Notes under the pieces: generated by a model
The model's database searches: none
Seen by the model: the letters and a program-made list of their open reading frames with translations, nothing else
What the model was told of the DNA's origin: nothing
Shown: positions 1-64,000 of the stretch, piece after piece
How positions within the stretch are numbered: position 1 is the first letter of the stretch
Layout of the letters: each line of letters begins with the position of its first letter
Translations under genes and position numbers: made by a program
Origin: Podarcis cretensis
Lineage: Eukaryota
Length of the DNA stretch: 64,000 nt
Assembly (NCBI GenBank): GCA_951804945.1
Contig: OX638159.1
Span: 36,146,001 to 36,210,000, forward strand
Direction: 5' to 3'

Positions 1-329
1 TATGGCTCTCCTCCAGTTGTCACACTTGTATATCTTACTCCTGTTTATTCAAAAACTGTTTTGAATTCTCAAGATGAGTAGCAAAGGTCTCATTAATTGA
101 TAAGGGATATGAGCTTCAGAGAAGCACCATAACAGATGATGAAATGTAAATCAAAACACCATTGTAAAGGGAAATATAAATAAAGATAGCTAGGACAGGG
201 GGGAAATTTCAAAACTGAAAATACAGTTATGACAATTGAGAGGATATGACATTTTGCTTACACAAACGCTTTGCATAGAATAAATTGTATATATCAAAAC
301 CCTTTAGTTAGGTCATGAAGTATTAACAT

Positions 330-700
330 TTTACAATATACAAAATCCTCATTATCTACTTCTATAACTCTTGCTCTCTGTAGACTTTTTTATTTTTGCA
401 TTGGGTCACTTAGTGAGTAAACACTGGGGCTTAAGGAGAGGCCCAAGATACTGTAATTAAAACTATTATTTGGCAAGACTCTATAGAGGACAAGCAGGAA
501 ATCTACCCAGACTAATCCGTCTCCAGCCCCACATGAAACTATTACCCTTGTCTGGCAGTCTGAGTGCCTGGAATGAAAAAAAGCAAGATTATGTTTTTTT
601 AAAACAAAACAAAACAAAAATAATAATAAACCCCGGTAGCAGAACATAATTCACTTATAGTCTTATGGGCATCAAATTGGAAGGTGACCTTTTCTTAGCC
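330..700 (-). mobile_element. possible decayed 3' end of a non-LTR retrotransposon ORF
   Basis: Minus-strand translation (..HSDCQTRVIVSCGAGDGLVWVDFLLVLYR..) resembles a degenerate C-terminal CCHC knuckle region of a LINE ORF2, followed by an AT-rich tail. Weak; boundaries approximate. Confidence 0.3.
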
Positions 701-1394
701 TTTTGTTCAGCTAGCAGCTAAAGAGGTTTCTTCAGCACACTAATGGCTCAGTTCCTTGCTGGCTCAATGGCTTTTGAAAGATGGAGGTGTTGTGTAATGC
801 CCCAAAGGCCTGAGATGAGGAAAGGCCACGCAACTCGGGACATGATTCATGCCCTCAGAAAAGCACTCGGCTTAAGCTGGCCACCTATTTATTTAATAAA
901 TGTATTAGCCAACAACCAAAATACAGTATTTTCCCATGCTGGGTTATGACATTTAAAACCATATAAAACACGAACACTATAATCACTATTCTTTATACCA
1001 GCAGTGAAAAAGAAAACAAAACCCCATTTCAAATCCTTATTCATCATTTGATTTCTTTCCATATAGAGTGGGTTACCATGAAATGCTAGGCCATAATGAT
1101 GACTCAGCTTGGATCCCAGAGCTTGTCGGTTCCTCTTCTTGCCTCCAGCTGCTATGCTGCCTTGAGCTAAGCTACGGATTGACACAGAACAAGGGTGGGG
1201 AACTGGATCAGGCCAGTGGGACAGACCCTTCCCTTCCCTAAATCTTGCAGCCCAAATTTGACTGGTGCGTGGGGCTGCCCACCTGTTAATTGCATGGAAT
1301 CAAAATGATAGTGGGATTTCAGACCTCCCCACAGGGCTTGCAAAGAGTGCCTTTGAAATGTCTCATCAGCTGAGGCTTGAAGCCGCTGCTTATA

Positions 1395-1636
1395 CAGTGG
1401 TACCTCGGGTTACATACGCTTCAGGTTACATACACTTCAGGTTACACACTCCGCTAACCCAGAAATAGTGCTTCAGGTTAAGAACTTTGCTTCAGGATGA
1501 GAACAGAAATCCTGCTCCAGTGGCGCGGCAGCAGCAGGAGGCCCCATTAGCTAAAGTGGTGCTTCAGGTTAAGAACAGTTTCAGGTTAAGTACGGAATTC
1601 CGGAACGAATTAAGTACTTAACCTGAGGTACCACTG
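1395..1636. mobile_element. Tc1/mariner (Tigger/pogo-like) MITE, family A
   Basis: TIR CAGTGGTACCTC..GAGGTACCACTG flanked by TA on both sides; internal repeats of TTCAGGTTA; closely similar copies at 3254 and 53998. Confidence 0.9.
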
Positions 1637-1780
1637 TATTACAAGCCAGCCATGTGGTCACACATCATACTTACCTACAGCTTTATCAGCTAACCTGTTC
1701 ATTGAGCATTCCTCTTGATTTGTTTGCACAAAGCTTATGTGAGGGTTACACCATGTCCAGGCTTCACTGAACATTTGTTC

Positions 1781-1810
<30 letters not shown>
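1781..1810. repeat. (ATTG)n microsatellite, probably the tail of a reversed L2-like remnant (to ~1900)
   Basis: tgattgattg.. tract seen directly. Confidence 0.8.
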
Positions 1811-1812
<2 letters not shown>

Positions 1813-3128
1813 GATGTTTCTATGCTGCTCTGTATCAGAGGATCATAGGGTGGTTTGCAATATAAAAACACAAACACGCATAACAATAACATATCTACAT
1901 ACCTGGATTTCCCCCCCTAAGGTGTCATATGGTAGTGAGCAGTCATGTGACTTGCTTGCGGGAGTGTTTATACATCTTTCCATTAACTGTTGATTCATCC
2001 CACACTTTTCAGTGCTTCCCCCCCCCCCACAAAAATTCTGCTCCCTTGCCCCACCAGAGTTGTTGCACTAGGCTACGGCAACAGCCCCCTCCCACAACTA
2101 GTGTTTAATTGTGGGTGTATTCTAGCATCTTCCTGACACAATAATAGAGCATTAGGGGTCAGAGCCAGCCCACGCATTAGCTGGGGGAAGTGGCTGCCTC
2201 AGGTTGCACCACCCATGGGGCATCGGCCAACTTCTCCCACTTGCCTTTGCCGCTGGTCTCCACCGCCTCTAGAAGCAGAGGCGGACTGGCTGCAAAGCAA
2301 GCTCTGCAGAATGCTTTCCCTCCAGCCGAGTCGGTGAGAGGGGAGGTGTTCTACCAACCAGCTTTGCTGCTGGGTAGGGGGGAAATCTCCCCCCTGCTCA
2401 GCGGTGTGGTGAGGCTTTCCAGATCTCCCCCAAGTACTTCTGTCCAGGTTCTTCTAGGTATGAGAAGTCAAAGTATGATGAACCCAAACATGTTAACATA
2501 GAGCTTTGTTAGGCCGGGTGGGTTTGTAACTGGAAATCTGGGACCGTGTCTTTCCCAGGAAGTTATTTGGTGTGCATATCTTCGACATGACAAAGCAAGT
2601 GGGTTTCTTTGTTTCTTCTAACTGAGAAAGCAAATTAACTGGGAATATGGAGAGAAACCTCATTTTAAATGAGGTTGACTCAGCTGGTGTCTTGAACCAA
2701 AAGGGCAATGTGTACGTTTGCCCCTATATTTAGAGATGTGCTCTGTAAGTAAGAAGCACTTGCACAACACATTTAGAAACTCAAGTTTCAAATGAGTACA
2801 GGTATGTTATATTTAGAACACCTGAATTTCAAAATGTGTTGTGCAATTGTCACTGTCAAACCCATATGGCTGCAATCTTTTCATTCTTACCCAGGAGTAA
2901 GCCCCATAAAACACATGGTGGAGCTTACTTCTGAGTCATGTTATATAGGATTGCACAGTAACCCATTTGCTGTTTCACTGCAGTGATTTTTGAACTATCT
3001 CCCAGGAGCTTTCTTGGAAGCTTATGAGAAGCCCAGAAGATCAATAATGGATTGCAAGCTTCCCTGAAAGATCTCTTGCCCTCTCCAAGTGGTCTTCCCT
3101 GTACGTAATGCTTGTTTGTTTAGTAGAT

Positions 3129-3175
3129 TTCTATTCTATTCTATTCTATTCTATTCTATTCTATTCTATTCTATT
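3129..3175. repeat. (CTATT)n microsatellite; tail of a reversed L2-like remnant (~3120-3730) that hosts two MITEs
   Basis: Perfect pentamer array followed by cctgcccctcaccagcag..ttacaacaatttaaaa, typical of reversed L2-type tails. Confidence 0.75.
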
Positions 3176-3253
3176 ACCTGCCCCTCACCAGCAGGTTCCA
3201 GGGTCAGTTACAACAATTTAAAATTCAGTATTAAAATCTGTTAAAGCAAATTA

Positions 3254-3479
3254 CAGTGGTACCTCGGGTTACATATGCTTCAGGTTACACACTCTGCTAA
3301 CCCAGAAATAGTGCTTCAGGTTAAGAACTTTGCTTCAGGATGAGAACAGAAATCGTGCTCCGGCGGCACAGCGGCATTGGGAGGCCCCATTAGCTAAAGT
3401 GGTGCTTCAGGTTAAGAACAGTTTCAGGTTAAGAACGGACCTCCGGAACGAATTAAGTACTTAACCTGAGGTACCACTG
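3254..3479. mobile_element. Tc1/mariner (Tigger/pogo-like) MITE, family A
   Basis: Same TIRs and TA TSD as 1395-1636. Confidence 0.9.
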
Positions 3480-3503
3480 TACAGCCACAGGAATGGTTTG
3501 GTC

Positions 3504-3661
3504 CAGTGGCGTAGCGTGGGTTGTCAGCACCCGGGGCAAGGCAAGTAATTTGCGCCCCCTAACCCTGGATTTGCGCCCCCTAACCCTATCCCTAACCCTA
3601 ACCCCCAGATGTTGCGCCCGGTGCGGCCGGCCCCCCCTGCACCCCCCACGGTACGCCACTG
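3504..3661 (+). mobile_element. hAT-type MITE with internal telomere-like CCCTAA repeats, copy 1
   Basis: TIR CAGTGGCGTAGCGTGGG / CCCACGGTACGCCACTG; perfect 8-bp TSD GTTTGGTC at 3496-3503 and 3662-3669. Confidence 0.93.
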
Positions 3662-3730
3662 GTTTGGTCCTCCCCACCCCCCCCCCCCCAAAAACAAACA
3701 TCCTAGGAGTCAAAGGCTGGAGTAAAGAGT

Positions 3731-3761
<31 letters not shown>

Positions 3762-3806
3762 TATAGTGAAGGTTCCAGACCCCTGTGAGGAGGGGATTTC
3801 AAAACT

Positions 3807-3948
3807 CCCCTGGTAGCTCAGTCGGTAGAGCATGAGACTCTTAATCTCAGGGCGGTGGGTTCAAGCCCCATGTTGGGCAAAATATTCCTGCATTACAGAG
3901 GGTTGGACTAGGTAGTCTCTTCCAGCTCTGCAATTCTATGCTTCTATG
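3807..3948 (+). mobile_element. tRNA-Lys(CTT)-derived SINE with CR1-like tail (Squam2-like)
   Basis: Head TAGCTCAGTCGGTAGAGCATGAGACTCTTAATCTCAGGG..GGTTCAAGCCCC matches tRNA-Lys-CTT with A/B boxes; tail ggttggactag..ttccagctct..ttctatg is CR1-type. Confidence 0.8.
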
Positions 3949-4782
3949 AACTCCCACAATCTCTGACCACTGGTCATAGTTGATGGGACTGACCTAGGAA
4001 GTTCTCTCTGTGTGAACAGTCTGGGTTATGGCTATTACTCTTAAAGGGGCTGCACGGCAGATATCTGGCTAAGTAACACAGCACACACCCCTGGTGCTCT
4101 TAATATTATTACCACACCATGCAACAGCTTGGTTGCTTGTGAAGTCAGACTAGCCCCGCTTCCGTAAGATATCCAAGTGTCCTTATCGCTGGGGGTAAGC
4201 AAGGCTGTCACCTTGGGGAAGGACTTGCAGGTGCAAAGGTATTGACATATAAATAATAAGCAGGCTGCTGTTGACACAGGAACATTATTTAACCTGTCGC
4301 CGGAGTTTTAAATCTTGGCTTTGGGTGTGACTGGGAACAAGTGCACACTCCCCAAACAGCACAGTTCCTCTATGCTGAAATGCTAAAGCTATCATGAAAA
4401 GAACAAATATCCATGCACACACAAACGGGAACAACGGCGCACTATGGAAACAATGGTGTCAACAGTATTGACTGAGAGTAGCAACAGCCGGAGGCGCAGT
4501 TTAAAAAACAGTCATGCACTCAACGGTTTGGAAATATCGCAGTGCACTAAGAAGTACAGCGAAGAGGTGGGGATGTCAATAGCATGAGATGGAGAATTGG
4601 AGATGGGGGAGATCTGCTCTTGAAAATTCCACAGGGGTTGGAGGGAGGAGGCAAAGGCTACCCCCCTTTCCCGTCCCCCCCCCTTCCTTAAATTAAAATT
4701 AATAGATGTTTCATGCACCAGCAAAATTTGCATTTCCCAGAAGCAACAGATCATTTGTTTATCCCCATGTACCCCAAATTAG

Positions 4783-5132
4783 GGGACACGGGTGGCGCTG
4801 TAGGTTAAACCACAGAGCCTAGGACTTGCCAATCAGAAGGTCGGCAGTTCAAATCCCCGCGACTGGGTGAGCTCCCGTTGCTCGGTCCCTGCTCCTGCCA
4901 ACCTAGCAGTTCGAAAGCCCGTCAAAGTGCAAGTAGATAAATAGGTACCGCTCCAGTGGGAAGGTAAACGGCGTTTCCGTGCGCTGCTCTGGTTCGCCAG
5001 AAGCGGCTTAGTCATGCTGGCCACATGACCCGGAAGCTGTACGCCGGCTCCCTCAGCCAATAAAGCGAGATGAGCGCCGCAACCCCAGAGTCAGTCATGA
5101 CTGGACCTAATGGTCAGGGGTCCCTTTACCTT
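4783..5132 (+). mobile_element. Sauria SINE (Squam1), full length, subtype A
   Basis: GGGACACGGGTGGCGCTGT head, GTGCAAGTAGATAAATAGGTACC core, (TTTACC)n tail; 13-bp TSD TACCCCAAATTAG (4770-4782, 5133-5145). Confidence 0.95.
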
Positions 5133-5261
5133 TACCCCAAATTAGAAAGCTTTCCATATCTTGTAGCACATGCAAACTCACTTGCCCCTCTGCCCAGTCT
5201 TGATATTGCCTTGGATATATGCATGTAATTAAAGCCCAAAGCTCCCTTCTAGGTAGCAGTA

Positions 5262-5730
5262 AGATGGGGTGGCGAACCTCCAGCCCACAGTTTGCCGGGA
5301 GTTTGAATTTCACCCACTAGGATATTTTCCCCAAACCATGCTCCCCTGTCAATCATCTGATGCCACTCTGAGGGGCAGATGCCATCAACTGATGGGTAGG
5401 GGCAGGGTTCAATTCTGTTCCACAGGGAACTGGCACATACAGCCAAGGCAGCAGGATTTAACCCCACCCACCCACCTTCTTATCAGTTGATGAGTGGGTA
5501 GTTTAATGCTACTCAGACCCTTGCGGAAATCAGGACTGAACTATCTGCTCATCTGCAGAGAGTTCAATCCTGCTTAGTGTTGCTTCGCCCCTGTGGGTGG
5601 CAGGTGGGTGGCACTGACCTGTCACGTAGTATAATGATAATAACAGATGATTGACAGAAGTGTGGCCCCACCCATCTGTCAAAGCTGACCCACAGAGGTG
5701 GGAGGAAATGAAGATCTGGCCAAAAAAGTT
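5262..5730. mobile_element. old non-autonomous hAT-like element; relatives at ~1190-1760, ~6680-7600, ~27860-28450
   Basis: Terminus GGGGTGGCGAACCT; motifs cacctgtcaatcacctgac and gcaggatttaacccc shared among the listed copies. Boundaries approximate. Confidence 0.5.
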
Positions 5731-6679
5731 TCCCAGCAATAAGATGTTGTGATTGCTTCTCTTTTGAATAAACACCCCCCCCCCCCATAAAAACCCTCAT
5801 ACGAACTAAAGCAATATTGCCCCTAAAGAACAGTCGCCCAGTTTTAAAAGTAGAAGAGTCTGTTTTTAACAAACAATTCTAAAACATGTTCCTATTTAAT
5901 CGTCTATTACAACAGTTGTCCAAAGCATAGAACTAATGAGCTCAACAGAGATGGAGGAAAGGACCCAAAGATCCACGAGATTAAGGACAACAGTTGCTGA
6001 TGCTCTTCTACAAGCATATACAAGTTCCTGGAATGCTATAATAGCAGGTTCTATAGCAGATTTAGATTCCGTTCTGCCTTTCTCGCACGGCAGAGGATCT
6101 TACATTCAAGTAGCTATGCTTTCAACTGGGCTGAAAATACTGAATCTGCTGCCACAAAATGTCAAGATCTAAAGAAGCCACTCCAGGCTGTCCACATGCC
6201 CGACTAAGTGCACGCACCTGAATCAATTTACTGTGTGTAAGTGGAGTGTATTTTACAGCTTGCTGAGTTCACATGCAATTCCTACCGAAGGAATTTCTGA
6301 TGATTCATTTTAATTTAATCGGACCACATGCCGGAGTAATTGTGCACCTGTCAAGACATTCAGGCACTTGTCAGAATATCTGTTGATAGTCAAGTTTAAT
6401 GACTTGCCACTCAAAGAAATGGCAAGGTAGAAAAAAGCAGCCTCCGCTGGCATTTAACCGCACCACCAGACTATCCAAAGTATTTATGATGTGTACCTAA
6501 TTAAGCAGGGTGGAAAGTAAGTTTTCCCCCATGTTTTATGTGTTATGCAATCGCCCACTCACTTGGGAGCTATGTGCAAAACAACTGAAATTTGCACTGC
6601 TGATTTAACAGTGCAGTGCAATGGGATCTCTCGTCCCTTTCAGAGTCTCAAGGTGCTATTTGGATCAGCTACTCTCCTA

Positions 6680-7600
6680 CAGGAGTAGGAAACCTTTTGG
6701 GCTTGAGAGGCCACACACCCTTCCTTATCTGGACCCAACCACCATGGGCCACTTTGGACAAGTGGGCAGCCCATCTTACCTGTCAATCACCTGACATCCC
6801 ACCCACCTGTCAAAGTCCAATGTGAAAAGCTTCACAGGCATGTGACAGCTGGTTGCCACAGGCTATGGGGCTTTGTTGCTCCAGTAGCACCAAGTGGTTT
6901 CCATTGAAATAGATGCTAAAATTGAGCTTTCCCCCTTCATTTTCACAGCTGTTTCAATGGGAAACACTACTGGTGCAAGGCACACTTCCCTCAACCATCA
7001 GCTGATGCACTGGGGAGAGCACACCTTGATCCAGGAAAGGAACAATCCGGAGCGCACTTTAAGACCTGCCTGGACATATATGACATCAGGTGGGCATCGT
7101 ATAGGTGAAATGTCCTTGAAGGCCAAATGGGGAGGTCTGGTGGGCCAAACTTCCCCTATAGGCTGAAGTAAAAGGTAAAGGGACACAGGTGGTGCTGTGG
7201 TCTAAACCACTGAGCTTCTTGGGCTTGTCGATCGGAAGGTCAGTGGTTCGAATCTGCATAACAGGGTGAGCTCCCATTGCTTTATCCCAGCTTCTGCCAA
7301 ACTAGCAGTTTGAAAGCACACCAGTGCAAGTAGATAAATAGGTACCGCTGCGGCATGAAGGTAAACAGTGTTTCCATGCATTATGGTTTCCGTCACAGTG
7401 TTCTGCTGTGCTAGAAATTGTTTAGTCATGTTGGCCACATGACCCAGAAAGCTGTCTGTGGACAAACACCAGCTCTCTTTGCCTGAAGCGAGATGAGCGC
7501 CACAAACCCATAGTCACCTTTGACTGGACTTAACAGTCCAGGGGTCATTTACCATTTACCTTTTACCTTATAGGCTGAGGATACCCAACCCTACTGTACT
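6680..7600. mobile_element. old non-autonomous hAT-like element interrupted by a Sauria SINE
   Basis: Starts CAGGAGTAGGAAACCT, ends GGATACCCAACCCTACTG; shares internal motifs with the 5262 and 27860 copies. Confidence 0.5.
7168..7568 (+). mobile_element. Sauria SINE subtype B with an extra inverted tail at its 5' end
   Basis: SINE body from 7180; TSD TATAGGCTGA (7157-7166, 7569-7578). Confidence 0.92.
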
Positions 7601-8544
7601 ATGTTTGTTTGTTCATCTATTTATTTATTGAATTTCTATCCCATCATTTCTCCGGTAGGAGCCTAGGGCATCAAATATCAAGTGTATGGAGCTGGGCATA
7701 TTGATAATTGTAACAGAGTCAGGGACAGCTCTATCACTAGATAGACGGAGGCACAGGGGGAAGGCAATGAGGTGCTGGATGACAGATCTCTGTGTGCCAC
7801 ATGGCCTGCTTTGTACCCTCTAAGCTAACCTCCTGCCACCAAATGTGGTAGAAGGCATTGTCCCATTTCCTGTCGGCTTCTCTGCATGAAATTTGTGGGA
7901 GAGGTGAGGGTGGGATCTTGCCTCAGGCAGCAGAATTTCCTGGCCCCGCTCTGGCCAGAGTAGTGATAATATTCTATAATTCCTCTTCTGCTGATGGTGC
8001 ATTATCTAGATGTGGAGCTCAAAGGCACTTTGATCTGAGAGAAAAAAGAAGCCAAGTGTTTTGATGAGATGCAGGGGGCGGAGACGAAGGGTGAAAAGGT
8101 GGAATATATCGGATAAAATTAAATACTGACTTTCCCCAGTCTGAATCCCCTCCGGGGCAGCAGATCAATTTCTCTTCTCATCAAAACTCACCTTTATTGG
8201 CTGATCTTTTTCTTCTATTGAATTGCTGCCAGCACAGGGAGCACGGCCTTGATTTGAATTTCAGAGACAAGATTTGCAGAAAGTGGAAAAGTCATCGGCA
8301 AAGTATGATAGGAGGAAAAGGGGGGGGGGAGCAGCCAAGGGGTTGAGCTTGATTCAGTATTGAGCAAGCTGCCCAGCTGCTGGCCACCAAGGATGCAAAA
8401 GCAGCATGGCAAAATATTTGCTGAGAATTCTAATCTGGAGAAGCAAAGAGGACACTAGAATCAACAGTGCAGGAGAATCTGCAAAGGCCACTAGTGAAGG
8501 AAAAGTCTTTGGCATATATTCTAAAGAAGAGAAAATAATATTCC

Positions 8545-8843
8545 CACCCAAGGTGGCCCTGCCCTCTGCCTGCCCTTCGGAGCCGGTGCGTCGTGAGGGC
8601 TGGGCCTCAGTGGCAACAGCCTCTCCTTCTCCTTTCCTACAAGCTGCCCAAGGGAGGAGGCCAGCAGTAGTGGCCATGGAGAGGCACCAGGGTGCACCTT
8701 TGCCACTGCAGCCGCCGCTCAGGAAAAGCCCTGGCTCATCCTCCTGCCTAACCTGACAGGGGAAACAGGGACTTTCTGGGATCAAATTAAATTTTGTAAT
8801 TCCAGGACTGTCCCTGGAAAACTGGGACACTTGGAAGGTATGC
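8545..8843. mobile_element. partial copy of the CATACCCTCCAA-terminus MITE family
   Basis: Ends GGGACACTTGGAAGGTATG; body is the reverse complement of the 34567/39954 copies. Confidence 0.7.
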
Positions 8844-9479
8844 TACAACACTGGGAGGAGAACATAGTCCTTGTGTCTTAAGCCATTGACCATCTTATCT
8901 TCCAAAAATTTGCCTAACCTTCCTGTAATGCCCTTACAAGTTGGTAGCCCTCACCACATAAGAACAAATACCACAGTCCACCCACCAGATATGCCCGCCC
9001 TACTTTCAGGCCTGCTGGAATCTACGCATGGAATAAATATTTACACAGTGTCTGCACAAATAAAGCTCATCATACATAGGCCTAAATCAGGCATGCATTA
9101 ACCTACATAACGTCCAGGAAACAGTTTTTCATGCATAGGCCCCAATGCAAATGTTATGTTATGAATAGGTATGCATGCTCAGTCTGGCTTTCTCACTGTG
9201 CATAATCATGGCCTATAGGCTATATACATGAGTTGACAAAATACCTCCTCTTTCATTATATCTGGAAGTATGCATAGTGTTTTAGAGAATAATAAGATGT
9301 TAGAGGGGGGTTTTAGGTCACTTTCTGACCAGAATAAAATTCAAGCAAAAATATTACTTACAAAATTTTAAGACAATGAAACCTTAACATTTTTAAGAAG
9401 ACTAAAAGTCAAACACATCTGTGTTCCGGCCACAAATGTCAAAGAGAGCAAGAGCAATTTTTTTTGGGGGGGGGGGTAG

Positions 9480-10295
9480 TGCCTCTTTAATTTTATTTAG
9501 TTCATAAAATGTATACAATGCTTGATAGTATAAAACTGCAAGGCATTTTACAAAAAGAATAAAACAATAAAATTATTGATAAAAACAGTTAAAACAACTA
9601 TTTAAAACATAAGAAACAATGATAAACTAAAAACAAATTAAAAACACACACCAACATGCTACATATCTGGGTAGGCTTGGCTAAACAAAAATGTTTCTTG
9701 TTGTTGATTAGTTGTTTAGTTGTGTCCGACTCTTCGTGACCCCATGGACCAGAGCACGCCAGGCACTCCTGTCTTCCACTGCCTCCCGCAGTTTGGTCAA
9801 ACTCATAGTGGTAGCTTTGAGAACACTGCCCAACCATCTCATCCTCTGTCGTCCCCTTCTCCTTGTGCCCTCCATCTTTCCCAACATCAGGGTCTTTTCC
9901 AGGGAGTCTTCTCTTCTCATGAGGTGGCCAAAGTATTGGAGCCTCAGCTTCAGGATCTGTCCTTCCAGTGAGCACTCAGGGCTGATTTCCTTAAGAATGG
10001 GTAGGTTTGATCTTCTTGCTGTCCATGGGACTCTCAAGAGTCTCCTCCAGCACCATAATTCAAAAGTGTCAATTCTTTGGTGATCCGCCTTCTTTATGGT
10101 CCAGCTCTCACTTCCATACATCACTACAGGGAAAACCATAACTTTAACTATACGGACCTTTGTTGGCAAGGTGATGTCTCTGCTTTTTAAGATGCTGTCT
10201 AGCAGGTAGCAAAAAGAGTACAGTGAAGGCATCTGCCTGATATCAATAGGCAGGGAGTTCCAACGTGTAGGTGCTGCCACACTAAAAGACTGATT
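9480..10295 (-). mobile_element. L2-like LINE 3' remnant hosting BovB copy 1
   Basis: aaacaaaaatgttt / caggtagcaaaaagagtacagtgaagg..gggagttccaacgtgtaggtgctgccacact reads continuously across the BovB insert. Confidence 0.6.
9698..10202 (-). mobile_element. BovB (RTE-clade) LINE, 5'-truncated 3' fragment
   Basis: ORF text LDSILKSRDITLPTKVRIVK.MVFPVVMYGSESWTIKKA..LEKTLMLGK.EG.RRRGRQR..WRALVHGVTKSRT is the BovB C-terminus; (CAA)n tail. Confidence 0.95.
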
Positions 10296-11952
10296 TCCTG
10301 CTAATATTCTTTCTTACAAGGGTCTCATGAGCATTGTGGGGCAGGGCAGATGGAACACTTTGCCCATTGATAATCCAGCACAGTATCTTGCCTGTGGCAA
10401 ATTATATGGACGATGACAGAAAGGGGGAGGAGAAGCAATGGGCTATGTGAAAAGTAGAATCAACAGGGCGGATTTATACTACTTGATGCACAATCACAGC
10501 CTGTTCCTATATCTGTCACTCTCACGGGTGCATTTATTTATCCTGACAGCATCATAGAAAGTAAGGAACTGCTTTTATCCTGTTTTTTTGAGGTGCAGAC
10601 CTAAAGAAACTCAATGAGTCACCCAAGATGATCACAGGCAGCCTGTGCCAAATCAGGAAACGAACAGGAAAGTAAGTAAGCGCAAGTTACAAGCTTGAAA
10701 CAGAAACGTTTTTATTTGGCTTTGATCTTACAAAGTAAAAACCTCAGGGCTACAAACCCCTCGGGGGCAGATGCTGCTCGTAATTCGGATATAATGTTGG
10801 CACTTGTGAGCTACACAGGAACAGAACATTCAAGGACATGGAGGGATAATTTGCCTCCGGTGGGTCCCAAAAGCAAAGTTGAAAGTCCGCAGTGGCATCT
10901 ATCTATCTAGACAGAGAATACAGGAGGACCGGAATGAGGGCAGATGGCCAGACAGAAATATGCTCCAAGCAATTAGAACCAAACCGCACAACATGCACAA
11001 AAAGACAGGAAATGGAGTAAGCAACAGCGGCAGACATGGCTTAAATTAAGCCAGCAAAGCCATTGTGCAGAGAAGTTCAAGGTTCCTCTCTTTGCATCTA
11101 AAAACCATTCAGGAGGTTTTAAACACAAGGGGTAGATTGCTTTGCTTTGCTGCAGTGCACCCCCAGGTTGGACTTCTTCCTGTTAGTTAAAGTAAAGATG
11201 TCTTCGACTTTCCCATTCCAAAGAACTGGAGATACACTCAACATCCTGTGCCGATGCAGAACTGAGAATGCATTATCCATTGATGAGAACAGGATGAACT
11301 TTGTGTTCTGAGCAGAAAAGCAACAAGCAGAGCCAATCACAGGTGCCCTCGAGGAAGGTTATTTGGCAACTGCTGAAGAGATCAAATGGATGCCGCTCTG
11401 CGGTGTCATAGCCCAGGGATGCGGAACGGAATAAAAATGATTTTAAAATATGAAACTATCAGGCTGTGAAAGGGAGCACGCCCTTTTCTTTACCGTCCCC
11501 CCCCCCTTTTCCTTTACTCTGACTTATCTTATCGTCCTGTAGGTATGGTAATCTAATTTCTCATCTTTCCATAGCATTTCCCAGCATGATGTCTGACAAG
11601 GCCATTTCTGATAAAAGGTATAGATATAGCAAAGGAGCGGCTGTAAGCGGTAGGAGAGAGAGAATAATCCCATAACATTGTAGATATGAACATCCCCGTG
11701 GAACCTCTGCTGTTAACTCACTTTGTGATGATCTGTGGCCTTTCAAAAATAATTGCATTTGCCGGTATCTTTAAAGGCCGCTGAAGAGAAATCTGGAATT
11801 AATTAGGCCAGGTGAGCCATTTGTAAGTTACCCAGATACAGGAGCTAAAAATAAGCTTCTGAAGTTAGAGAATAAGAGTTAAGTTATAGGGGAAATGAGA
11901 CACGCAAAAGTCATGCAGAAAAGTATGTCGTAGTCCACAAAGGTTTGTGCGC

Positions 11953-12472
11953 CAGACCCTCCAAGTGTCCCTATTTTCCAGGGACAGTCCTGGATTTCAG
12001 AAGCCGTCCCGATTTCTGATTTGATCCTGGAATGTCCTTTTCCTTAAAGGTAAAGGTAAAGGTACCCCTGCCTGTACGGGCCAGTCGTGTCCGACTCTAG
12101 GGTTGTGCGCCCATCTTACTTAAGAGGCTGGGGGCCAGCGCTGTCTGGAGACACTTCCGGGTCACGTGGCCAGCGTGACTAAGCGGCATCTGGCGAGCCA
12201 GCACCAGTGCCGCACACGGAAACGCCGTTTACCTTCCCGCTATAAAGCGGTACCTATTTATCTACTTGCACTTAGGGGTGCTTTCGAACTGCTAGGTGGG
12301 CAGAAGCTGGGACCGAAAGACGGGAGCTCACCCCGCCGCGGGGATTCGAACCGCCGACCATGCGATCGGCAAGCCCTAGGCACTGAGGTTTTACCCACAG
12401 CGCCACCCGCGTCCCTTCTGTGCTTTTCCTTAAGACGTCTCTATTTTCATTGGAGAAATGTTGGAGTGTATG
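11953..12472. mobile_element. short CATACCCTCCAA-terminus MITE interrupted by a Sauria SINE
   Basis: CAGACCCTCCAAGTGTCCC..AATGTTGGAGTGTATG; reverse complement of the intact copy at 36561-36695. Confidence 0.8.
12048..12415 (-). mobile_element. Sauria SINE, distinct CpG-rich subtype C
   Basis: aggtaaaggtaaaggtacc tail, cagcgccacccgcgtccc head; TSD CTTTTCCTTAA (12037-12047, 12423-12433). Confidence 0.93.
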
Positions 12473-12712
12473 AGGTACCACAAGATGCTTTTTTATATTA
12501 CTTCCAGGTTTTCGGCATTCGGGAACCAAAACGTACGAGTTCCAAGGCATTCGAGAACCAAGGTGCGACTGTAAATCCTGAGTGTGAGGAATGAGATGCG
12601 TCAGAACATACCGAGCTGAAATGAATTCAGGTGGCTTTCTTTATTTAACGAATTGTTTGTTCCCCTACTTCATTTTTCAACCCTCAAGGGGTCCCCAAGG
12701 CAGTCTGCAATA

Positions 12713-12972
12713 CAGTCATACCTCATGTTACATTTGCTTCATGTTACGTTCTTTCAGGTTATGTCCCACGGTGACCCGGAAGTACCGGAAAGGGTTACTT
12801 CTGGGTTTCACCGCTCGCGCATGCGCAGAACCGCTAAATCGGGCTTCGCACCTGTGCACAAGCGCCAAATCGCACCGCGCACCTGCGCAGATACAGTGCT
12901 TCTGGTTGCACTCCTTTCATGTTGCGAACGGGCCTCCGGAACGGAACCCATTCACAACCAAAGATACCACTG
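12713..12972. mobile_element. Tc1/mariner (Tigger-like) MITE, family B
   Basis: TA-CAGTCATACCTC..GATACCACTG-TA; internal GCGCATGCGCAGAA palindromes. Confidence 0.85.
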
Positions 12973-13249
12973 TATGCATTAACACATAACAATTGAGCTG
13001 TATACACACCATACATTTAAAGCATGTAGGAAATATAGTGTACCCCTCACAGAGCTACTGCTCCCGGACCCTTTAAAAGCTTCAGTTCCCAGGATTCTTT
13101 GGGGGAATGTTATGTGCATGGTGCATGGTATGTACGCAAAGTACCCAATAACTGATATATAGAAACAGAGAGCTAAAACTAAATCCAACTCTATGAGGGA
13201 ATTAGGAGTTATCTGCAGGTTTGGAGTACATTGTCCTTTACATCTGCAG

Positions 13250-14330
13250 GTGCGTCAGGGGATCTTGCCTCGCTAATGGACTGGATGAGAGCCAATAACC
13301 TGAAGCTTAATCCATATAAGACTGAGGCACTATTAGTTTGTGATTCCCTAGACTGGGAAGTTGTATGCCCTTGATGGGGTTACACTCCCTTTGAAGGGGC
13401 AGGTGTGTACTTCTAGATCCATTGCTGTTGCTTTGAAGGTCAGGTGGCCTTGATGGCATGGAGTGCCTTCCATCAGCTTCAGAAAGGTTTGAGCATATAA
13501 TGCCAATCTTGACCTGACTGAACTGGCTGTCAGTTAGTTTCCAGGCCCAATTGAAAGTTTGTTGTTGTTTAGTCGTTTAGTCATGTCCAACTCTTCGTGA
13601 CCCCATGGACCAGAGCATGCCAGGCACTCCTGTCTTCCACTGCCTCCCACAGTTTGGTCAAACTCATGCTGGTAGCTTCGTGAACACTGTCCAACCATCT
13701 CGTCCTCTGTCGCCCCCTTCTCCTTGTGCCATCCATCTTTCCCAACATCAGGGTCTTTTCCAGGGAGTCTTCTCTTCTCATGAGGTGGCCAAAGTATTGG
13801 AGCCTCAGCTTCACGACCTGTCCTTCCAATGAGCACTCAGAGTTGATTTCCTTAAGAATGGAGAGGTTTGATCTTCTTGCAGTCCATGGGACTCTCAAGA
13901 GTCTTCTCCAGCACCATAATTCAAAAGCATCAATTCTTCGGCGATTGGCCTTCTTTATGGTCCAGCTCTCACTTCCATACATCACTACTGGGAAAACCAT
14001 GGCTTAAACTATACGGACCTTTGTTGGCAAGGTGATGTCTTTGCTTTTTAAGATGCTGTCTAGCTTTGCCAATTGAAAATACTTAACCTAAAATGGCTCA
14101 GGACTGCAATACCTCAAGGACCGCCTCTCCCCATAGGAACCAACCCAGACCCTGTGATCATCATCTGAGGCCCTGCTTCACGTGCCTCCTCTGTGAGAGG
14201 TCTGGAGGGTGGCAACCTGAGAACAGGTCTTTTCTGTGTTGGCTCCTGGTGCCTTCATTACATATCTTTAGGTCCCAGGGAAAAAAAATTCCTCTTCATC
14301 CAGGCCTTTCACTAATTAAACTATCATGGA
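13250..14330 (+). mobile_element. L2 LINE remnant hosting BovB copy 2
   Basis: tggatgagagccaataacctgaagcttaatccatataagactgag encodes WMRANNLKLNPYKTE, the L2 W...N.LKLN..KTE motif; L2-type 3' region resumes at ~14080. Confidence 0.8.
13557..14068 (-). mobile_element. BovB LINE, 5'-truncated 3' fragment
   Basis: Same BovB C-terminal peptide as copy 1; TSD CCAATTGAAA (13547-13556, 14069-14078). Confidence 0.95.
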
Positions 14331-15058
14331 AGACTTTGGGCTGTGCCCAACGAAACACGCTCACATCTTTGCTCGCTTGCTTTGCCACAAGACCACAGAA
14401 ATATCAGCTCCCAACTGCAAATGGTATGGCAATTGACCCTGCCAAGGACACCCTTCCCCGAGTTTAGCAATTAGCCAAAGCTGCAAACATTATCCAAACA
14501 TTCTAAAGAGGAATTTTAAACATTCCTTTGCCGTTTGAAGTTTGGGTGCTCCCTCCAAATGCTTCCCCACCCACCTACATTTCTTGCTGAATGACAATGC
14601 TTGTGGAAGATGAATATAGAGAGGGATTGTGTTGTGGATACAGGAGGCTGCATTCGTTTCCCCCTTTGATCACTCTCTGGATGGAAAAATTCAGATTCCC
14701 AGGCTTGAACAAATCGCACAGGCTAGCCAAAGCGTGGTTTTTCTGACAGCTAAACAAGCAACTTCTTGTCTGTCTTCCTGGCTACAGGGCTAAGGGCTAA
14801 GAAAAAGCCAACTCTGTGTTAATGAGAAGGAAAATAGAGGGTTATTAAACGAGTGTTTCATTTTTCAAAAGGTTTAAACTGAATTGCTTGGATTTAATCA
14901 AACTGTAGAAACTCCTAAATATAAGAGCTGTAGTGTGCCCTTTCCTGAAATGCCCCCACCCCCCACTTTCCCAGGCTAAATAAGTTAAGAACCTATTTGC
15001 AAACCATTTTGCAAATTTGAACTTCATTGACAGATGTCTGATTTGTGAAAATGGAAGC

Positions 15059-15215
15059 CAGTGGCATAGCGTGGGGGGTGCAGGGGGGCCGGCCGCACCG
15101 GGCGCAACATCTGGGGGTTAGGGGTAGGGGTAGGGGTGGGGGCGCAAATCCACGGGTTAGGGGGCGCAAATTACTTGCCTTGCCCCGGGTGCTGACAACC
15201 CACGCTACGCCACTG
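15059..15215 (-). mobile_element. hAT-type MITE with telomere-like repeats, copy 2
   Basis: Reverse complement of copy 1; perfect TSD ATGGAAGC (15051-15058, 15216-15223). Confidence 0.93.
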
Positions 15216-15355
15216 ATGGAAGCTAATGCTTTAAAAAAATCCTTAGTAAATCATTCTTTGTTTTTGTGTTCTGAAACCCCTGCAGCACTTCCAAGAGTTG
15301 GGCCAAACAACAGGTTACATTATTAATGCTTTATTTTTTATTTTTTAAAAAAGCA

Positions 15356-15478
15356 TGTAGCATTGGAAGGGACCCTGAGGATCATCTAGTCCAACCCCCT
15401 GCAATGTAGGAATATGCAGCTGGATCAAACCTGCAACCTTGGTATTGTCAGCATCATGCTCTAACCAACTGAGCTGTC
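15356..15478 (-). mobile_element. tRNA-derived SINE with CR1-like tail
   Basis: ttggaagggaccctgaggatcatctagtccaacccc..catgctctaaccaactgagct is the reverse of the 3807 type. Confidence 0.75.
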
Positions 15479-16324
15479 CAGATGTCCAGCTGACTGCTTG
15501 GAAGAAAAAGCTGCCATGAGGCCCCTATCCAGAAAGTGATTTTGCTCCAAATCAGGCCCAGCATTGGCTTCCTGCTGGGTTTTCTCTGTACATGACTATT
15601 TGCCCTTGAATATGCTGCCAGCCACAGGAAAATTTCCTGCAGTAAACAGGCACGGACCCCCAACTTGGATCAATGACACATTATGGATCAGGACCCCATG
15701 CCTGCTTTTTATTCAAAATGCAAGTGACCAGTTTAGGCACACTTTTTTAAAAAAGAAAACGAAACCATGGATGATGTCAGTATGTAATTTCGCCCTAAGG
15801 TATTGCTGTAAGAAGAAAATGCCCTGTTTGCTTACCTTACCAGGCAGCATATAACCACAGCATATAACTATAATGCGCAAGTCCGAGAATTCAGAATTAA
15901 TCCCAACCCCACCCATCTACCTCTGCCTTTATCCTTATATACCACAGCCTTTTCTTTGTCAGCTTTGCTGTACAGTTCAAGGAGTGCCGCCACCTTTTGG
16001 CAGGTATAACTTGCCTGCCTGCTCCAGCAAGGTGTGATCTGGGCACAGAAGCATCCTTCTGCATAAAGAGCCAGGGCTCGGTGTGTCTCTGGATGGACTT
16101 GGACATGCATGTGAGATTCGAGGGACACCAACTGTTAACTGCAACCAGAGCAGAAGCAGGATTCTGTGGCTTTAACAGGCCCATATGGCAAGCAGAAGCC
16201 TCACACCTGCTAGAGATGCAATACTAAGAAAAGCCTGATCTGTCAACTTGATTTGCCATTCTTAAAACCACTGGAGCCCTATTAATGGTGGGTAGGTGTG
16301 AGATGAATGATCTATCATTTAATT

Positions 16325-16582
16325 CCCTGCCCCTGCCAACCTAGCAGTTCAAAAGCATGTCACGGTGCAAGTAGATAAATAGGTACCACTCCGGCAGGAA
16401 GGTAAACGGTGTTTCCGTGCGCTGCTCTGGTTTGCCAGAAGTGGCTTAGTCATGCTGGCCACATGACCCGGAAGCTGTACGCCGGCTCCCTCGGCCAATA
16501 AAGCGAGATGAGCGCCGCAGCCCCAGAGTCATCCGTGACTGGACCTAATGGTCAGGGGTCCCTTTACCTTTACCTTTTACCC
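16325..16582 (+). mobile_element. Sauria SINE subtype A, 5'-truncated
   Basis: Core and (TTTACC)n tail nearly identical to the 4783 copy. Confidence 0.92.
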
Positions 16583-18394
16583 CTCAACTGCCCCAACTAA
16601 ATCGGGAAATCTTGTTTTGGCGCACTGTGGTCTCGTGTGGGAGCATGGCCAGGAAGATGCACGTCCCGGTTTTCAGTCTCAACAGGTTGGAGGACATGGC
16701 ATCTAACACAAGAGTGTTCCCAGATATTTTTGTCTTCAAAAGAAGTCGGGGTGCAGGAAGGTGGTAACAAGGGCCACCCACTTGGTCATGCACTGTCCAG
16801 TTTCCAGTGGAGAGGTTTAATATCAAACGGATGCATGAGGGGTGGGGGTAAGCAGGTGCAAAAAAAGCTATTTCATGTGATAATATTGTGTGAAGCGTGT
16901 GCAAGGCCCGTAATGTGGAAGCACCAAAAAAGTGCAGGCTTATGCACACCAGCTTGGGGGTTTCAGTCCCTTTAAACGCAGTGGGGATTGTTTCATGCTT
17001 AGGATCATGCTGCAAGCAGAGGTGCAAAAGCTCCAGATTTTGCTGCTCTACAATGCCCATCATCCCTAATGCTGCTGCCTGGGACTGATAGGAGTTGGGG
17101 GGTTGGCAATATGGGGAGGCAAAGATTGCCCACCCCACCCCTCCGTAAGGTATGTTACCCATAATCTGCATACTATGATACATTTGAGGAGGATCCAGCA
17201 ATTGCAGCAATTGTTTCATTTATTGTTTTAGAGGTACACAAGCAGCTGCCAGGAGCACATTCCCCGGCAGTATGTGGAGTGAACATTTCAACAAAAGACA
17301 AAGACAAACGACAGATAAAGTGGGCCAGTTCAGTGGCTGTCCTTCCAAAGAATCTAAAGTATGTAACTGCTTTGAATGTGCTGCCTAGACCAGTGGAATT
17401 GGCAGGAACTCATCAATGCTTCTGGCATCAACTGCAGAGTTTGCTTGGTCCACTTAGTGAAAGCTGCTGTCCTTTTCCCCACTCCGTGTTGGCAAAGGGC
17501 AGGTGAGTATAGTATTAGCGTTTGACATTAACTTCTTCCTACCTGTACTTCAGGTTCTGTGTAGTCAGAAGAGTCAGATGTTGGTGGGAGACCAGCATTT
17601 AGCAAAATTTTCAGCTGCCACCTCTTTCATCTCTCATTTGTCACCAGGTCTACTGGGTTCTTGAAGTACAAAGTACTGTGAACTCCTTTTTCCTAATATA
17701 GGGAAGTGGTGGGTTCCCCCTCTATATGACCAGTCAATTCACAGCTGAGTACCTGCATGAACCAGGCCCACCGACAAAAGACTGAGCAAAAAGCCAGCAA
17801 AAGGAGAAGGGCATTTGGAGGTTTCTGCTTCTGGGTAACACACTTTGATACACAAAGGGAATGACATAAACATACATTCAAGTACACAGGCAGCTGGAGA
17901 ATGTGATTCTCCTCCATCACCCCTCCGCCTCCCTAGCCCTTAAAAATATTAACTCTGTCTGGTTTAACTGACAGATGTTATAAATGTAGCCAATTTCTGT
18001 CACACACCCATCTTTCATTATTTCATCTGATCCATTTTTAAAGACAGCTAAGCCTAAAAGCCATCACCATATCTTGTGTCGGTGCCAATGAATTCCATAA
18101 ATTAATCCATGGATTGTGTGAAGAAGTTCTATCTTTTGTCTGTTCTGCAGGGATGTTGCTAGATGTTTAAAAGACATGAGGCACCGTCCCAGATGACATA
18201 CATTTACAGGTATATGTACAGATGTCAATTTAAGTTGAATTAAGTTGACAAACTCTAGCCCTAGTTGCCAAGGTTTACTCTGAGCTATGGGATGCCAGCA
18301 GGATTTTCTAGGTACACTGCCAAAAAACTGCTGTTTATATGTATATTAAAACTAAAAATAAGTCTTTTTCAACATAAAACATTATCTTTCTGTC

Positions 18395-18570
18395 TATCAC
18401 ATTTATATCCCACCTTTCCTCCAAGTTCAAGATGGCATACATGTTTCTCTTCCTCCCCATTTTACCCCAGTGAGGTAGGTTAGACTGAGAAACCGGTCCA
18501 TGCCCGAACAGGGGTTTGAACCCTGATCTCCCAGGTCCCATTCCAAGACTCCAACCACTACACCACACTT
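18395..18570 (-). mobile_element. ancient tRNA-headed (MIR/CORE-like) SINE; similar at ~19660-19825, 26450-26627, 28585-28750, 37400-37600, 38020-38165
   Basis: Recurring tgtgaggtagg..ggtttgaacc..aaccactacaccacact pattern (reverse A/B boxes). Confidence 0.65.
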
Positions 18571-18610
18571 ACCTTTCATAACCACACTATCCTGCAACTG
18601 CAGGTCCGTG

Positions 18611-19020
18611 GTAGGCCTGGGTGATGTATTGATACATCCACCCAGGACTGATTTGAGCGCGAGAGAACGGTGGCACCTTCACCCGGCGGTATATCAGGGA
18701 TGAAACCGCTGCCATTCCTGAGAAGTGGCTTCAGTTTCACCCGCAATATATCACCAGGTGAAGGCACCATTGCGCTCTGGTCCTCAAACCAAGGGAGCAA
18801 CAAGCTGCGAGGCACCGTGGCCCATGGAGCTCGTTTGTCCCTTGTAGTGCCAGGCCTCCATCAGCTGCCAGCACCCAGCGTGCCAAGGAACAAACTAGCT
18901 CCATCAGGCCCAGCCCCAGCCCCATGGGGCACCGGGGTGAAACCACCACCATTCCTGCCAAGGGAGTGATGTTTGGCTAGTGATACATCACGATGTTGAA
19001 TAGTGCTTAGAAGCCCTTAG
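18611..19020. mobile_element. hAT-like non-autonomous element
   Basis: Begins TAGGCCTGGGTGAT, ends ..AGCCCTTA; subterminal GATACATC / GATATATC repeats at both ends. Confidence 0.45.
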
Positions 19021-19050
19021 AAGTCCTCCGTCACTAGTCAGTACCATCCA

Positions 19051-19426
19051 GGGGACGAGGGTGGCACTGTGGTCTAAACCACTGAGCCTCTTGGACTTGC
19101 TGATTAGAAGGTTGGCGGTTCGAATCTGAGTGACGAGGTGAGCTCCCGTTGCTCTGTCCCAGTTTCTGCCAACCTAGCAGTTCAAAAGCACATCAGTGCA
19201 AGTAGATAAATAGGTACCACTGCAGCGGGAAGGTAAACGGCGTTTCCGTGCACTCTGGTTTCCATCACAGTGTTCCATTGCACCAGAAGCGGTTTAGTCA
19301 CGCTGGCCACATGACCCGGAAAGCTGTCTGTGGACAAACGCCGGCTCCTTCGACCTGAAAAGCAAGATGAGCACCACAACCCAAAATCGCTTTTGACTGG
19401 ACTTAACTGTCCAGGGGTGCTTTACC
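19051..19426 (+). mobile_element. Sauria SINE subtype B
   Basis: Full head, core and tail; TSD TACCATCCA (19042-19050, 19427-19435). Confidence 0.93.
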
Positions 19427-19585
19427 TACCATCCACACAAGATCTGTAGCAACTACAGACCAACACAATCTGTGCTACATCTAGAACACAATTTAAGGCG
19501 GTGAGCATGTCATACTGAAAAAACAACAGATGTTGCAGTGCCTCTCTGACATGGAAAAGACCTTCTGTGTATTCCCAGAAACAAA

Positions 19586-19620
<35 letters not shown>

Positions 19621-20416
19621 TGGTTGCTGCTTCATGCATTCCAGAGCAATTGGGACTGAGTGGTGTAGCAGTTAGAACAAGTATTGAGGAGTCCTTGGTT
19701 TCCTCCACCTCCAGCCATTAAGCTCTTGAGTGACCTTGGGCCTCACGTATTGTGGAAATAAAATGGGGGGGGGGGAGAGTTAAGGTCCTTGGAGGAAGGT
19801 TGGGATAAAAATGTAATAAACAAGACAGCTGAAATTAAGCCCCAAGCGCAGATGATTCCATGAATTTTGGTACTGGGAGATGAGGATTGCAAGACGATCA
19901 GGCCTCGTTTTATCTCTCTCGCTGCCGCTATGTAATCGTCTAGCGCGGTCCCTCTGGGCCGTACCTGATGCCACAGGAAGCCGCTTAGTTAGCTACACTC
20001 TTAGCCTGCCAAAGAGAAGAAACCTCAGAACAAATCTGTTTTGTCTAACCCTATTCCCTTGAGTGCCGCCACTCTCCACACGCTCGCCTCCCAGACATGC
20101 CGTTTCCAATTAGGTTTAATTCTACATGAAATAAAATGCATTACATGTCGCAAGCTATTGCCAGTGCGGAGCTAAGGTTTCTTTCTGTCTCCCCGCCTCT
20201 CAAGGGTATGTGAACCAAAGCACATGATCTAGTAGCAGCTCCAGGGGTCTCCTGACTGGCGTTAAGATGTCACGGAGTCCAGGATCTTAGCAAGGTTTTT
20301 AAAAAGAAAGAAAAAGAAAGATAGGTGGTGTGGACTGGATACTGAACACACCCAGCATTTGATAGAAGGATTACTATCGAAGCTTGCAGCTGATCTCATA
20401 TATTCTTTGTCAGTTT

Positions 20417-20751
20417 GGGCCATATCCACACCATACATTTAAAACACTTTGATACCAGTTTAAACAGTCATGGCTTCCCTCAAAGAACCCCGGGAGCTGT
20501 AGTTCGTTAAAGGTGCTGAGAGTTATTAGGAGACCCCTGTTCCCCTCACTGAGCTCCCACGCCCAGAGTTCCCTGTGAAGAGGGATTGATTTTTAAACCA
20601 CTCTGGGAATTGTCGCTCTGGGGGGATATAGGGGGCACATAACAACTCTTAGCACCCTTAACAAACTACAGCTCCCAGGATTCTTTTGGAGAATCCATGG
20701 CTGCTTAAAGTGGCATCATAGGGCTTTAAACATATGGTGTGAATCTGGCCT
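20417..20751. mobile_element. fold-back MITE (possibly PIF/Harbinger-like); relatives at ~12995-13140, 32581-32752, ~33761-33960
   Basis: GGCCATATCCACACCATACATTTAAA..TTTAAACATATGGTGTGAATCTGGCC long imperfect TIRs; interior also palindromic. Confidence 0.75.
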
Positions 20752-21419
20752 CAGATCCCTTAGCTGTATTGAAACCGAGCAAGCCAGGAATACGCCACAG
20801 ATGCCTAGTTTCATTTTCTACACTAAGCTTCTGAAACATTTGATGTTCTCCCAGTCAAATGGAGAAAGGAGACTGCTAATGTGCTATTTATTCTCTCAAT
20901 TGGAACGGAAAGCACATCCTACTCATCTCTGGAAATGTGTCACGGCAGAGTATGGAAAATAACAGGGTATCTTCAGCAGCAGGCTAGTTTATGGGCTCAG
21001 GTTGGGGGACTGTTGCTCGTTCCTGTCATGCCTCAGCCTGGGGACTCCTCATCAGTGGAGAAGTAGGAGGTTAAGTCCTGGGTCAGGCTCCATTTGGGGG
21101 TGAAGTGTCAGGATCCCAGGAGGAGGCTGAGAAGAGGCTGATTGGAACAGTCTGTGTGAACTATCTCTGTCCAAGTGGATTGGCTGACTCTGACTCTCAT
21201 TTGGCCCTTTGTGGTACACCTTGCTAGCTTGGATCGGATAGTGCTCTGGTTACTGTCCCATGGGTGTGGCTGCTGGCAAGTCCCTGGCTTACTCCGGTGC
21301 CCAATGAGGACAGGACAGTTCCAAAACATCCACCTCCAGGGGCTAAGTGTCTCACTCCTGTTCTGTTGTTGGAGGACATAAGTCTCTGAATATCATTTGT
21401 GAGAACTGCAGGTATGGAG

Positions 21420-21545
21420 AGCACTGCTGTGCTCAGGTCCTGCTTGTGGGCTTCCATAGATAGGCATGTGTTTGGCCACTGCGTGAACAGAGTGCTGAAC
21501 TTGGTGACCCCCAATGGCCATCGAGCAGGGCTTTTAATAGCAGAG
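21420..21545 (+). mobile_element. CR1-like LINE 3' remnant
   Basis: tcctgcttgtgggcttcc..ggcatgtgtttggccactgcgtgaacagagtgctg matches a recalled reptile CR1 3' end. Confidence 0.55.
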
Positions 21546-23190
21546 TTGGACATTGCTGCAAAATAGCACAAGTCCTCGCACTGGCTCTCTTAAATTATAT
21601 TTTTTTAATCACACTGGTAGTCCTCTCATGGCATGAGAACTGTGGTGTCTCCTTCTCTGCTACAGCAGAATGGAAGAGAGTGACAATGGGGTGTTAAAGA
21701 AGTTTTGGTGGACAAACAGATCCCACTCATGTAATGCTGTCTCTTCTGTCTGGAGAGGGATGAAGGCTGTTTCCTTGCCCTCCTTTATTTCCTCCTGATA
21801 TCAAACCAATTCCTCAGTTGTCCTCAGATTAGTACAGTACTTAAATCCATTTAATTACCATGATGAATTACACAGCTGCCATTGATCTCCTTGTTCTTAC
21901 TCGCCCTGAGTACTAATGGGATGTTAATTTTGCCTTTTAAAAGTACAAAGTCTGATGTGGATTTTCTATTTACGCATGTTAATAGCTCTGTCAAAAGGAA
22001 TCCAGGACTGGCAGTACATGACTAATTGGCCAGTTTGTTTTACTGTCCTCCTTGGTGAGGCTGATAGCATTTCCCCACCCTCTGGCAGAATGCAAATCAA
22101 ATCTGCTATCAGCAGAAAAGGAAGGTCTGAATACTATTTAGCAGGGGCAAGGGTGGGGGAGAGAAGAGGAAGAAGATATAAGGGTTCGAACAGGAGCAGG
22201 AAAGCTGCTCCTATTATTGTTTGCAAGCAGTTCAGTCATTTGGGGAGGGGGGAGAGCTTAACAGGGGAGGGGCAGAGAAGGGATTTAATGAGCTGTGTTG
22301 AGCAGCGAAAGAATTACTGTGTAATTAACTCCCAGAAGATCTTATTGATGCTTCAGCAGTGAACCTGCAAGGGGGAGATGCTTCCATCTCCATCTGAATT
22401 AAACTTTAATTTGGTGTCAAAGGGCAATGGAAAGCCCTGAATTATAAAGCAAAGAAATCAATGAACTGTGTGAGGGAAAGGGTCACACAGCTCCCCACCT
22501 CAGCCCCCTTCCTGGCTCCTTTCCGCAGAGGTTGCCAATGGCCAATTTGGAGATAGAGCTATGCTTTTATGTTCATACTCGGAGGCCCTTTGCTGGAAGT
22601 ATTGACTTCTGCAGAAGTTCAGTTTTGAAGCGCCTAATTTACCATATGCTTCTTCTCTCCTGCATTCCTCGTCCATGTTGCCTCCCCCTTCAGACTCCTG
22701 ATAGCTCCAGCCAAGTCCTCTCCTGCCATCCTAGGTAAGAATGCATGTTTGTCCTTTATCCTAATGAGCATCCTTCAATCCTGAAATGTGAATCTAAACT
22801 GACTGGGCCAAGGGGTCCTGAAGGATTGCCATCTACCTCATGTAGCTAGAGTGGCATTGTGCCCAGCTTCATAGGGGAACAGTCCAACTGGTTCAAGTCC
22901 ATTTGAAAAATAAAGCACCCTAAGGGGGGAGAGCAGAAGGGACCTTGCCCATCAAAAGTTAGCACCGGGCAGCCAACACAGGGTCTTTACCCATTTAGGT
23001 GAAAAGTATTATATTTCTATTTAAATTATGGAAATTATTTTGAAATCTGAAACTATCCACATTAATTAACTTGTGCCCATTGTATACAAATATACAATGA
23101 CCTTTTGACCTGCATAAATGGCAATCATAGCCTGATTTGGAGTTCTCACTACTTGGGATCCCTTGTTGAAAACATGCTGGAGGCAACTAG

Positions 23191-23992
23191 GGGGGATATG
23201 TGTCAGCAGTGGATGTCAGGAATAAATCACATGGAGTAAGTGAAATTAACTCTTTATTGGAAGGAAACAAGGTCAGCTGAAGAGTGCCAGGCCTAATGGG
23301 CATAGCAACTCTTCACAGTAGGTTTTGCCCTTATTGTTGTGGAGGCTGAAGGTCCCCACCTTCCCACAGCGGCCTTAATCTTTTTCTCCTCCCCCGGGTA
23401 CAGTCGTACCGCTACTTATGTATCCCTCCAGATATGTAAACTTCGGGTTGTGAACATGGCAAACCCAGAAGTGTATACTTCCAGGTTTCACCGCATGCGC
23501 AGAAGCGCTCTATTGCACCACACATGTGCGCAGAAGCGGCGTCTCCGGATACAGACTTTTCAGGTTGCGGGCAGACCCCCGAAACGAATTATATTCATAT
23601 CCAGAGTGTCCACTGTATTTCCCAAGCTATCTGAGACTTCACCAGTGCAAATACCTGTGCTCCTCCCTCTTCACGCTTCTTCTGGGGGGGACTAGAGGGG
23701 AGGGGAGCTTGTCGCAGCAGCAGCAGCTTGAGTCACTCTGGCTTCTTCACCAGCCTGACTCATCTCTGCCTCTTGGCCTCCCTCCTCTTCTGCTTCAGCT
23801 TCTAATTCTGGACTTCTCTCTGCCACAAACTCTCCCCACTCACTAAAATCTGTTACCTCTTCAGCTTCCCATACACCCTCCTCCCAGGCTTCTCCCTCTG
23901 ACCACCAATCCCTGGGCTCTGAGCCTTCTTCCCTTGAGGATTCCCCAGCTGGTACCTCCCACCATTCTTCTGTGTCCAGCCAGTCCATGACA
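23191..23992 (-). mobile_element. solo-LTR-like element (Gypsy/ERV type) containing a Tigger-like MITE
   Basis: Minus strand starts TGTCATG and has AATAAA near its end; candidate 5-bp TSD ACTAG/ACGAG; partial second copy at 31164-~31470. Confidence 0.55.
23401..23615. mobile_element. Tc1/mariner (Tigger-like) MITE, family B
   Basis: TA-CAGTCGTACC..GTGTCCACTG-TA; CGCATGCGCAGAAGCG core. Confidence 0.8.
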
Positions 23993-25981
23993 ACGAGATG
24001 CTATTGGCAAGTGACAGTATAAGAGATGTTATGGTCCAAAACATCTGGAGGACGCCATTCTCCCCTTCTCTGCGTTCTAGAATTCATTCTTGTAAATTGG
24101 ATTCTTCCAGCTAATAAGAGAATAATTTGTGGCCTTGGAGTGTGAATGCTTTTGAGAATGGGAGGCGACTGAAAGGGAGCCATTTTCCATTTCAGAAACC
24201 ATTTCAGACAGTGCTAGTGAGCATAAATTAGAGTCCTCTTCAATGAACATCTATTAGAGAAACGTTGAGTTTCCAGCTCAGCTAGCGAGAAGTGCCAATG
24301 GGTTTGGTATTAAGATCGGGAAGGAAATTAATGTGAATGCACACAGATTTCAGCCAGCAGCAAGAAGATACATAACTGTATTTCCAAAGCGTTTACTTTA
24401 CGCAATCAAGCAAATTTGAAGATGTTTCCATTTGACAGGTCTTTTTAATTGCTCTTTTACTGAATGTGTCCGCGTAGGGTGAAGGAAGGTTACAAAGCAT
24501 TGTTCACAACAAACATTTCCCCACAGTTTACAGTCATCACTGGTTATCTACGGAGGTCGACACAACCTTACTGGGGGGGTTTTGTATCCATTTACAAACA
24601 CAAATCTTATGGTAATGAAACCAGCACGGAAGCCCAAATATTATGCCCCCACATATTTGTTTCAGGGATGGTTTCAGCTGCTTTGGAAAGTTTGGATTTG
24701 AAAGTTATCTAGTGAGAGACACACCACAAATTCACGTCTGCACATTGCTGCTAGTAATACCTAACAAGATGGGTCATTGTGAGTGCATGGAAGTAATTGT
24801 GTGCAGCTGGGGGGGGGGAGCAAAGAATCACACTAAAAAGCAAATTAGTGTAGCATGTTCACCATTTCTGTGTGGCCAATTGTAAACTTCCAGAAAACCA
24901 CATGCAGCTTTTCCCAGATGCCAAATGAAGAGGAACTAGAAGTGGGCATTATAATACAACTCAATTCTTGTTGTTACTTAGTGCTCTGCTGAATGGCCAG
25001 CGAAGAATTGCAACCTGATCCTAAGCATATATATTCCGTGGCAAGTTGCATTGGTTTCAGTGAGTTTAATCTCTCAAGTTAATATACTGCATTGAGAATC
25101 TCAACCTTGCCAACCAGTGCCACCTCTGTAGGGTTTTGCTCAGCTTCACATATTGCTTCCAATAACTTGGGGAGGGTCGATAATAACCAAGTTTGAATCC
25201 CTTGTAGGCTTCCTTTTCTTTACAAACTAATATACAGGGACATCAAAAAATTTCCAGACAGTATTGTGACAACCTTATTCAGGATATTCCCAAGGCGATA
25301 TACACCAGCTGGAATGTAATGGGGCACTGACAGCAATTTGAAGCTGCCCTATGGCAGGCCTCCTATAGATAATTGTTGTGCAAATGTCGTTTGGCTTCCC
25401 TGAAGGCATGAGTTGCCATTGAATGCTGTTCTCTCCACTGGCATGGAGGGGTGCAGTTTGCACTGCAGCTGCCCCACTCCAAGCAAATTAATTCTATTAT
25501 TCCCTTTACAGGCATGGCAAACTCAGCGAGGTTTAGAATTAAAATGGGTTTCATGCGAGGCACTGTTAATGCTTTAGTTTGTTTCTAGAACAGCAGAAAA
25601 GAGCACACACAAAACTCTGCAAGGGGTTTAAGGCGATAGCCAGTGTTGCATGAGATGACTTACCCTTCTGCCCCTCCACGCACCTGCAGCAGTAGAACCA
25701 CTGGGACTGGAAAACAGGACACATGTCCTGGTCCCCACCACCCTTTGGTCACCTCCAAATGCCAGTGCACCAACTGCAACCATCTGCAACTCTTTCAAAA
25801 AACAAGACCAGAACTTGCCTGTTTGTCAACTGTGAGGTGGAGACTTAGGGGGCCTGGTCTGCCTCCCAGCTCTCCAAAAGTGTTGGGTCTCCCACTCTGG
25901 GCTCTCCCAAGTGGCAGTGACCAGGTCACACTGAAGGACAGCCTGTACCTGCTTCCATTTCATTCCCTCCCTGCCTCCTCC

Positions 25982-25983
25982 GT

Positions 25984-26043
<60 letters not shown>
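25982..26043. repeat. compound (GT)n(GA)n microsatellite
   Basis: Seen directly. Confidence 0.95.
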
Positions 26044-26046
<3 letters not shown>

Positions 26047-26066
26047 AGTAGAGAGAGGATATTGAT

Positions 26067-26202
26067 CAGGCATAGGCAAACTCTGGCCCTCCAGATGTTT
26101 GGGACTACAATTCCCATCATCCCTGACCACTGGTCCTGTTAGCTAGGGATGATGGGAATTGTAGTCCCAAACACCTGGAGAGCTGGAGTTTGCCTATGCC
26201 TG
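26067..26202. mobile_element. palindromic hAT MITE; older relatives at ~17010-17135, ~31110-31580, ~51110-51238
   Basis: CAGGCATAGGCAAACT..AGTTTGCCTATGCCTG TIR; near-complete hairpin; TSD ATATTGAT/GTATTGAT. Confidence 0.9.
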
Positions 26203-27859
26203 GTATTGATGAAGACATGAAGAACTTTGATGATGATGATGCAGTGCCTCTCCGTCCTCCCAAGGTCTGAAGATGTGGTGGGTGGAGTGGACAACAGGAA
26301 GAAAGCCAGAGAGCAAGGAGAGAGAATGTGGCAGGATCTGCTGCAAAGAAACCAGGCAAGAGTAGAAGAAAGGAGCTGATCTTAGTGGGTGGCACAGGAG
26401 ACAGAAGCATGCATAAGAGTGCACTGCAAAAACTGTTATTTGTTTATTTGTTACATTTATACAGTGCACCAGGTCCTTCCTTCACCTGGTGCCTGCCTAC
26501 TTTATATCTTCACAACAGCCCTGTAAGGTAGGTTGGGATAAACATAGCGAGTGAACAAAAGGAGTGAGTATTTGAACCCAGATCTTCCAATCCTAGACCA
26601 ACACTCTAGGCATTATGCCACACTGGTTCCCGTAAATCCCTCTCTCTCTGTGTGAGTTTCAGTTCTGGGCACTCCTCCTTCATGGGCAGTGGGTTCTGTA
26701 AGTTTTTAAGAGGACACAAAATGCTTAGGAATTTGTGGCTGGAGTGCAGGAGGGCATAACACCAGCAGTGCCATTGAAAAAATGTTCAGTGCAGCACATC
26801 AGGAATTAAGTTCAAGCAAGGTTTACTATGCATCAGATAAACAGTCCGAATAGACTTCATTCAAATTGCTCTTTAAAATGTTGCTGCTGCTGCTGCTTTC
26901 CACCCCAACATGGTAGATATTGGTGCTTCGTGTGCATTCAATGAGAAGACACTCCTGCTGTTAGGACAGGAGTGAGTTCAAAAGGCTGGCACATTAAGCC
27001 ATAGGTATGCTCAGAGCATGAAGGTTCCATGCCACCCACAAAAAACCCTGGCATTTCTCCTTCTTCTCTTGTGTGGGCACATCCCCACCACGTGAAGAGT
27101 CTGTGCCTTCACCAAGCCTCATACCTTCTGCTTTCTAGACTCTGGCTGGTTCAGACGCCAGTCCTTTCAAAGGCTAGATCTCCCCGATAATCTTTGTTTT
27201 GGCTCCTCATCCTTTTGACATATCCTTTGGATTTGGCTTCAGGCACCTGACACATGATCTTCTGCTTTCCTGCCTGGCATCATTGTTCCTGTTTTAGTGT
27301 TGGCTGCTCCAAGTGCCTCTGCCTTTCTCATTCTGGCATTGGGTCTGAAAGGTGTGTCAAACCCTGGTGCTCATCCTAATCCTCCCCCTCCATTTTGTTG
27401 TGACCTACTTTTTGCCTTGGCAGCTCAGGCAAGCCAATGAGGACTTGCATTTCTCTGTATGTTGTCTACACATGTGTTGGATCACCTCTTCCTCCTCAAT
27501 AGCTTACTCTGTCTAGGCAGAACAGGTACTTTTGAAAAGCTGAGAAGGGAGAGGGAAGCTTCAATATTTCACCTCAGAGAAAACCACCCAAATGCCAATT
27601 TGTTTCTTGTTGCAATTGTTAAATATGTGTCCTGTCTTTTTACCAAATTGTGCTCAGAAAATATAGTGGGCAGAACCACAAGTCTGGCTTGAGATTCAGG
27701 CTTGGCTGCCTTGTTCAGATAAAGTGGCAGAGAAGTCCTCTCTCTCGCAACCCACCCTGATTTCCTATGAGATAAAATGATGTTATACTGCACTAGGTTT
27801 GGGCTATAGCTGAATAAGACTGTGGGGAGAGAAGGAAGATGCTAGAGGCATGTAGTCTA

Positions 27860-28452
27860 TGGCAAAGGCAGGAAATCTTTTCCATCAGGCCAGATCCTTA
27901 TCTTCCCACCCCCTACAAGGCCAAATTTGACAGGCGTTCAGGGCTACCCACCTCTCGATCACCTGACATCATTGTGATGTAAGGTGATGTTGTGCTTTGA
28001 AGCCCCGACTGCTGGGTCTTCAAAGGGCAGCATAAAGCTGTCTGAAGGCCCTTTTGAAATGTGGAGGTTTGAAGAGTAGCACGAGGTTGTTTGCAAAAGG
28101 GCTTTCAAACAGCTTCACATTGAGCTTTGGCTGTGCATGTCTGTTTTCAACAGGGAAACAGGTCTGCGCAGCCAAACTGAGCAGGATTTAACCCCGCCAC
28201 ACATCGACTAATGAGCAGTGGTTAAATCCTGCTGCTTTGGCTGCATACACCATTTACCAGCAGGGGAACTGGTGCATGCAGCCAATGCAGAATCAACCTT
28301 CCCACCAGCTGATGTCAGCCTCCCCCGCTGGAGTGAGATCAGCTGACTGGCAGGTGGGTGTAGGGTGTGGTTTTGGCTTTTTGAATGGCATCCTAGGCCT
28401 AATTTGACCTCCTTTGGTCCAAGATTAGTCCATGGGGTGAAGGTTTGGCACA
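27860..28452. mobile_element. old non-autonomous hAT-like element
   Basis: Shares motifs with the 5262 and 6680 copies; ends GAAGGTTTGGCACATG. Confidence 0.5.
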
Positions 28453-29604
28453 TGTATAGCAAGAAGGGAATAAGGAAGGGGATATAGAGTAAATAGGTGA
28501 AGTATGAAGCAGGTGTAGAGGAAGCTAAACCCATGTAAAAGAAAGCTATAGCAGGACCCCTGGGAAGCTCAGAGAAAGGGCTTGTGTGATGTAGTGGTTA
28601 GAGTGTCAGACTAGCACTGGAGAAATCTAGGCTCCTATCCCCAGCCATCTTTTAGCTTGACCTACCTTGCCAGGTGTTTGCAAAGACAAAATGGAGAAAC
28701 ACAACATATGCCAAATTGAACTTCTTGGATAAAAGGCAGGATATAAATAAATGAAGAGGACTGAACAGAGATCAAGGGAGAGTAGGGGGCAGAGGCCTTA
28801 GTGGACAGGTAGAATCATAGAACTGTAGAGTTGGAAAGAAGTCTGAGGACCATCTAGTCCAATTCAGGAATCTCAGCTGAAGCATCCATGATGGAAGGCG
28901 ATACAACTATAGGCATCCCCAACATTTGACAAGCCTTTCACTGGCTGCAAATGAAATTACTGGGGGTTCTTTGTTCTGCCCGCAGTTCCATCCCCAAGAA
29001 AATTAATAAGCTCCAAAGCTTTTCACTCGGTGCCTGTCAAGATATTGAAAAACAGCCAACGTTGCCGAGCCAGAAAACCCCTCCCAAATAGCTTTAGTTC
29101 GAAACAATTAACATCTCGAGTTTATCTTCTCTTTCAGAAAATGGCTAAAAAGGTATTTAAAGCCAACAATGTCGCATTCATCAACAAGAGCTCACCAGGA
29201 CTCATCAGGAGCCTTTGCCAGTACACGTTCTTTCGGCGGATGGCAACAGTAGCAAGGCACCGAGTCCTGGGATGAAAAAGCATTCAGCAGTTCTTGCATA
29301 AAAATAGTCAATGGAAGGAGGTTGTCATTGCGAACAGAAAAGGAATAAGCCTGGCTCCAGCAGCATTTGCCCAAAGTCTATCATTCAGTGGGTCAATGCC
29401 ACCCAAAACAGGTTCTCTTTCTTCCAAAATGTGTGGTTAATCATCCTTGCGCTTGAATGTTTAGTACAAGAGAAGCAGGAGGAAGATGTTTGCATGTGTA
29501 CTGGATCATACAGAAATGCCCCTGAAAGTGAAAAGAGGCTGAACAAGTCAAAGTTGAGCACATTCATGCAGCGGTGGCTGCCTTGGATGCAGTGGCACTC
29601 TCCC

Positions 29605-29907
29605 AGCACTGGGGTTGTCTTATACGCTGGGTATGGGTGGCGGGCTCCGCGCCGGGAGAAAGCCGGGTGGTGGGCTCCACACCGGGAGAAAGCTGCCCGG
29701 TGCAGAGCCCGTCCCCCACTGCTTCAGAAGCAGCAGCAGCAGGCGGCGGGCTCTATTCTGCGCCAGGTGGCTTTCTCCTGGACAGAGCTGCGCAGCGTAT
29801 TAGGCAACTGGGTTTATAAGACAAACCCCCAAATTGAAGCTGCCAATTTGGGGGGGGGGGGTTCGTCTAATATGCCCAGTCGCCTAATACACCGGAATCT
29901 ACAGTAG
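29605..29907. mobile_element. partial Tc2/pogo-like MITE, CpG-rich
   Basis: GTCTTATAC / CGTCTAATA / CGCCTAATAC subterminal repeats ending ..TACAGTA; internal 28-bp duplication at 29636-29693. Confidence 0.55.
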
Positions 29908-31163
29908 AATAGGAAAGATACCTACACATAGATCAATAGTTTCTGTACTAAGAAATGCAAGCTGAAAGCTATCTACCAAGCAAACTACACTTTCGTACCT
30001 TCAGGGTCCCATTGGGGATGGTGTTGATGTTTGTTTTGTGTTTGCTACCAGTGTTGACTGGCTGTTTGTCATGGGGTGGGCAGTGGTCCCACCTCCACTG
30101 CCAATACAAAGCTGCCACCACACCAACCTTGCTGGCGCATTGTCTCTCCCCTGGCACTGCTGCTGTGAGGGTGTCACTCACCCCATTCCTACCCCCTCTC
30201 ACACTACATCTGCATCCCATTTTTGGCTCTGACCAAAAGGGAGTGGTCTCCAACTCCCTTTTCTGATGGGTCAATGTCCCATCTTAGTTCTTCCACCCTC
30301 CATTCTTCCACAGCCAGGAAACATGGGCAGCATTTTTGAAGATGAGGGTTCTTCAAGACCTTCCTTTTCGGAAGTCCCACAAGCAACACAGAGGGCATGG
30401 AATTATGAACAGCGCTGGCAGATTTCAGCAGACTGTTTCAGTTGCTGTCATGAAGGAGTCAGAATGAATAGTCCTCTCCAGTAATGAATCTAAATCAGGA
30501 ATGTATGAAAAATATGTTACCTCTTTTGTCTCAAGGAAATATGCTAACTCACCACACAAGGAAAGCAAGAGACATCTGCCAACCTCCTGGGGGGGGGGGG
30601 AGAATCATTAGCATATAAACAGGCCTAAGTCTAACAAGGACATCTTCTGAAAGGTATTATGGAAAGCAGGAAGTGTGCTGGAAGCCTATAACACACCTAT
30701 CTGCATTCAAAGGGAATCTTTGAAGTTCTGCATATTAATTGAAAGGAAATTGGAAAGCTTACATCAAGGAATGCTGGGCTTTATTATATCTTGGCTACAA
30801 CAACTAATTATGTAGAAATAGGAAAGGAAGCTTATTCAAAAGTATTATTGTTATTTAATTTCATAGTAATTAACAACAGGACTAGAGTTTGGTGGTGCAG
30901 CACGTGCAGGGAGCCTCAAGTTTAATCCTTGCTCCTTCCAGTTCAAAAGATCTTATGGTGGTGACCAACTAGGTTTTACTCGAAGCAGACCCGCTGAAAT
31001 TAAAGAACACAACTAAGGTTCATTGAGGTCAATGGGTTTATGCTCTCAGAAAAATTTAGTTGAATGATACCCATGGGTTGCAAAAGATAAGGGAAAGTTG
31101 CTGCTGTTTGGGATAGACCATCCTTCTCCACCTGGCTCCCCTCCAAATGTTTTGGACCTCAGT

Positions 31164-31470
31164 TGTTGGAGACAGACAGTGTCAGGAGCAGGTCAGCAAT
31201 AAATCACACTGGTGTCAGCAAAGTTAACTCTTTATTCGAGGAAACAAGGTTGACTCAGGAGGCTAAGTCTGGTGAGCACAGCAACTTGTCCTGGTAGATC
31301 TTGCTCCTAGGAGGCAGTTGTGGGGGCTGAAGGTCCCCGTTTTCCCACAGTTCCCTACATCATCTCCTCTCCTCCCCTGAGAGGAGTCTCAGATTCCTTA
31401 GGACTTTGGACTTCCTTAGGACTTAGAACGACTTTGTTGTCGTTCCTGTCCTTGCTCCTCCCTCTTCATA
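31164..31470 (-). mobile_element. partial copy of the LTR-like element at 23191
   Basis: Shared aataaatcaca..ttaactctttatt..ggaaacaagg..ggctgaaggtcccc..ttcccacag. Confidence 0.6.
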
Positions 31471-31954
31471 CAACCACACACTAAAAAAAAACACCTTGAT
31501 CCACCATGGTGATGCTGGCTAGGAAGAATGGGAGGTATAGTTTGAAACAAGTGAGGACCATAGGTTGGGAAAAGCTGGAATAAACAATGCTGCACTAAAT
31601 GAGCCAGTGTAACTTTATGGTGAAAAACATGGAACTGCTCTGGTTTAAACTGGCCTCTTAATTAGGAGCTCAACTGATTACAGAGTAGTTAGATTGACCA
31701 AAAATATATATGATGTAATGGAAAATTAGGTTGTTTACAAGATTCTTTGGACTGAGCAGGCAATTCTGGCTTAAGGAATGCTTGCTTGATCTTCTTGGAG
31801 ATAATTATAGTGAAGATAACAAGGAGTACTGATAAAATACAATGAACTGGAAGACCATGCTTAGGGCTTTGGGGTCGAAAATCATTTTGAATGTGTGAGA
31901 GAGAGCGACACCCCCAAAGCATCAAAAACATCAATTGTCCTGAATGCACACTGA

Positions 31955-32545
31955 TTAATTATTTATTATTTATTATTATTACATTTCTATATGGTCCTTC
32001 ACGCGAGGATCACAGGGCAGTTTACAATATAAAACACCAAAATACATACCATAATAACAAAAAAATCAATACCTCGCTGCCCCCCCCTCCCCCAGTTTAA
32101 AAGGCTATAGATTGTTTAATTAGCCAAAGGCATGGGAGAAGAGGAATGTTTTTGCCTGGCGCTTAAAGATGCATAATGAAGGCTGAGCCTCCCTGGGGAG
32201 AGCATTCCACAAATGGGGAGGCACCACAGAAAAGGCCCGTTCTTATGTTGCTACTCTCTAGAGGAGGCACACGAAGAAGGACCTCAGGTGATGATTTCAG
32301 GGTCTAGGTTGGTTCACATGGAGAGAGATGGTCCTTGAGGTCTTGTGGTCCTGAGCCATTTAAAGCTTTACAGGTCAGAACCAGCATTTTGAATTGGGCC
32401 TGGAAACTAATTGGCAGTCAATGCAGTTGGGCCAGGATTGCCGTTATTTGCCCAAACCATCTTGCCCCGGTGAGCAACCTGGCCGCTGAATTCTGCACCA
32501 GCTAAAGTTTTCAAGCTATCTTCAGAGACAGCCCTGTCTAGAGGT
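31955..32545 (-). mobile_element. L2 LINE 3' fragment
   Basis: (TTA)n tail; accagcattttgaattgggcctggaaactaattggcagtca is the reverse of the L2 HWLPI.F.AQFK motif; homologous to the 13250-14330 copy. Confidence 0.8.
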
Positions 32546-32846
32546 GCTCTTTTTTTCAGTCAGCAGGGCTGTGTACAGCGAGACTGTGTACACCCCATAC
32601 ATTTAAAGCACATTCCTTTGCCAAAGAATCCTGGGAGCTGTTGTTTGCTAAGGGTGTTGGTAGTGGTAGTTCTAGGAGGGATACACTAGAATTCCCAGGA
32701 TTCTTTGCAGGAAGTCATGTGCGTTAGTTAAATGTATGGTGTGAACACAGGCTGGATGCAACTCTCAGGCTTCCCTTCCTGTGGATGTCGGGGATTGAAC
32801 CTGGGACCATTTCCATGCAATGAATACACTCTACCATTATGCTTTA

Positions 32847-33221
32847 GAGGAGTGGGTGGCGCTGTGGTCTAAACCACTGAGCTTCTTGGGCTTGCTGATC
32901 GAAAGGTCAGCAGTTCGAATCCCCATGAGGTAGTGAGCTCCTGTTGCTCTGTCTCAGCTCCTGCCAACTTAGCAGTTCAAAAGCACACCAGTGCAAGTAG
33001 ATAAATGGGTACCACTGTGGTGGGAAGCTAAACGGTTTTCCGTGCACTCTGGTTTCCGTCACGGTGTTCCGTTGCATCAGAAGCGGTTTAGTTATGCTGT
33101 CCACATGTCCCAGAAAGCTGTCTGTGGACAAACGCCGGCTCCCTCGGCCTGAAAGCGAGATGAGCGCCACACCTTTGACTGGACTTAACCATCTAGAAGT
33201 CCTTTACCTTTACCTTTTTAC
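32847..33221 (+). mobile_element. Sauria SINE subtype B, inserted in a reversed tRNA-derived SINE (~32770-33245)
   Basis: Body as in the 19051 copy; ATTATGCT duplicated at 32836-32843 and 33223-33230. Confidence 0.9.
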
Positions 33222-34566
33222 TATTATGCTATGGCTCTTTCCATCTCCTTATACAGCCATCTCCCCATTTTGCCCCAACCAACACCTGGTACTCTGATCT
33301 ATGCAGCCTCTGGGTAGGGAGATTCCATTTAAGGGTGGCACCTCATAGCTTGTGCAACAGGCAAACGGTATGATCCAGGTCGTGTATTTAAGTCTGTTTA
33401 GCCTGATGCTGCTGATACCATGTAGCCATTTTACAGAAAAGAAAAACACCCAGGCTCTTGCATATGATTTAAGTGACCGGCACCAGTCTGGCCTTTTTAT
33501 CATGCCGAAGCCGGGTTTCTCCCCTGCAACTAGTGATAGTGCTGCTGGAAGGCAGAAGAGAAAGAAGTGATTGTAATCATCATCATTATTTTTTTAAGTA
33601 GACCCAGAGGACAAGAATAGTCATGTAACTCTGAAATTGCTGTTTACCAGGGAATGGAAAGTAAAACAATGCAAGGAATGCTGAAAGCATAAAAAATATG
33701 TGTGGCCTGATCCGCTTCTCATAGCCTGAACAAAAGAAAGACTCTGGATGGCTCCGAGAGCGGCCGCATACACACCATACATTTAAAGAGCATGTGAAAC
33801 CTGAGGTGCCAAGCATTCACCCACCTCATATACAAAAGGTATAATAATGGCGGACTACTCTCAGTGTTTGTAGCTCTCTTCCAGGTGTGGCTACTTTTTG
33901 GTTCATGCTCCTGAACCCAGAGAAATGAGCACAGCCATGTGCATTTTCTCTTCAAGATCTCAGCTCACATGCTAGGTGGGTGGCGTGTCTCCCATGAGAC
34001 AGCCCTCTCTGGCATCGGCTGGAGAGTTTGGCCCCTGTAGCAATAGTTCCATTCATTATGCACACTCCTTCAAACCATGCAATTTTACACACCCTTTTAT
34101 GGAGTAATAAAGCATCCAGAAACAGTGAATGTGCATGCACCCTAAACGTTTATAAGGAGAATCCATGATAACAAATTGCTAGGAAGCCCTGAGGCTGACA
34201 CTGTAAATTATTTCTGTATCTATGCTCCTATAATCAGGCTGTAACTGTAAAATTCTGGGGGAAATTAAGATACCGAACTTCTGTGTATAACACACTGGAA
34301 GCAGGCAGTTAAGACTACCTAGCACAATTGCTATTGAGCTATCTTCTCAATGCAAGTCTTTTTTTAAAAAAAGGCAGTTTTCCAAAAGGAAAGCAAAAGT
34401 ACAATCTTATACCCACAGTTTTGCCACCCGAGTAAACAGCTGGCAAGGAAAGAGTTAAGCACCCCTTTCAGCCCCCCTTCTTCATTCAAGAACCCAGCCT
34501 CCCAAGGGCGCTTTTTCCTGGGTGAGAGGAAATGTTGGGGGTGGGGGAAGCACCCAGCTCTACATT

Positions 34567-35481
34567 CACACCCTCCCAGTGTCCCAATTTTTCAGGGATG
34601 CTCCCAGAATTATGAAAGTCATCCCAGCTTCTGATTTGATCCTGGAATGTCCCTATTTCCCCCTCCAGTGCCGCTACTGCCAAGCTCGGGGAGGAGGGTG
34701 AGCTGGCGCTTGTCCCAAACAATGGCAGTGGTGGCTATGAGGCAGAACCTCATTGCATCTCCATGGCTGCCGCCACTGCCGGCCTCCTCCCTTGGCAGTT
34801 CTTGGTGGCTGCTGGAGAGCGGGCAAGGAGGAGAGGCTGACAAGGCCCAGCCCTGAGTGATGTGCCGGCTCTGAGAGGGCAGGGCCGCCCTGGTGGGAAG
34901 AAAGGGGGAGCAGAGCACAGAGTCTTGTTTTTTGTTTTTTAAAAAATTGCTATGTGTGTCCACGTCTTGCCCTTTCCAAAATTTATTTATTGGTGAAGAA
35001 GAAGAGTTTGGATTTGATCTCCTGCTTTATCACTACCCTAAGGAGTCAGTTAACAATCTCCTTTTCCCTCCTCCCCCACAACAAACACTCTGTGAGGTGA
35101 GTGGGGCTGAGACACTTCAGAGAAGTGTGACTAGCCCAAGGTCACCCAGCAGCTTCTGTGGAGGAGCAGAGACGCGAACCCGGTTCACCAGATTACGAGT
35201 CTACCGCTCTTAACCACTACACTGGCTCTCACTGGTGTATGTTTTTATTTTTGTGAATCTACCAAAGAATAAACTAAAATTGGGATTAAGGAATTTTCTC
35301 ATGATGGTGTAGGGTGTGTGTGCTGTGTTCCATTGGTGAATTGGTGGTGTCACTCACCTTTCTTCTGATACGAAATGCTCTGTGGGTGGGGGACAAAAAA
35401 AAAATGTGGAGTTGAGTAAGGTCAGTTGGTGGGCAAGTCAGAAATGTTCCTCTTTTCATCTGAGAAATGTTGGAGGGTATT
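34567..35481. mobile_element. long CATACCCTCCAA-terminus element interrupted by a Squam3 SINE
   Basis: TIR ACCCTCC..TTGGAGGGTAT; colinear with 39954-40884. Confidence 0.8.
34996..35230 (-). mobile_element. Squam3-type SINE
   Basis: Minus-strand head GAGAGCCAGTGTAGTGGTTAAGAGCGGTAGACTCGTAATCTGGTGAACCGGGTTCG; (CTT)n tail; TSD ATTGGTG/ACTGGTG. Confidence 0.85.
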
Positions 35482-36076
35482 TACGTGTAACATATACTTG
35501 ACCCTGAATGCACATGACTCAGGCTATGTAGAAGCTGGGGTGTAGACAGAACCAACTAAAAACATGTTTTCCTTCCTTCAGAAGATATAGTTTGCTGATT
35601 GCGACATTTTAAGCATTTCTTCGGGGCTTTGTGAAATAGCCGGAATTTTTCAAAAGCCTCCTCAGATCCTGTCTTTCCTATTGTTTGCCCACATAGTTGG
35701 CTATTACGGCACTTATTTCACTGCCAACAAGAGATTCCCAGGCCATTGCATCGTGAGGTGGGGTGTTTGTGTGGAAGCATTCTGAAGGAGGCGATGATAA
35801 ATCTTCACAGCTTTGCGAATTCCACTCTGGCAACAATGGACTGTCTGCAAACAAAACAATGTCTTCCTAAGGCTGGATTGCTGTGCCAGGGTCCTGGATT
35901 CTATAAAAAAGAGGGTTGAAATCTAATGATGGATTCTGTTGCTGAATTAGCCAGGCAAGGGTTGTCACTGCCGCCTAAGGAAGGTCATTAGTATAACAAA
36001 GGAGGTTGTTCTGTGCCAGAAGACACAGGGTTGGCCCCCTTCCTCACCTGCTAGTGAGAAGGACAATAGTCAGATG

Positions 36077-36109
36077 TGAGTGAGTGAGTGAGTGAGTGAG
36101 TGAGTGAGT
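36077..36109. repeat. (GAGT)n microsatellite
   Basis: Seen directly. Confidence 0.9.
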
Positions 36110-36228
36110 ACTGGGCTGGAAGCAGGCAGAAGCTTGAGAGGGAAAGCCATGCTTGATTTCTGCTGGAATCCAGGGCTGTGACTATATGTTGGAAGCTGCC
36201 CCAGCCACTCAGAACAGCTTCCAACATA

Positions 36229-36470
36229 CAGGCACACCTTGGTTTTCAAACAGCTTAGTTCTCGGATGTTTTGGCTTCCGAATGCCTCAAACCCAGAATT
36301 CCAGTTTGTGAACTATTTTTGGAACCCAAACGTCAACGAGGCTTCCACGGCTTCCAATTGGCTGCAGGAACTTCCTGCAGCCAATCCAAAGCCACGCTTT
36401 GGTTTCTGAATGTTTTGGAAGTCAAACAGACGTCTGGAATGGATTCCGTTCGACTTCCAAGGTACAACTG
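36229..36470. mobile_element. Tc1/mariner (Tigger-like) MITE, family C; partial relative at ~12500-12571
   Basis: TA-CAGGCACACCTTGG..CCAAGGTACAACTG-TA. Confidence 0.8.
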
Positions 36471-36560
36471 TATATAAAAACATAATAAAACAATAAACTT
36501 TTTAAAAAAGCCACTTCCCTATGCAAGGTTGCCTTCAGATGGCTAGGAGTCGGATAACTC

Positions 36561-36695
36561 CATACCCTCCAACATTTCTCGAATGAAAATAGGGATGTCC
36601 TAAGGAAAAGTGGGACATTCCAGGATCAAATCAGAAACTGTGACTTCTGTAAATCCAGTACTGTTCCTGGAAAACAGGGACACTTGGAGGGTATT
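36561..36695. mobile_element. short CATACCCTCCAA-terminus MITE
   Basis: TIR ATACCCTCCAA / TTGGAGGGTAT; internal GGGAC repeats. Confidence 0.85.
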
Positions 36696-38356
36696 ACTGA
36701 GACCTACTGTCTCCAAGAGTGAAGGTAGAATGAAGCTAGTGGCTAGTGGCAGGAGCTGATGTTTCATTCTATGCTCTGGCTTCTGCTTCTTGCAGGATTT
36801 GCACACACTGCATGGCTGGTGTTTTTCTTCAACAAGCCAGCCTGTGCTTCTTCACTTGTTACGACAGCAGCTTTTCCTGGAAGCCCTAGAGTGAGCATCG
36901 GCAAGCAAAACACAACTGCCTGAAAGCGACTCGCACTTTGCCAGATCGGCTGCCCAAACCCAAATCAGAATCATAAGCTTCCAATGTGGAATTGTTATCT
37001 CACACACAGTGTGTTCTTTGGCAGGGATGACACAGCTGGACAGAGTTGCAGCATTCTGCCAATGAAAACAGAGAAAAGCAAGAAAAATCCTAAAACTACA
37101 CATAGCGGCAAAAGGGAACGGAAAGCCACACTATGAGTACTGCCGTTGTGATCTATGACTGAACTTTTGCAGTTCATTTGCTTGCTGAACAGACCTGTGT
37201 AAAAAGGAATTCAGAGACCTGGCGTGTCATGGGAAGAGCGCTGGATTTAGCTACTCTGTTCCGCTAGCAGAATCCATTCTTGAGGATCAAGAAAACCCCC
37301 AGAACAGCATACAGGGAGAAGAGAGCGGAAATGATTCTGCCAGACAAGCAGAAAGGCCTGCATTGAAGGAACAATATCCTTAGAGCTATGTTGACTTCAA
37401 CATGGAGTGACAAACCAGGACTAGAGAAATCCAGGTTCAACTCCCCACTCAGCCATGTAGCTCACTGAGCATCGTTAAGCCACTCCCAAAGCCTTAGCCT
37501 AACCTACCTTACAGGACTGTTGTGATAAAATGGAGAAGAGGCCCATGGGTGCTGCTTTAAGCTTTTGAGAGGAAGAGTGAGATATACACATACTAAATAA
37601 AGGTACCTTAGGGTACAGCTCCCTATTGCAAATGCTTTTAGAGGTGCAGCCTTGGCCATGGTGTATGAGCCTATCCTTGCCTCCATTGTAGCCTGCAAAA
37701 AGTCACCTGCTGCATTCGATTTCCTTTAGAATAGGCTTCCAGAAGAGGAAACCTAAACAAAGATACATATCCTCAGTCGCAGTCCAACCAGTACAAAGCA
37801 AGATTCAATTTTGCAATGTGTTTTAGAGTTTCTAATAACTTTAAAAGCTCAAGCTGTAGTCAAGTAAGCAACACTGACTTGAATGGGACTTGCCTTTGAA
37901 TCAAAGTGCACAGAAATAGACTGAGCAGATCACTTTGTGTGTGGCATTAGCAGGCACACACAAGTACCTAGCTATGTGCATTGAAATGCCCTGTGTCACC
38001 CTATCTATAACATGCACCCCTTTTATCCTCACAACCACCCTGTGAGGTAGGTCAGACTAAGAGATAGTGACTGGCCAAAGGTTGCACATTGAGCTTCATG
38101 CCTGAGTGGGGCCTCGAACCCTAGTCCCCCAGGTCCTAGTCCAGCACTGCAACCACTGCACCACGCAGTATCTATGAGTGTTGTGATGTGTGTGGCAGCC
38201 CTTTTCTTTACTCTGGTCCTTCTTCATTTCTTTCTGCATATACAAGAAAAGGGGCAGTGAATTCCCAGGAATGCGTCTCCATGTGTGGCCTTACCCTACA
38301 ATTCTAGGATGCATACTGTATGAAAGCTTCAATAAGTCTTAAAAGTAGTGGAATAT

Positions 38357-38516
38357 NNNNNNNNNNNNNNNNNNNNNNNNNNNNNNNNNNNNNNNNNNNN
38401 NNNNNNNNNNNNNNNNNNNNNNNNNNNNNNNNNNNNNNNNNNNNNNNNNNNNNNNNNNNNNNNNNNNNNNNNNNNNNNNNNNNNNNNNNNNNNNNNNNNN
38501 NNNNNNNNNNNNNNNN
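38357..38516. other. assembly gap (160 N)
   Basis: Run of N. Confidence 1.
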
Positions 38517-39607
38517 AACTAGAATTGTTGTTATAACCGACCCTGGTTGGGTTTTTTTAATGATACAGATAGCTTAACACAAAGCTGATGGCATAGCTAT
38601 CAAATCCAGGAATTACCCAGGAACCCATGTGTCATGATGGAAATGGACAAGCATGTAGAAAAAGTATTATAAATGAGTGATATGGTTGTTCCTGATGATC
38701 TTGGTGGGAGACAGATGCACTTTTTTTGTCCTGGAAGGCTCACTATAATGAAATATAGCTGGAAGGACATATCTTTGGAAAAATATTTTAAAGGCAAACA
38801 TATAAGAAAAACATTAAAGGCAAACATATAAAAAAAAACTCAGCTCCCCTAATTACACTTGAAATACCTATTTAAATGTGATATAGACACCAGGTACAGG
38901 CTGACATGGGAAGGTGTTCCAGCCCAGTACAATGCCGCTGTTTTGTTATTTTGCAAAAGTTCAGATGTTCTGTACAAATATGCTGATTATATAATAGCAG
39001 CCTGAGAACAGGACCAATATTTAATTCAGGGAGAACGGCTGCAGAGGAATTGCTTGGAGATTTGCCAGAAGGTCTTAACAGCTGGAAGTTGAAAAGTGAT
39101 TAAAGCTGACAGCAATAAACGCTTCATGTTCATAAGTAATTAGGTTTAGATTTCTGTACGAATTAACATTTTATTATCCAAATTCAGAGCACTTTAATAG
39201 GAACCTTCGCTGTCTGAATTTTCTTTCTCTCCACTCCCTCCATTTGCTAGAAGTCTCATTGTTGTTTTTAGTCTGAAATAGGACAGGGCCTTGGGCGAGG
39301 TGCTCAAAATCCTGTGTACAGTGACAAACAACAAGGTTTTAGCACATTCAGGGCCAGCTCAAGACATTTTACTTGCTGAGACTAAGGACAAGATGGTTCC
39401 TTCGCCAAAGGCTGACTAGACTGGTGATGGGAGAAAGTCCTGCACTCCCCTTGAGAGCAGCAAACTAGGTTACAGGGGGCAGGGGAGGTTGCATGGCAGA
39501 AAGTTGGGTCTCTCTACCCTTCACCATTTGCCACCATAATTCTGCTTCATGAAAGGGCCCAAGCACAGGGCAATTAAAAGTCAGAAGTATTTTGGTATAC
39601 TTACAAC

Positions 39608-39934
39608 CAGTGCTTTTTTCGGGGGGGACGCAGGGGTACACATACACCTAAACATTTTGTGAATCTAATGGGAGAAGAAACAAAAAATTTTTAAAAAAAT
39701 TGTTTCTTCTCTAACACGGTAAATCGTCAGTTCCGTTGCCACCCCGATGGCGGCCTCATTTCCTGTCACGGTGTTTCCTGAGTCTCAGATGGAAGCGGGC
39801 GTTTAATGTGTGAAGCAGTGTGGAATGTGGATGTGTGATATTTTACCGATGAAAGTTTGGCCTCATTGAGTGGCAGTATTTCTTAAGTCAAAAGGAGAGT
39901 AGCCCTAAATATTTTTTTTAGAAAAAAAGCACTG
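39608..39934. mobile_element. hAT MITE
   Basis: TIR CAGTGCTTTTTT / AAAAAAGCACTG; TSD CTTACAAC/CATACAAC. Confidence 0.88.
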
Positions 39935-39953
39935 CATACAACGCTCTGAGATG

Positions 39954-40884
39954 CATACCCTTCCAAGTGTCCCGATTTTCCAGGAACTGTCCCAGAATTA
40001 TGAATGCCATCCTGGTTTCTTATTTGTCCCTGTTTCCCCTGCCAGTGCCGAGCTCAGGGAGGAGGAGGAATTAGCACATGTCCTCAGCAGCAGAAACAGT
40101 GATGGCAGTGAGGGAGCGTTCCATTGCTTCTCCATGGCCTCCCTATGGCCGCCACCAGCATCTTCCCTTGGGCAGATTCCAGCAGCTGCTGGAGAGCAGA
40201 CGAGGAGGAGGGGAGGTTGCCACTGCCAAGGCCCAGCCCTGTGTGATGCGCTCAGTGGCTCTAAGGGGCAGGTAGAGGGCAGGGCTGCCCTGGGCAGGAA
40301 GAAAGGAGGAGCGAGCAGAGGGCAAGACATCTTGATTTTTTGAAAAAATGCATCCATATCTAATTATGCACCTTTCTAAAAAGAAAAAAAAGTACAGTGG
40401 ACGCTCGGGTTGCGAACATGATCCGTGCAGGATGCACATTGGTAACCTGCAGCGTTCACAACCTGCAGCGGCGCATCTGCACACACGCAGGTTGCGATTC
40501 GGCGCTTCTGTGCATGCGCAAAGCACAATTTAGCGCTTCTGTGCATGCACGACCACCCAAACCCAGAAGTAACTGTTCTGGTACTTCCAGGTTTCAGCGG
40601 GTCCCTAACCCCCCAAAAAATGCAATCTGAAGTGTCTGTAACCCGAGGTATGACTGTATTGGTGTGTGTTTTTCTTTTTGCAAATTCACCAAAGAATAAA
40701 ATCAAATCAAATCAGGATTAAGCGGTTTTCTCAGGACGGTGGAGGGTATGTGTGCTGTGTCCCATTGGTGTAGTGCTGCTGGTGCTCTGCGGGGGCGTGG
40801 GGCGAGCTGACCAAAAATGGGGGTCAAGGAGGGTCAGATGGGGGCAGTGAGAAATGTCCCATCTGACAAATGTTGGAGGGTATG
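39954..40884. mobile_element. long CATACCCTCCAA-terminus element interrupted by a Tigger-like MITE
   Basis: CATACCCTTCCAAG..TTGGAGGGTATG; colinear with the 34567 copy. Confidence 0.8.
40395..40656. mobile_element. Tc1/mariner (Tigger-like) MITE, family B
   Basis: TA-CAGTGGACGCTCGG..CCGAGGTATGACTG-TA; inverted relative to the 12713 and 23401 copies. Confidence 0.85.
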
Positions 40885-41544
40885 TTGCCATGATAGACCA
40901 GGAGGTGTGCTTTTTTCGCCCAGTCTATCCCAAAATTGGCACCAAGCCCACAAACTACTCCAGCCTCCAATCCCTCTAGTGTTCTTACAGTCCCGTAAAT
41001 CAAGGCTCTTTCTCTGCTGAGTCATTAAGTATCACAATATGATCCTGCCCATAGAAGCGCCTGGGTTTGTATAAACTGGTGGAGGTTACATACAGGTAAG
41101 CAGTTCCAGGACTGGATAATCAGCCAACAACAAAGAAAGCTGGAAGAAATTACCGAGGAGGTGCTGATTAAAAGCTCTGTTTTGTGTGTGTGTGTCTGGC
41201 TTCAGAAGTGGGATTAGTATTGCATTCCCGAGTTCGCAATCAATTAACTCCTTGCAAATCTGCAGAGTGTTTTCTGTGCCGTGCATTAATAATATATACG
41301 AAGCAACCCCAGTCAGCAAAGATAACATTTGCATTTCAATAGGAGTTCAAAATGTGATTCTGGAACAAGCAGCAGCCTGCGAGTGCAGAGGACTCCAAAT
41401 GCCTGGGGTTATGACAGAAGACATTAAAAAGTTCCCTAATACACAGGATAATGAAATATAACTGCTGGGCACAGACAAACTTTCTTAAAACACACAAATA
41501 AATGAGTCAGGGCCAGCATCAGCAGTCAGCATCCTTGGGTGTCT

Positions 41545-41646
41545 CATAGAGTCGGAAGGGACCATGAGGGTCATGTAAGTTAACCCACCCTCTGCAGGAA
41601 TCTTTTTGTCTAACATGGGGCTCAAACCTACAACCCTGAGATTAAT
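41545..41646 (-). mobile_element. tRNA-Lys-derived SINE fragment
   Basis: aacatggggctcaaacctacaaccctgagattaa is the reverse of the tRNA-Lys 3' half; CR1-like tail. Confidence 0.7.
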
Positions 41647-42554
41647 ACTTTTAATACTAGCTTGCAGACTTTCTTAAAGGATGTTTTTCTTGTCTTCTTT
41701 TTATGTTGACACTTTGCTCCGTGAACAGCAGTCAAATCAAGGAAACTGCCCATGCAGCTATTTCCAATATTGGAAACGTATGCATTCATTAGCAGTTTTA
41801 TGAAGAGATTTTTCTTTTTCTGCCCTTCTGCTTTCCAGACCAATATTTTGCTGCGTTGGGTTTCAGCTTTGTTTTTCACAGTTTGGAATCGTAATCTTTG
41901 TGCATTTCTCATACATACTGGAATGCAGGGTTTTCCCCCCATCTTAGCTATACACTGAAACTGAGCAATTGCACCTGTGCACTCGTAAAATCTATGCAAT
42001 GTGCCAAAAATAGCATACAGAGGTGGGAAGGGATCTTGAGTCAGAATTAGGTGGTCTGCAGGATTGTGAGGTGTCCTGGTGTAGATTCTACTAAAAGAAA
42101 TGAATGACACAAGAGTCCAGGCAGCCTAATGCAGAGTAGATGAATACAGCTGATTTATGCATTTGTTTCTCTTCGATCTGCCTTTAAACTCTATCACGCC
42201 TTTGCATGTGGATCATTCACTCAGCCCATGTTCACTGCATGTGGCAGGCAATATAAAACAAAGAACATTTGCAGGATAGAGGCATATTCCATAGGACTGA
42301 CTTTGCTTCTTAGATAGTTTCCCCAAATGGAGTATTGTACTTTTCCATTGGAAGCCATTAATAGCCAGTATAAACCAGGCTCAACATCAGCAATTGTTTG
42401 TTTATATACCACATAATGTCAAAATAGCTTCACAGCTATTATCATGTATATAAACCAGCTACACAAGAATTTAAATTTAAACATCCGTCATTAAAATGCC
42501 AATAAAACCATCCCATTAAAACAAAACAGTATTTTTTTCAGTTCATATAAACTT

Positions 42555-43640
42555 CCTTTTTAAAAATTTTATTTATACTTTTCATTTTACAACAAACGCA
42601 AAACATAAATTTGAATTATTCCACATCATATTTAGACTCCCCCACCTCCTTTCTGCATTTCTTACATTTATACTTTTTTAAAACTGCATTTCCAAGTTAA
42701 CCCTATTTATTGTTGATCCCAAATAGTCAATATATGTTTTCTGTTACTGCACATTTTTACTTTAATCCTTCTAATGTCTTAGTTTGTTTACAATAGTTTT
42801 GTAAATATTCAGTTTTCAATACTACATTCAGGTTTCCATTCTACATTAAAAAAAAATATTGTCTTGATTTCTTATTCTTCCAGTAAGTTTAGCCATTTCT
42901 GCGTATTCTAGTAACTTCTGTTGCCATTCTTCTTTAGTTTTTAGTGGTAGTGGTCGCATACATAAATAATTTTTTATATTGTCTAGGTAGCTCTAGTTCC
43001 ATAATTCCCAAAAGCAAAGCCTCTGGTTTCTTAATAAATGTTAACTTAAACCTTTTTTCAATTCATTATATATCATTTCCCAGTAAGCTTTTACCTTATT
43101 ACAAGTCCACCATGTATGGAAAAAGGTACCTTCTTTATCTTTACATTTCTAGTAGGTATTTCATTCATATTTATACATTTTTGCTAATCTAGGTAAAGGT
43201 AAAGGGACCCCTGACCATTAGGTCCAGTCGTGGCCGATTCTGGGGTTGCAGTGCTTATCTCGATTTACTGGCTGAGGGAGCCGGCGTACAGCTTCCGGGT
43301 CATGTGGCCAGCATGACTAAGCCGCTTCTGGCGAACCAGAGCAGCGCACGGAAACGCCGTTTACCTTCCCACTGGAGCGGTACCTATTTATCTACTTGCA
43401 CTTTGACGTGCTTTCGAACTGCTAGGTTGGCAGGAGCATGGACCGAGCAACGGGAGCTCACTCCATCGTGGAGATTTGAACTGCTGACCTTCTGATCAGC
43501 AAGTCCTAGGCTCTGTGGTTTAACCCACAGTGCCACCCACGTCCCTTTTGCTAATCTATTGGGTGTCAAATACCATCTATGCATCATTTTCCTATAGTTT
43601 TCCCTCAAACCATAACTTGCTGTATACTATAGATCTGTTG
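42555..43640 (-). mobile_element. decayed L1 3' fragment interrupted by a Sauria SINE
   Basis: Minus-strand peptides RENYRKMMHRWYLTP and KEEWQQKLLEYAEMAKLTG align to the C-terminus of the 865-aa L1 ORF. Confidence 0.85.
43192..43545 (-). mobile_element. Sauria SINE subtype A
   Basis: TSD TTTTGCTAATCTA (43179-43191, 43546-43558). Confidence 0.95.
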
Positions 43641-44105
43641 ACATTTCAATATTATGACCAATATCCATTGTCCAATGTAATATTGAGGAATTCACAGCAT
43701 ATTAAAACAGGATAGTCAGGTCAAGATATCAAGGGAATGCCTGTAAAAATGAAGGAGACATCCAGGTATAATGCCAAACCATTGCATTCAGGTACCAAAA
43801 TTGAAATGGAAGCTTCCGGTGTCAATGTCATCCTTGTGGCAGGGGGATGGATTTCACGATCCTAAAGCTTGCCCAGGCTCATTCAGGTAATGCTGAGCCA
43901 TTGCTTAGCAGTCATTACATTACTTACATTCAAACAAGGCCTATGTGTCACAAATGCACAGTAATTGTTATCTTCACCTGTGAAATATTGAAAGGCATGC
44001 TTGAAAGAAAACCAGAAAGCAGACACAGCAAGACAGAAACAGTGGGTGTGGGCTGGTAAACTGGGCTAGTAAAATGTGTCGAGCCATTTATTCCTTAATC
44101 TTACC

Positions 44106-44241
44106 CACTGCTATTTTTCTAGAAAAAGAGGTATCGGAACTCTCCACAAATGCCTCCATTGTTCTCTTATAATGGCAATGGCGCCCACTTGAGAGGTGCT
44201 GGAACTGACTTCTGGTGAGTTCCAGCTGAAAAAAAGCCCTG
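44106..44241. mobile_element. hAT MITE
   Basis: Imperfect TIR CACTGCTATTTT / AAAAAAGCCCTG; perfect TSD ATCTTACC. Confidence 0.85.
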
Positions 44242-44440
44242 ATCTTACCTATCCATTTTGCCACAGCTAAGATGAGGGAAAGATTCTTAAACGTAAACCT
44301 ACCATGTGCACAGTTAAAGCTGTTGTGTCTAAACCTACCAGGTGCACTTTCCCCTTAAATATCAGCATTGATAGCATAAACCCAGAAAACCCTGTATGCT
44401 GTTAAATCTTCCAATGAAAGCAGAGAATCCAGATTGTAAT

Positions 44441-44481
44441 CTTAGTTCCTGAGGACCACACTTAGTTCCTGAGGACCACAC
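44441..44481. repeat. perfect 20-bp tandem duplication
   Basis: CTTAGTTCCTGAGGACCACA x2. Confidence 0.95.
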
Positions 44482-47048
44482 TGCAATAAAAATGAAAAGC
44501 AAACACGATGAATAATGCATGCAATCAAACAGGTGGATTTAGAAAAGCAGAAAGCCCCACACAGGCATGACCCGTGGCTATGCAAGACCCAGGAAAAGCA
44601 GCGGGGCAACATGGATAGTTTTGTTCTCTGCGGTGCTGCCGTGCCTCTTGCACCTGGATCTAGCTAATAAAATGGAAGGAAGTATAATTATCATCACCTA
44701 TAAACAGCCTGATATGTGCAGTTGCTTGAGAATTATTTGGGCTACGGAGGCTGCTGAATTGTGTACAAGGCCACCCTGAAATACGGCAGCGTTAAGGGTG
44801 ATTATCCTTGAAGAACTGGAAATACACTGGGCGAACTGTGCTAAACTGTCTTCTTAGAAGCCCCAAGCTCAAAAAAAGCAGCCATTTGTTTTCACAAATG
44901 CCAATTAACAGGGCAGAGCATTTGGTCTCAGAGAAAGCTTGGAGCATGGCTATAGATCACGTTTATATATAACTGAAAGGCTGGCACTGGAAACAGCATT
45001 GGGGCAGAATGGAACCCTGCAGGAACCGCAGGGCTGAGTAGAAATTGAGTCCTGCTCAGGTGCTAGCTTGGGAAGTTATAGAAGTCTGCTCCAGTGATCT
45101 TCCTTTCTTCTCTCTGTAGCAGATGTTGTTAACCTCTCTGCTCTGATGATCTTCCTTTTCCTCCTTGCTTCAGTGTTGTCTGAATTCCAGACAATATCTT
45201 ATTATTAATCTGAGATATGCACGAGTCTTTTGCTCGGGCATCCAACCCCTTTGTCCTCCCTTTGCATGAGATACAATTAAACAAGGATGTCTCTAGTTGG
45301 GAAACTACACTTAACAGCTTCAGAACATGTCAGGATATGAAAGTGTGGTGGAATCTTCTGGCTTGTTCCAAAGCTGGTAACCTATGGGCTTGTCCACAAT
45401 GGACCAAAACGTGGACCCCATCCCAGTGTTTTCCTAGACCTTTTATCCTTTAAATGGGCTTTTTTGATTTCCCAAGGATTTAAAAACCCTGCAGTTAAAG
45501 GCAGAAAAATCTGGTTTAACACTGGGCTGGGTATCATGTGATGCTCTTACATTAATGGGGAGGCAGGCTGGACAAGCCTTAGTTTGCTGGTTCAGATGCA
45601 ATGCGGGACTATGGCTAATTAGAGATCTGGTTTGATAGCTGCACACCAGAGAGAGAGGAGCAAAGGGGCAAAAGGCTCGCACATATCAAGTCTTTTGAAG
45701 CTATGATTACTCAGACATGGCCACTACTTGTCAGAAACCGTTGGAGAAACCGTTGACCTGGTTTGATGCAGCTTCCTACGTAAAGCAACGAACAGGCCCA
45801 AGATCCCAGCACCCGGCAGTTCTTCCTGTCACATTTCAATAACTGCCATTGGGCTAAGTGCTGGGGACACAGACTCTTAGCCCATTGATTTGTGATGACG
45901 TCTGCAGAGCCGAGGCAATATATTATGCAATGCTGTCCACTTGGATAAAACAACACTCACTCACCATCTGCTTGCAAGTCCCATTTCATAGAACGGTAGC
46001 CTCCTTAACTCCTCCGTGGCTGTTTTGTCTTCCTTTGCTGGCAATGCCTCCTCAAGGGCAGGAGGGGAGGTTATGGGAATATGTGAGAGGGGACTGAGAA
46101 TGGACCACGAGGCTAACCATGCACCCATCTAGAAAGGTGCCTGAAAGATGGGGTTTTTACTGGGTCCTATCTTTGTACTCAGAAGCATCAACGTCACCCA
46201 GTCCACTCCTGCCCAACTTGTTCCTAATAGGAAGGGACTGCTGCTGCATTACAAAGCAGCATGACAGCTATTGCTTCTGTCACTTTCATTCATCCATAGG
46301 TTCCATTGCGTGGGCTTATTATATGCATGCCTGTAAACTCAGCTTGTTTTAAAATGGCACTAAAACACTACGAATGTTTTTAAGAAAACCAGACAAAGAA
46401 CTTCAGGAAAACTGTGTGTGTGTGTGTAGTATGAAGTTAAAGGTTCTTACTGTTTAATGGTGTGGCACCTCCTTTTGGTACTTTATAGACTCAACCAGGT
46501 TCAAAATAGCTTCATGCCTTCTTGCATACAGTGGGTGCTGAATGCATTTATCCACCCGCAGCCAGAGTCTAATCAGTAGGAGATATAAAAATTCATTCAT
46601 GGTCTTGACAGTTTCTCCATTCTTATCACTTCTTTCTATTATCGGCTTCCTTCATCACATGAGACAATGAAGGCACAGAATTTATTCATAGTCTAGTTGA
46701 ATAAAATTGATTAAAGAAATGATTTCCTACTCATTGCAGCCTAGTTCCTGTAGCTCTTGGAAGAAAATTGAAGAGTCCAAACTGAAAACTGCCATACCTC
46801 TGCAGCTGTGCATATTGGTGTGTTCTGCCCCCCCTTTCCAATTCCGTTTCTCACCATATTGGGGTTTAGATGCATTAATTCCTGCCATCCTGGGTGGCTA
46901 ATAAAATGCTTTCTTTATTGCTGGGTTAAAATTCAGCTGCACATTTATTTATTTCCTCCAAAGGAAGGAAGCCACACAAAGATGTAATATGGTGTAGGTG
47001 TACCCATTCACTCCTGGATCCTACCCCCATCCCAGATGTTAAAAGTTG

Positions 47049-47086
47049 CATACATACATACATACATACATACATACATACATACA
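47049..47086. repeat. (CATA)n microsatellite, probably the tail of a reversed LINE remnant
   Basis: Seen directly. Confidence 0.9.
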
Positions 47087-49105
47087 TTTGTATGCTGCCT
47101 TTCCGTAGTTAAAACAATGCTCAAGGCAGCTTAATAGCATGAAAAAAATTACATAATACTGGTCCCGTAAAGAATGATAGATTATGCCTTTAGCTGTCTA
47201 AACAGAGGACATAATGTAAGCAGTGACTCAGGTCAGTGTGGAAGTTCTACAGGAAGAGAAATCCAGATTACGAAAGGGAAATGGTATAACTCAATGGAGT
47301 ACAAAGCAACACCATTTCCATACAAGAATTCAGGCATCATTTGCAACAGTTGTTGGTCAAGGGTGCTCTGTTGGTCATTGTTTTCCCTTTCTTTTGGTGC
47401 ATCTCCACCCCATCACACCCCACCAGGTTCATAAGCAGGATGAAGACAAGTGAATTAGCAATACAGTAACATAAACCTTGAACAGTCATCCTACTGGAAG
47501 CCTCAGAGATCTAGCCTGCTGCTGGAAATTAGGAAACTGAAATATCTTGCTGGAGGTGGGGGGGGGCAACCTATCTCAAATTAAACAGAAGGCATTTTAC
47601 TGACATTCTCTGGCTCACAGATAATACCTATTTGTTGCTCCCTGGACAGTGCTGTTTTAAAATGTTTTCTTTTTAAACTCCAACAAGAGTCACGGCTCCA
47701 TTCACTTCCAGAAATTTCCACCATTCTTGCCCCATTCATTTTAATGGTTAGCATTAAAGAGAGTACTTTGATCAGTTATTTCTGTCTTTCATTTGGGTGT
47801 TTGTTTTTCAATCAAAAAACTCATTAGGGTGGTGAGCGAGCTGTGCTTAGGAAAAGTAATCAGAAGATAATCAGGCTGGATTTGAATAATTTTGTCACAG
47901 CCTATCTCCAGTGTGCTTTTTTCACGATCTAAGGGATGAGATTAGATTCTCATTATGAACTCCTTATAACTATAATTCAGATGGATGGGAAAGTAATTTG
48001 GAGAATTTGGAGCCTGGTAATGAGTGCTCTTTGAAGTTTGGGAGCTGTGTGTGTGTGTGTAACAGATTTGTAAATAATCACAGCTTGTCCGCAAGGAGTC
48101 AGGCAGCTGGTGGCGTTTCAACTTGTTATTAATTAAAGATTGGCTTTCTCCACCTCATAAAGGTGAAGGAAGGGAAATTACCATACTAGCCCTCCTTCTC
48201 AAATTGAAGAGAAACAGCTTGCACATTCCACCAGACAAATGGCAGAACCACTAAGATGCTTTACTGCAGTTCTGCAACCAGCCAGATATGGAATTAGAAA
48301 AGTCGTTCTGCTCCATGTTTAACATAGCATTATTTTCTCATTAAAACCTATCATGTTTAACCACATGGTAAGGGGGGAAATGGCTACTTTGAAAACATAA
48401 TGGTGGAGGCAGAGATTTCTTGAATGTCTAGGGAGAAGGGGCTAAGAGCACAATACCTCTCTATTTCACCCACAGAAATTTTAAAATAGAAATGTTTAGC
48501 AACAATACAACCCAGAGAAAAGTGTTTGTGTCTCTCCCAACTTTTTAATTTAGAGATAACTGCTTTCACAGCTCAATTTCTTTTATTTCGCAAGGGTACT
48601 AATGGGTTTTAACTGAACATTAATCTTGCTGGCTGATTTTATTTTATTTAGTTTTTAGTGGCTTTACTGTGTTCTGTTTTGATTGAAAGAGGATTGTGGT
48701 TTTTATGGTGGTGAAACCACCTTGGAAGGCCTTTATGGAAGCCAGAAGGTGATGCACACAGGTTTCCATGAATATAATAAATAAGATTCTGTGCATATGT
48801 ATGTTTATTGAGATACTTATTGCCTCCAGTGGGAAAGCTGGAGCTGAACAGCAGTGCAAGCTAGGCAGTACAAGTAGGTGTCAGCCAACCACCACTCTCC
48901 TCCCTTCCCGAGGCAAATAAACTATTGTAACACACCACCCCCAATCTCTGTCAAGCAGTAGCAAGATTCCAGGGGGTCCCAGGCAGTTGAAGATAAAAAT
49001 GGAATGGTGTCCTTAAGTCACATTGACACGCTCTTAGCCCCATGCCTGTTGACCTTATCAGTTTAGCATTTATGTTATGTACCTTTCGTGTGTGTGTGTG
49101 TGTGT

Positions 49106-49461
49106 GTAAAGGACCCCTGGACAGTTAAGCCCAGTCAAAGGCTACTATGGGCTGCGGCGCTCATCTTGCTTTCAGGCCGAGGGAGCCAGCGTTTGTCCAC
49201 AGACAGCTTTTCCGGGTCATGACTAAACCGCTTCTGGTGCAAGGGAACACTGTGATGAGTGCCCAGAGCTCACAGAAATATTGTTTACCTTTCCACTACA
49301 GCAGTACCTATTTATCTACTTGCACTGGTATGCTTTTAACTGCTAGGTTGGCAGGAGCTGAGACAGAGCAACAGCAGCTCACCCCATCATGTGGATTCTA
49401 ATCGCCGACCTTCTGATCAGCAAGCCCAAGAGGCTCAGTGGTTTAGACCACAGCGCCACCC
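49106..49461 (-). mobile_element. Sauria SINE subtype B
   Basis: Reverse complement of the 19051 type; abuts a (GT)n tract. Confidence 0.9.
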
Positions 49462-51435
49462 AAATCACAATGTAAGACGCAAGCAGAGTATGCATCTTTA
49501 CTTCAAAATATGCACCTCACTTTCACACACAGCAGAAAGTCTCTGTTGAACCTGCAGTCCTTCCTGTGTGTGTACACAATCAGTGTGTATGTGACTTTTA
49601 CAGGACACCCATCAGCCTTGAGACATTATCACAGAATACATCATGGACATAGAGAGCGTCCATTCTGATTCTGAGAGAAGCCCAACGTTATGTTCTTTTG
49701 TCATGGCTCATTTGGCAGTCATTTCTGCAGACAAGCCCAAGCCCACATTGGGTTTTCACTGCAAGTTACATTCTTCAATGCACATCTGTGAACTGACCTC
49801 TTTTGACTGCAGTTGAAATATGTGTGGGTGTGTGGGAACGCTTGATTCGTGGAAAGAGGTTCTGTGACTCAAATCTGTCTGAAAGCCTTATCCTCCATAC
49901 CTCACTCTGTGGGGTCTGGTTGCAGTTACTTAATGGTGAGAGGAAATAAAATTTTGGAACCACTGTATTGTTACTTTTCCAAGTCCAGATTCATGCTATA
50001 AACCTCAACATTAGGTTCTGGGACTAAGTCCTGGGGAAACAACATAAACTGGGCAATGTGGTGCTTTTCTACTGTGGTTAAAGTTGTTCTACATTTGCAA
50101 CCTTCTTGGGAAAGGGAGCTTTTCCCCCTTTTTCTTTTTTGCTTATGTTCTTTTTCTTTTTCTTTTTGCTTATGTTAAAATGTGCTGGAGACAGCAATAA
50201 CAAATCAAAGAAGAGCAAATTTATCTACTGTAACCATGTTTTCTATTTCTGGTCTCATACATTAAAATGTTCTTAACATCAGGTTATCACCAGATTTATC
50301 ACCAGATTTAAAAACAGTAAATAGGCATGGACATGTTCCTTGGAATATTATGGTGTGATTCACCCAGTTGCTACAAGATAAATTGACATTTGAAATCAGC
50401 TTAAGAGTGAGATTATCTGACAGAGTAAACCAAATTAACCACAATAACATAATATTCCCTCTCCTTTTCCTGTTTACTCATAGAGCAAACTGCTAGTATC
50501 CTCTTGGGATTGAACATTTAGGTTTTGGCAGCTGAAACAAGACAGAATTTCCAAAGACACTTTACACATAAAGAAGTTGCTATTAAATGCAAAAATGGTC
50601 TATAATCAATTGACCTTGGCATTTAAAAAAATCAAGAAATGTCATGTTTGTGACTTGATAGCTTTAGAGGAAATATATATCTGAAAGAAAGATCTGTCTT
50701 GAGTGATCAAGTTATCCTCTCTTTAAAGGCAGAACAGATGTATAAGCAGAAGTGATGGTGTCAGTGAGAATCAGTTACATATCCTATGGGGAAAAACTTC
50801 ATTTATTGGATGAGGACAATATGCTGCACTGCACAGGGATATGCACACATATTTAATCCATTCTTCCTGTACCAGAAGCATATGTGGCAGCTGTTTCTAG
50901 TTTACAAATAAAGTGACATGTTGTGTCTAAAATGTTATCTGAGATTTATTTCCCCCTGGTACATAGGCATCATGCAAAATGAACTGAAATTCTTAGTCCT
51001 TCCCTTAAATCAATAATTCTCAGCTTTCCAGAGGCTTGGGTAATTCTCCCTCCACCCCCCAAAAAAAGTTCATTACATCTTTCTATTTCTTACCCTCACC
51101 CCTTGTTATAGGAGGAGTGACTAAACTTTGGACCTCCAAATGACATTGTACTCTAACTCCCATCAGCCCCAGCCAGCCAACATGGTCAAGCATGGGAATT
51201 GTAGTCCAGCTGGAGGGCCACAGGCTATACAACCCTGGGTATAGACTGTAAAAAAACACACACAAAGAAATGATGAGCTGAACTGTCATAAGGCTTTTTG
51301 CACTATTGTCGCTATTGATCCACTTTCCCCAAATGACCACCAGTGCTCTCACAGGAAAAAAGAGAATGTCCCAGTTTTTCTGGGGCAGTTGACAGGTATG
51401 CTAGTACCTTTTGTGACGAAGAAAGCCCTTTATAA

Positions 51436-51779
51436 AAAAAAAAAATATATAATTTTTTATTAGTTTTTTTTTAACATATCATTTTCAACAGTAATTAAAC
51501 ATACTTTTACATCTTATTCAATTTTTTGACTTCCATCAATCCTGTCTGAAAATTTTCCAATCTAATCTCTCAGTATGCATTTCTTATCTTGCCTATTACA
51601 TTTCAAACTCATAACCAATATCTCTATCTTTTTATACTTTGTAACACTTCGTATATTTCTCCTTACAAAACTTCTTGTAGTCCTACTAGCGTAATTTGTT
51701 GATTACAGTTGCTCTTCAAATAATTCATATACTTCTTCCAATCTTCTGTAAATCTCTGGTCCTGCAGGTTTCGAATTGC
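51436..51779 (-). mobile_element. L1 3'-terminal fragment
   Basis: Minus-strand peptide IRNLQDQRFTEDWKKYMNYLKSN parallels IKYVRDQVFIKDWGKYVDYLE of the long L1; followed by an AT-rich 3' UTR. Confidence 0.8.
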
Positions 51780-52153
51780 AAAGCATTTACACTGATAGGA
51801 GGAGGTAAAGGCTACGCCATTTCACTGTATTCTTTGGAAACACTGTTGTCTTCTGGGAATCTCTTTCCCAAGAGCAGGCTGCTGGGAGCAGGAATGTTTC
51901 CTGTTTGCATGCTTGGCGTAAGGTGTCAGCCAGACAGGTGCAGCTTCCCTCCTGTTTGCTAAGCAACTACTTTAAAGAAGAGGAACAACGGGAGCTGGGC
52001 TCATTTCCTTACACCAGGCAAAAGCAAATCATGTATTTTGTGCAGGTTATGCCACAGCCAGAGTACGGGAGGATGTTGACGAATGGTTTAGACAGCCTTC
52101 TAACCAGCTAAGCTTTTCATAATTAAATAAAAGGTTTGGGCCCAGGCAAGGTA

Positions 52154-52740
52154 CCGTATTTTTCGCTCTGTAACACGCACCCGACCATAACACGCACATA
52201 GTTTTTAGAGGAGGAAAACAAGAAAAAAAAATATTCTAAACGAAACAGTGGATGTATGATTTTTGTGGTTCATGCTGTGGCCACAGACATGTGATCTGAT
52301 GGTGAGTTTGGGGTAGCCCAATGCAAAAATCCTGAGGATCCATGTGGATCCATGCTTTGTAACCACGTTTTTGCACCACTGCGGCAACAGTGGGTGCGTG
52401 ATTTTTTTGGTGCAAGCTGTAGCCATGGACATGCTATGTGATCTGATGGTGAATTTGGTGACCCAGTGCAAAAATCCTGAGGATCCATGTGGATCTGTGG
52501 TTTGTAACCAGGCTCTCTGTCCCTCTCTTCTCCCCACTCAGTGGCTCTTCTCCCACTTTGCTGTTTCAAAGCGAGCAAAGCAAGCCACGGAGGAGGGAAG
52601 GAAGGGGAACCATGGATCCTCTGCTCACGACTGCAGCAGATCCCCCCGCCATCCGTAGGCATTCGCTCCATAACACGCACAGACATTTCCCCTTACTTTC
52701 TAGGAGGAAAAAAGTGAGTGTTCTGGAGCAAAAAATACGG
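52154..52740. mobile_element. Tc2/pogo-like MITE with internal duplication
   Basis: TA-CCGTATTTTTCGCTC..GAGCAAAAAATACGG-TA; TAACACGCAC subterminal repeats. Confidence 0.88.
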
Positions 52741-53262
52741 TATTTTTTACCACAGACACAAGAAAGGAAGGCGTGTGGGGGTTTTTTTTTAGAAAGACAG
52801 GAAGGGGAGGAACTATAGGGAGAAAATATTTAGTGTTCCTTTGCCATCTTATTAGCAATGGATCATGTTGCAACATTGAGACTGACAGGCAGCAACTTCA
52901 GTCTTTGGTAATAAAAGACAGCCTTAGAAACATACCCACAGCTGGCCTACACATGGAGGCCTGGCATCAACATGCAGCTCCCAAGACCCTACTCCCCTGG
53001 TGGGGCTGTCCAGTGTTGTCTGACCTGGGCTCCCTTTTAATAATATTTTTCAATGGGGCTGCAATAAACACCAAGCTGGATGGGGCTAAGAGCCACCATT
53101 TTAATTCCCCACAAAGCCCTGGAGAGACAACACAGTAGAGACAATACAGGAAATACAGGAAAAAAAGAACTGGCTTTGCGGACCAGCTGCCCAACGTTCA
53201 TCTGAGTGTGGCGGCAGCTCCTGCTACCTACTGCTGCCATTACCATCACCATTGGGTAAGCC

Positions 53263-53512
53263 CTGGAGTCAGCAAACTTTTTCAGCAGGGGGCCGGTCCA
53301 CTGTCCCTCAGACCTTGGGGGGCGGGGCAGACTATATTTTTGGGAGCGATGAATGAATTCCTATGCCCCACAAATAACCCAGAGATGCATTTTAAATAAA
53401 AGGACACATTCTACACATGTAAAAACATGCTGATTCCCAGACCATCTGCAGGCCGGATTTAGAAGGTGATTGGGCCGGATCCGGCACCCAGGCCTTAGTT
53501 TGCCTACCCATG
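53263..53512. mobile_element. hAT (Charlie-like) MITE
   Basis: GTCAGCAAACT..AGTTTGCCTACCCATG termini; TSD GGTAAGCC/GGCAAGCC. Confidence 0.82.
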
Positions 53513-53997
53513 GGCAAGCCCTTACAGAATAAGCAGAGTGCCTTTTCAATTTTATGGAGTTGACTTTTCTATTTAAGCATGTCTTTTGCCATCATATCAT
53601 TCCATCGCTGGCCAACAGGAGGAAGACATTCGAAGCAGAGATTTGCATCTGGTGATCTCATCGTTGGAGTACTGCTTAGGATTTCACACAGCTGGGGCAC
53701 TGCCACTGCAGTTTGAGTGACTGAGAGCAAAGCTATAACACTCTCGGGGACGTGGGCAGTTATTTTTCCCCTGTCTGTGGATTATTATTTTGCAACAAGT
53801 ATACTTGTAGAGATTCTTTTTTCTTTATTGAACAAAGGAATATTTGGATGTAACTTTGGCTTTGAGACATCCTGAATTGCACTTGAATATGATTTTGTTA
53901 TTGCATACATGACGTAAAAGCTATATTTTAAAAAACGGACACTTGGTGGAATATAAATGTCTCATTTTTATATTTGGTCTTTGGGAAGTTCTATATA

Positions 53998-54231
53998 CAG
54001 TGGTACCTCAGGTTACAAACACTTCAGGTTACAGACACTTCAGGTTACAGACTCCGCTAACCCAGAAATAGTACCTCAGGTTAAGAATTTTGCTTCAGGG
54101 TGAGAACAGAAATTGCACAGCAGCGGCAGCAGGAGGCCCCATTAGCTAAAGTGGTACCTCAGGTTAAGAACAGTTTCAGGTTAAAAACAGACCTCCAGAA
54201 CATATTAAGTTCTTAACCCGAGGTACCACCA
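53998..54231. mobile_element. Tc1/mariner MITE, family A
   Basis: Third copy of the 1395/3254 element. Confidence 0.88.
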
Positions 54232-56526
54232 TAATCGCATACAGAGTTGTGTGAGATGTGTTTCTTTATTTCTCTGTATTCCTTTGTGTTGTGTTTTGCT
54301 TATTTAGTTGAGATTCCTGCATTATAGGGGGTTGTACTAGACGACCGTTGGGGTCGCTTCAACCTCTACAGTTCTATGATGAAATTAAAAGCACGCATGA
54401 ATTGAACCTACAACTGAATGGGCGACTGCATCATAATGCCATGGATAATATTTTTGCTTTCCCTCAGGATGACAACCTGAGGGCATGATTTGCCCATCTT
54501 TCTGAACTTTGAAATGCCACATGTATTTCATTTACTCTTGGTCCCCCCCCCCTTCTATATTTACTCAATTTTGCCTGTAGCCAGGACACCAGCATGATAA
54601 TTTCCTTTCAATTGCCTTGGACCTGCAGTGGAGCATGACCCATATGTCACTGATTGAACCAATTGTGCTTCTTTATTTCTCAGAACAATGTACACACCTT
54701 ACTACCCAAAAAAAGGTTTGGATTTATGCTACCATATGGTTGATGCGCTTCAAACATGCTGCCATCTGGAGTATGCAGGCTAGTGCCCTGAAGAGGACAT
54801 GGACATAAACCAATTTATGTTAAGGCTCAGACTCTAGCCATACGGTTTTCAGTTTCACCATACAGCTGACCCCTGGCCTTATTAGTCAAGAAGCTGTGGA
54901 TTATTTTAAACCACAACTTAATGGGAGAAGAGAGAGAAAGAAGGTTGTGGGAAACCACACAGGTACAATATTAAGAAGCATGTTACAAAGCATGAAATCT
55001 CTAAACAAATAGAAGTTAAAACAAAACTCAGGATCAGCTAAAATAAAATTCTCCCATTTTAAGTGCAAAACAAAATGGGACAGGCCGCCGCTGGCAATAC
55101 GTATTTCCATTTTAATTACATTAATTGTTTCTAAATTTAAATGTATGCATATAAATAAGCATATGCAACATTTATGCAAATCAATGCCCCTTTGGGGAGG
55201 GTGTCCTCTTTTGGTTTCCTCGTTTTTAGCAATGCATAAGTGCCTACGTTCAGAGCACTCATGCTATAAAACCGTGTCAGAATACGCCTGGCTCTACAGT
55301 GAGCCAAACTCCATGGCTCTCTGCTCTGACAGAGATAATACCCTACTGAAATAATTTCTTTTTTTCACACTTGCAGTAGAGGAGTCTTCTGTAGGGAACG
55401 ACACAACTTAAGCCTTTAATGTGGGTGAAATTAATATAATTTCAGTTATTTGGGGCCTCACATCCTTACGATCTGAAAAGCTTTCAAATAAGGAAACTTT
55501 CTCTCATTACTAAGTTATTATGGCTCAAGCTCAGCTTGCCTTTTTTAAAAATCTGAAGCACTCTGCTTTAGTTGTAGCCTGCACATGAAATTGCCACCCC
55601 ACAAAATATTAGTCTGCTGCCGAGTTTTAACGCAGGGTAATAAAGTGAAAATGCTGATGTAACATAAAAAGAGGGGAGTGGAATTGGGACAGAGACAGCA
55701 AGAGGAAATGGAACTGTCAGGAAATATGAGTCTTCATATATAGCTCAGGACATGAGCTCTAGTTGTATATAGGATTTTCCCTTCATGCAGCAGCAGTATT
55801 AAGAAAAAAGGAACTACTGACCTTCCAAATAAAATACAGTAGGGTATCAGAATCATAAATGTGAAGGGGATTTGGAAGCCACAGAGGAAATTGTGAAAAG
55901 AAAAAGCTATATTTATGACCCAAGATAAGGCAGACAGGTTTATAAAAATTGCCTTCTACCATCAAGGGAGAGATGTCTTTATCTGCTTACCGCAAGAAAC
56001 AAATTCTGGGCTCTTAAATCCATGCAGCCCTATTCACTTCCACAGAAATTCTGACATTTTTCCTGAGTGTGATTTAGCTGTAACTCCATAGCCCAGCAAA
56101 CATCAGCAGAGACTTTACTAGCATGGAAGTCAGGAATGCTTATGCCTGTAGATTAGCGGGGCCAAAATTGACCTTTAAGGAGAGTGCCATCACTACGTTC
56201 CTATGTTCGCACCTTAAAGGTGAGGTTTCCGAGGAAAGACCAAAGATGGAGGAGAATTTTTATTCCATTTGTATTTCAAGGCCAAACCCACCTAACTTGC
56301 ACTTTTTAACTGGCATCCTTCAAAATTTGCACAATGACAAATTTTACAACACAGTTCTCCAGCCAAGTAATGTGCTACCAAAATGCATATACTACAGTAA
56401 AGTGTAAATGAAAATGCATATATAAGTGACAATAATACAAAAGTGTTTTGTATTTGGGGATATTGTTTTGCAAAATGGTGTATATTAGGGGAAATGTGCA
56501 TGAAAATGCTTATGAATCTTCCATTA

Positions 56527-57050
56527 AAGGTAAAGGGTAAAGGGACCCCTGACCATTAGGTCCAGTTGTGGCTGACTCTGGGGTTGCGGCGCTCATCTCG
56601 CTTTACTGGCTGAGGGAGCCAGCGTACAGCTTCCGGGTCATGTGGCCAGCATGACTAAGCCACTTCTGGTGAACCAGAGCAGTGCATGGAAACGCCGTTT
56701 ACCTTCCCACCGGAGCAGTACCTATTTATCTACTTGCACTTTGACGTGCTTTCGAACTATTAGGTTGGCAGGAGCAGGGACCAAGCAACGGGAGCCAGTG
56801 GCGTAGCGTGGGTTGTCAGCACCCGGGGCAAGGCAAGTAATTTGCGCCCCCTAACCCTGGATTTACGCCCCCTAACCCTATCCCTAACCCTAACCCCCAG
56901 ATGTTGCGCCCGGTGCGGCCGGCCCCCCCTGCACCCCCCACGCTACGCCACTGACAGGAGCTCACCCGTCGTGGGGATTCGAACCGCTAACCTTCTGATC
57001 GTCAAGTCCTAGGCTCTGTGGTTTAACCCACAAAGCTACCCACGTCCCCC
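56527..57050 (-). mobile_element. Sauria SINE subtype A interrupted by the telomere-repeat MITE
   Basis: TSD TGAATCTTCCATTA (56513-56526, 57051-57064). Confidence 0.94.
56796..56953 (+). mobile_element. hAT-type MITE with telomere-like repeats, copy 3
   Basis: Perfect 17-bp TIR CAGTGGCGTAGCGTGGG; TSD ACGGGAGC/ACAGGAGC derived from the SINE sequence. Confidence 0.94.
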
Positions 57051-58176
57051 TGAATCTTCCATTAGGGCTTTTTTTAAAAAAGGAACTTGCAAACTTATGT
57101 GGAAATGTGGAGAACTGAACTTAAGAATGGAAAAATTGGAAACCGAGGGAAACTGAAATTGACTGAGTGGCCTGTCCCTAGGATAAAGTGCTTTCCTCTC
57201 TTCTTCCTCATAGATAGCCACATGGTGCACACATGGCCTGAGTCCTGTTTATTCAAGTGGTATCTGTGTCTTGCCTGCTTGGTTTTTCAGCTTCCTCTCT
57301 GTGCTATAGCTCGTAGCTATGCCCATTCTCTCCACACCATTTTCTCATTTGTTCTCAGCCTGTTTCCCCTAAAGATCCTGCACAAAGTCACAGCCAGCTC
57401 CCTTGCCTGCCCACTCTTTGCAAGCAGCTCGGTTTATCATTTCTCCACACGTGCCCATCCGCAATGGGGAAAGAATGCTAAACTGTGCTTAGAAAGGCCT
57501 TGGTACATTATTTTTCCATCTTCCTGACCACCTCCATGCTGTCCTTTATTCAGTCTCCCTTGGATTGTCTGCCGTCCCCCTTCTGCATGCTAATAGAGTG
57601 CTGCTCATGCTCCCAACACGTCCTGCCTCTCCTTTTTTAATCCGTTCATTTTCATGCCGACTGCAAGCATGGCGCCTTTTGTTGAGGCGGGGGGTGGGGG
57701 CTGGGGGGTTTCACAGCAGGGAATCCACTAAATGGCTTGTACTGCTGAAGCGCCCAGAGGTTCAGGGGAGCAGCGCAGAGTTTACATATCAGCTCATCTC
57801 AGCAAATCTTCTCCCTTCTTAAGTGCCGCACCGGAAAATTGCTTCCAGCTCTTAAAATAAAGGTCACATCATTTCAAAAACAAACATCTGCCAAAGGGTG
57901 CCATTTTACACAGAGTCAGTAAGCAAATTGTTCTAAAAATTAATTGGGCATCATTACCTTTCTGGAAAATATCCTGAGCCGTTGATCAGTCTCATCTAAT
58001 GAAACATATTTGCTGAAACTAGGAAAGCAGCAACTTTTCCAGCATATTTAGATTCCAACTTTTCCAGATATTTAGATTGCTTTTATATTTGTTGGGAGCT
58101 GTTCAGAGTGGCTGGGGCAACCCAGTCAGATGGGCACAGTACAAATAAAATTAGTAGTAGTAGTAGCAGCAGCAGC

Positions 58177-58536
58177 AAGGTAAAGGTAAATGACCCCTAA
58201 ATGGTTAAGTCCAGTCAAAGGTGACTATGGAGTTGTGGCACTCATCTCGTTTCAGGCTGTGGGAGCTGGTATTTGTGCACAGACAGCTTTCCGGGTCATG
58301 TAGCCAGCAGGACTAAACCACTTCTGGTGCAACAGAACACTGTGATGGAAGCCAGAGCGCGTGGAAACAACGTTTACTTTCCCACCGCAGCAGTATCTAT
58401 TTATCTACTTGCACTGGTGTATTTTCGAACTGCTAGGTTGGCAGAAGCTGGGATAAAGGAACGGGAGCTCACCCTGTTGTGCGGATTCGAACTGCTGACC
58501 TTCCAACCAGCAAGCCCAAGAGGCCCAGTGGTTTAG
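58177..58536 (-). mobile_element. Sauria SINE subtype B, lacking the extreme 5' end
   Basis: Tail and core present; sits in the (TAG/TAT)n tail of an older LINE remnant (~58075-58170). Confidence 0.9.
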
Positions 58537-58552
58537 TATTACTATTAGTATT

Positions 58553-61522
58553 TTTTTTTCCATCATTCTTTTTATTAATTAATTCCACAAAAGAAAGTAA
58601 ACAACTAACACACATATATATAAAAAAAGTCAGTATACAAAAAGTAAAAAAAAAGAGATTTACAAAAAGAGAAGAAATAAATAAATAAAAATACATAAAC
58701 TTTGATTTGCCCATTAACATTCTTACATATACATCCCTTTCGAGACTTCCTTCAGCTTGTCCATAAATCTTTCGAAGCAGTAATCAAATTCACACGTTTC
58801 TCTGCTTATTATTGTCGTTAAACTTATCTCTATCTCCTATTTGCTTTAAACAATAACTCTTTGTCTTTCACAGTGCGTCTCTGAATCCCTTTAGCGTTGT
58901 TTGTCCCTCACTAATACATTCCAGGTAATCCACATACTTTCCCCAATCCTTGATAAACACTTGGTCTCTTACATACTTAATTTTCCCTGTTAATTTATCC
59001 AGCTCTGCGTAGTCCAGCAGTTTAAATCTCCACTCCTCCACCGTTGGTATTACCTGCTGTTTCCACTTTGGGGCTAGCACTACCCTTGCTGCTGCCACTG
59101 CATAATATACTATTCTACGATCTTCTTTTTTAATCTCTTGCCTTAACATCCCTAACAGGAAGATTTCTGGTTTCTTTCTAAACGTGTATTTTAGAATTTT
59201 CTTTATTTCAATATATATATTCTCCCAAAATTGTTTCACTCTTCCACACTCCCACCACATATGGTAGAAGGAGCCCTCCTCTTTTTTACACTTCCAGCAC
59301 TTCTTGTCCGTCTTATACATTTTTGATAATTTTATCGGTGTTAAATACCACCTATAAAACATCTTCATGACATTTTCCTTTATCATTGTACACGCTGTAA
59401 AATTTAGTCCCTCTCTCCAAAGCTCTTCCCAATCTTCAAATTGTATGCAGTGGCCTACATCCCTTGCCCAACGGATCATCACTGATTTAACTTCTTCATC
59501 ACCTAGATTCCAATCCAACAGCATCCTATACATCTTAGATATGATTTTTACTTCATTATTTATTATCTCCGTTTGAAATTTAGAGTCTTTTTCTGCATAT
59601 CCTCTTTCTTTAAAGTCTTTACTAAACATCTGATTTACCTGGATATGGTGTAGCCAATCATAGACATACTCCTTTACTTGATCGTACGGCTTTATCTTCC
59701 ATTTCCCATCAACCTTAGTTAGCAATTGGCTATATGTAGCCCAGTTGCTTCTCATATTAATAGCCTTTATACTCATTACTTCGAGAGGTGATAGCCAATG
59801 TGGTGTTTTCGGCTCTAACAAATTCTTGTGTTTTTCCCATACCTCAATTAACGGGCCTCTAAAAATATGATTTTCAAATCCCTTATGTACTTTCCTCTTG
59901 TTCTTCCATAAATAGGCATGCCAGCCGAATCTATTATCGAAGCCCTCTAAATCGAGTAGCTCCGTATTCACCAACTTTACCCAGTCCTTTATCCAACAAA
60001 GGCATGAGGCCTCGTAGTATAACTTCAAATCTGGCAGGGCAAAACCCCCCCTTTCCTTTATGTCTGTCAGTAATTTAAACTGAATTCTAGGTTTTTTGCC
60101 CTGCCATATGTATCTTGAGAGTATTCGTTGCCAGTCTCTAAAGATTCGGCTCCCCTTAATTATAGGGATAGTTTGAAATAGAAACATAAGTCTTGGTAAA
60201 ACATTCATCTTAATTGTATTAATCCTTCCCCAGAATGACAGTTTCAGCCCTCCCCATTTTTCCAGATCTTTCCTTATGTCCTTCCACATCGGCTCGTAAT
60301 TATTTTTGAATAAGTCTATGTTTTTTGATGTTAACCAGATACCAAGATATTTGACTTTTTTAACTATCTCTATCTGTGTGTGCTGTTGGATGATTTCTAT
60401 TGTTTTTGAGTCCACATTTTTAGCTATCATTTTCGTTTTTGTCTTATTTAGTTTAAAGCCTGCTATTTCTCCAAATTCTTCTATTTCCTTTAATATTTCT
60501 TCTATTGCTGTTATTGGTTCTTCTGTCATTATTACTACATCGTCCGCAAAGGCTTTGGTCTTATACACGTTCTGTCCTAATGTTACTCCATTTATTTTCC
60601 CATTTTGCCTTATTGAATTCAAGAGTACTTCTAAAACTATTATAAACAGTAGCGGGGAGAGTGGACAACCCTGTCTTGTACCCTTCTGTATCTTTATCTC
60701 TTCCGTCGCCATGCTATTTATAATCAATTTAGCCTTCTGTTCGGTATATATCGCTTTTACTCCGTTAAAGAAGTCATTGCCAACATCCATGTATTCTAGA
60801 CTTTTCAGCATAAAATCCCAAATCACCTTATCGAATGCCTTCTCGGCATCCACAAACATCATAATAACTTGTTTGTCAATTCTAACAGATAAATATTCTA
60901 GCATATTGATTATGCTTCTTGTGTTATTTCTCATCTGCCGCCCTGGCAGGAATCCCATCTGATCCTTATGAATAATTTCTGATAACAACTTTTTCAGCCT
61001 TCTTGCTAGGATTCCTGCGAATATTTTATAGTCTGTGTTTAGCAATGAAATTGGTCTATAATTTTTAACCTGGGTTAGGTCTGCATCTTGTTTGGGGATT
61101 AACGCAATATATGCTTCTTTCCATGTCCCAGGAATTTCTCCTTTCTTTAAAATGTTATTCATAGTCTCCTTCAAAGGTCCCACTAAAATAGATTTCATCT
61201 CTTTGTAATAACCGGCCGTAAACCCATCAGGACCTGGTGCTTTACCCCTCTTTAAGTCATTGATTGTTTCTTCTATCTCCTCATTACCTATTGGTATATT
61301 CAATCTTTGTTTATCCTCTACCGAAATTTTCTGCACCTTTTTCTCCTTCAAAAATCTTTCTATTCTCCTTATACCGATTCTCTCTTTATCCTTATACAGA
61401 CTTCTATAATAATTGACAAACTCACTCCTAATTTCTTTGGGATCGGTTCTTTCTTCCCCCTCCACTATTATTTTGTTTATTGTACCTTGTTCCTTTCTTT
61501 TTTTAATCTGCAGATTAGATTA
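58553..61522 (-). mobile_element. young 5'-truncated L1-clade LINE (~2.97 kb)
   Basis: 18-bp TSD AGTATTACTATTAGTATT (58535-58552, 61523-61540); oligo(A) end; ~315-bp 3' UTR. Confidence 0.95.
58868..61465 (-). CDS. L1 ORF2 fragment: reverse transcriptase plus C-terminal CCHC region; endonuclease domain absent
   Basis: 865 aa uninterrupted; motifs KAPGPDGF, NYRPISLLNTDYKI, DAEKAFD, GTRQGCPLSPLLF, FADD, KYLGI, CWKC..HMWWEC. Confidence 0.93.
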   Translation of the reverse strand: MEGEERTDPKEIRSEFVNYYRSLYKDKERIGIRRIERFLKEKKVQKISVEDKQRLNIPIGNEEIEETINDLKRGKAPGPDGFTAGYYKEMKSILVGPLKETMNNILKKGEIPGTWKEAYIALIPKQDADLTQVKNYRPISLLNTDYKIFAGILARRLKKLLSEIIHKDQMGFLPGRQMRNNTRSIINMLEYLSVRIDKQVIMMFVDAEKAFDKVIWDFMLKSLEYMDVGNDFFNGVKAIYTEQKAKLIINSMATEEIKIQKGTRQGCPLSPLLFIIVLEVLLNSIRQNGKINGVTLGQNVYKTKAFADDVVIMTEEPITAIEEILKEIEEFGEIAGFKLNKTKTKMIAKNVDSKTIEIIQQHTQIEIVKKVKYLGIWLTSKNIDLFKNNYEPMWKDIRKDLEKWGGLKLSFWGRINTIKMNVLPRLMFLFQTIPIIKGSRIFRDWQRILSRYIWQGKKPRIQFKLLTDIKERGGFALPDLKLYYEASCLCWIKDWVKLVNTELLDLEGFDNRFGWHAYLWKNKRKVHKGFENHIFRGPLIEVWEKHKNLLEPKTPHWLSPLEVMSIKAINMRSNWATYSQLLTKVDGKWKIKPYDQVKEYVYDWLHHIQVNQMFSKDFKERGYAEKDSKFQTEIINNEVKIISKMYRMLLDWNLGDEEVKSVMIRWARDVGHCIQFEDWEELWREGLNFTACTMIKENVMKMFYRWYLTPIKLSKMYKTDKKCWKCKKEEGSFYHMWWECGRVKQFWENIYIEIKKILKYTFRKKPEIFLLGMLRQEIKKEDRRIVYYAVAAARVVLAPKWKQQVIPTVEEWRFKLLDYAELDKLTGKIKYVRDQVFIKDWGKYVDYLECISEGQTTLKGFRDAL

Positions 61523-61942
61523 AGTATTACTATTAGTATTATCCTGCTGAAAATATTTTTATTTTTGTAATCCTACACAGACATACATTCATTTTAGATG
61601 GCTTACTGGTTTTATCTGTGTTTTAATTATTATTTTGTGGGGGTGTTTAATTTCTTTGTGGATTTTAGCTCTGTTTTAACTACAATTTTATTTGCCCACC
61701 ACTTAGAGAATCCTTTGATTTAAAGTCTTCTGAACTGGGGGTTCCCAATCTGTGGTCTGCAGACCAGCAGCAGTCCATGAGCTTCATTCAGGTTGTCCAT
61801 GGCTGGCCTGTAAAAATAACAATTAGAAATCTTACAGCATCTAGCACAGTGCATTGCAATTGCAACAATGGGCAGAAAGATAATTAAGTTGTCCACCAAA
61901 ACCCACAGCAATGTTCCCATGGCGGGAGGGAGTTTGCAAACC

Positions 61943-62119
61943 ACTGCTGGGTGACCTTGGGCTAGTCTCACTTCTCTGAAGTCTCTCAGCCTCGCTCACC
62001 TCACAGAGTGTTTGTTGTGGGGAAGGAAGGGAACGGAGAATGTTAGCCGCTTTGAGACTCCTTCGGGTAGTGATAAAGCGGGATATCAAATCCCAAACTC
62101 TTCTTCTCTTCTTCTTCTT
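61943..62119 (+). mobile_element. Squam3-type SINE, 5'-truncated
   Basis: Reverse complement of the 3' part of the 34996 copy; (CTT)n tail. Confidence 0.85.
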
Positions 62120-62213
62120 GAGATAGATACTGAGTCTTAGGGAAAACTTACATGCAAAGAACTTTCTTCTCTTCCTCTATTCTTTCTCTCCTCTCTCTCT
62201 CACTCACTGTCAC

Positions 62214-62215
<2 letters not shown>

Positions 62216-62244
<29 letters not shown>
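62216..62244. repeat. (CA)n microsatellite (others at 3735-3761, 19590-19615, 49088-49107)
   Basis: Seen directly. Confidence 0.9.
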
Positions 62245-62246
<2 letters not shown>

Positions 62247-62394
62247 ACTACGACACTGTTATTTTTTTTCCTCCTGAAGTACAGACAAAGTGGGCAGAGT
62301 ATGTATAGTATATAGCTTGAATAAGGATAAATCTCTGTGCACAAGATCAGGTGAATCTGTGAGGCTTGGGAGTTGGACGGTGGCCACAGTCCTA

Positions 62395-62538
62395 CACAAC
62401 CCAGTCAGTAGAGCATGAGACTCTTTATCGCAGGTCATGGGTTCAATCCCCACAGATGAAAGATTCCTGCAGTGAAGGAGATTTTGGACTAGATGACCTC
62501 ATGGTCCGTTCCAACTCTACCATTCTATGAGTCTGTGA
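62395..62538 (+). mobile_element. tRNA-Lys-derived SINE with CR1-like tail
   Basis: cagtcagtagagcatgagactc..ggttcaatcccca..ttggactagatgacc..ttccaactctaccattctatga. Confidence 0.78.
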
Positions 62539-62596
62539 AAGGCAGTAAGCAAGGATTTTTTTGGAGGGTAACATTTTGACCGTCTCTGAAGCACTA

Positions 62597-63191
62597 ATTT
62601 TTTTGTTTTTTATTAAAGATTTTCTTGATTTACAAAACTGTGTGCAATGTCTCTCTCTTGTATTTCCCCCCCCCCATGTAACATTTTTACAAATCAGTTT
62701 CATTTGTTGAGACATTAGGAAGAAAAGGGGGAAAGAGGTGTGGGGGAGATGGGGGGTGGGGTAGGGTGGCGATGTTTCTATTTTACTTACTATATGTCGG
62801 GTTTGGTGTCAGCGTTGCTTCTGCAGCTACTTTGCTGTTCACTTGTGTTCCTTTGGTGGCAAGAGAGGTTGGGGTTGGCCTAGGGTGTGGTTGTTCATTT
62901 GTGGTTGGCTGTGGTGGTCTTTGTTTTCATGTGTGAGTGGGGTAGGTGGGTGTTTTGGATCAGGTTAGCCATATTGATTTGTATGCTGTTGGTGGGTTTT
63001 TGTCGTTGTCTTGTTGGGCTGTGTATGTGATAAAGGGGAGCCATACCGGGGTGAAGGTATCTTCTTCTATTTGTCCCCGTGTCAGCTTCAGTTTATTGGT
63101 TAATTTTTCTAGTAGGGCTGTTTCCCATACTATTTGGTACCATTGGTCCATGCTTACTCCTGACAGGTCTCTCCAGTGTCTGGCTGTGATG
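62597..63191 (-). mobile_element. L1-clade 3' fragment of a different family
   Basis: Peptide ITARHWRD..MDQWYQIVWETALLEKLT..FTPVWLPFITY; AATAAA and oligo(A) end; TSD TGAAGCACTA (62587-62596, 63192-63201). Confidence 0.8.
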
Positions 63192-64000
63192 TGAAGCACT
63201 ATATTGTTAAAGAAAAAATGAGCAAACATTTATTAGAGCCCTAGTTTTTACAGGGTCTAACCCAAGCCATAAGCAAATCTAACAAATACGAGACCACATG
63301 CCTAGCCCAGCAAGGTAAGTAAACAGAACTTAGGTTTTATATTCACCCTCCCCTTCACTCTTGTGATGAATTTTATCCTGAGGCAAATAAGATGCCCCAG
63401 TGTTCTTCCCAGAAACAAGCTGTAACAGCAATTGCACAACCAGTGATCGAGGCATTGCACTGGGAAGTAATGCTATAAATTAAGAAGCATGTTTACTTAA
63501 TGCAAAATGAAGGCACTTAGTCACAGGAGGGTGTTATCAATCTAATCCAGGTGACCTACTCGGCACAGTTCATTTCACCCCATCAGTTTACGTGCCTGGC
63601 TGCAAACAAGTGAATGCGAACCTATTCAGTCCTCTTCTCATTTGACTAAATTTTTTGAATACATCACAGCAAGCAGCGCACCTGTTTTAATTGCACCGAG
63701 AGAAGTGTGAGGGTTTTCGGTTGTGTAGGCGTCAGGAGAACAAGCAAGCAAGATGGCAGAAGGGATCCATCAACAGTATGGAACATTTCGACATGAAAAC
63801 AAACTCCATCCAAAAAAAGCAATCTCTTCTAGGATGTGTTTATCAGATGCCAAAAACAACCTGCCTGTTGTTGTTCCAGGTGTGAACTTTTCCACTGCCA
63901 GCACCTATTAAAAAACAAAACAAAACCCTCATACACATACTTACTTTGGCGGGGGGGGGGGCTGGAATAAGTGCTGGGTTGTATATGGAGTTGAGCAAAA

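What the first reader, a model, noticed from the sequence alone, without database searches (positions are those of the whole stretch)
3504..3661. Young hAT-type MITE that carries telomere-like repeats (3 copies: 3504-3661, 15059-15215, 56796-56953)
Seen: a 157-158 bp element with 17-bp TIRs, a different 8-bp TSD at each site, intact CpGs, and only two differences that I can find between copies 1 and 3. Its centre reads CCCTAACCCT..CCCTAACCCTATCCCTAACCCTAACCCC, i.e. vertebrate telomeric TTAGGG units on the other strand. Known: 8-bp TSDs with CAG..CTG termini indicate hAT, and TTAGGG duplex is the TRF1/TRF2 ligand. Inference: a recently mobile DNA element may be scattering short interstitial telomeric sequences genome-wide, possibly recruiting shelterin or seeding telomere healing. 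Three copies in 64 kb suggest a high genomic copy number if the window is typical. I cannot tell whether the family is already catalogued.
Basis: partly seen in the sequence, partly recalled or inferred. Interest (0 to 1): 0.75.

Follow-up and report, generated by a model that had tools for sequence, protein, structure and literature searches.

The report
Lizard mini-transposon with telomere-like subfamily
This is a real, gene-less jumping element with an estimated several thousand copies in what is likely a lizard genome, but the telomere-like run in its middle marks only a minority of the copies read, likely arose by local copying slips, and is untested for any telomere-protein binding.

Summary
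Confirmed: three 157-158 bp copies with 17-bp TIRs and 8-bp TSDs. Copy 3 splits a SINE, and 7 of 7 empty paralogues found carry the target 8-mer once. The element works like a non-autonomous hAT MITE; no transposase partner was found. Raw reads of a holder organism (X24) give roughly 4,700-7,400 element ends, about 0.25 per 64 kb, so this window is about tenfold denser than that genome. The telomere-like run is short: 27 bp with one mismatch, longest perfect stretch 15 bp. It meets the operational short-ITS definition in copies 1 and 3 but not in copy 2. In X24, 2,844 of 3,390 reads crossing the centre carry a non-telomeric spacer there instead. Homologous elements in animal-like metagenome contigs share the ends and the sequence around the first CCCTAA but have no array. 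Best reading: a slippage-prone C-rich centre drifted into TTAGGG register in one subfamily, which hitchhikes. That subfamily (about 400-500 copies or fewer in X24) may still be a large source of short-ITS-like sites. Shelterin binding is untested and judged unlikely to matter. Dfam/Repbase status is unknown.

The parts
3504..3661 (+). MITE copy 1, 158 bp; G at 3651 is a private change (about 99% of reads in X24 read C)
3496..3503 (+). left TSD of copy 1 (GTTTGGTC); the right copy is at 3662-3669
3504..3520 (+). left TIR, 17 bp
3645..3661 (-). right TIR, 17 bp, one mismatch
3548..3587 (+). 21-bp tandem unit x1.9; each unit holds a TTGCGCCC motif and one CCCTAA; unit number varies among reads (joints going back 20-21 bp in 805 reads of X24)
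3578..3604 (+). telomere-like run of copy 1: 4.5 hexamers, 1 mismatch; matches a G-quadruplex pattern on the minus strand; 3587-3595 is the block that most X24 reads replace
15059..15215 (-). MITE copy 2, 157 bp; TSD ATGGAAGC at 15051-15058 and 15216-15223; keeps the extra G shared with most X24 reads and with distant relatives
15115..15142 (+). centre of copy 2: GGGGTA-type hexamer run, not telomeric, still matches the G-quadruplex pattern
56796..56953 (+). MITE copy 3, 158 bp, perfect 17-bp TIRs; TSD 7 of 8 at 56788-56795 and 56954-56961
56870..56896 (+). telomere-like run of copy 3, identical to that of copy 1
56529..57050 (-). host SINE copy split by copy 3 (Sauria/Squam1-like; name recalled, ACCTTT tail agrees with PMC10702118); empty paralogues hold the target 8-mer once

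Best explanation
A 158-bp gene-less element with 17-bp terminal inverted repeats and 8-bp target duplications, likely cut and pasted in trans by an unidentified hAT transposase, has a C-rich, length-variable centre that in one minority subfamily matches 4.5 telomeric hexamers, likely through local slippage and without any telomere function. Shown: insertion with an 8-bp duplication (empty paralogous sites), many unrelated flanks, thousands of ends in a holder genome, variable unit number in the centre, a majority centre that is not a tandem telomeric run, and relatives with the same ends but no array. Inferred: the TIRs and the three TT(G/A)CGCCC motifs at element positions 47, 68 and 109 are the transposase landing sites. 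Each 21-bp subterminal unit carries one native CCCTAA. Exchange of the 9-bp spacer between two such hexamers for 1.5 more hexamers, or the reverse, brings them into or out of register. The resulting array then drifts like a microsatellite (TAACCC-type in copies 1 and 3, TACCCC-type in copy 2) and spreads passively with whichever master copy amplifies. Which centre is ancestral is not settled.
For: TSDs and empty sites. Sharp boundary at 3504 with unrelated flanks (agreement 0.32-0.34) in all 4 runs. Arm depth of about 6,800-8,300 in X24 against about 1-1.7 in the unique flank. Other letters at 3590 in 2,844 of 3,390 reads and at 3594 in 2,842 of 3,572; joints going back 20-21 bp in 805 reads. 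Copy 2 drifted to a non-telomeric hexamer at three units at once. Metagenome relatives are 82-87% identical over the first 56-67 nt (6 loci, two pairs redundant), and most run into the first CCCTAA-like site. The 5 of 5 short two-ended elements examined have no CCCTAA or TTAGGG. Microsatellite birth by slippage is a listed origin of short ITSs (PMC9693754 passages).
Against: The share rests on one raw-read run of organism D, which may not be the window's species (it held 0.40 of the sampled words in other runs). In the window itself 2 of 3 copies are telomere-like. In the contig runs X15, X16 and X1 under 1% of laid depth at 3590 showed the other letter. Those runs lay only 3-14% as much depth at the centre as at the arms, so they give no share either way. 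The tool silently drops human-like reads, which could remove telomere-like copies. About half of the arm depth in X24 is missing at the centre and is unaccounted for; I attribute it to clipping because the steps fall at the variant sites 3565 and 3596 (inference). No transposase was found, so hAT rests on termini and TSD length.
Confidence: 0.68

Rival explanations
1. Telomerase patch: a break in one master copy was repaired by adding 1.5 telomeric units in register with the native CCCTAA, deleting the 9-bp spacer; that copy then amplified. It would be a true short ITS carried by a transposon.
For: The swapped block is in register with hexamers on both sides and the length is nearly unchanged. 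Deletion plus insertion is the commonest change at vertebrate TERC-ITS sites (12 of 29; PMC8537989 passages).
Against: The added unit is a variant (CCCTAT) and only 9 bp. Copy 2 has the same array length with a non-telomeric hexamer. Distant relatives have similar CCCTT(A/C)C sequence at the aligned place (short and low-complexity, so weak).
Confidence: 0.13
2. Functional cargo: the telomere-like subfamily binds TRF1/TRF2, as duplex or G-quadruplex, and this affects host chromatin, break healing or the element's own success.
For: Copies 1 and 3 meet the short-ITS definition and hold 2 TAGGGTT cores and 1 YTAGGGTTR site each (motif recalled). All three copies keep a G-quadruplex pattern. TRF1/TRF2 bind some short ITSs in human cells (PMC6410037). 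Two of three window copies are of this type.
Against: Binding was reported at 30 short ITSs, depending on length and conservation, against 229 catalogued in human. The longest perfect stretch here is 15 bp. The family reached thousands of copies in X24 mostly without the run, and copy 2 has lost all TAGGGTT cores.
Confidence: 0.1
3. The hexamer array is the ancestral centre of the lizard family, and the majority form in X24 arose later by copying part of the 21-bp unit over it. The telomere-like form would then be a relic, possibly dominant in other lineages.
For: Copy 2 has the ancestral-looking extra G together with a hexamer array. The contig runs of three other organisms show the window-type centre at thousands of times single-copy depth (not a copy number).
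Against: Copies 1 and 3 lack the G that relatives and 52% of X24 reads have at 3565, so they look derived. The low centre/arm depth in contig runs fits the same minority share as in X24.
Confidence: 0.09

Closest known systems
Non-autonomous hAT families of Anolis carolinensis (hAT-N1 to N8_AC, SPIN_NA, hAT-HT derivatives; PMC3014272)
   Same: Short gene-less elements with 8-bp TSDs, 11-16-bp TIRs starting CAG, over 1,000 copies, low divergence; some are orphans without a known autonomous partner.
   Different: The TIR here matches none of the Table 1 rows seen (rows hobo-N5 to N10 were cut from view). None of the 3 TSDs has the central TA of the HT/SPIN types. No telomeric cargo is mentioned ('telomer' occurs 0 times).
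Tip group of hAT transposons (PMC3942097; vertebrate hAT-Tip100 relics such as Zaphod, Arthur1 and MER45 recalled, not checked)
   Same: 8-bp TSD, short TIR, MITE derivatives. GC-rich termini with GCGCCC/GCCGCC subterminal motifs resemble Tip100-type ends (recalled).
   Different: The group is defined by transposase phylogeny; no transposase was available here.
Short interstitial telomeric sequences of human and horse (PMC7215372, PMC8537989)
   Same: Copies 1 and 3 pass the working definition of at least four units with under one mismatch per unit.
   Different: Those are single-locus insertions at repaired breaks, and transposons were judged not to spread TERC-ITSs. Here one short run is multiplied as part of a DNA transposon and appears to derive from the element's own sequence.
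Proposed transposon-mediated spread of ITSs (reviews PMC6410037, PMC9693754, PMC4529230)
   Same: [quoted passage not shown]
   Different: In the passages read it is a proposal without a named vertebrate DNA-transposon family. This is a concrete but very short case, far below what the large FISH-visible arrays need.

Membership tests
hAT superfamily (non-autonomous) | 8-bp target site duplication | tested here: met
   2 perfect, 1 with 7 of 8; 7 of 7 empty SINE paralogues found hold the 8-mer once
hAT superfamily (non-autonomous) | short TIRs of 10-25 bp | tested here: met
   17 bp; range from PMC3942097
hAT superfamily (non-autonomous) | autonomous partner with the same ends encoding a hAT transposase | tested here: inconclusive
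   No genome held. No hAT family among 35 frames inside 7 TIR-bearing metagenome loci at E up to 0.05; one weak hAT dimerisation hit (E 0.031) in L005 lies outside the element
hAT Buster/Charlie type | TSD with central TA | tested here: not met
   0 of 3 window TSDs against the NTCTAGAN-type patterns
hAT Tip group | transposase falls in the Tip clade | not testable with these tools
   no transposase found
MITE | short, non-coding, TIR-bounded, high copy number, homogeneous | tested here: met
   157-158 bp, 95-99% identical, about 4,700-7,400 ends in X24 for an assumed 1.3-1.7 Gb genome
MITE | AT-rich interior (a typical feature listed in PMC3942097, not obligatory) | tested here: not met
   66-68% GC
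short ITS | at least four TTAGGG units, under one mismatch per unit | tested here: met
   copies 1 and 3 (1 mismatch in 24 bp); copy 2 has 4 in 24 and fails the strict wording
short ITS | sudden insertion of telomeric repeats at a repaired break | tested here: inconclusive
   9-bp block swap in register, but flanking hexamers are native and copy 2 has a non-telomeric array
short ITS | bound by TRF1/TRF2 (true of a subset only) | not testable with these tools
   needs EMSA or CUT&RUN

The most novel reading that the evidence does not exclude
A hAT MITE subfamily is the main source of short interstitial telomeric sequences in these lizards, hundreds to thousands of sites against 229 in human, and these sites recruit TRF1/TRF2 or prime telomerase at nearby breaks. 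That would be the first named vertebrate DNA transposon that sows shelterin sites. The first half (main source of definition-passing sites) is about even odds; the functional half is what is unlikely.
Probability: 0.08. Interest if true: 0.75.

Novelty: new variant of a known kind. Interest (0 to 1): 0.3.

Why it matters
Reviews list transposon-mediated spread as a possible origin of interstitial telomeric sequences without a named vertebrate case in the passages read. This family gives a concrete, countable example, with a built-in control: sister copies with the same ends and a non-telomeric centre. In practice it warns that short-ITS catalogues in lizard assemblies may be inflated by one MITE subfamily rather than by break-repair scars. 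Without binding data it remains an ordinary MITE with a curious centre.

Tried and rejected
No whole genome is held, so no assembly census or partner search. Viral contigs: 3 TIR matches, all chance coding DNA without a partner end. Prokaryote genomes: 2 matches, with nothing element-like after the TIR in the 200 nt printed. Of 24 metagenome loci, L008 and L021 (GC 0.57-0.59) look like chance bacterial matches and were not used; L017/L022, L004/L006 and L016/L019 are redundant pairs. Pfam on 10 long frames of the loci and 36 frames gave no transposase inside any element. Rfam found nothing in the element. Folding gives only the TIR stem. Insertion polymorphism: no joint matching an empty copy-1 site (a skip of 166) among 15 joints shown, with 81 not shown. 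The joints skipping 193-198 bases start at the end of the neighbouring repeat, have short sides and were rejected. The contig runs were rejected as a measure of subfamily share or copy number. Literature: the TIR 12-mer occurs in 0 papers, and searches listed no paper on this family. Dfam and Repbase could not be searched, and no supplements were read, so repeat libraries in supplements may hold it. Earlier-findings look-ups by sequence, by words and by place returned nothing for this element.

Full report
Observation. A BLAST of copy 3 against the window finds no other copy or sizeable fragment. Copies 1 and 3 differ at 2 of 158 positions; copy 2 differs from each by 5 substitutions and 3 gap positions. 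The 17-bp TIR occurs 6 times with up to 3 mismatches, all at these ends, against 0.05 expected from shuffles. It is perfect only in copy 3. Each copy has 11 CpGs and 66-68% GC.

Proof of insertion. The TSDs are perfect for copies 1 and 2 and 7 of 8 for copy 3. Copy 3 interrupts a SINE. Its left and right flanks map to other SINE copies with an overlap of exactly 8 bases. All 7 empty paralogues picked up by the motif carry the target 8-mer once, 5 of them as in the left TSD. In four public runs the element's left boundary is sharp at 3503-3504 and the letters before it agree only at chance level, 0.31-0.34. So this is a dispersed element that duplicates 8 bp on insertion. The CpG-type change in one TSD shows that copy 3 is young but not brand-new.

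Host. No genome is held. The SINE with an ACCTTT-type tail resembles Sauria/Squam1 (name recalled; tail and abundance in lacertids from passages of PMC10702118), so I take the host to be a lizard, probably a lacertid. This is inference. Twenty indexed runs from nine coded organisms and eight studies hold part of the stretch; I laid four of the 24 listed.

Copy number. In raw reads of X24 (organism D, 1,905 Mb read) depth is about 7,400-8,300 on the left arm, 6,800-7,100 on the right arm and about 1-1.7 on the unique flank. For a genome of 1.3-1.7 Gb (assumed; 1.3 Gb was the expected size for Darevskia valentini in PMC9498476) this gives about 4,700-7,400 element ends. The density, 0.23-0.28 per 64 kb, does not depend on genome size. 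Three copies in the window is about ten times that (Poisson P=0.002). The neighbouring repeat that ends at 3481 has 3 copies in the window against 2.15 expected. So either the window is a local cluster or its species has more copies than D. A contig of X15 spans 3617-3730 with one other letter and one gap, so organism G has the same insertion. No empty allele appeared among the joints shown (15 shown, 81 not).

The telomere-like centre. In copies 1 and 3 the run is 27 bp with one mismatch, and the longest perfect stretch is 15 bp. It passes the working definition of a short ITS, at least four units with under one mismatch per unit, which its authors call arbitrary (PMC7215372 passages). Copy 2 has a hexamer run of the same length but of a GGGGTA type, with no TAGGGTT core. 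All three centres match a G-quadruplex pattern, but in copies 1 and 3 the G-rich arm scores higher than the centre, so the pattern is not special to the run.

Most reads in X24 lack the run. At 3590, 2,844 of 3,390 reads show G instead of C; at 3594, 2,842 of 3,572 show T instead of A; positions 3588, 3591, 3592 and 3595 differ in 75-84% of reads. Read together, these columns spell the GTGGATTTG spacer of the element's own 21-bp subterminal unit (my reconstruction from the column table), so the majority form has three spaced single hexamers and no tandem run. Another 805 reads go back 20-21 bp, that is they carry an extra unit. At most 546 of the laid reads can be window-type, about 370-490 copies. 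Limits: centre depth is only 0.47 of arm depth, and the tool drops human-like reads without notice. I read the loss as clipping because depth falls in steps at 3565 and 3596, where the variants lie, but I did not simulate this. They fit a minority share as well as they fit a filtered majority, so they decide nothing. The window's own 2 of 3 is a small count in the other direction.

Where the hexamers come from. A scan of metagenome contigs with the TIR gave 24 loci; 22 have GC of 0.39-0.50 and look like animal DNA (inference). Six loci (two pairs redundant) match the first 56-67 nt at 82-87%; L027 matches 67 nt at 87%, running through the site of the first CCCTAA. Five are short two-ended elements of 145-191 bp, with TSDs of 8 of 8 in two, 7 of 8 in two and none in one. 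They show the same layout, mostly with TTGCC-type motifs around a C-rich spacer, and have no CCCTAA or TTAGGG. So the ends are widespread and the first hexamer is native left-end sequence, copied inward by the unit duplication. These relatives also have the G at 3565 that copy 2 and 52% of X24 reads have, which makes copies 1 and 3 look derived. The short shared end does not show horizontal transfer.

Mechanism. Most likely an unknown hAT transposase acts in trans on the TIRs and the repeated TT(G/A)CGCCC motifs (element positions 47, 68, 109); this role is inferred from general hAT biology and was not tested. The centre is a mutable minisatellite. Swapping the spacer between two native hexamers for 1.5 hexamers puts them in telomeric register, and the array then drifts as a microsatellite. 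A telomerase patch is the main alternative origin, since deletion plus insertion is common at such sites (PMC8537989 passages). The variant unit, the tiny gain and copy 2's non-telomeric array weigh against it. The direction of change is unresolved. For function, TRF1/TRF2 were found at 30 short ITSs in human cells, with binding dependent on length and conservation (PMC6410037 passages). A 15-bp perfect stretch is at the weak end, and the family reached high copy number in X24 mostly without it.

Comparison with what is known. It works like the orphan non-autonomous hAT families of Anolis, but its TIR matches none of the Table 1 rows seen (PMC3014272 passages). hATs make up 2.3% of a lacertid assembly in which many repeats are unclassified (PMC9498476 passages). 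A Tip-group assignment is a recalled resemblance only (group defined in PMC3942097 passages); no transposase was found. Reviews mention transposon-borne telomeric repeats as a possible source of ITSs (passages of PMC6410037, PMC9693754 and PMC4529230). The TIR 12-mer is in no searched paper, and searches listed none on this family, judged from listings and abstract starts; searches served as background. Dfam, Repbase and supplements were not seen, so the family may well be catalogued as an automatic repeat model.

Verdict. A real, young hAT-type MITE. The telomere-like run is real but short, a minority subfamily trait in the one genome measured, and likely a by-product. What remains of interest is that a few hundred such copies would already exceed the 229 human and 142 horse short ITSs, which makes transposon-borne ITS spread testable with a built-in control. 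New variant of a known kind; interest 0.3.

Noticed in passing
window:3808-3879 (+): tRNA-Lys(CTT)-like sequence 146 bp right of copy 1 (ARAGORN; Rfam 44.9 bits); the sequence after it looks like a SINE body (recalled), so probably a tRNA-derived SINE head and not a gene.
   Followed up: partly
window:3234-3481, about 1391-1638, about 53994-54229: A second TIR element flanked by TA (Tc1/pogo-like by recall), three copies in the window, ending 22 bp left of copy 1; depth about 64,000 in X24, roughly 44,000-57,000 copies.
   Followed up: partly
window:58868-61519 (-): Open frame of 883 aa with a reverse transcriptase domain (RVT_1, E 1.2e-38), L1-like by recall; a young 5'-truncated LINE copy.
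   Followed up: partly
window:9698-9997 and 13559-13858: Two 93%-identical copies with frames resembling an RTE/BovB 3' end (recalled; no Pfam hit for the one tested).
   Followed up: no
window:20418-20750: Fold-back element with 128-nt arms, 79% complementary, 77 nt apart.
   Followed up: no
window:38357-38516: Assembly gap of 160 N.
   Followed up: no
L026:4-1660: 1,657-bp non-coding element with closely similar TIRs at both ends and internal tandem units of about 130 bp, related to L018, L020, L024 and L025.
   Followed up: partly
L005:339-731 (-): Weak hAT dimerisation-domain fragment (E 0.031, below cut-off), lying outside the TIR-bearing element on that contig.
   Followed up: partly
L004:1294-1575 and L006: A second TIR-like start about 107 nt inside the first, suggesting a nested related element.
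   Followed up: no
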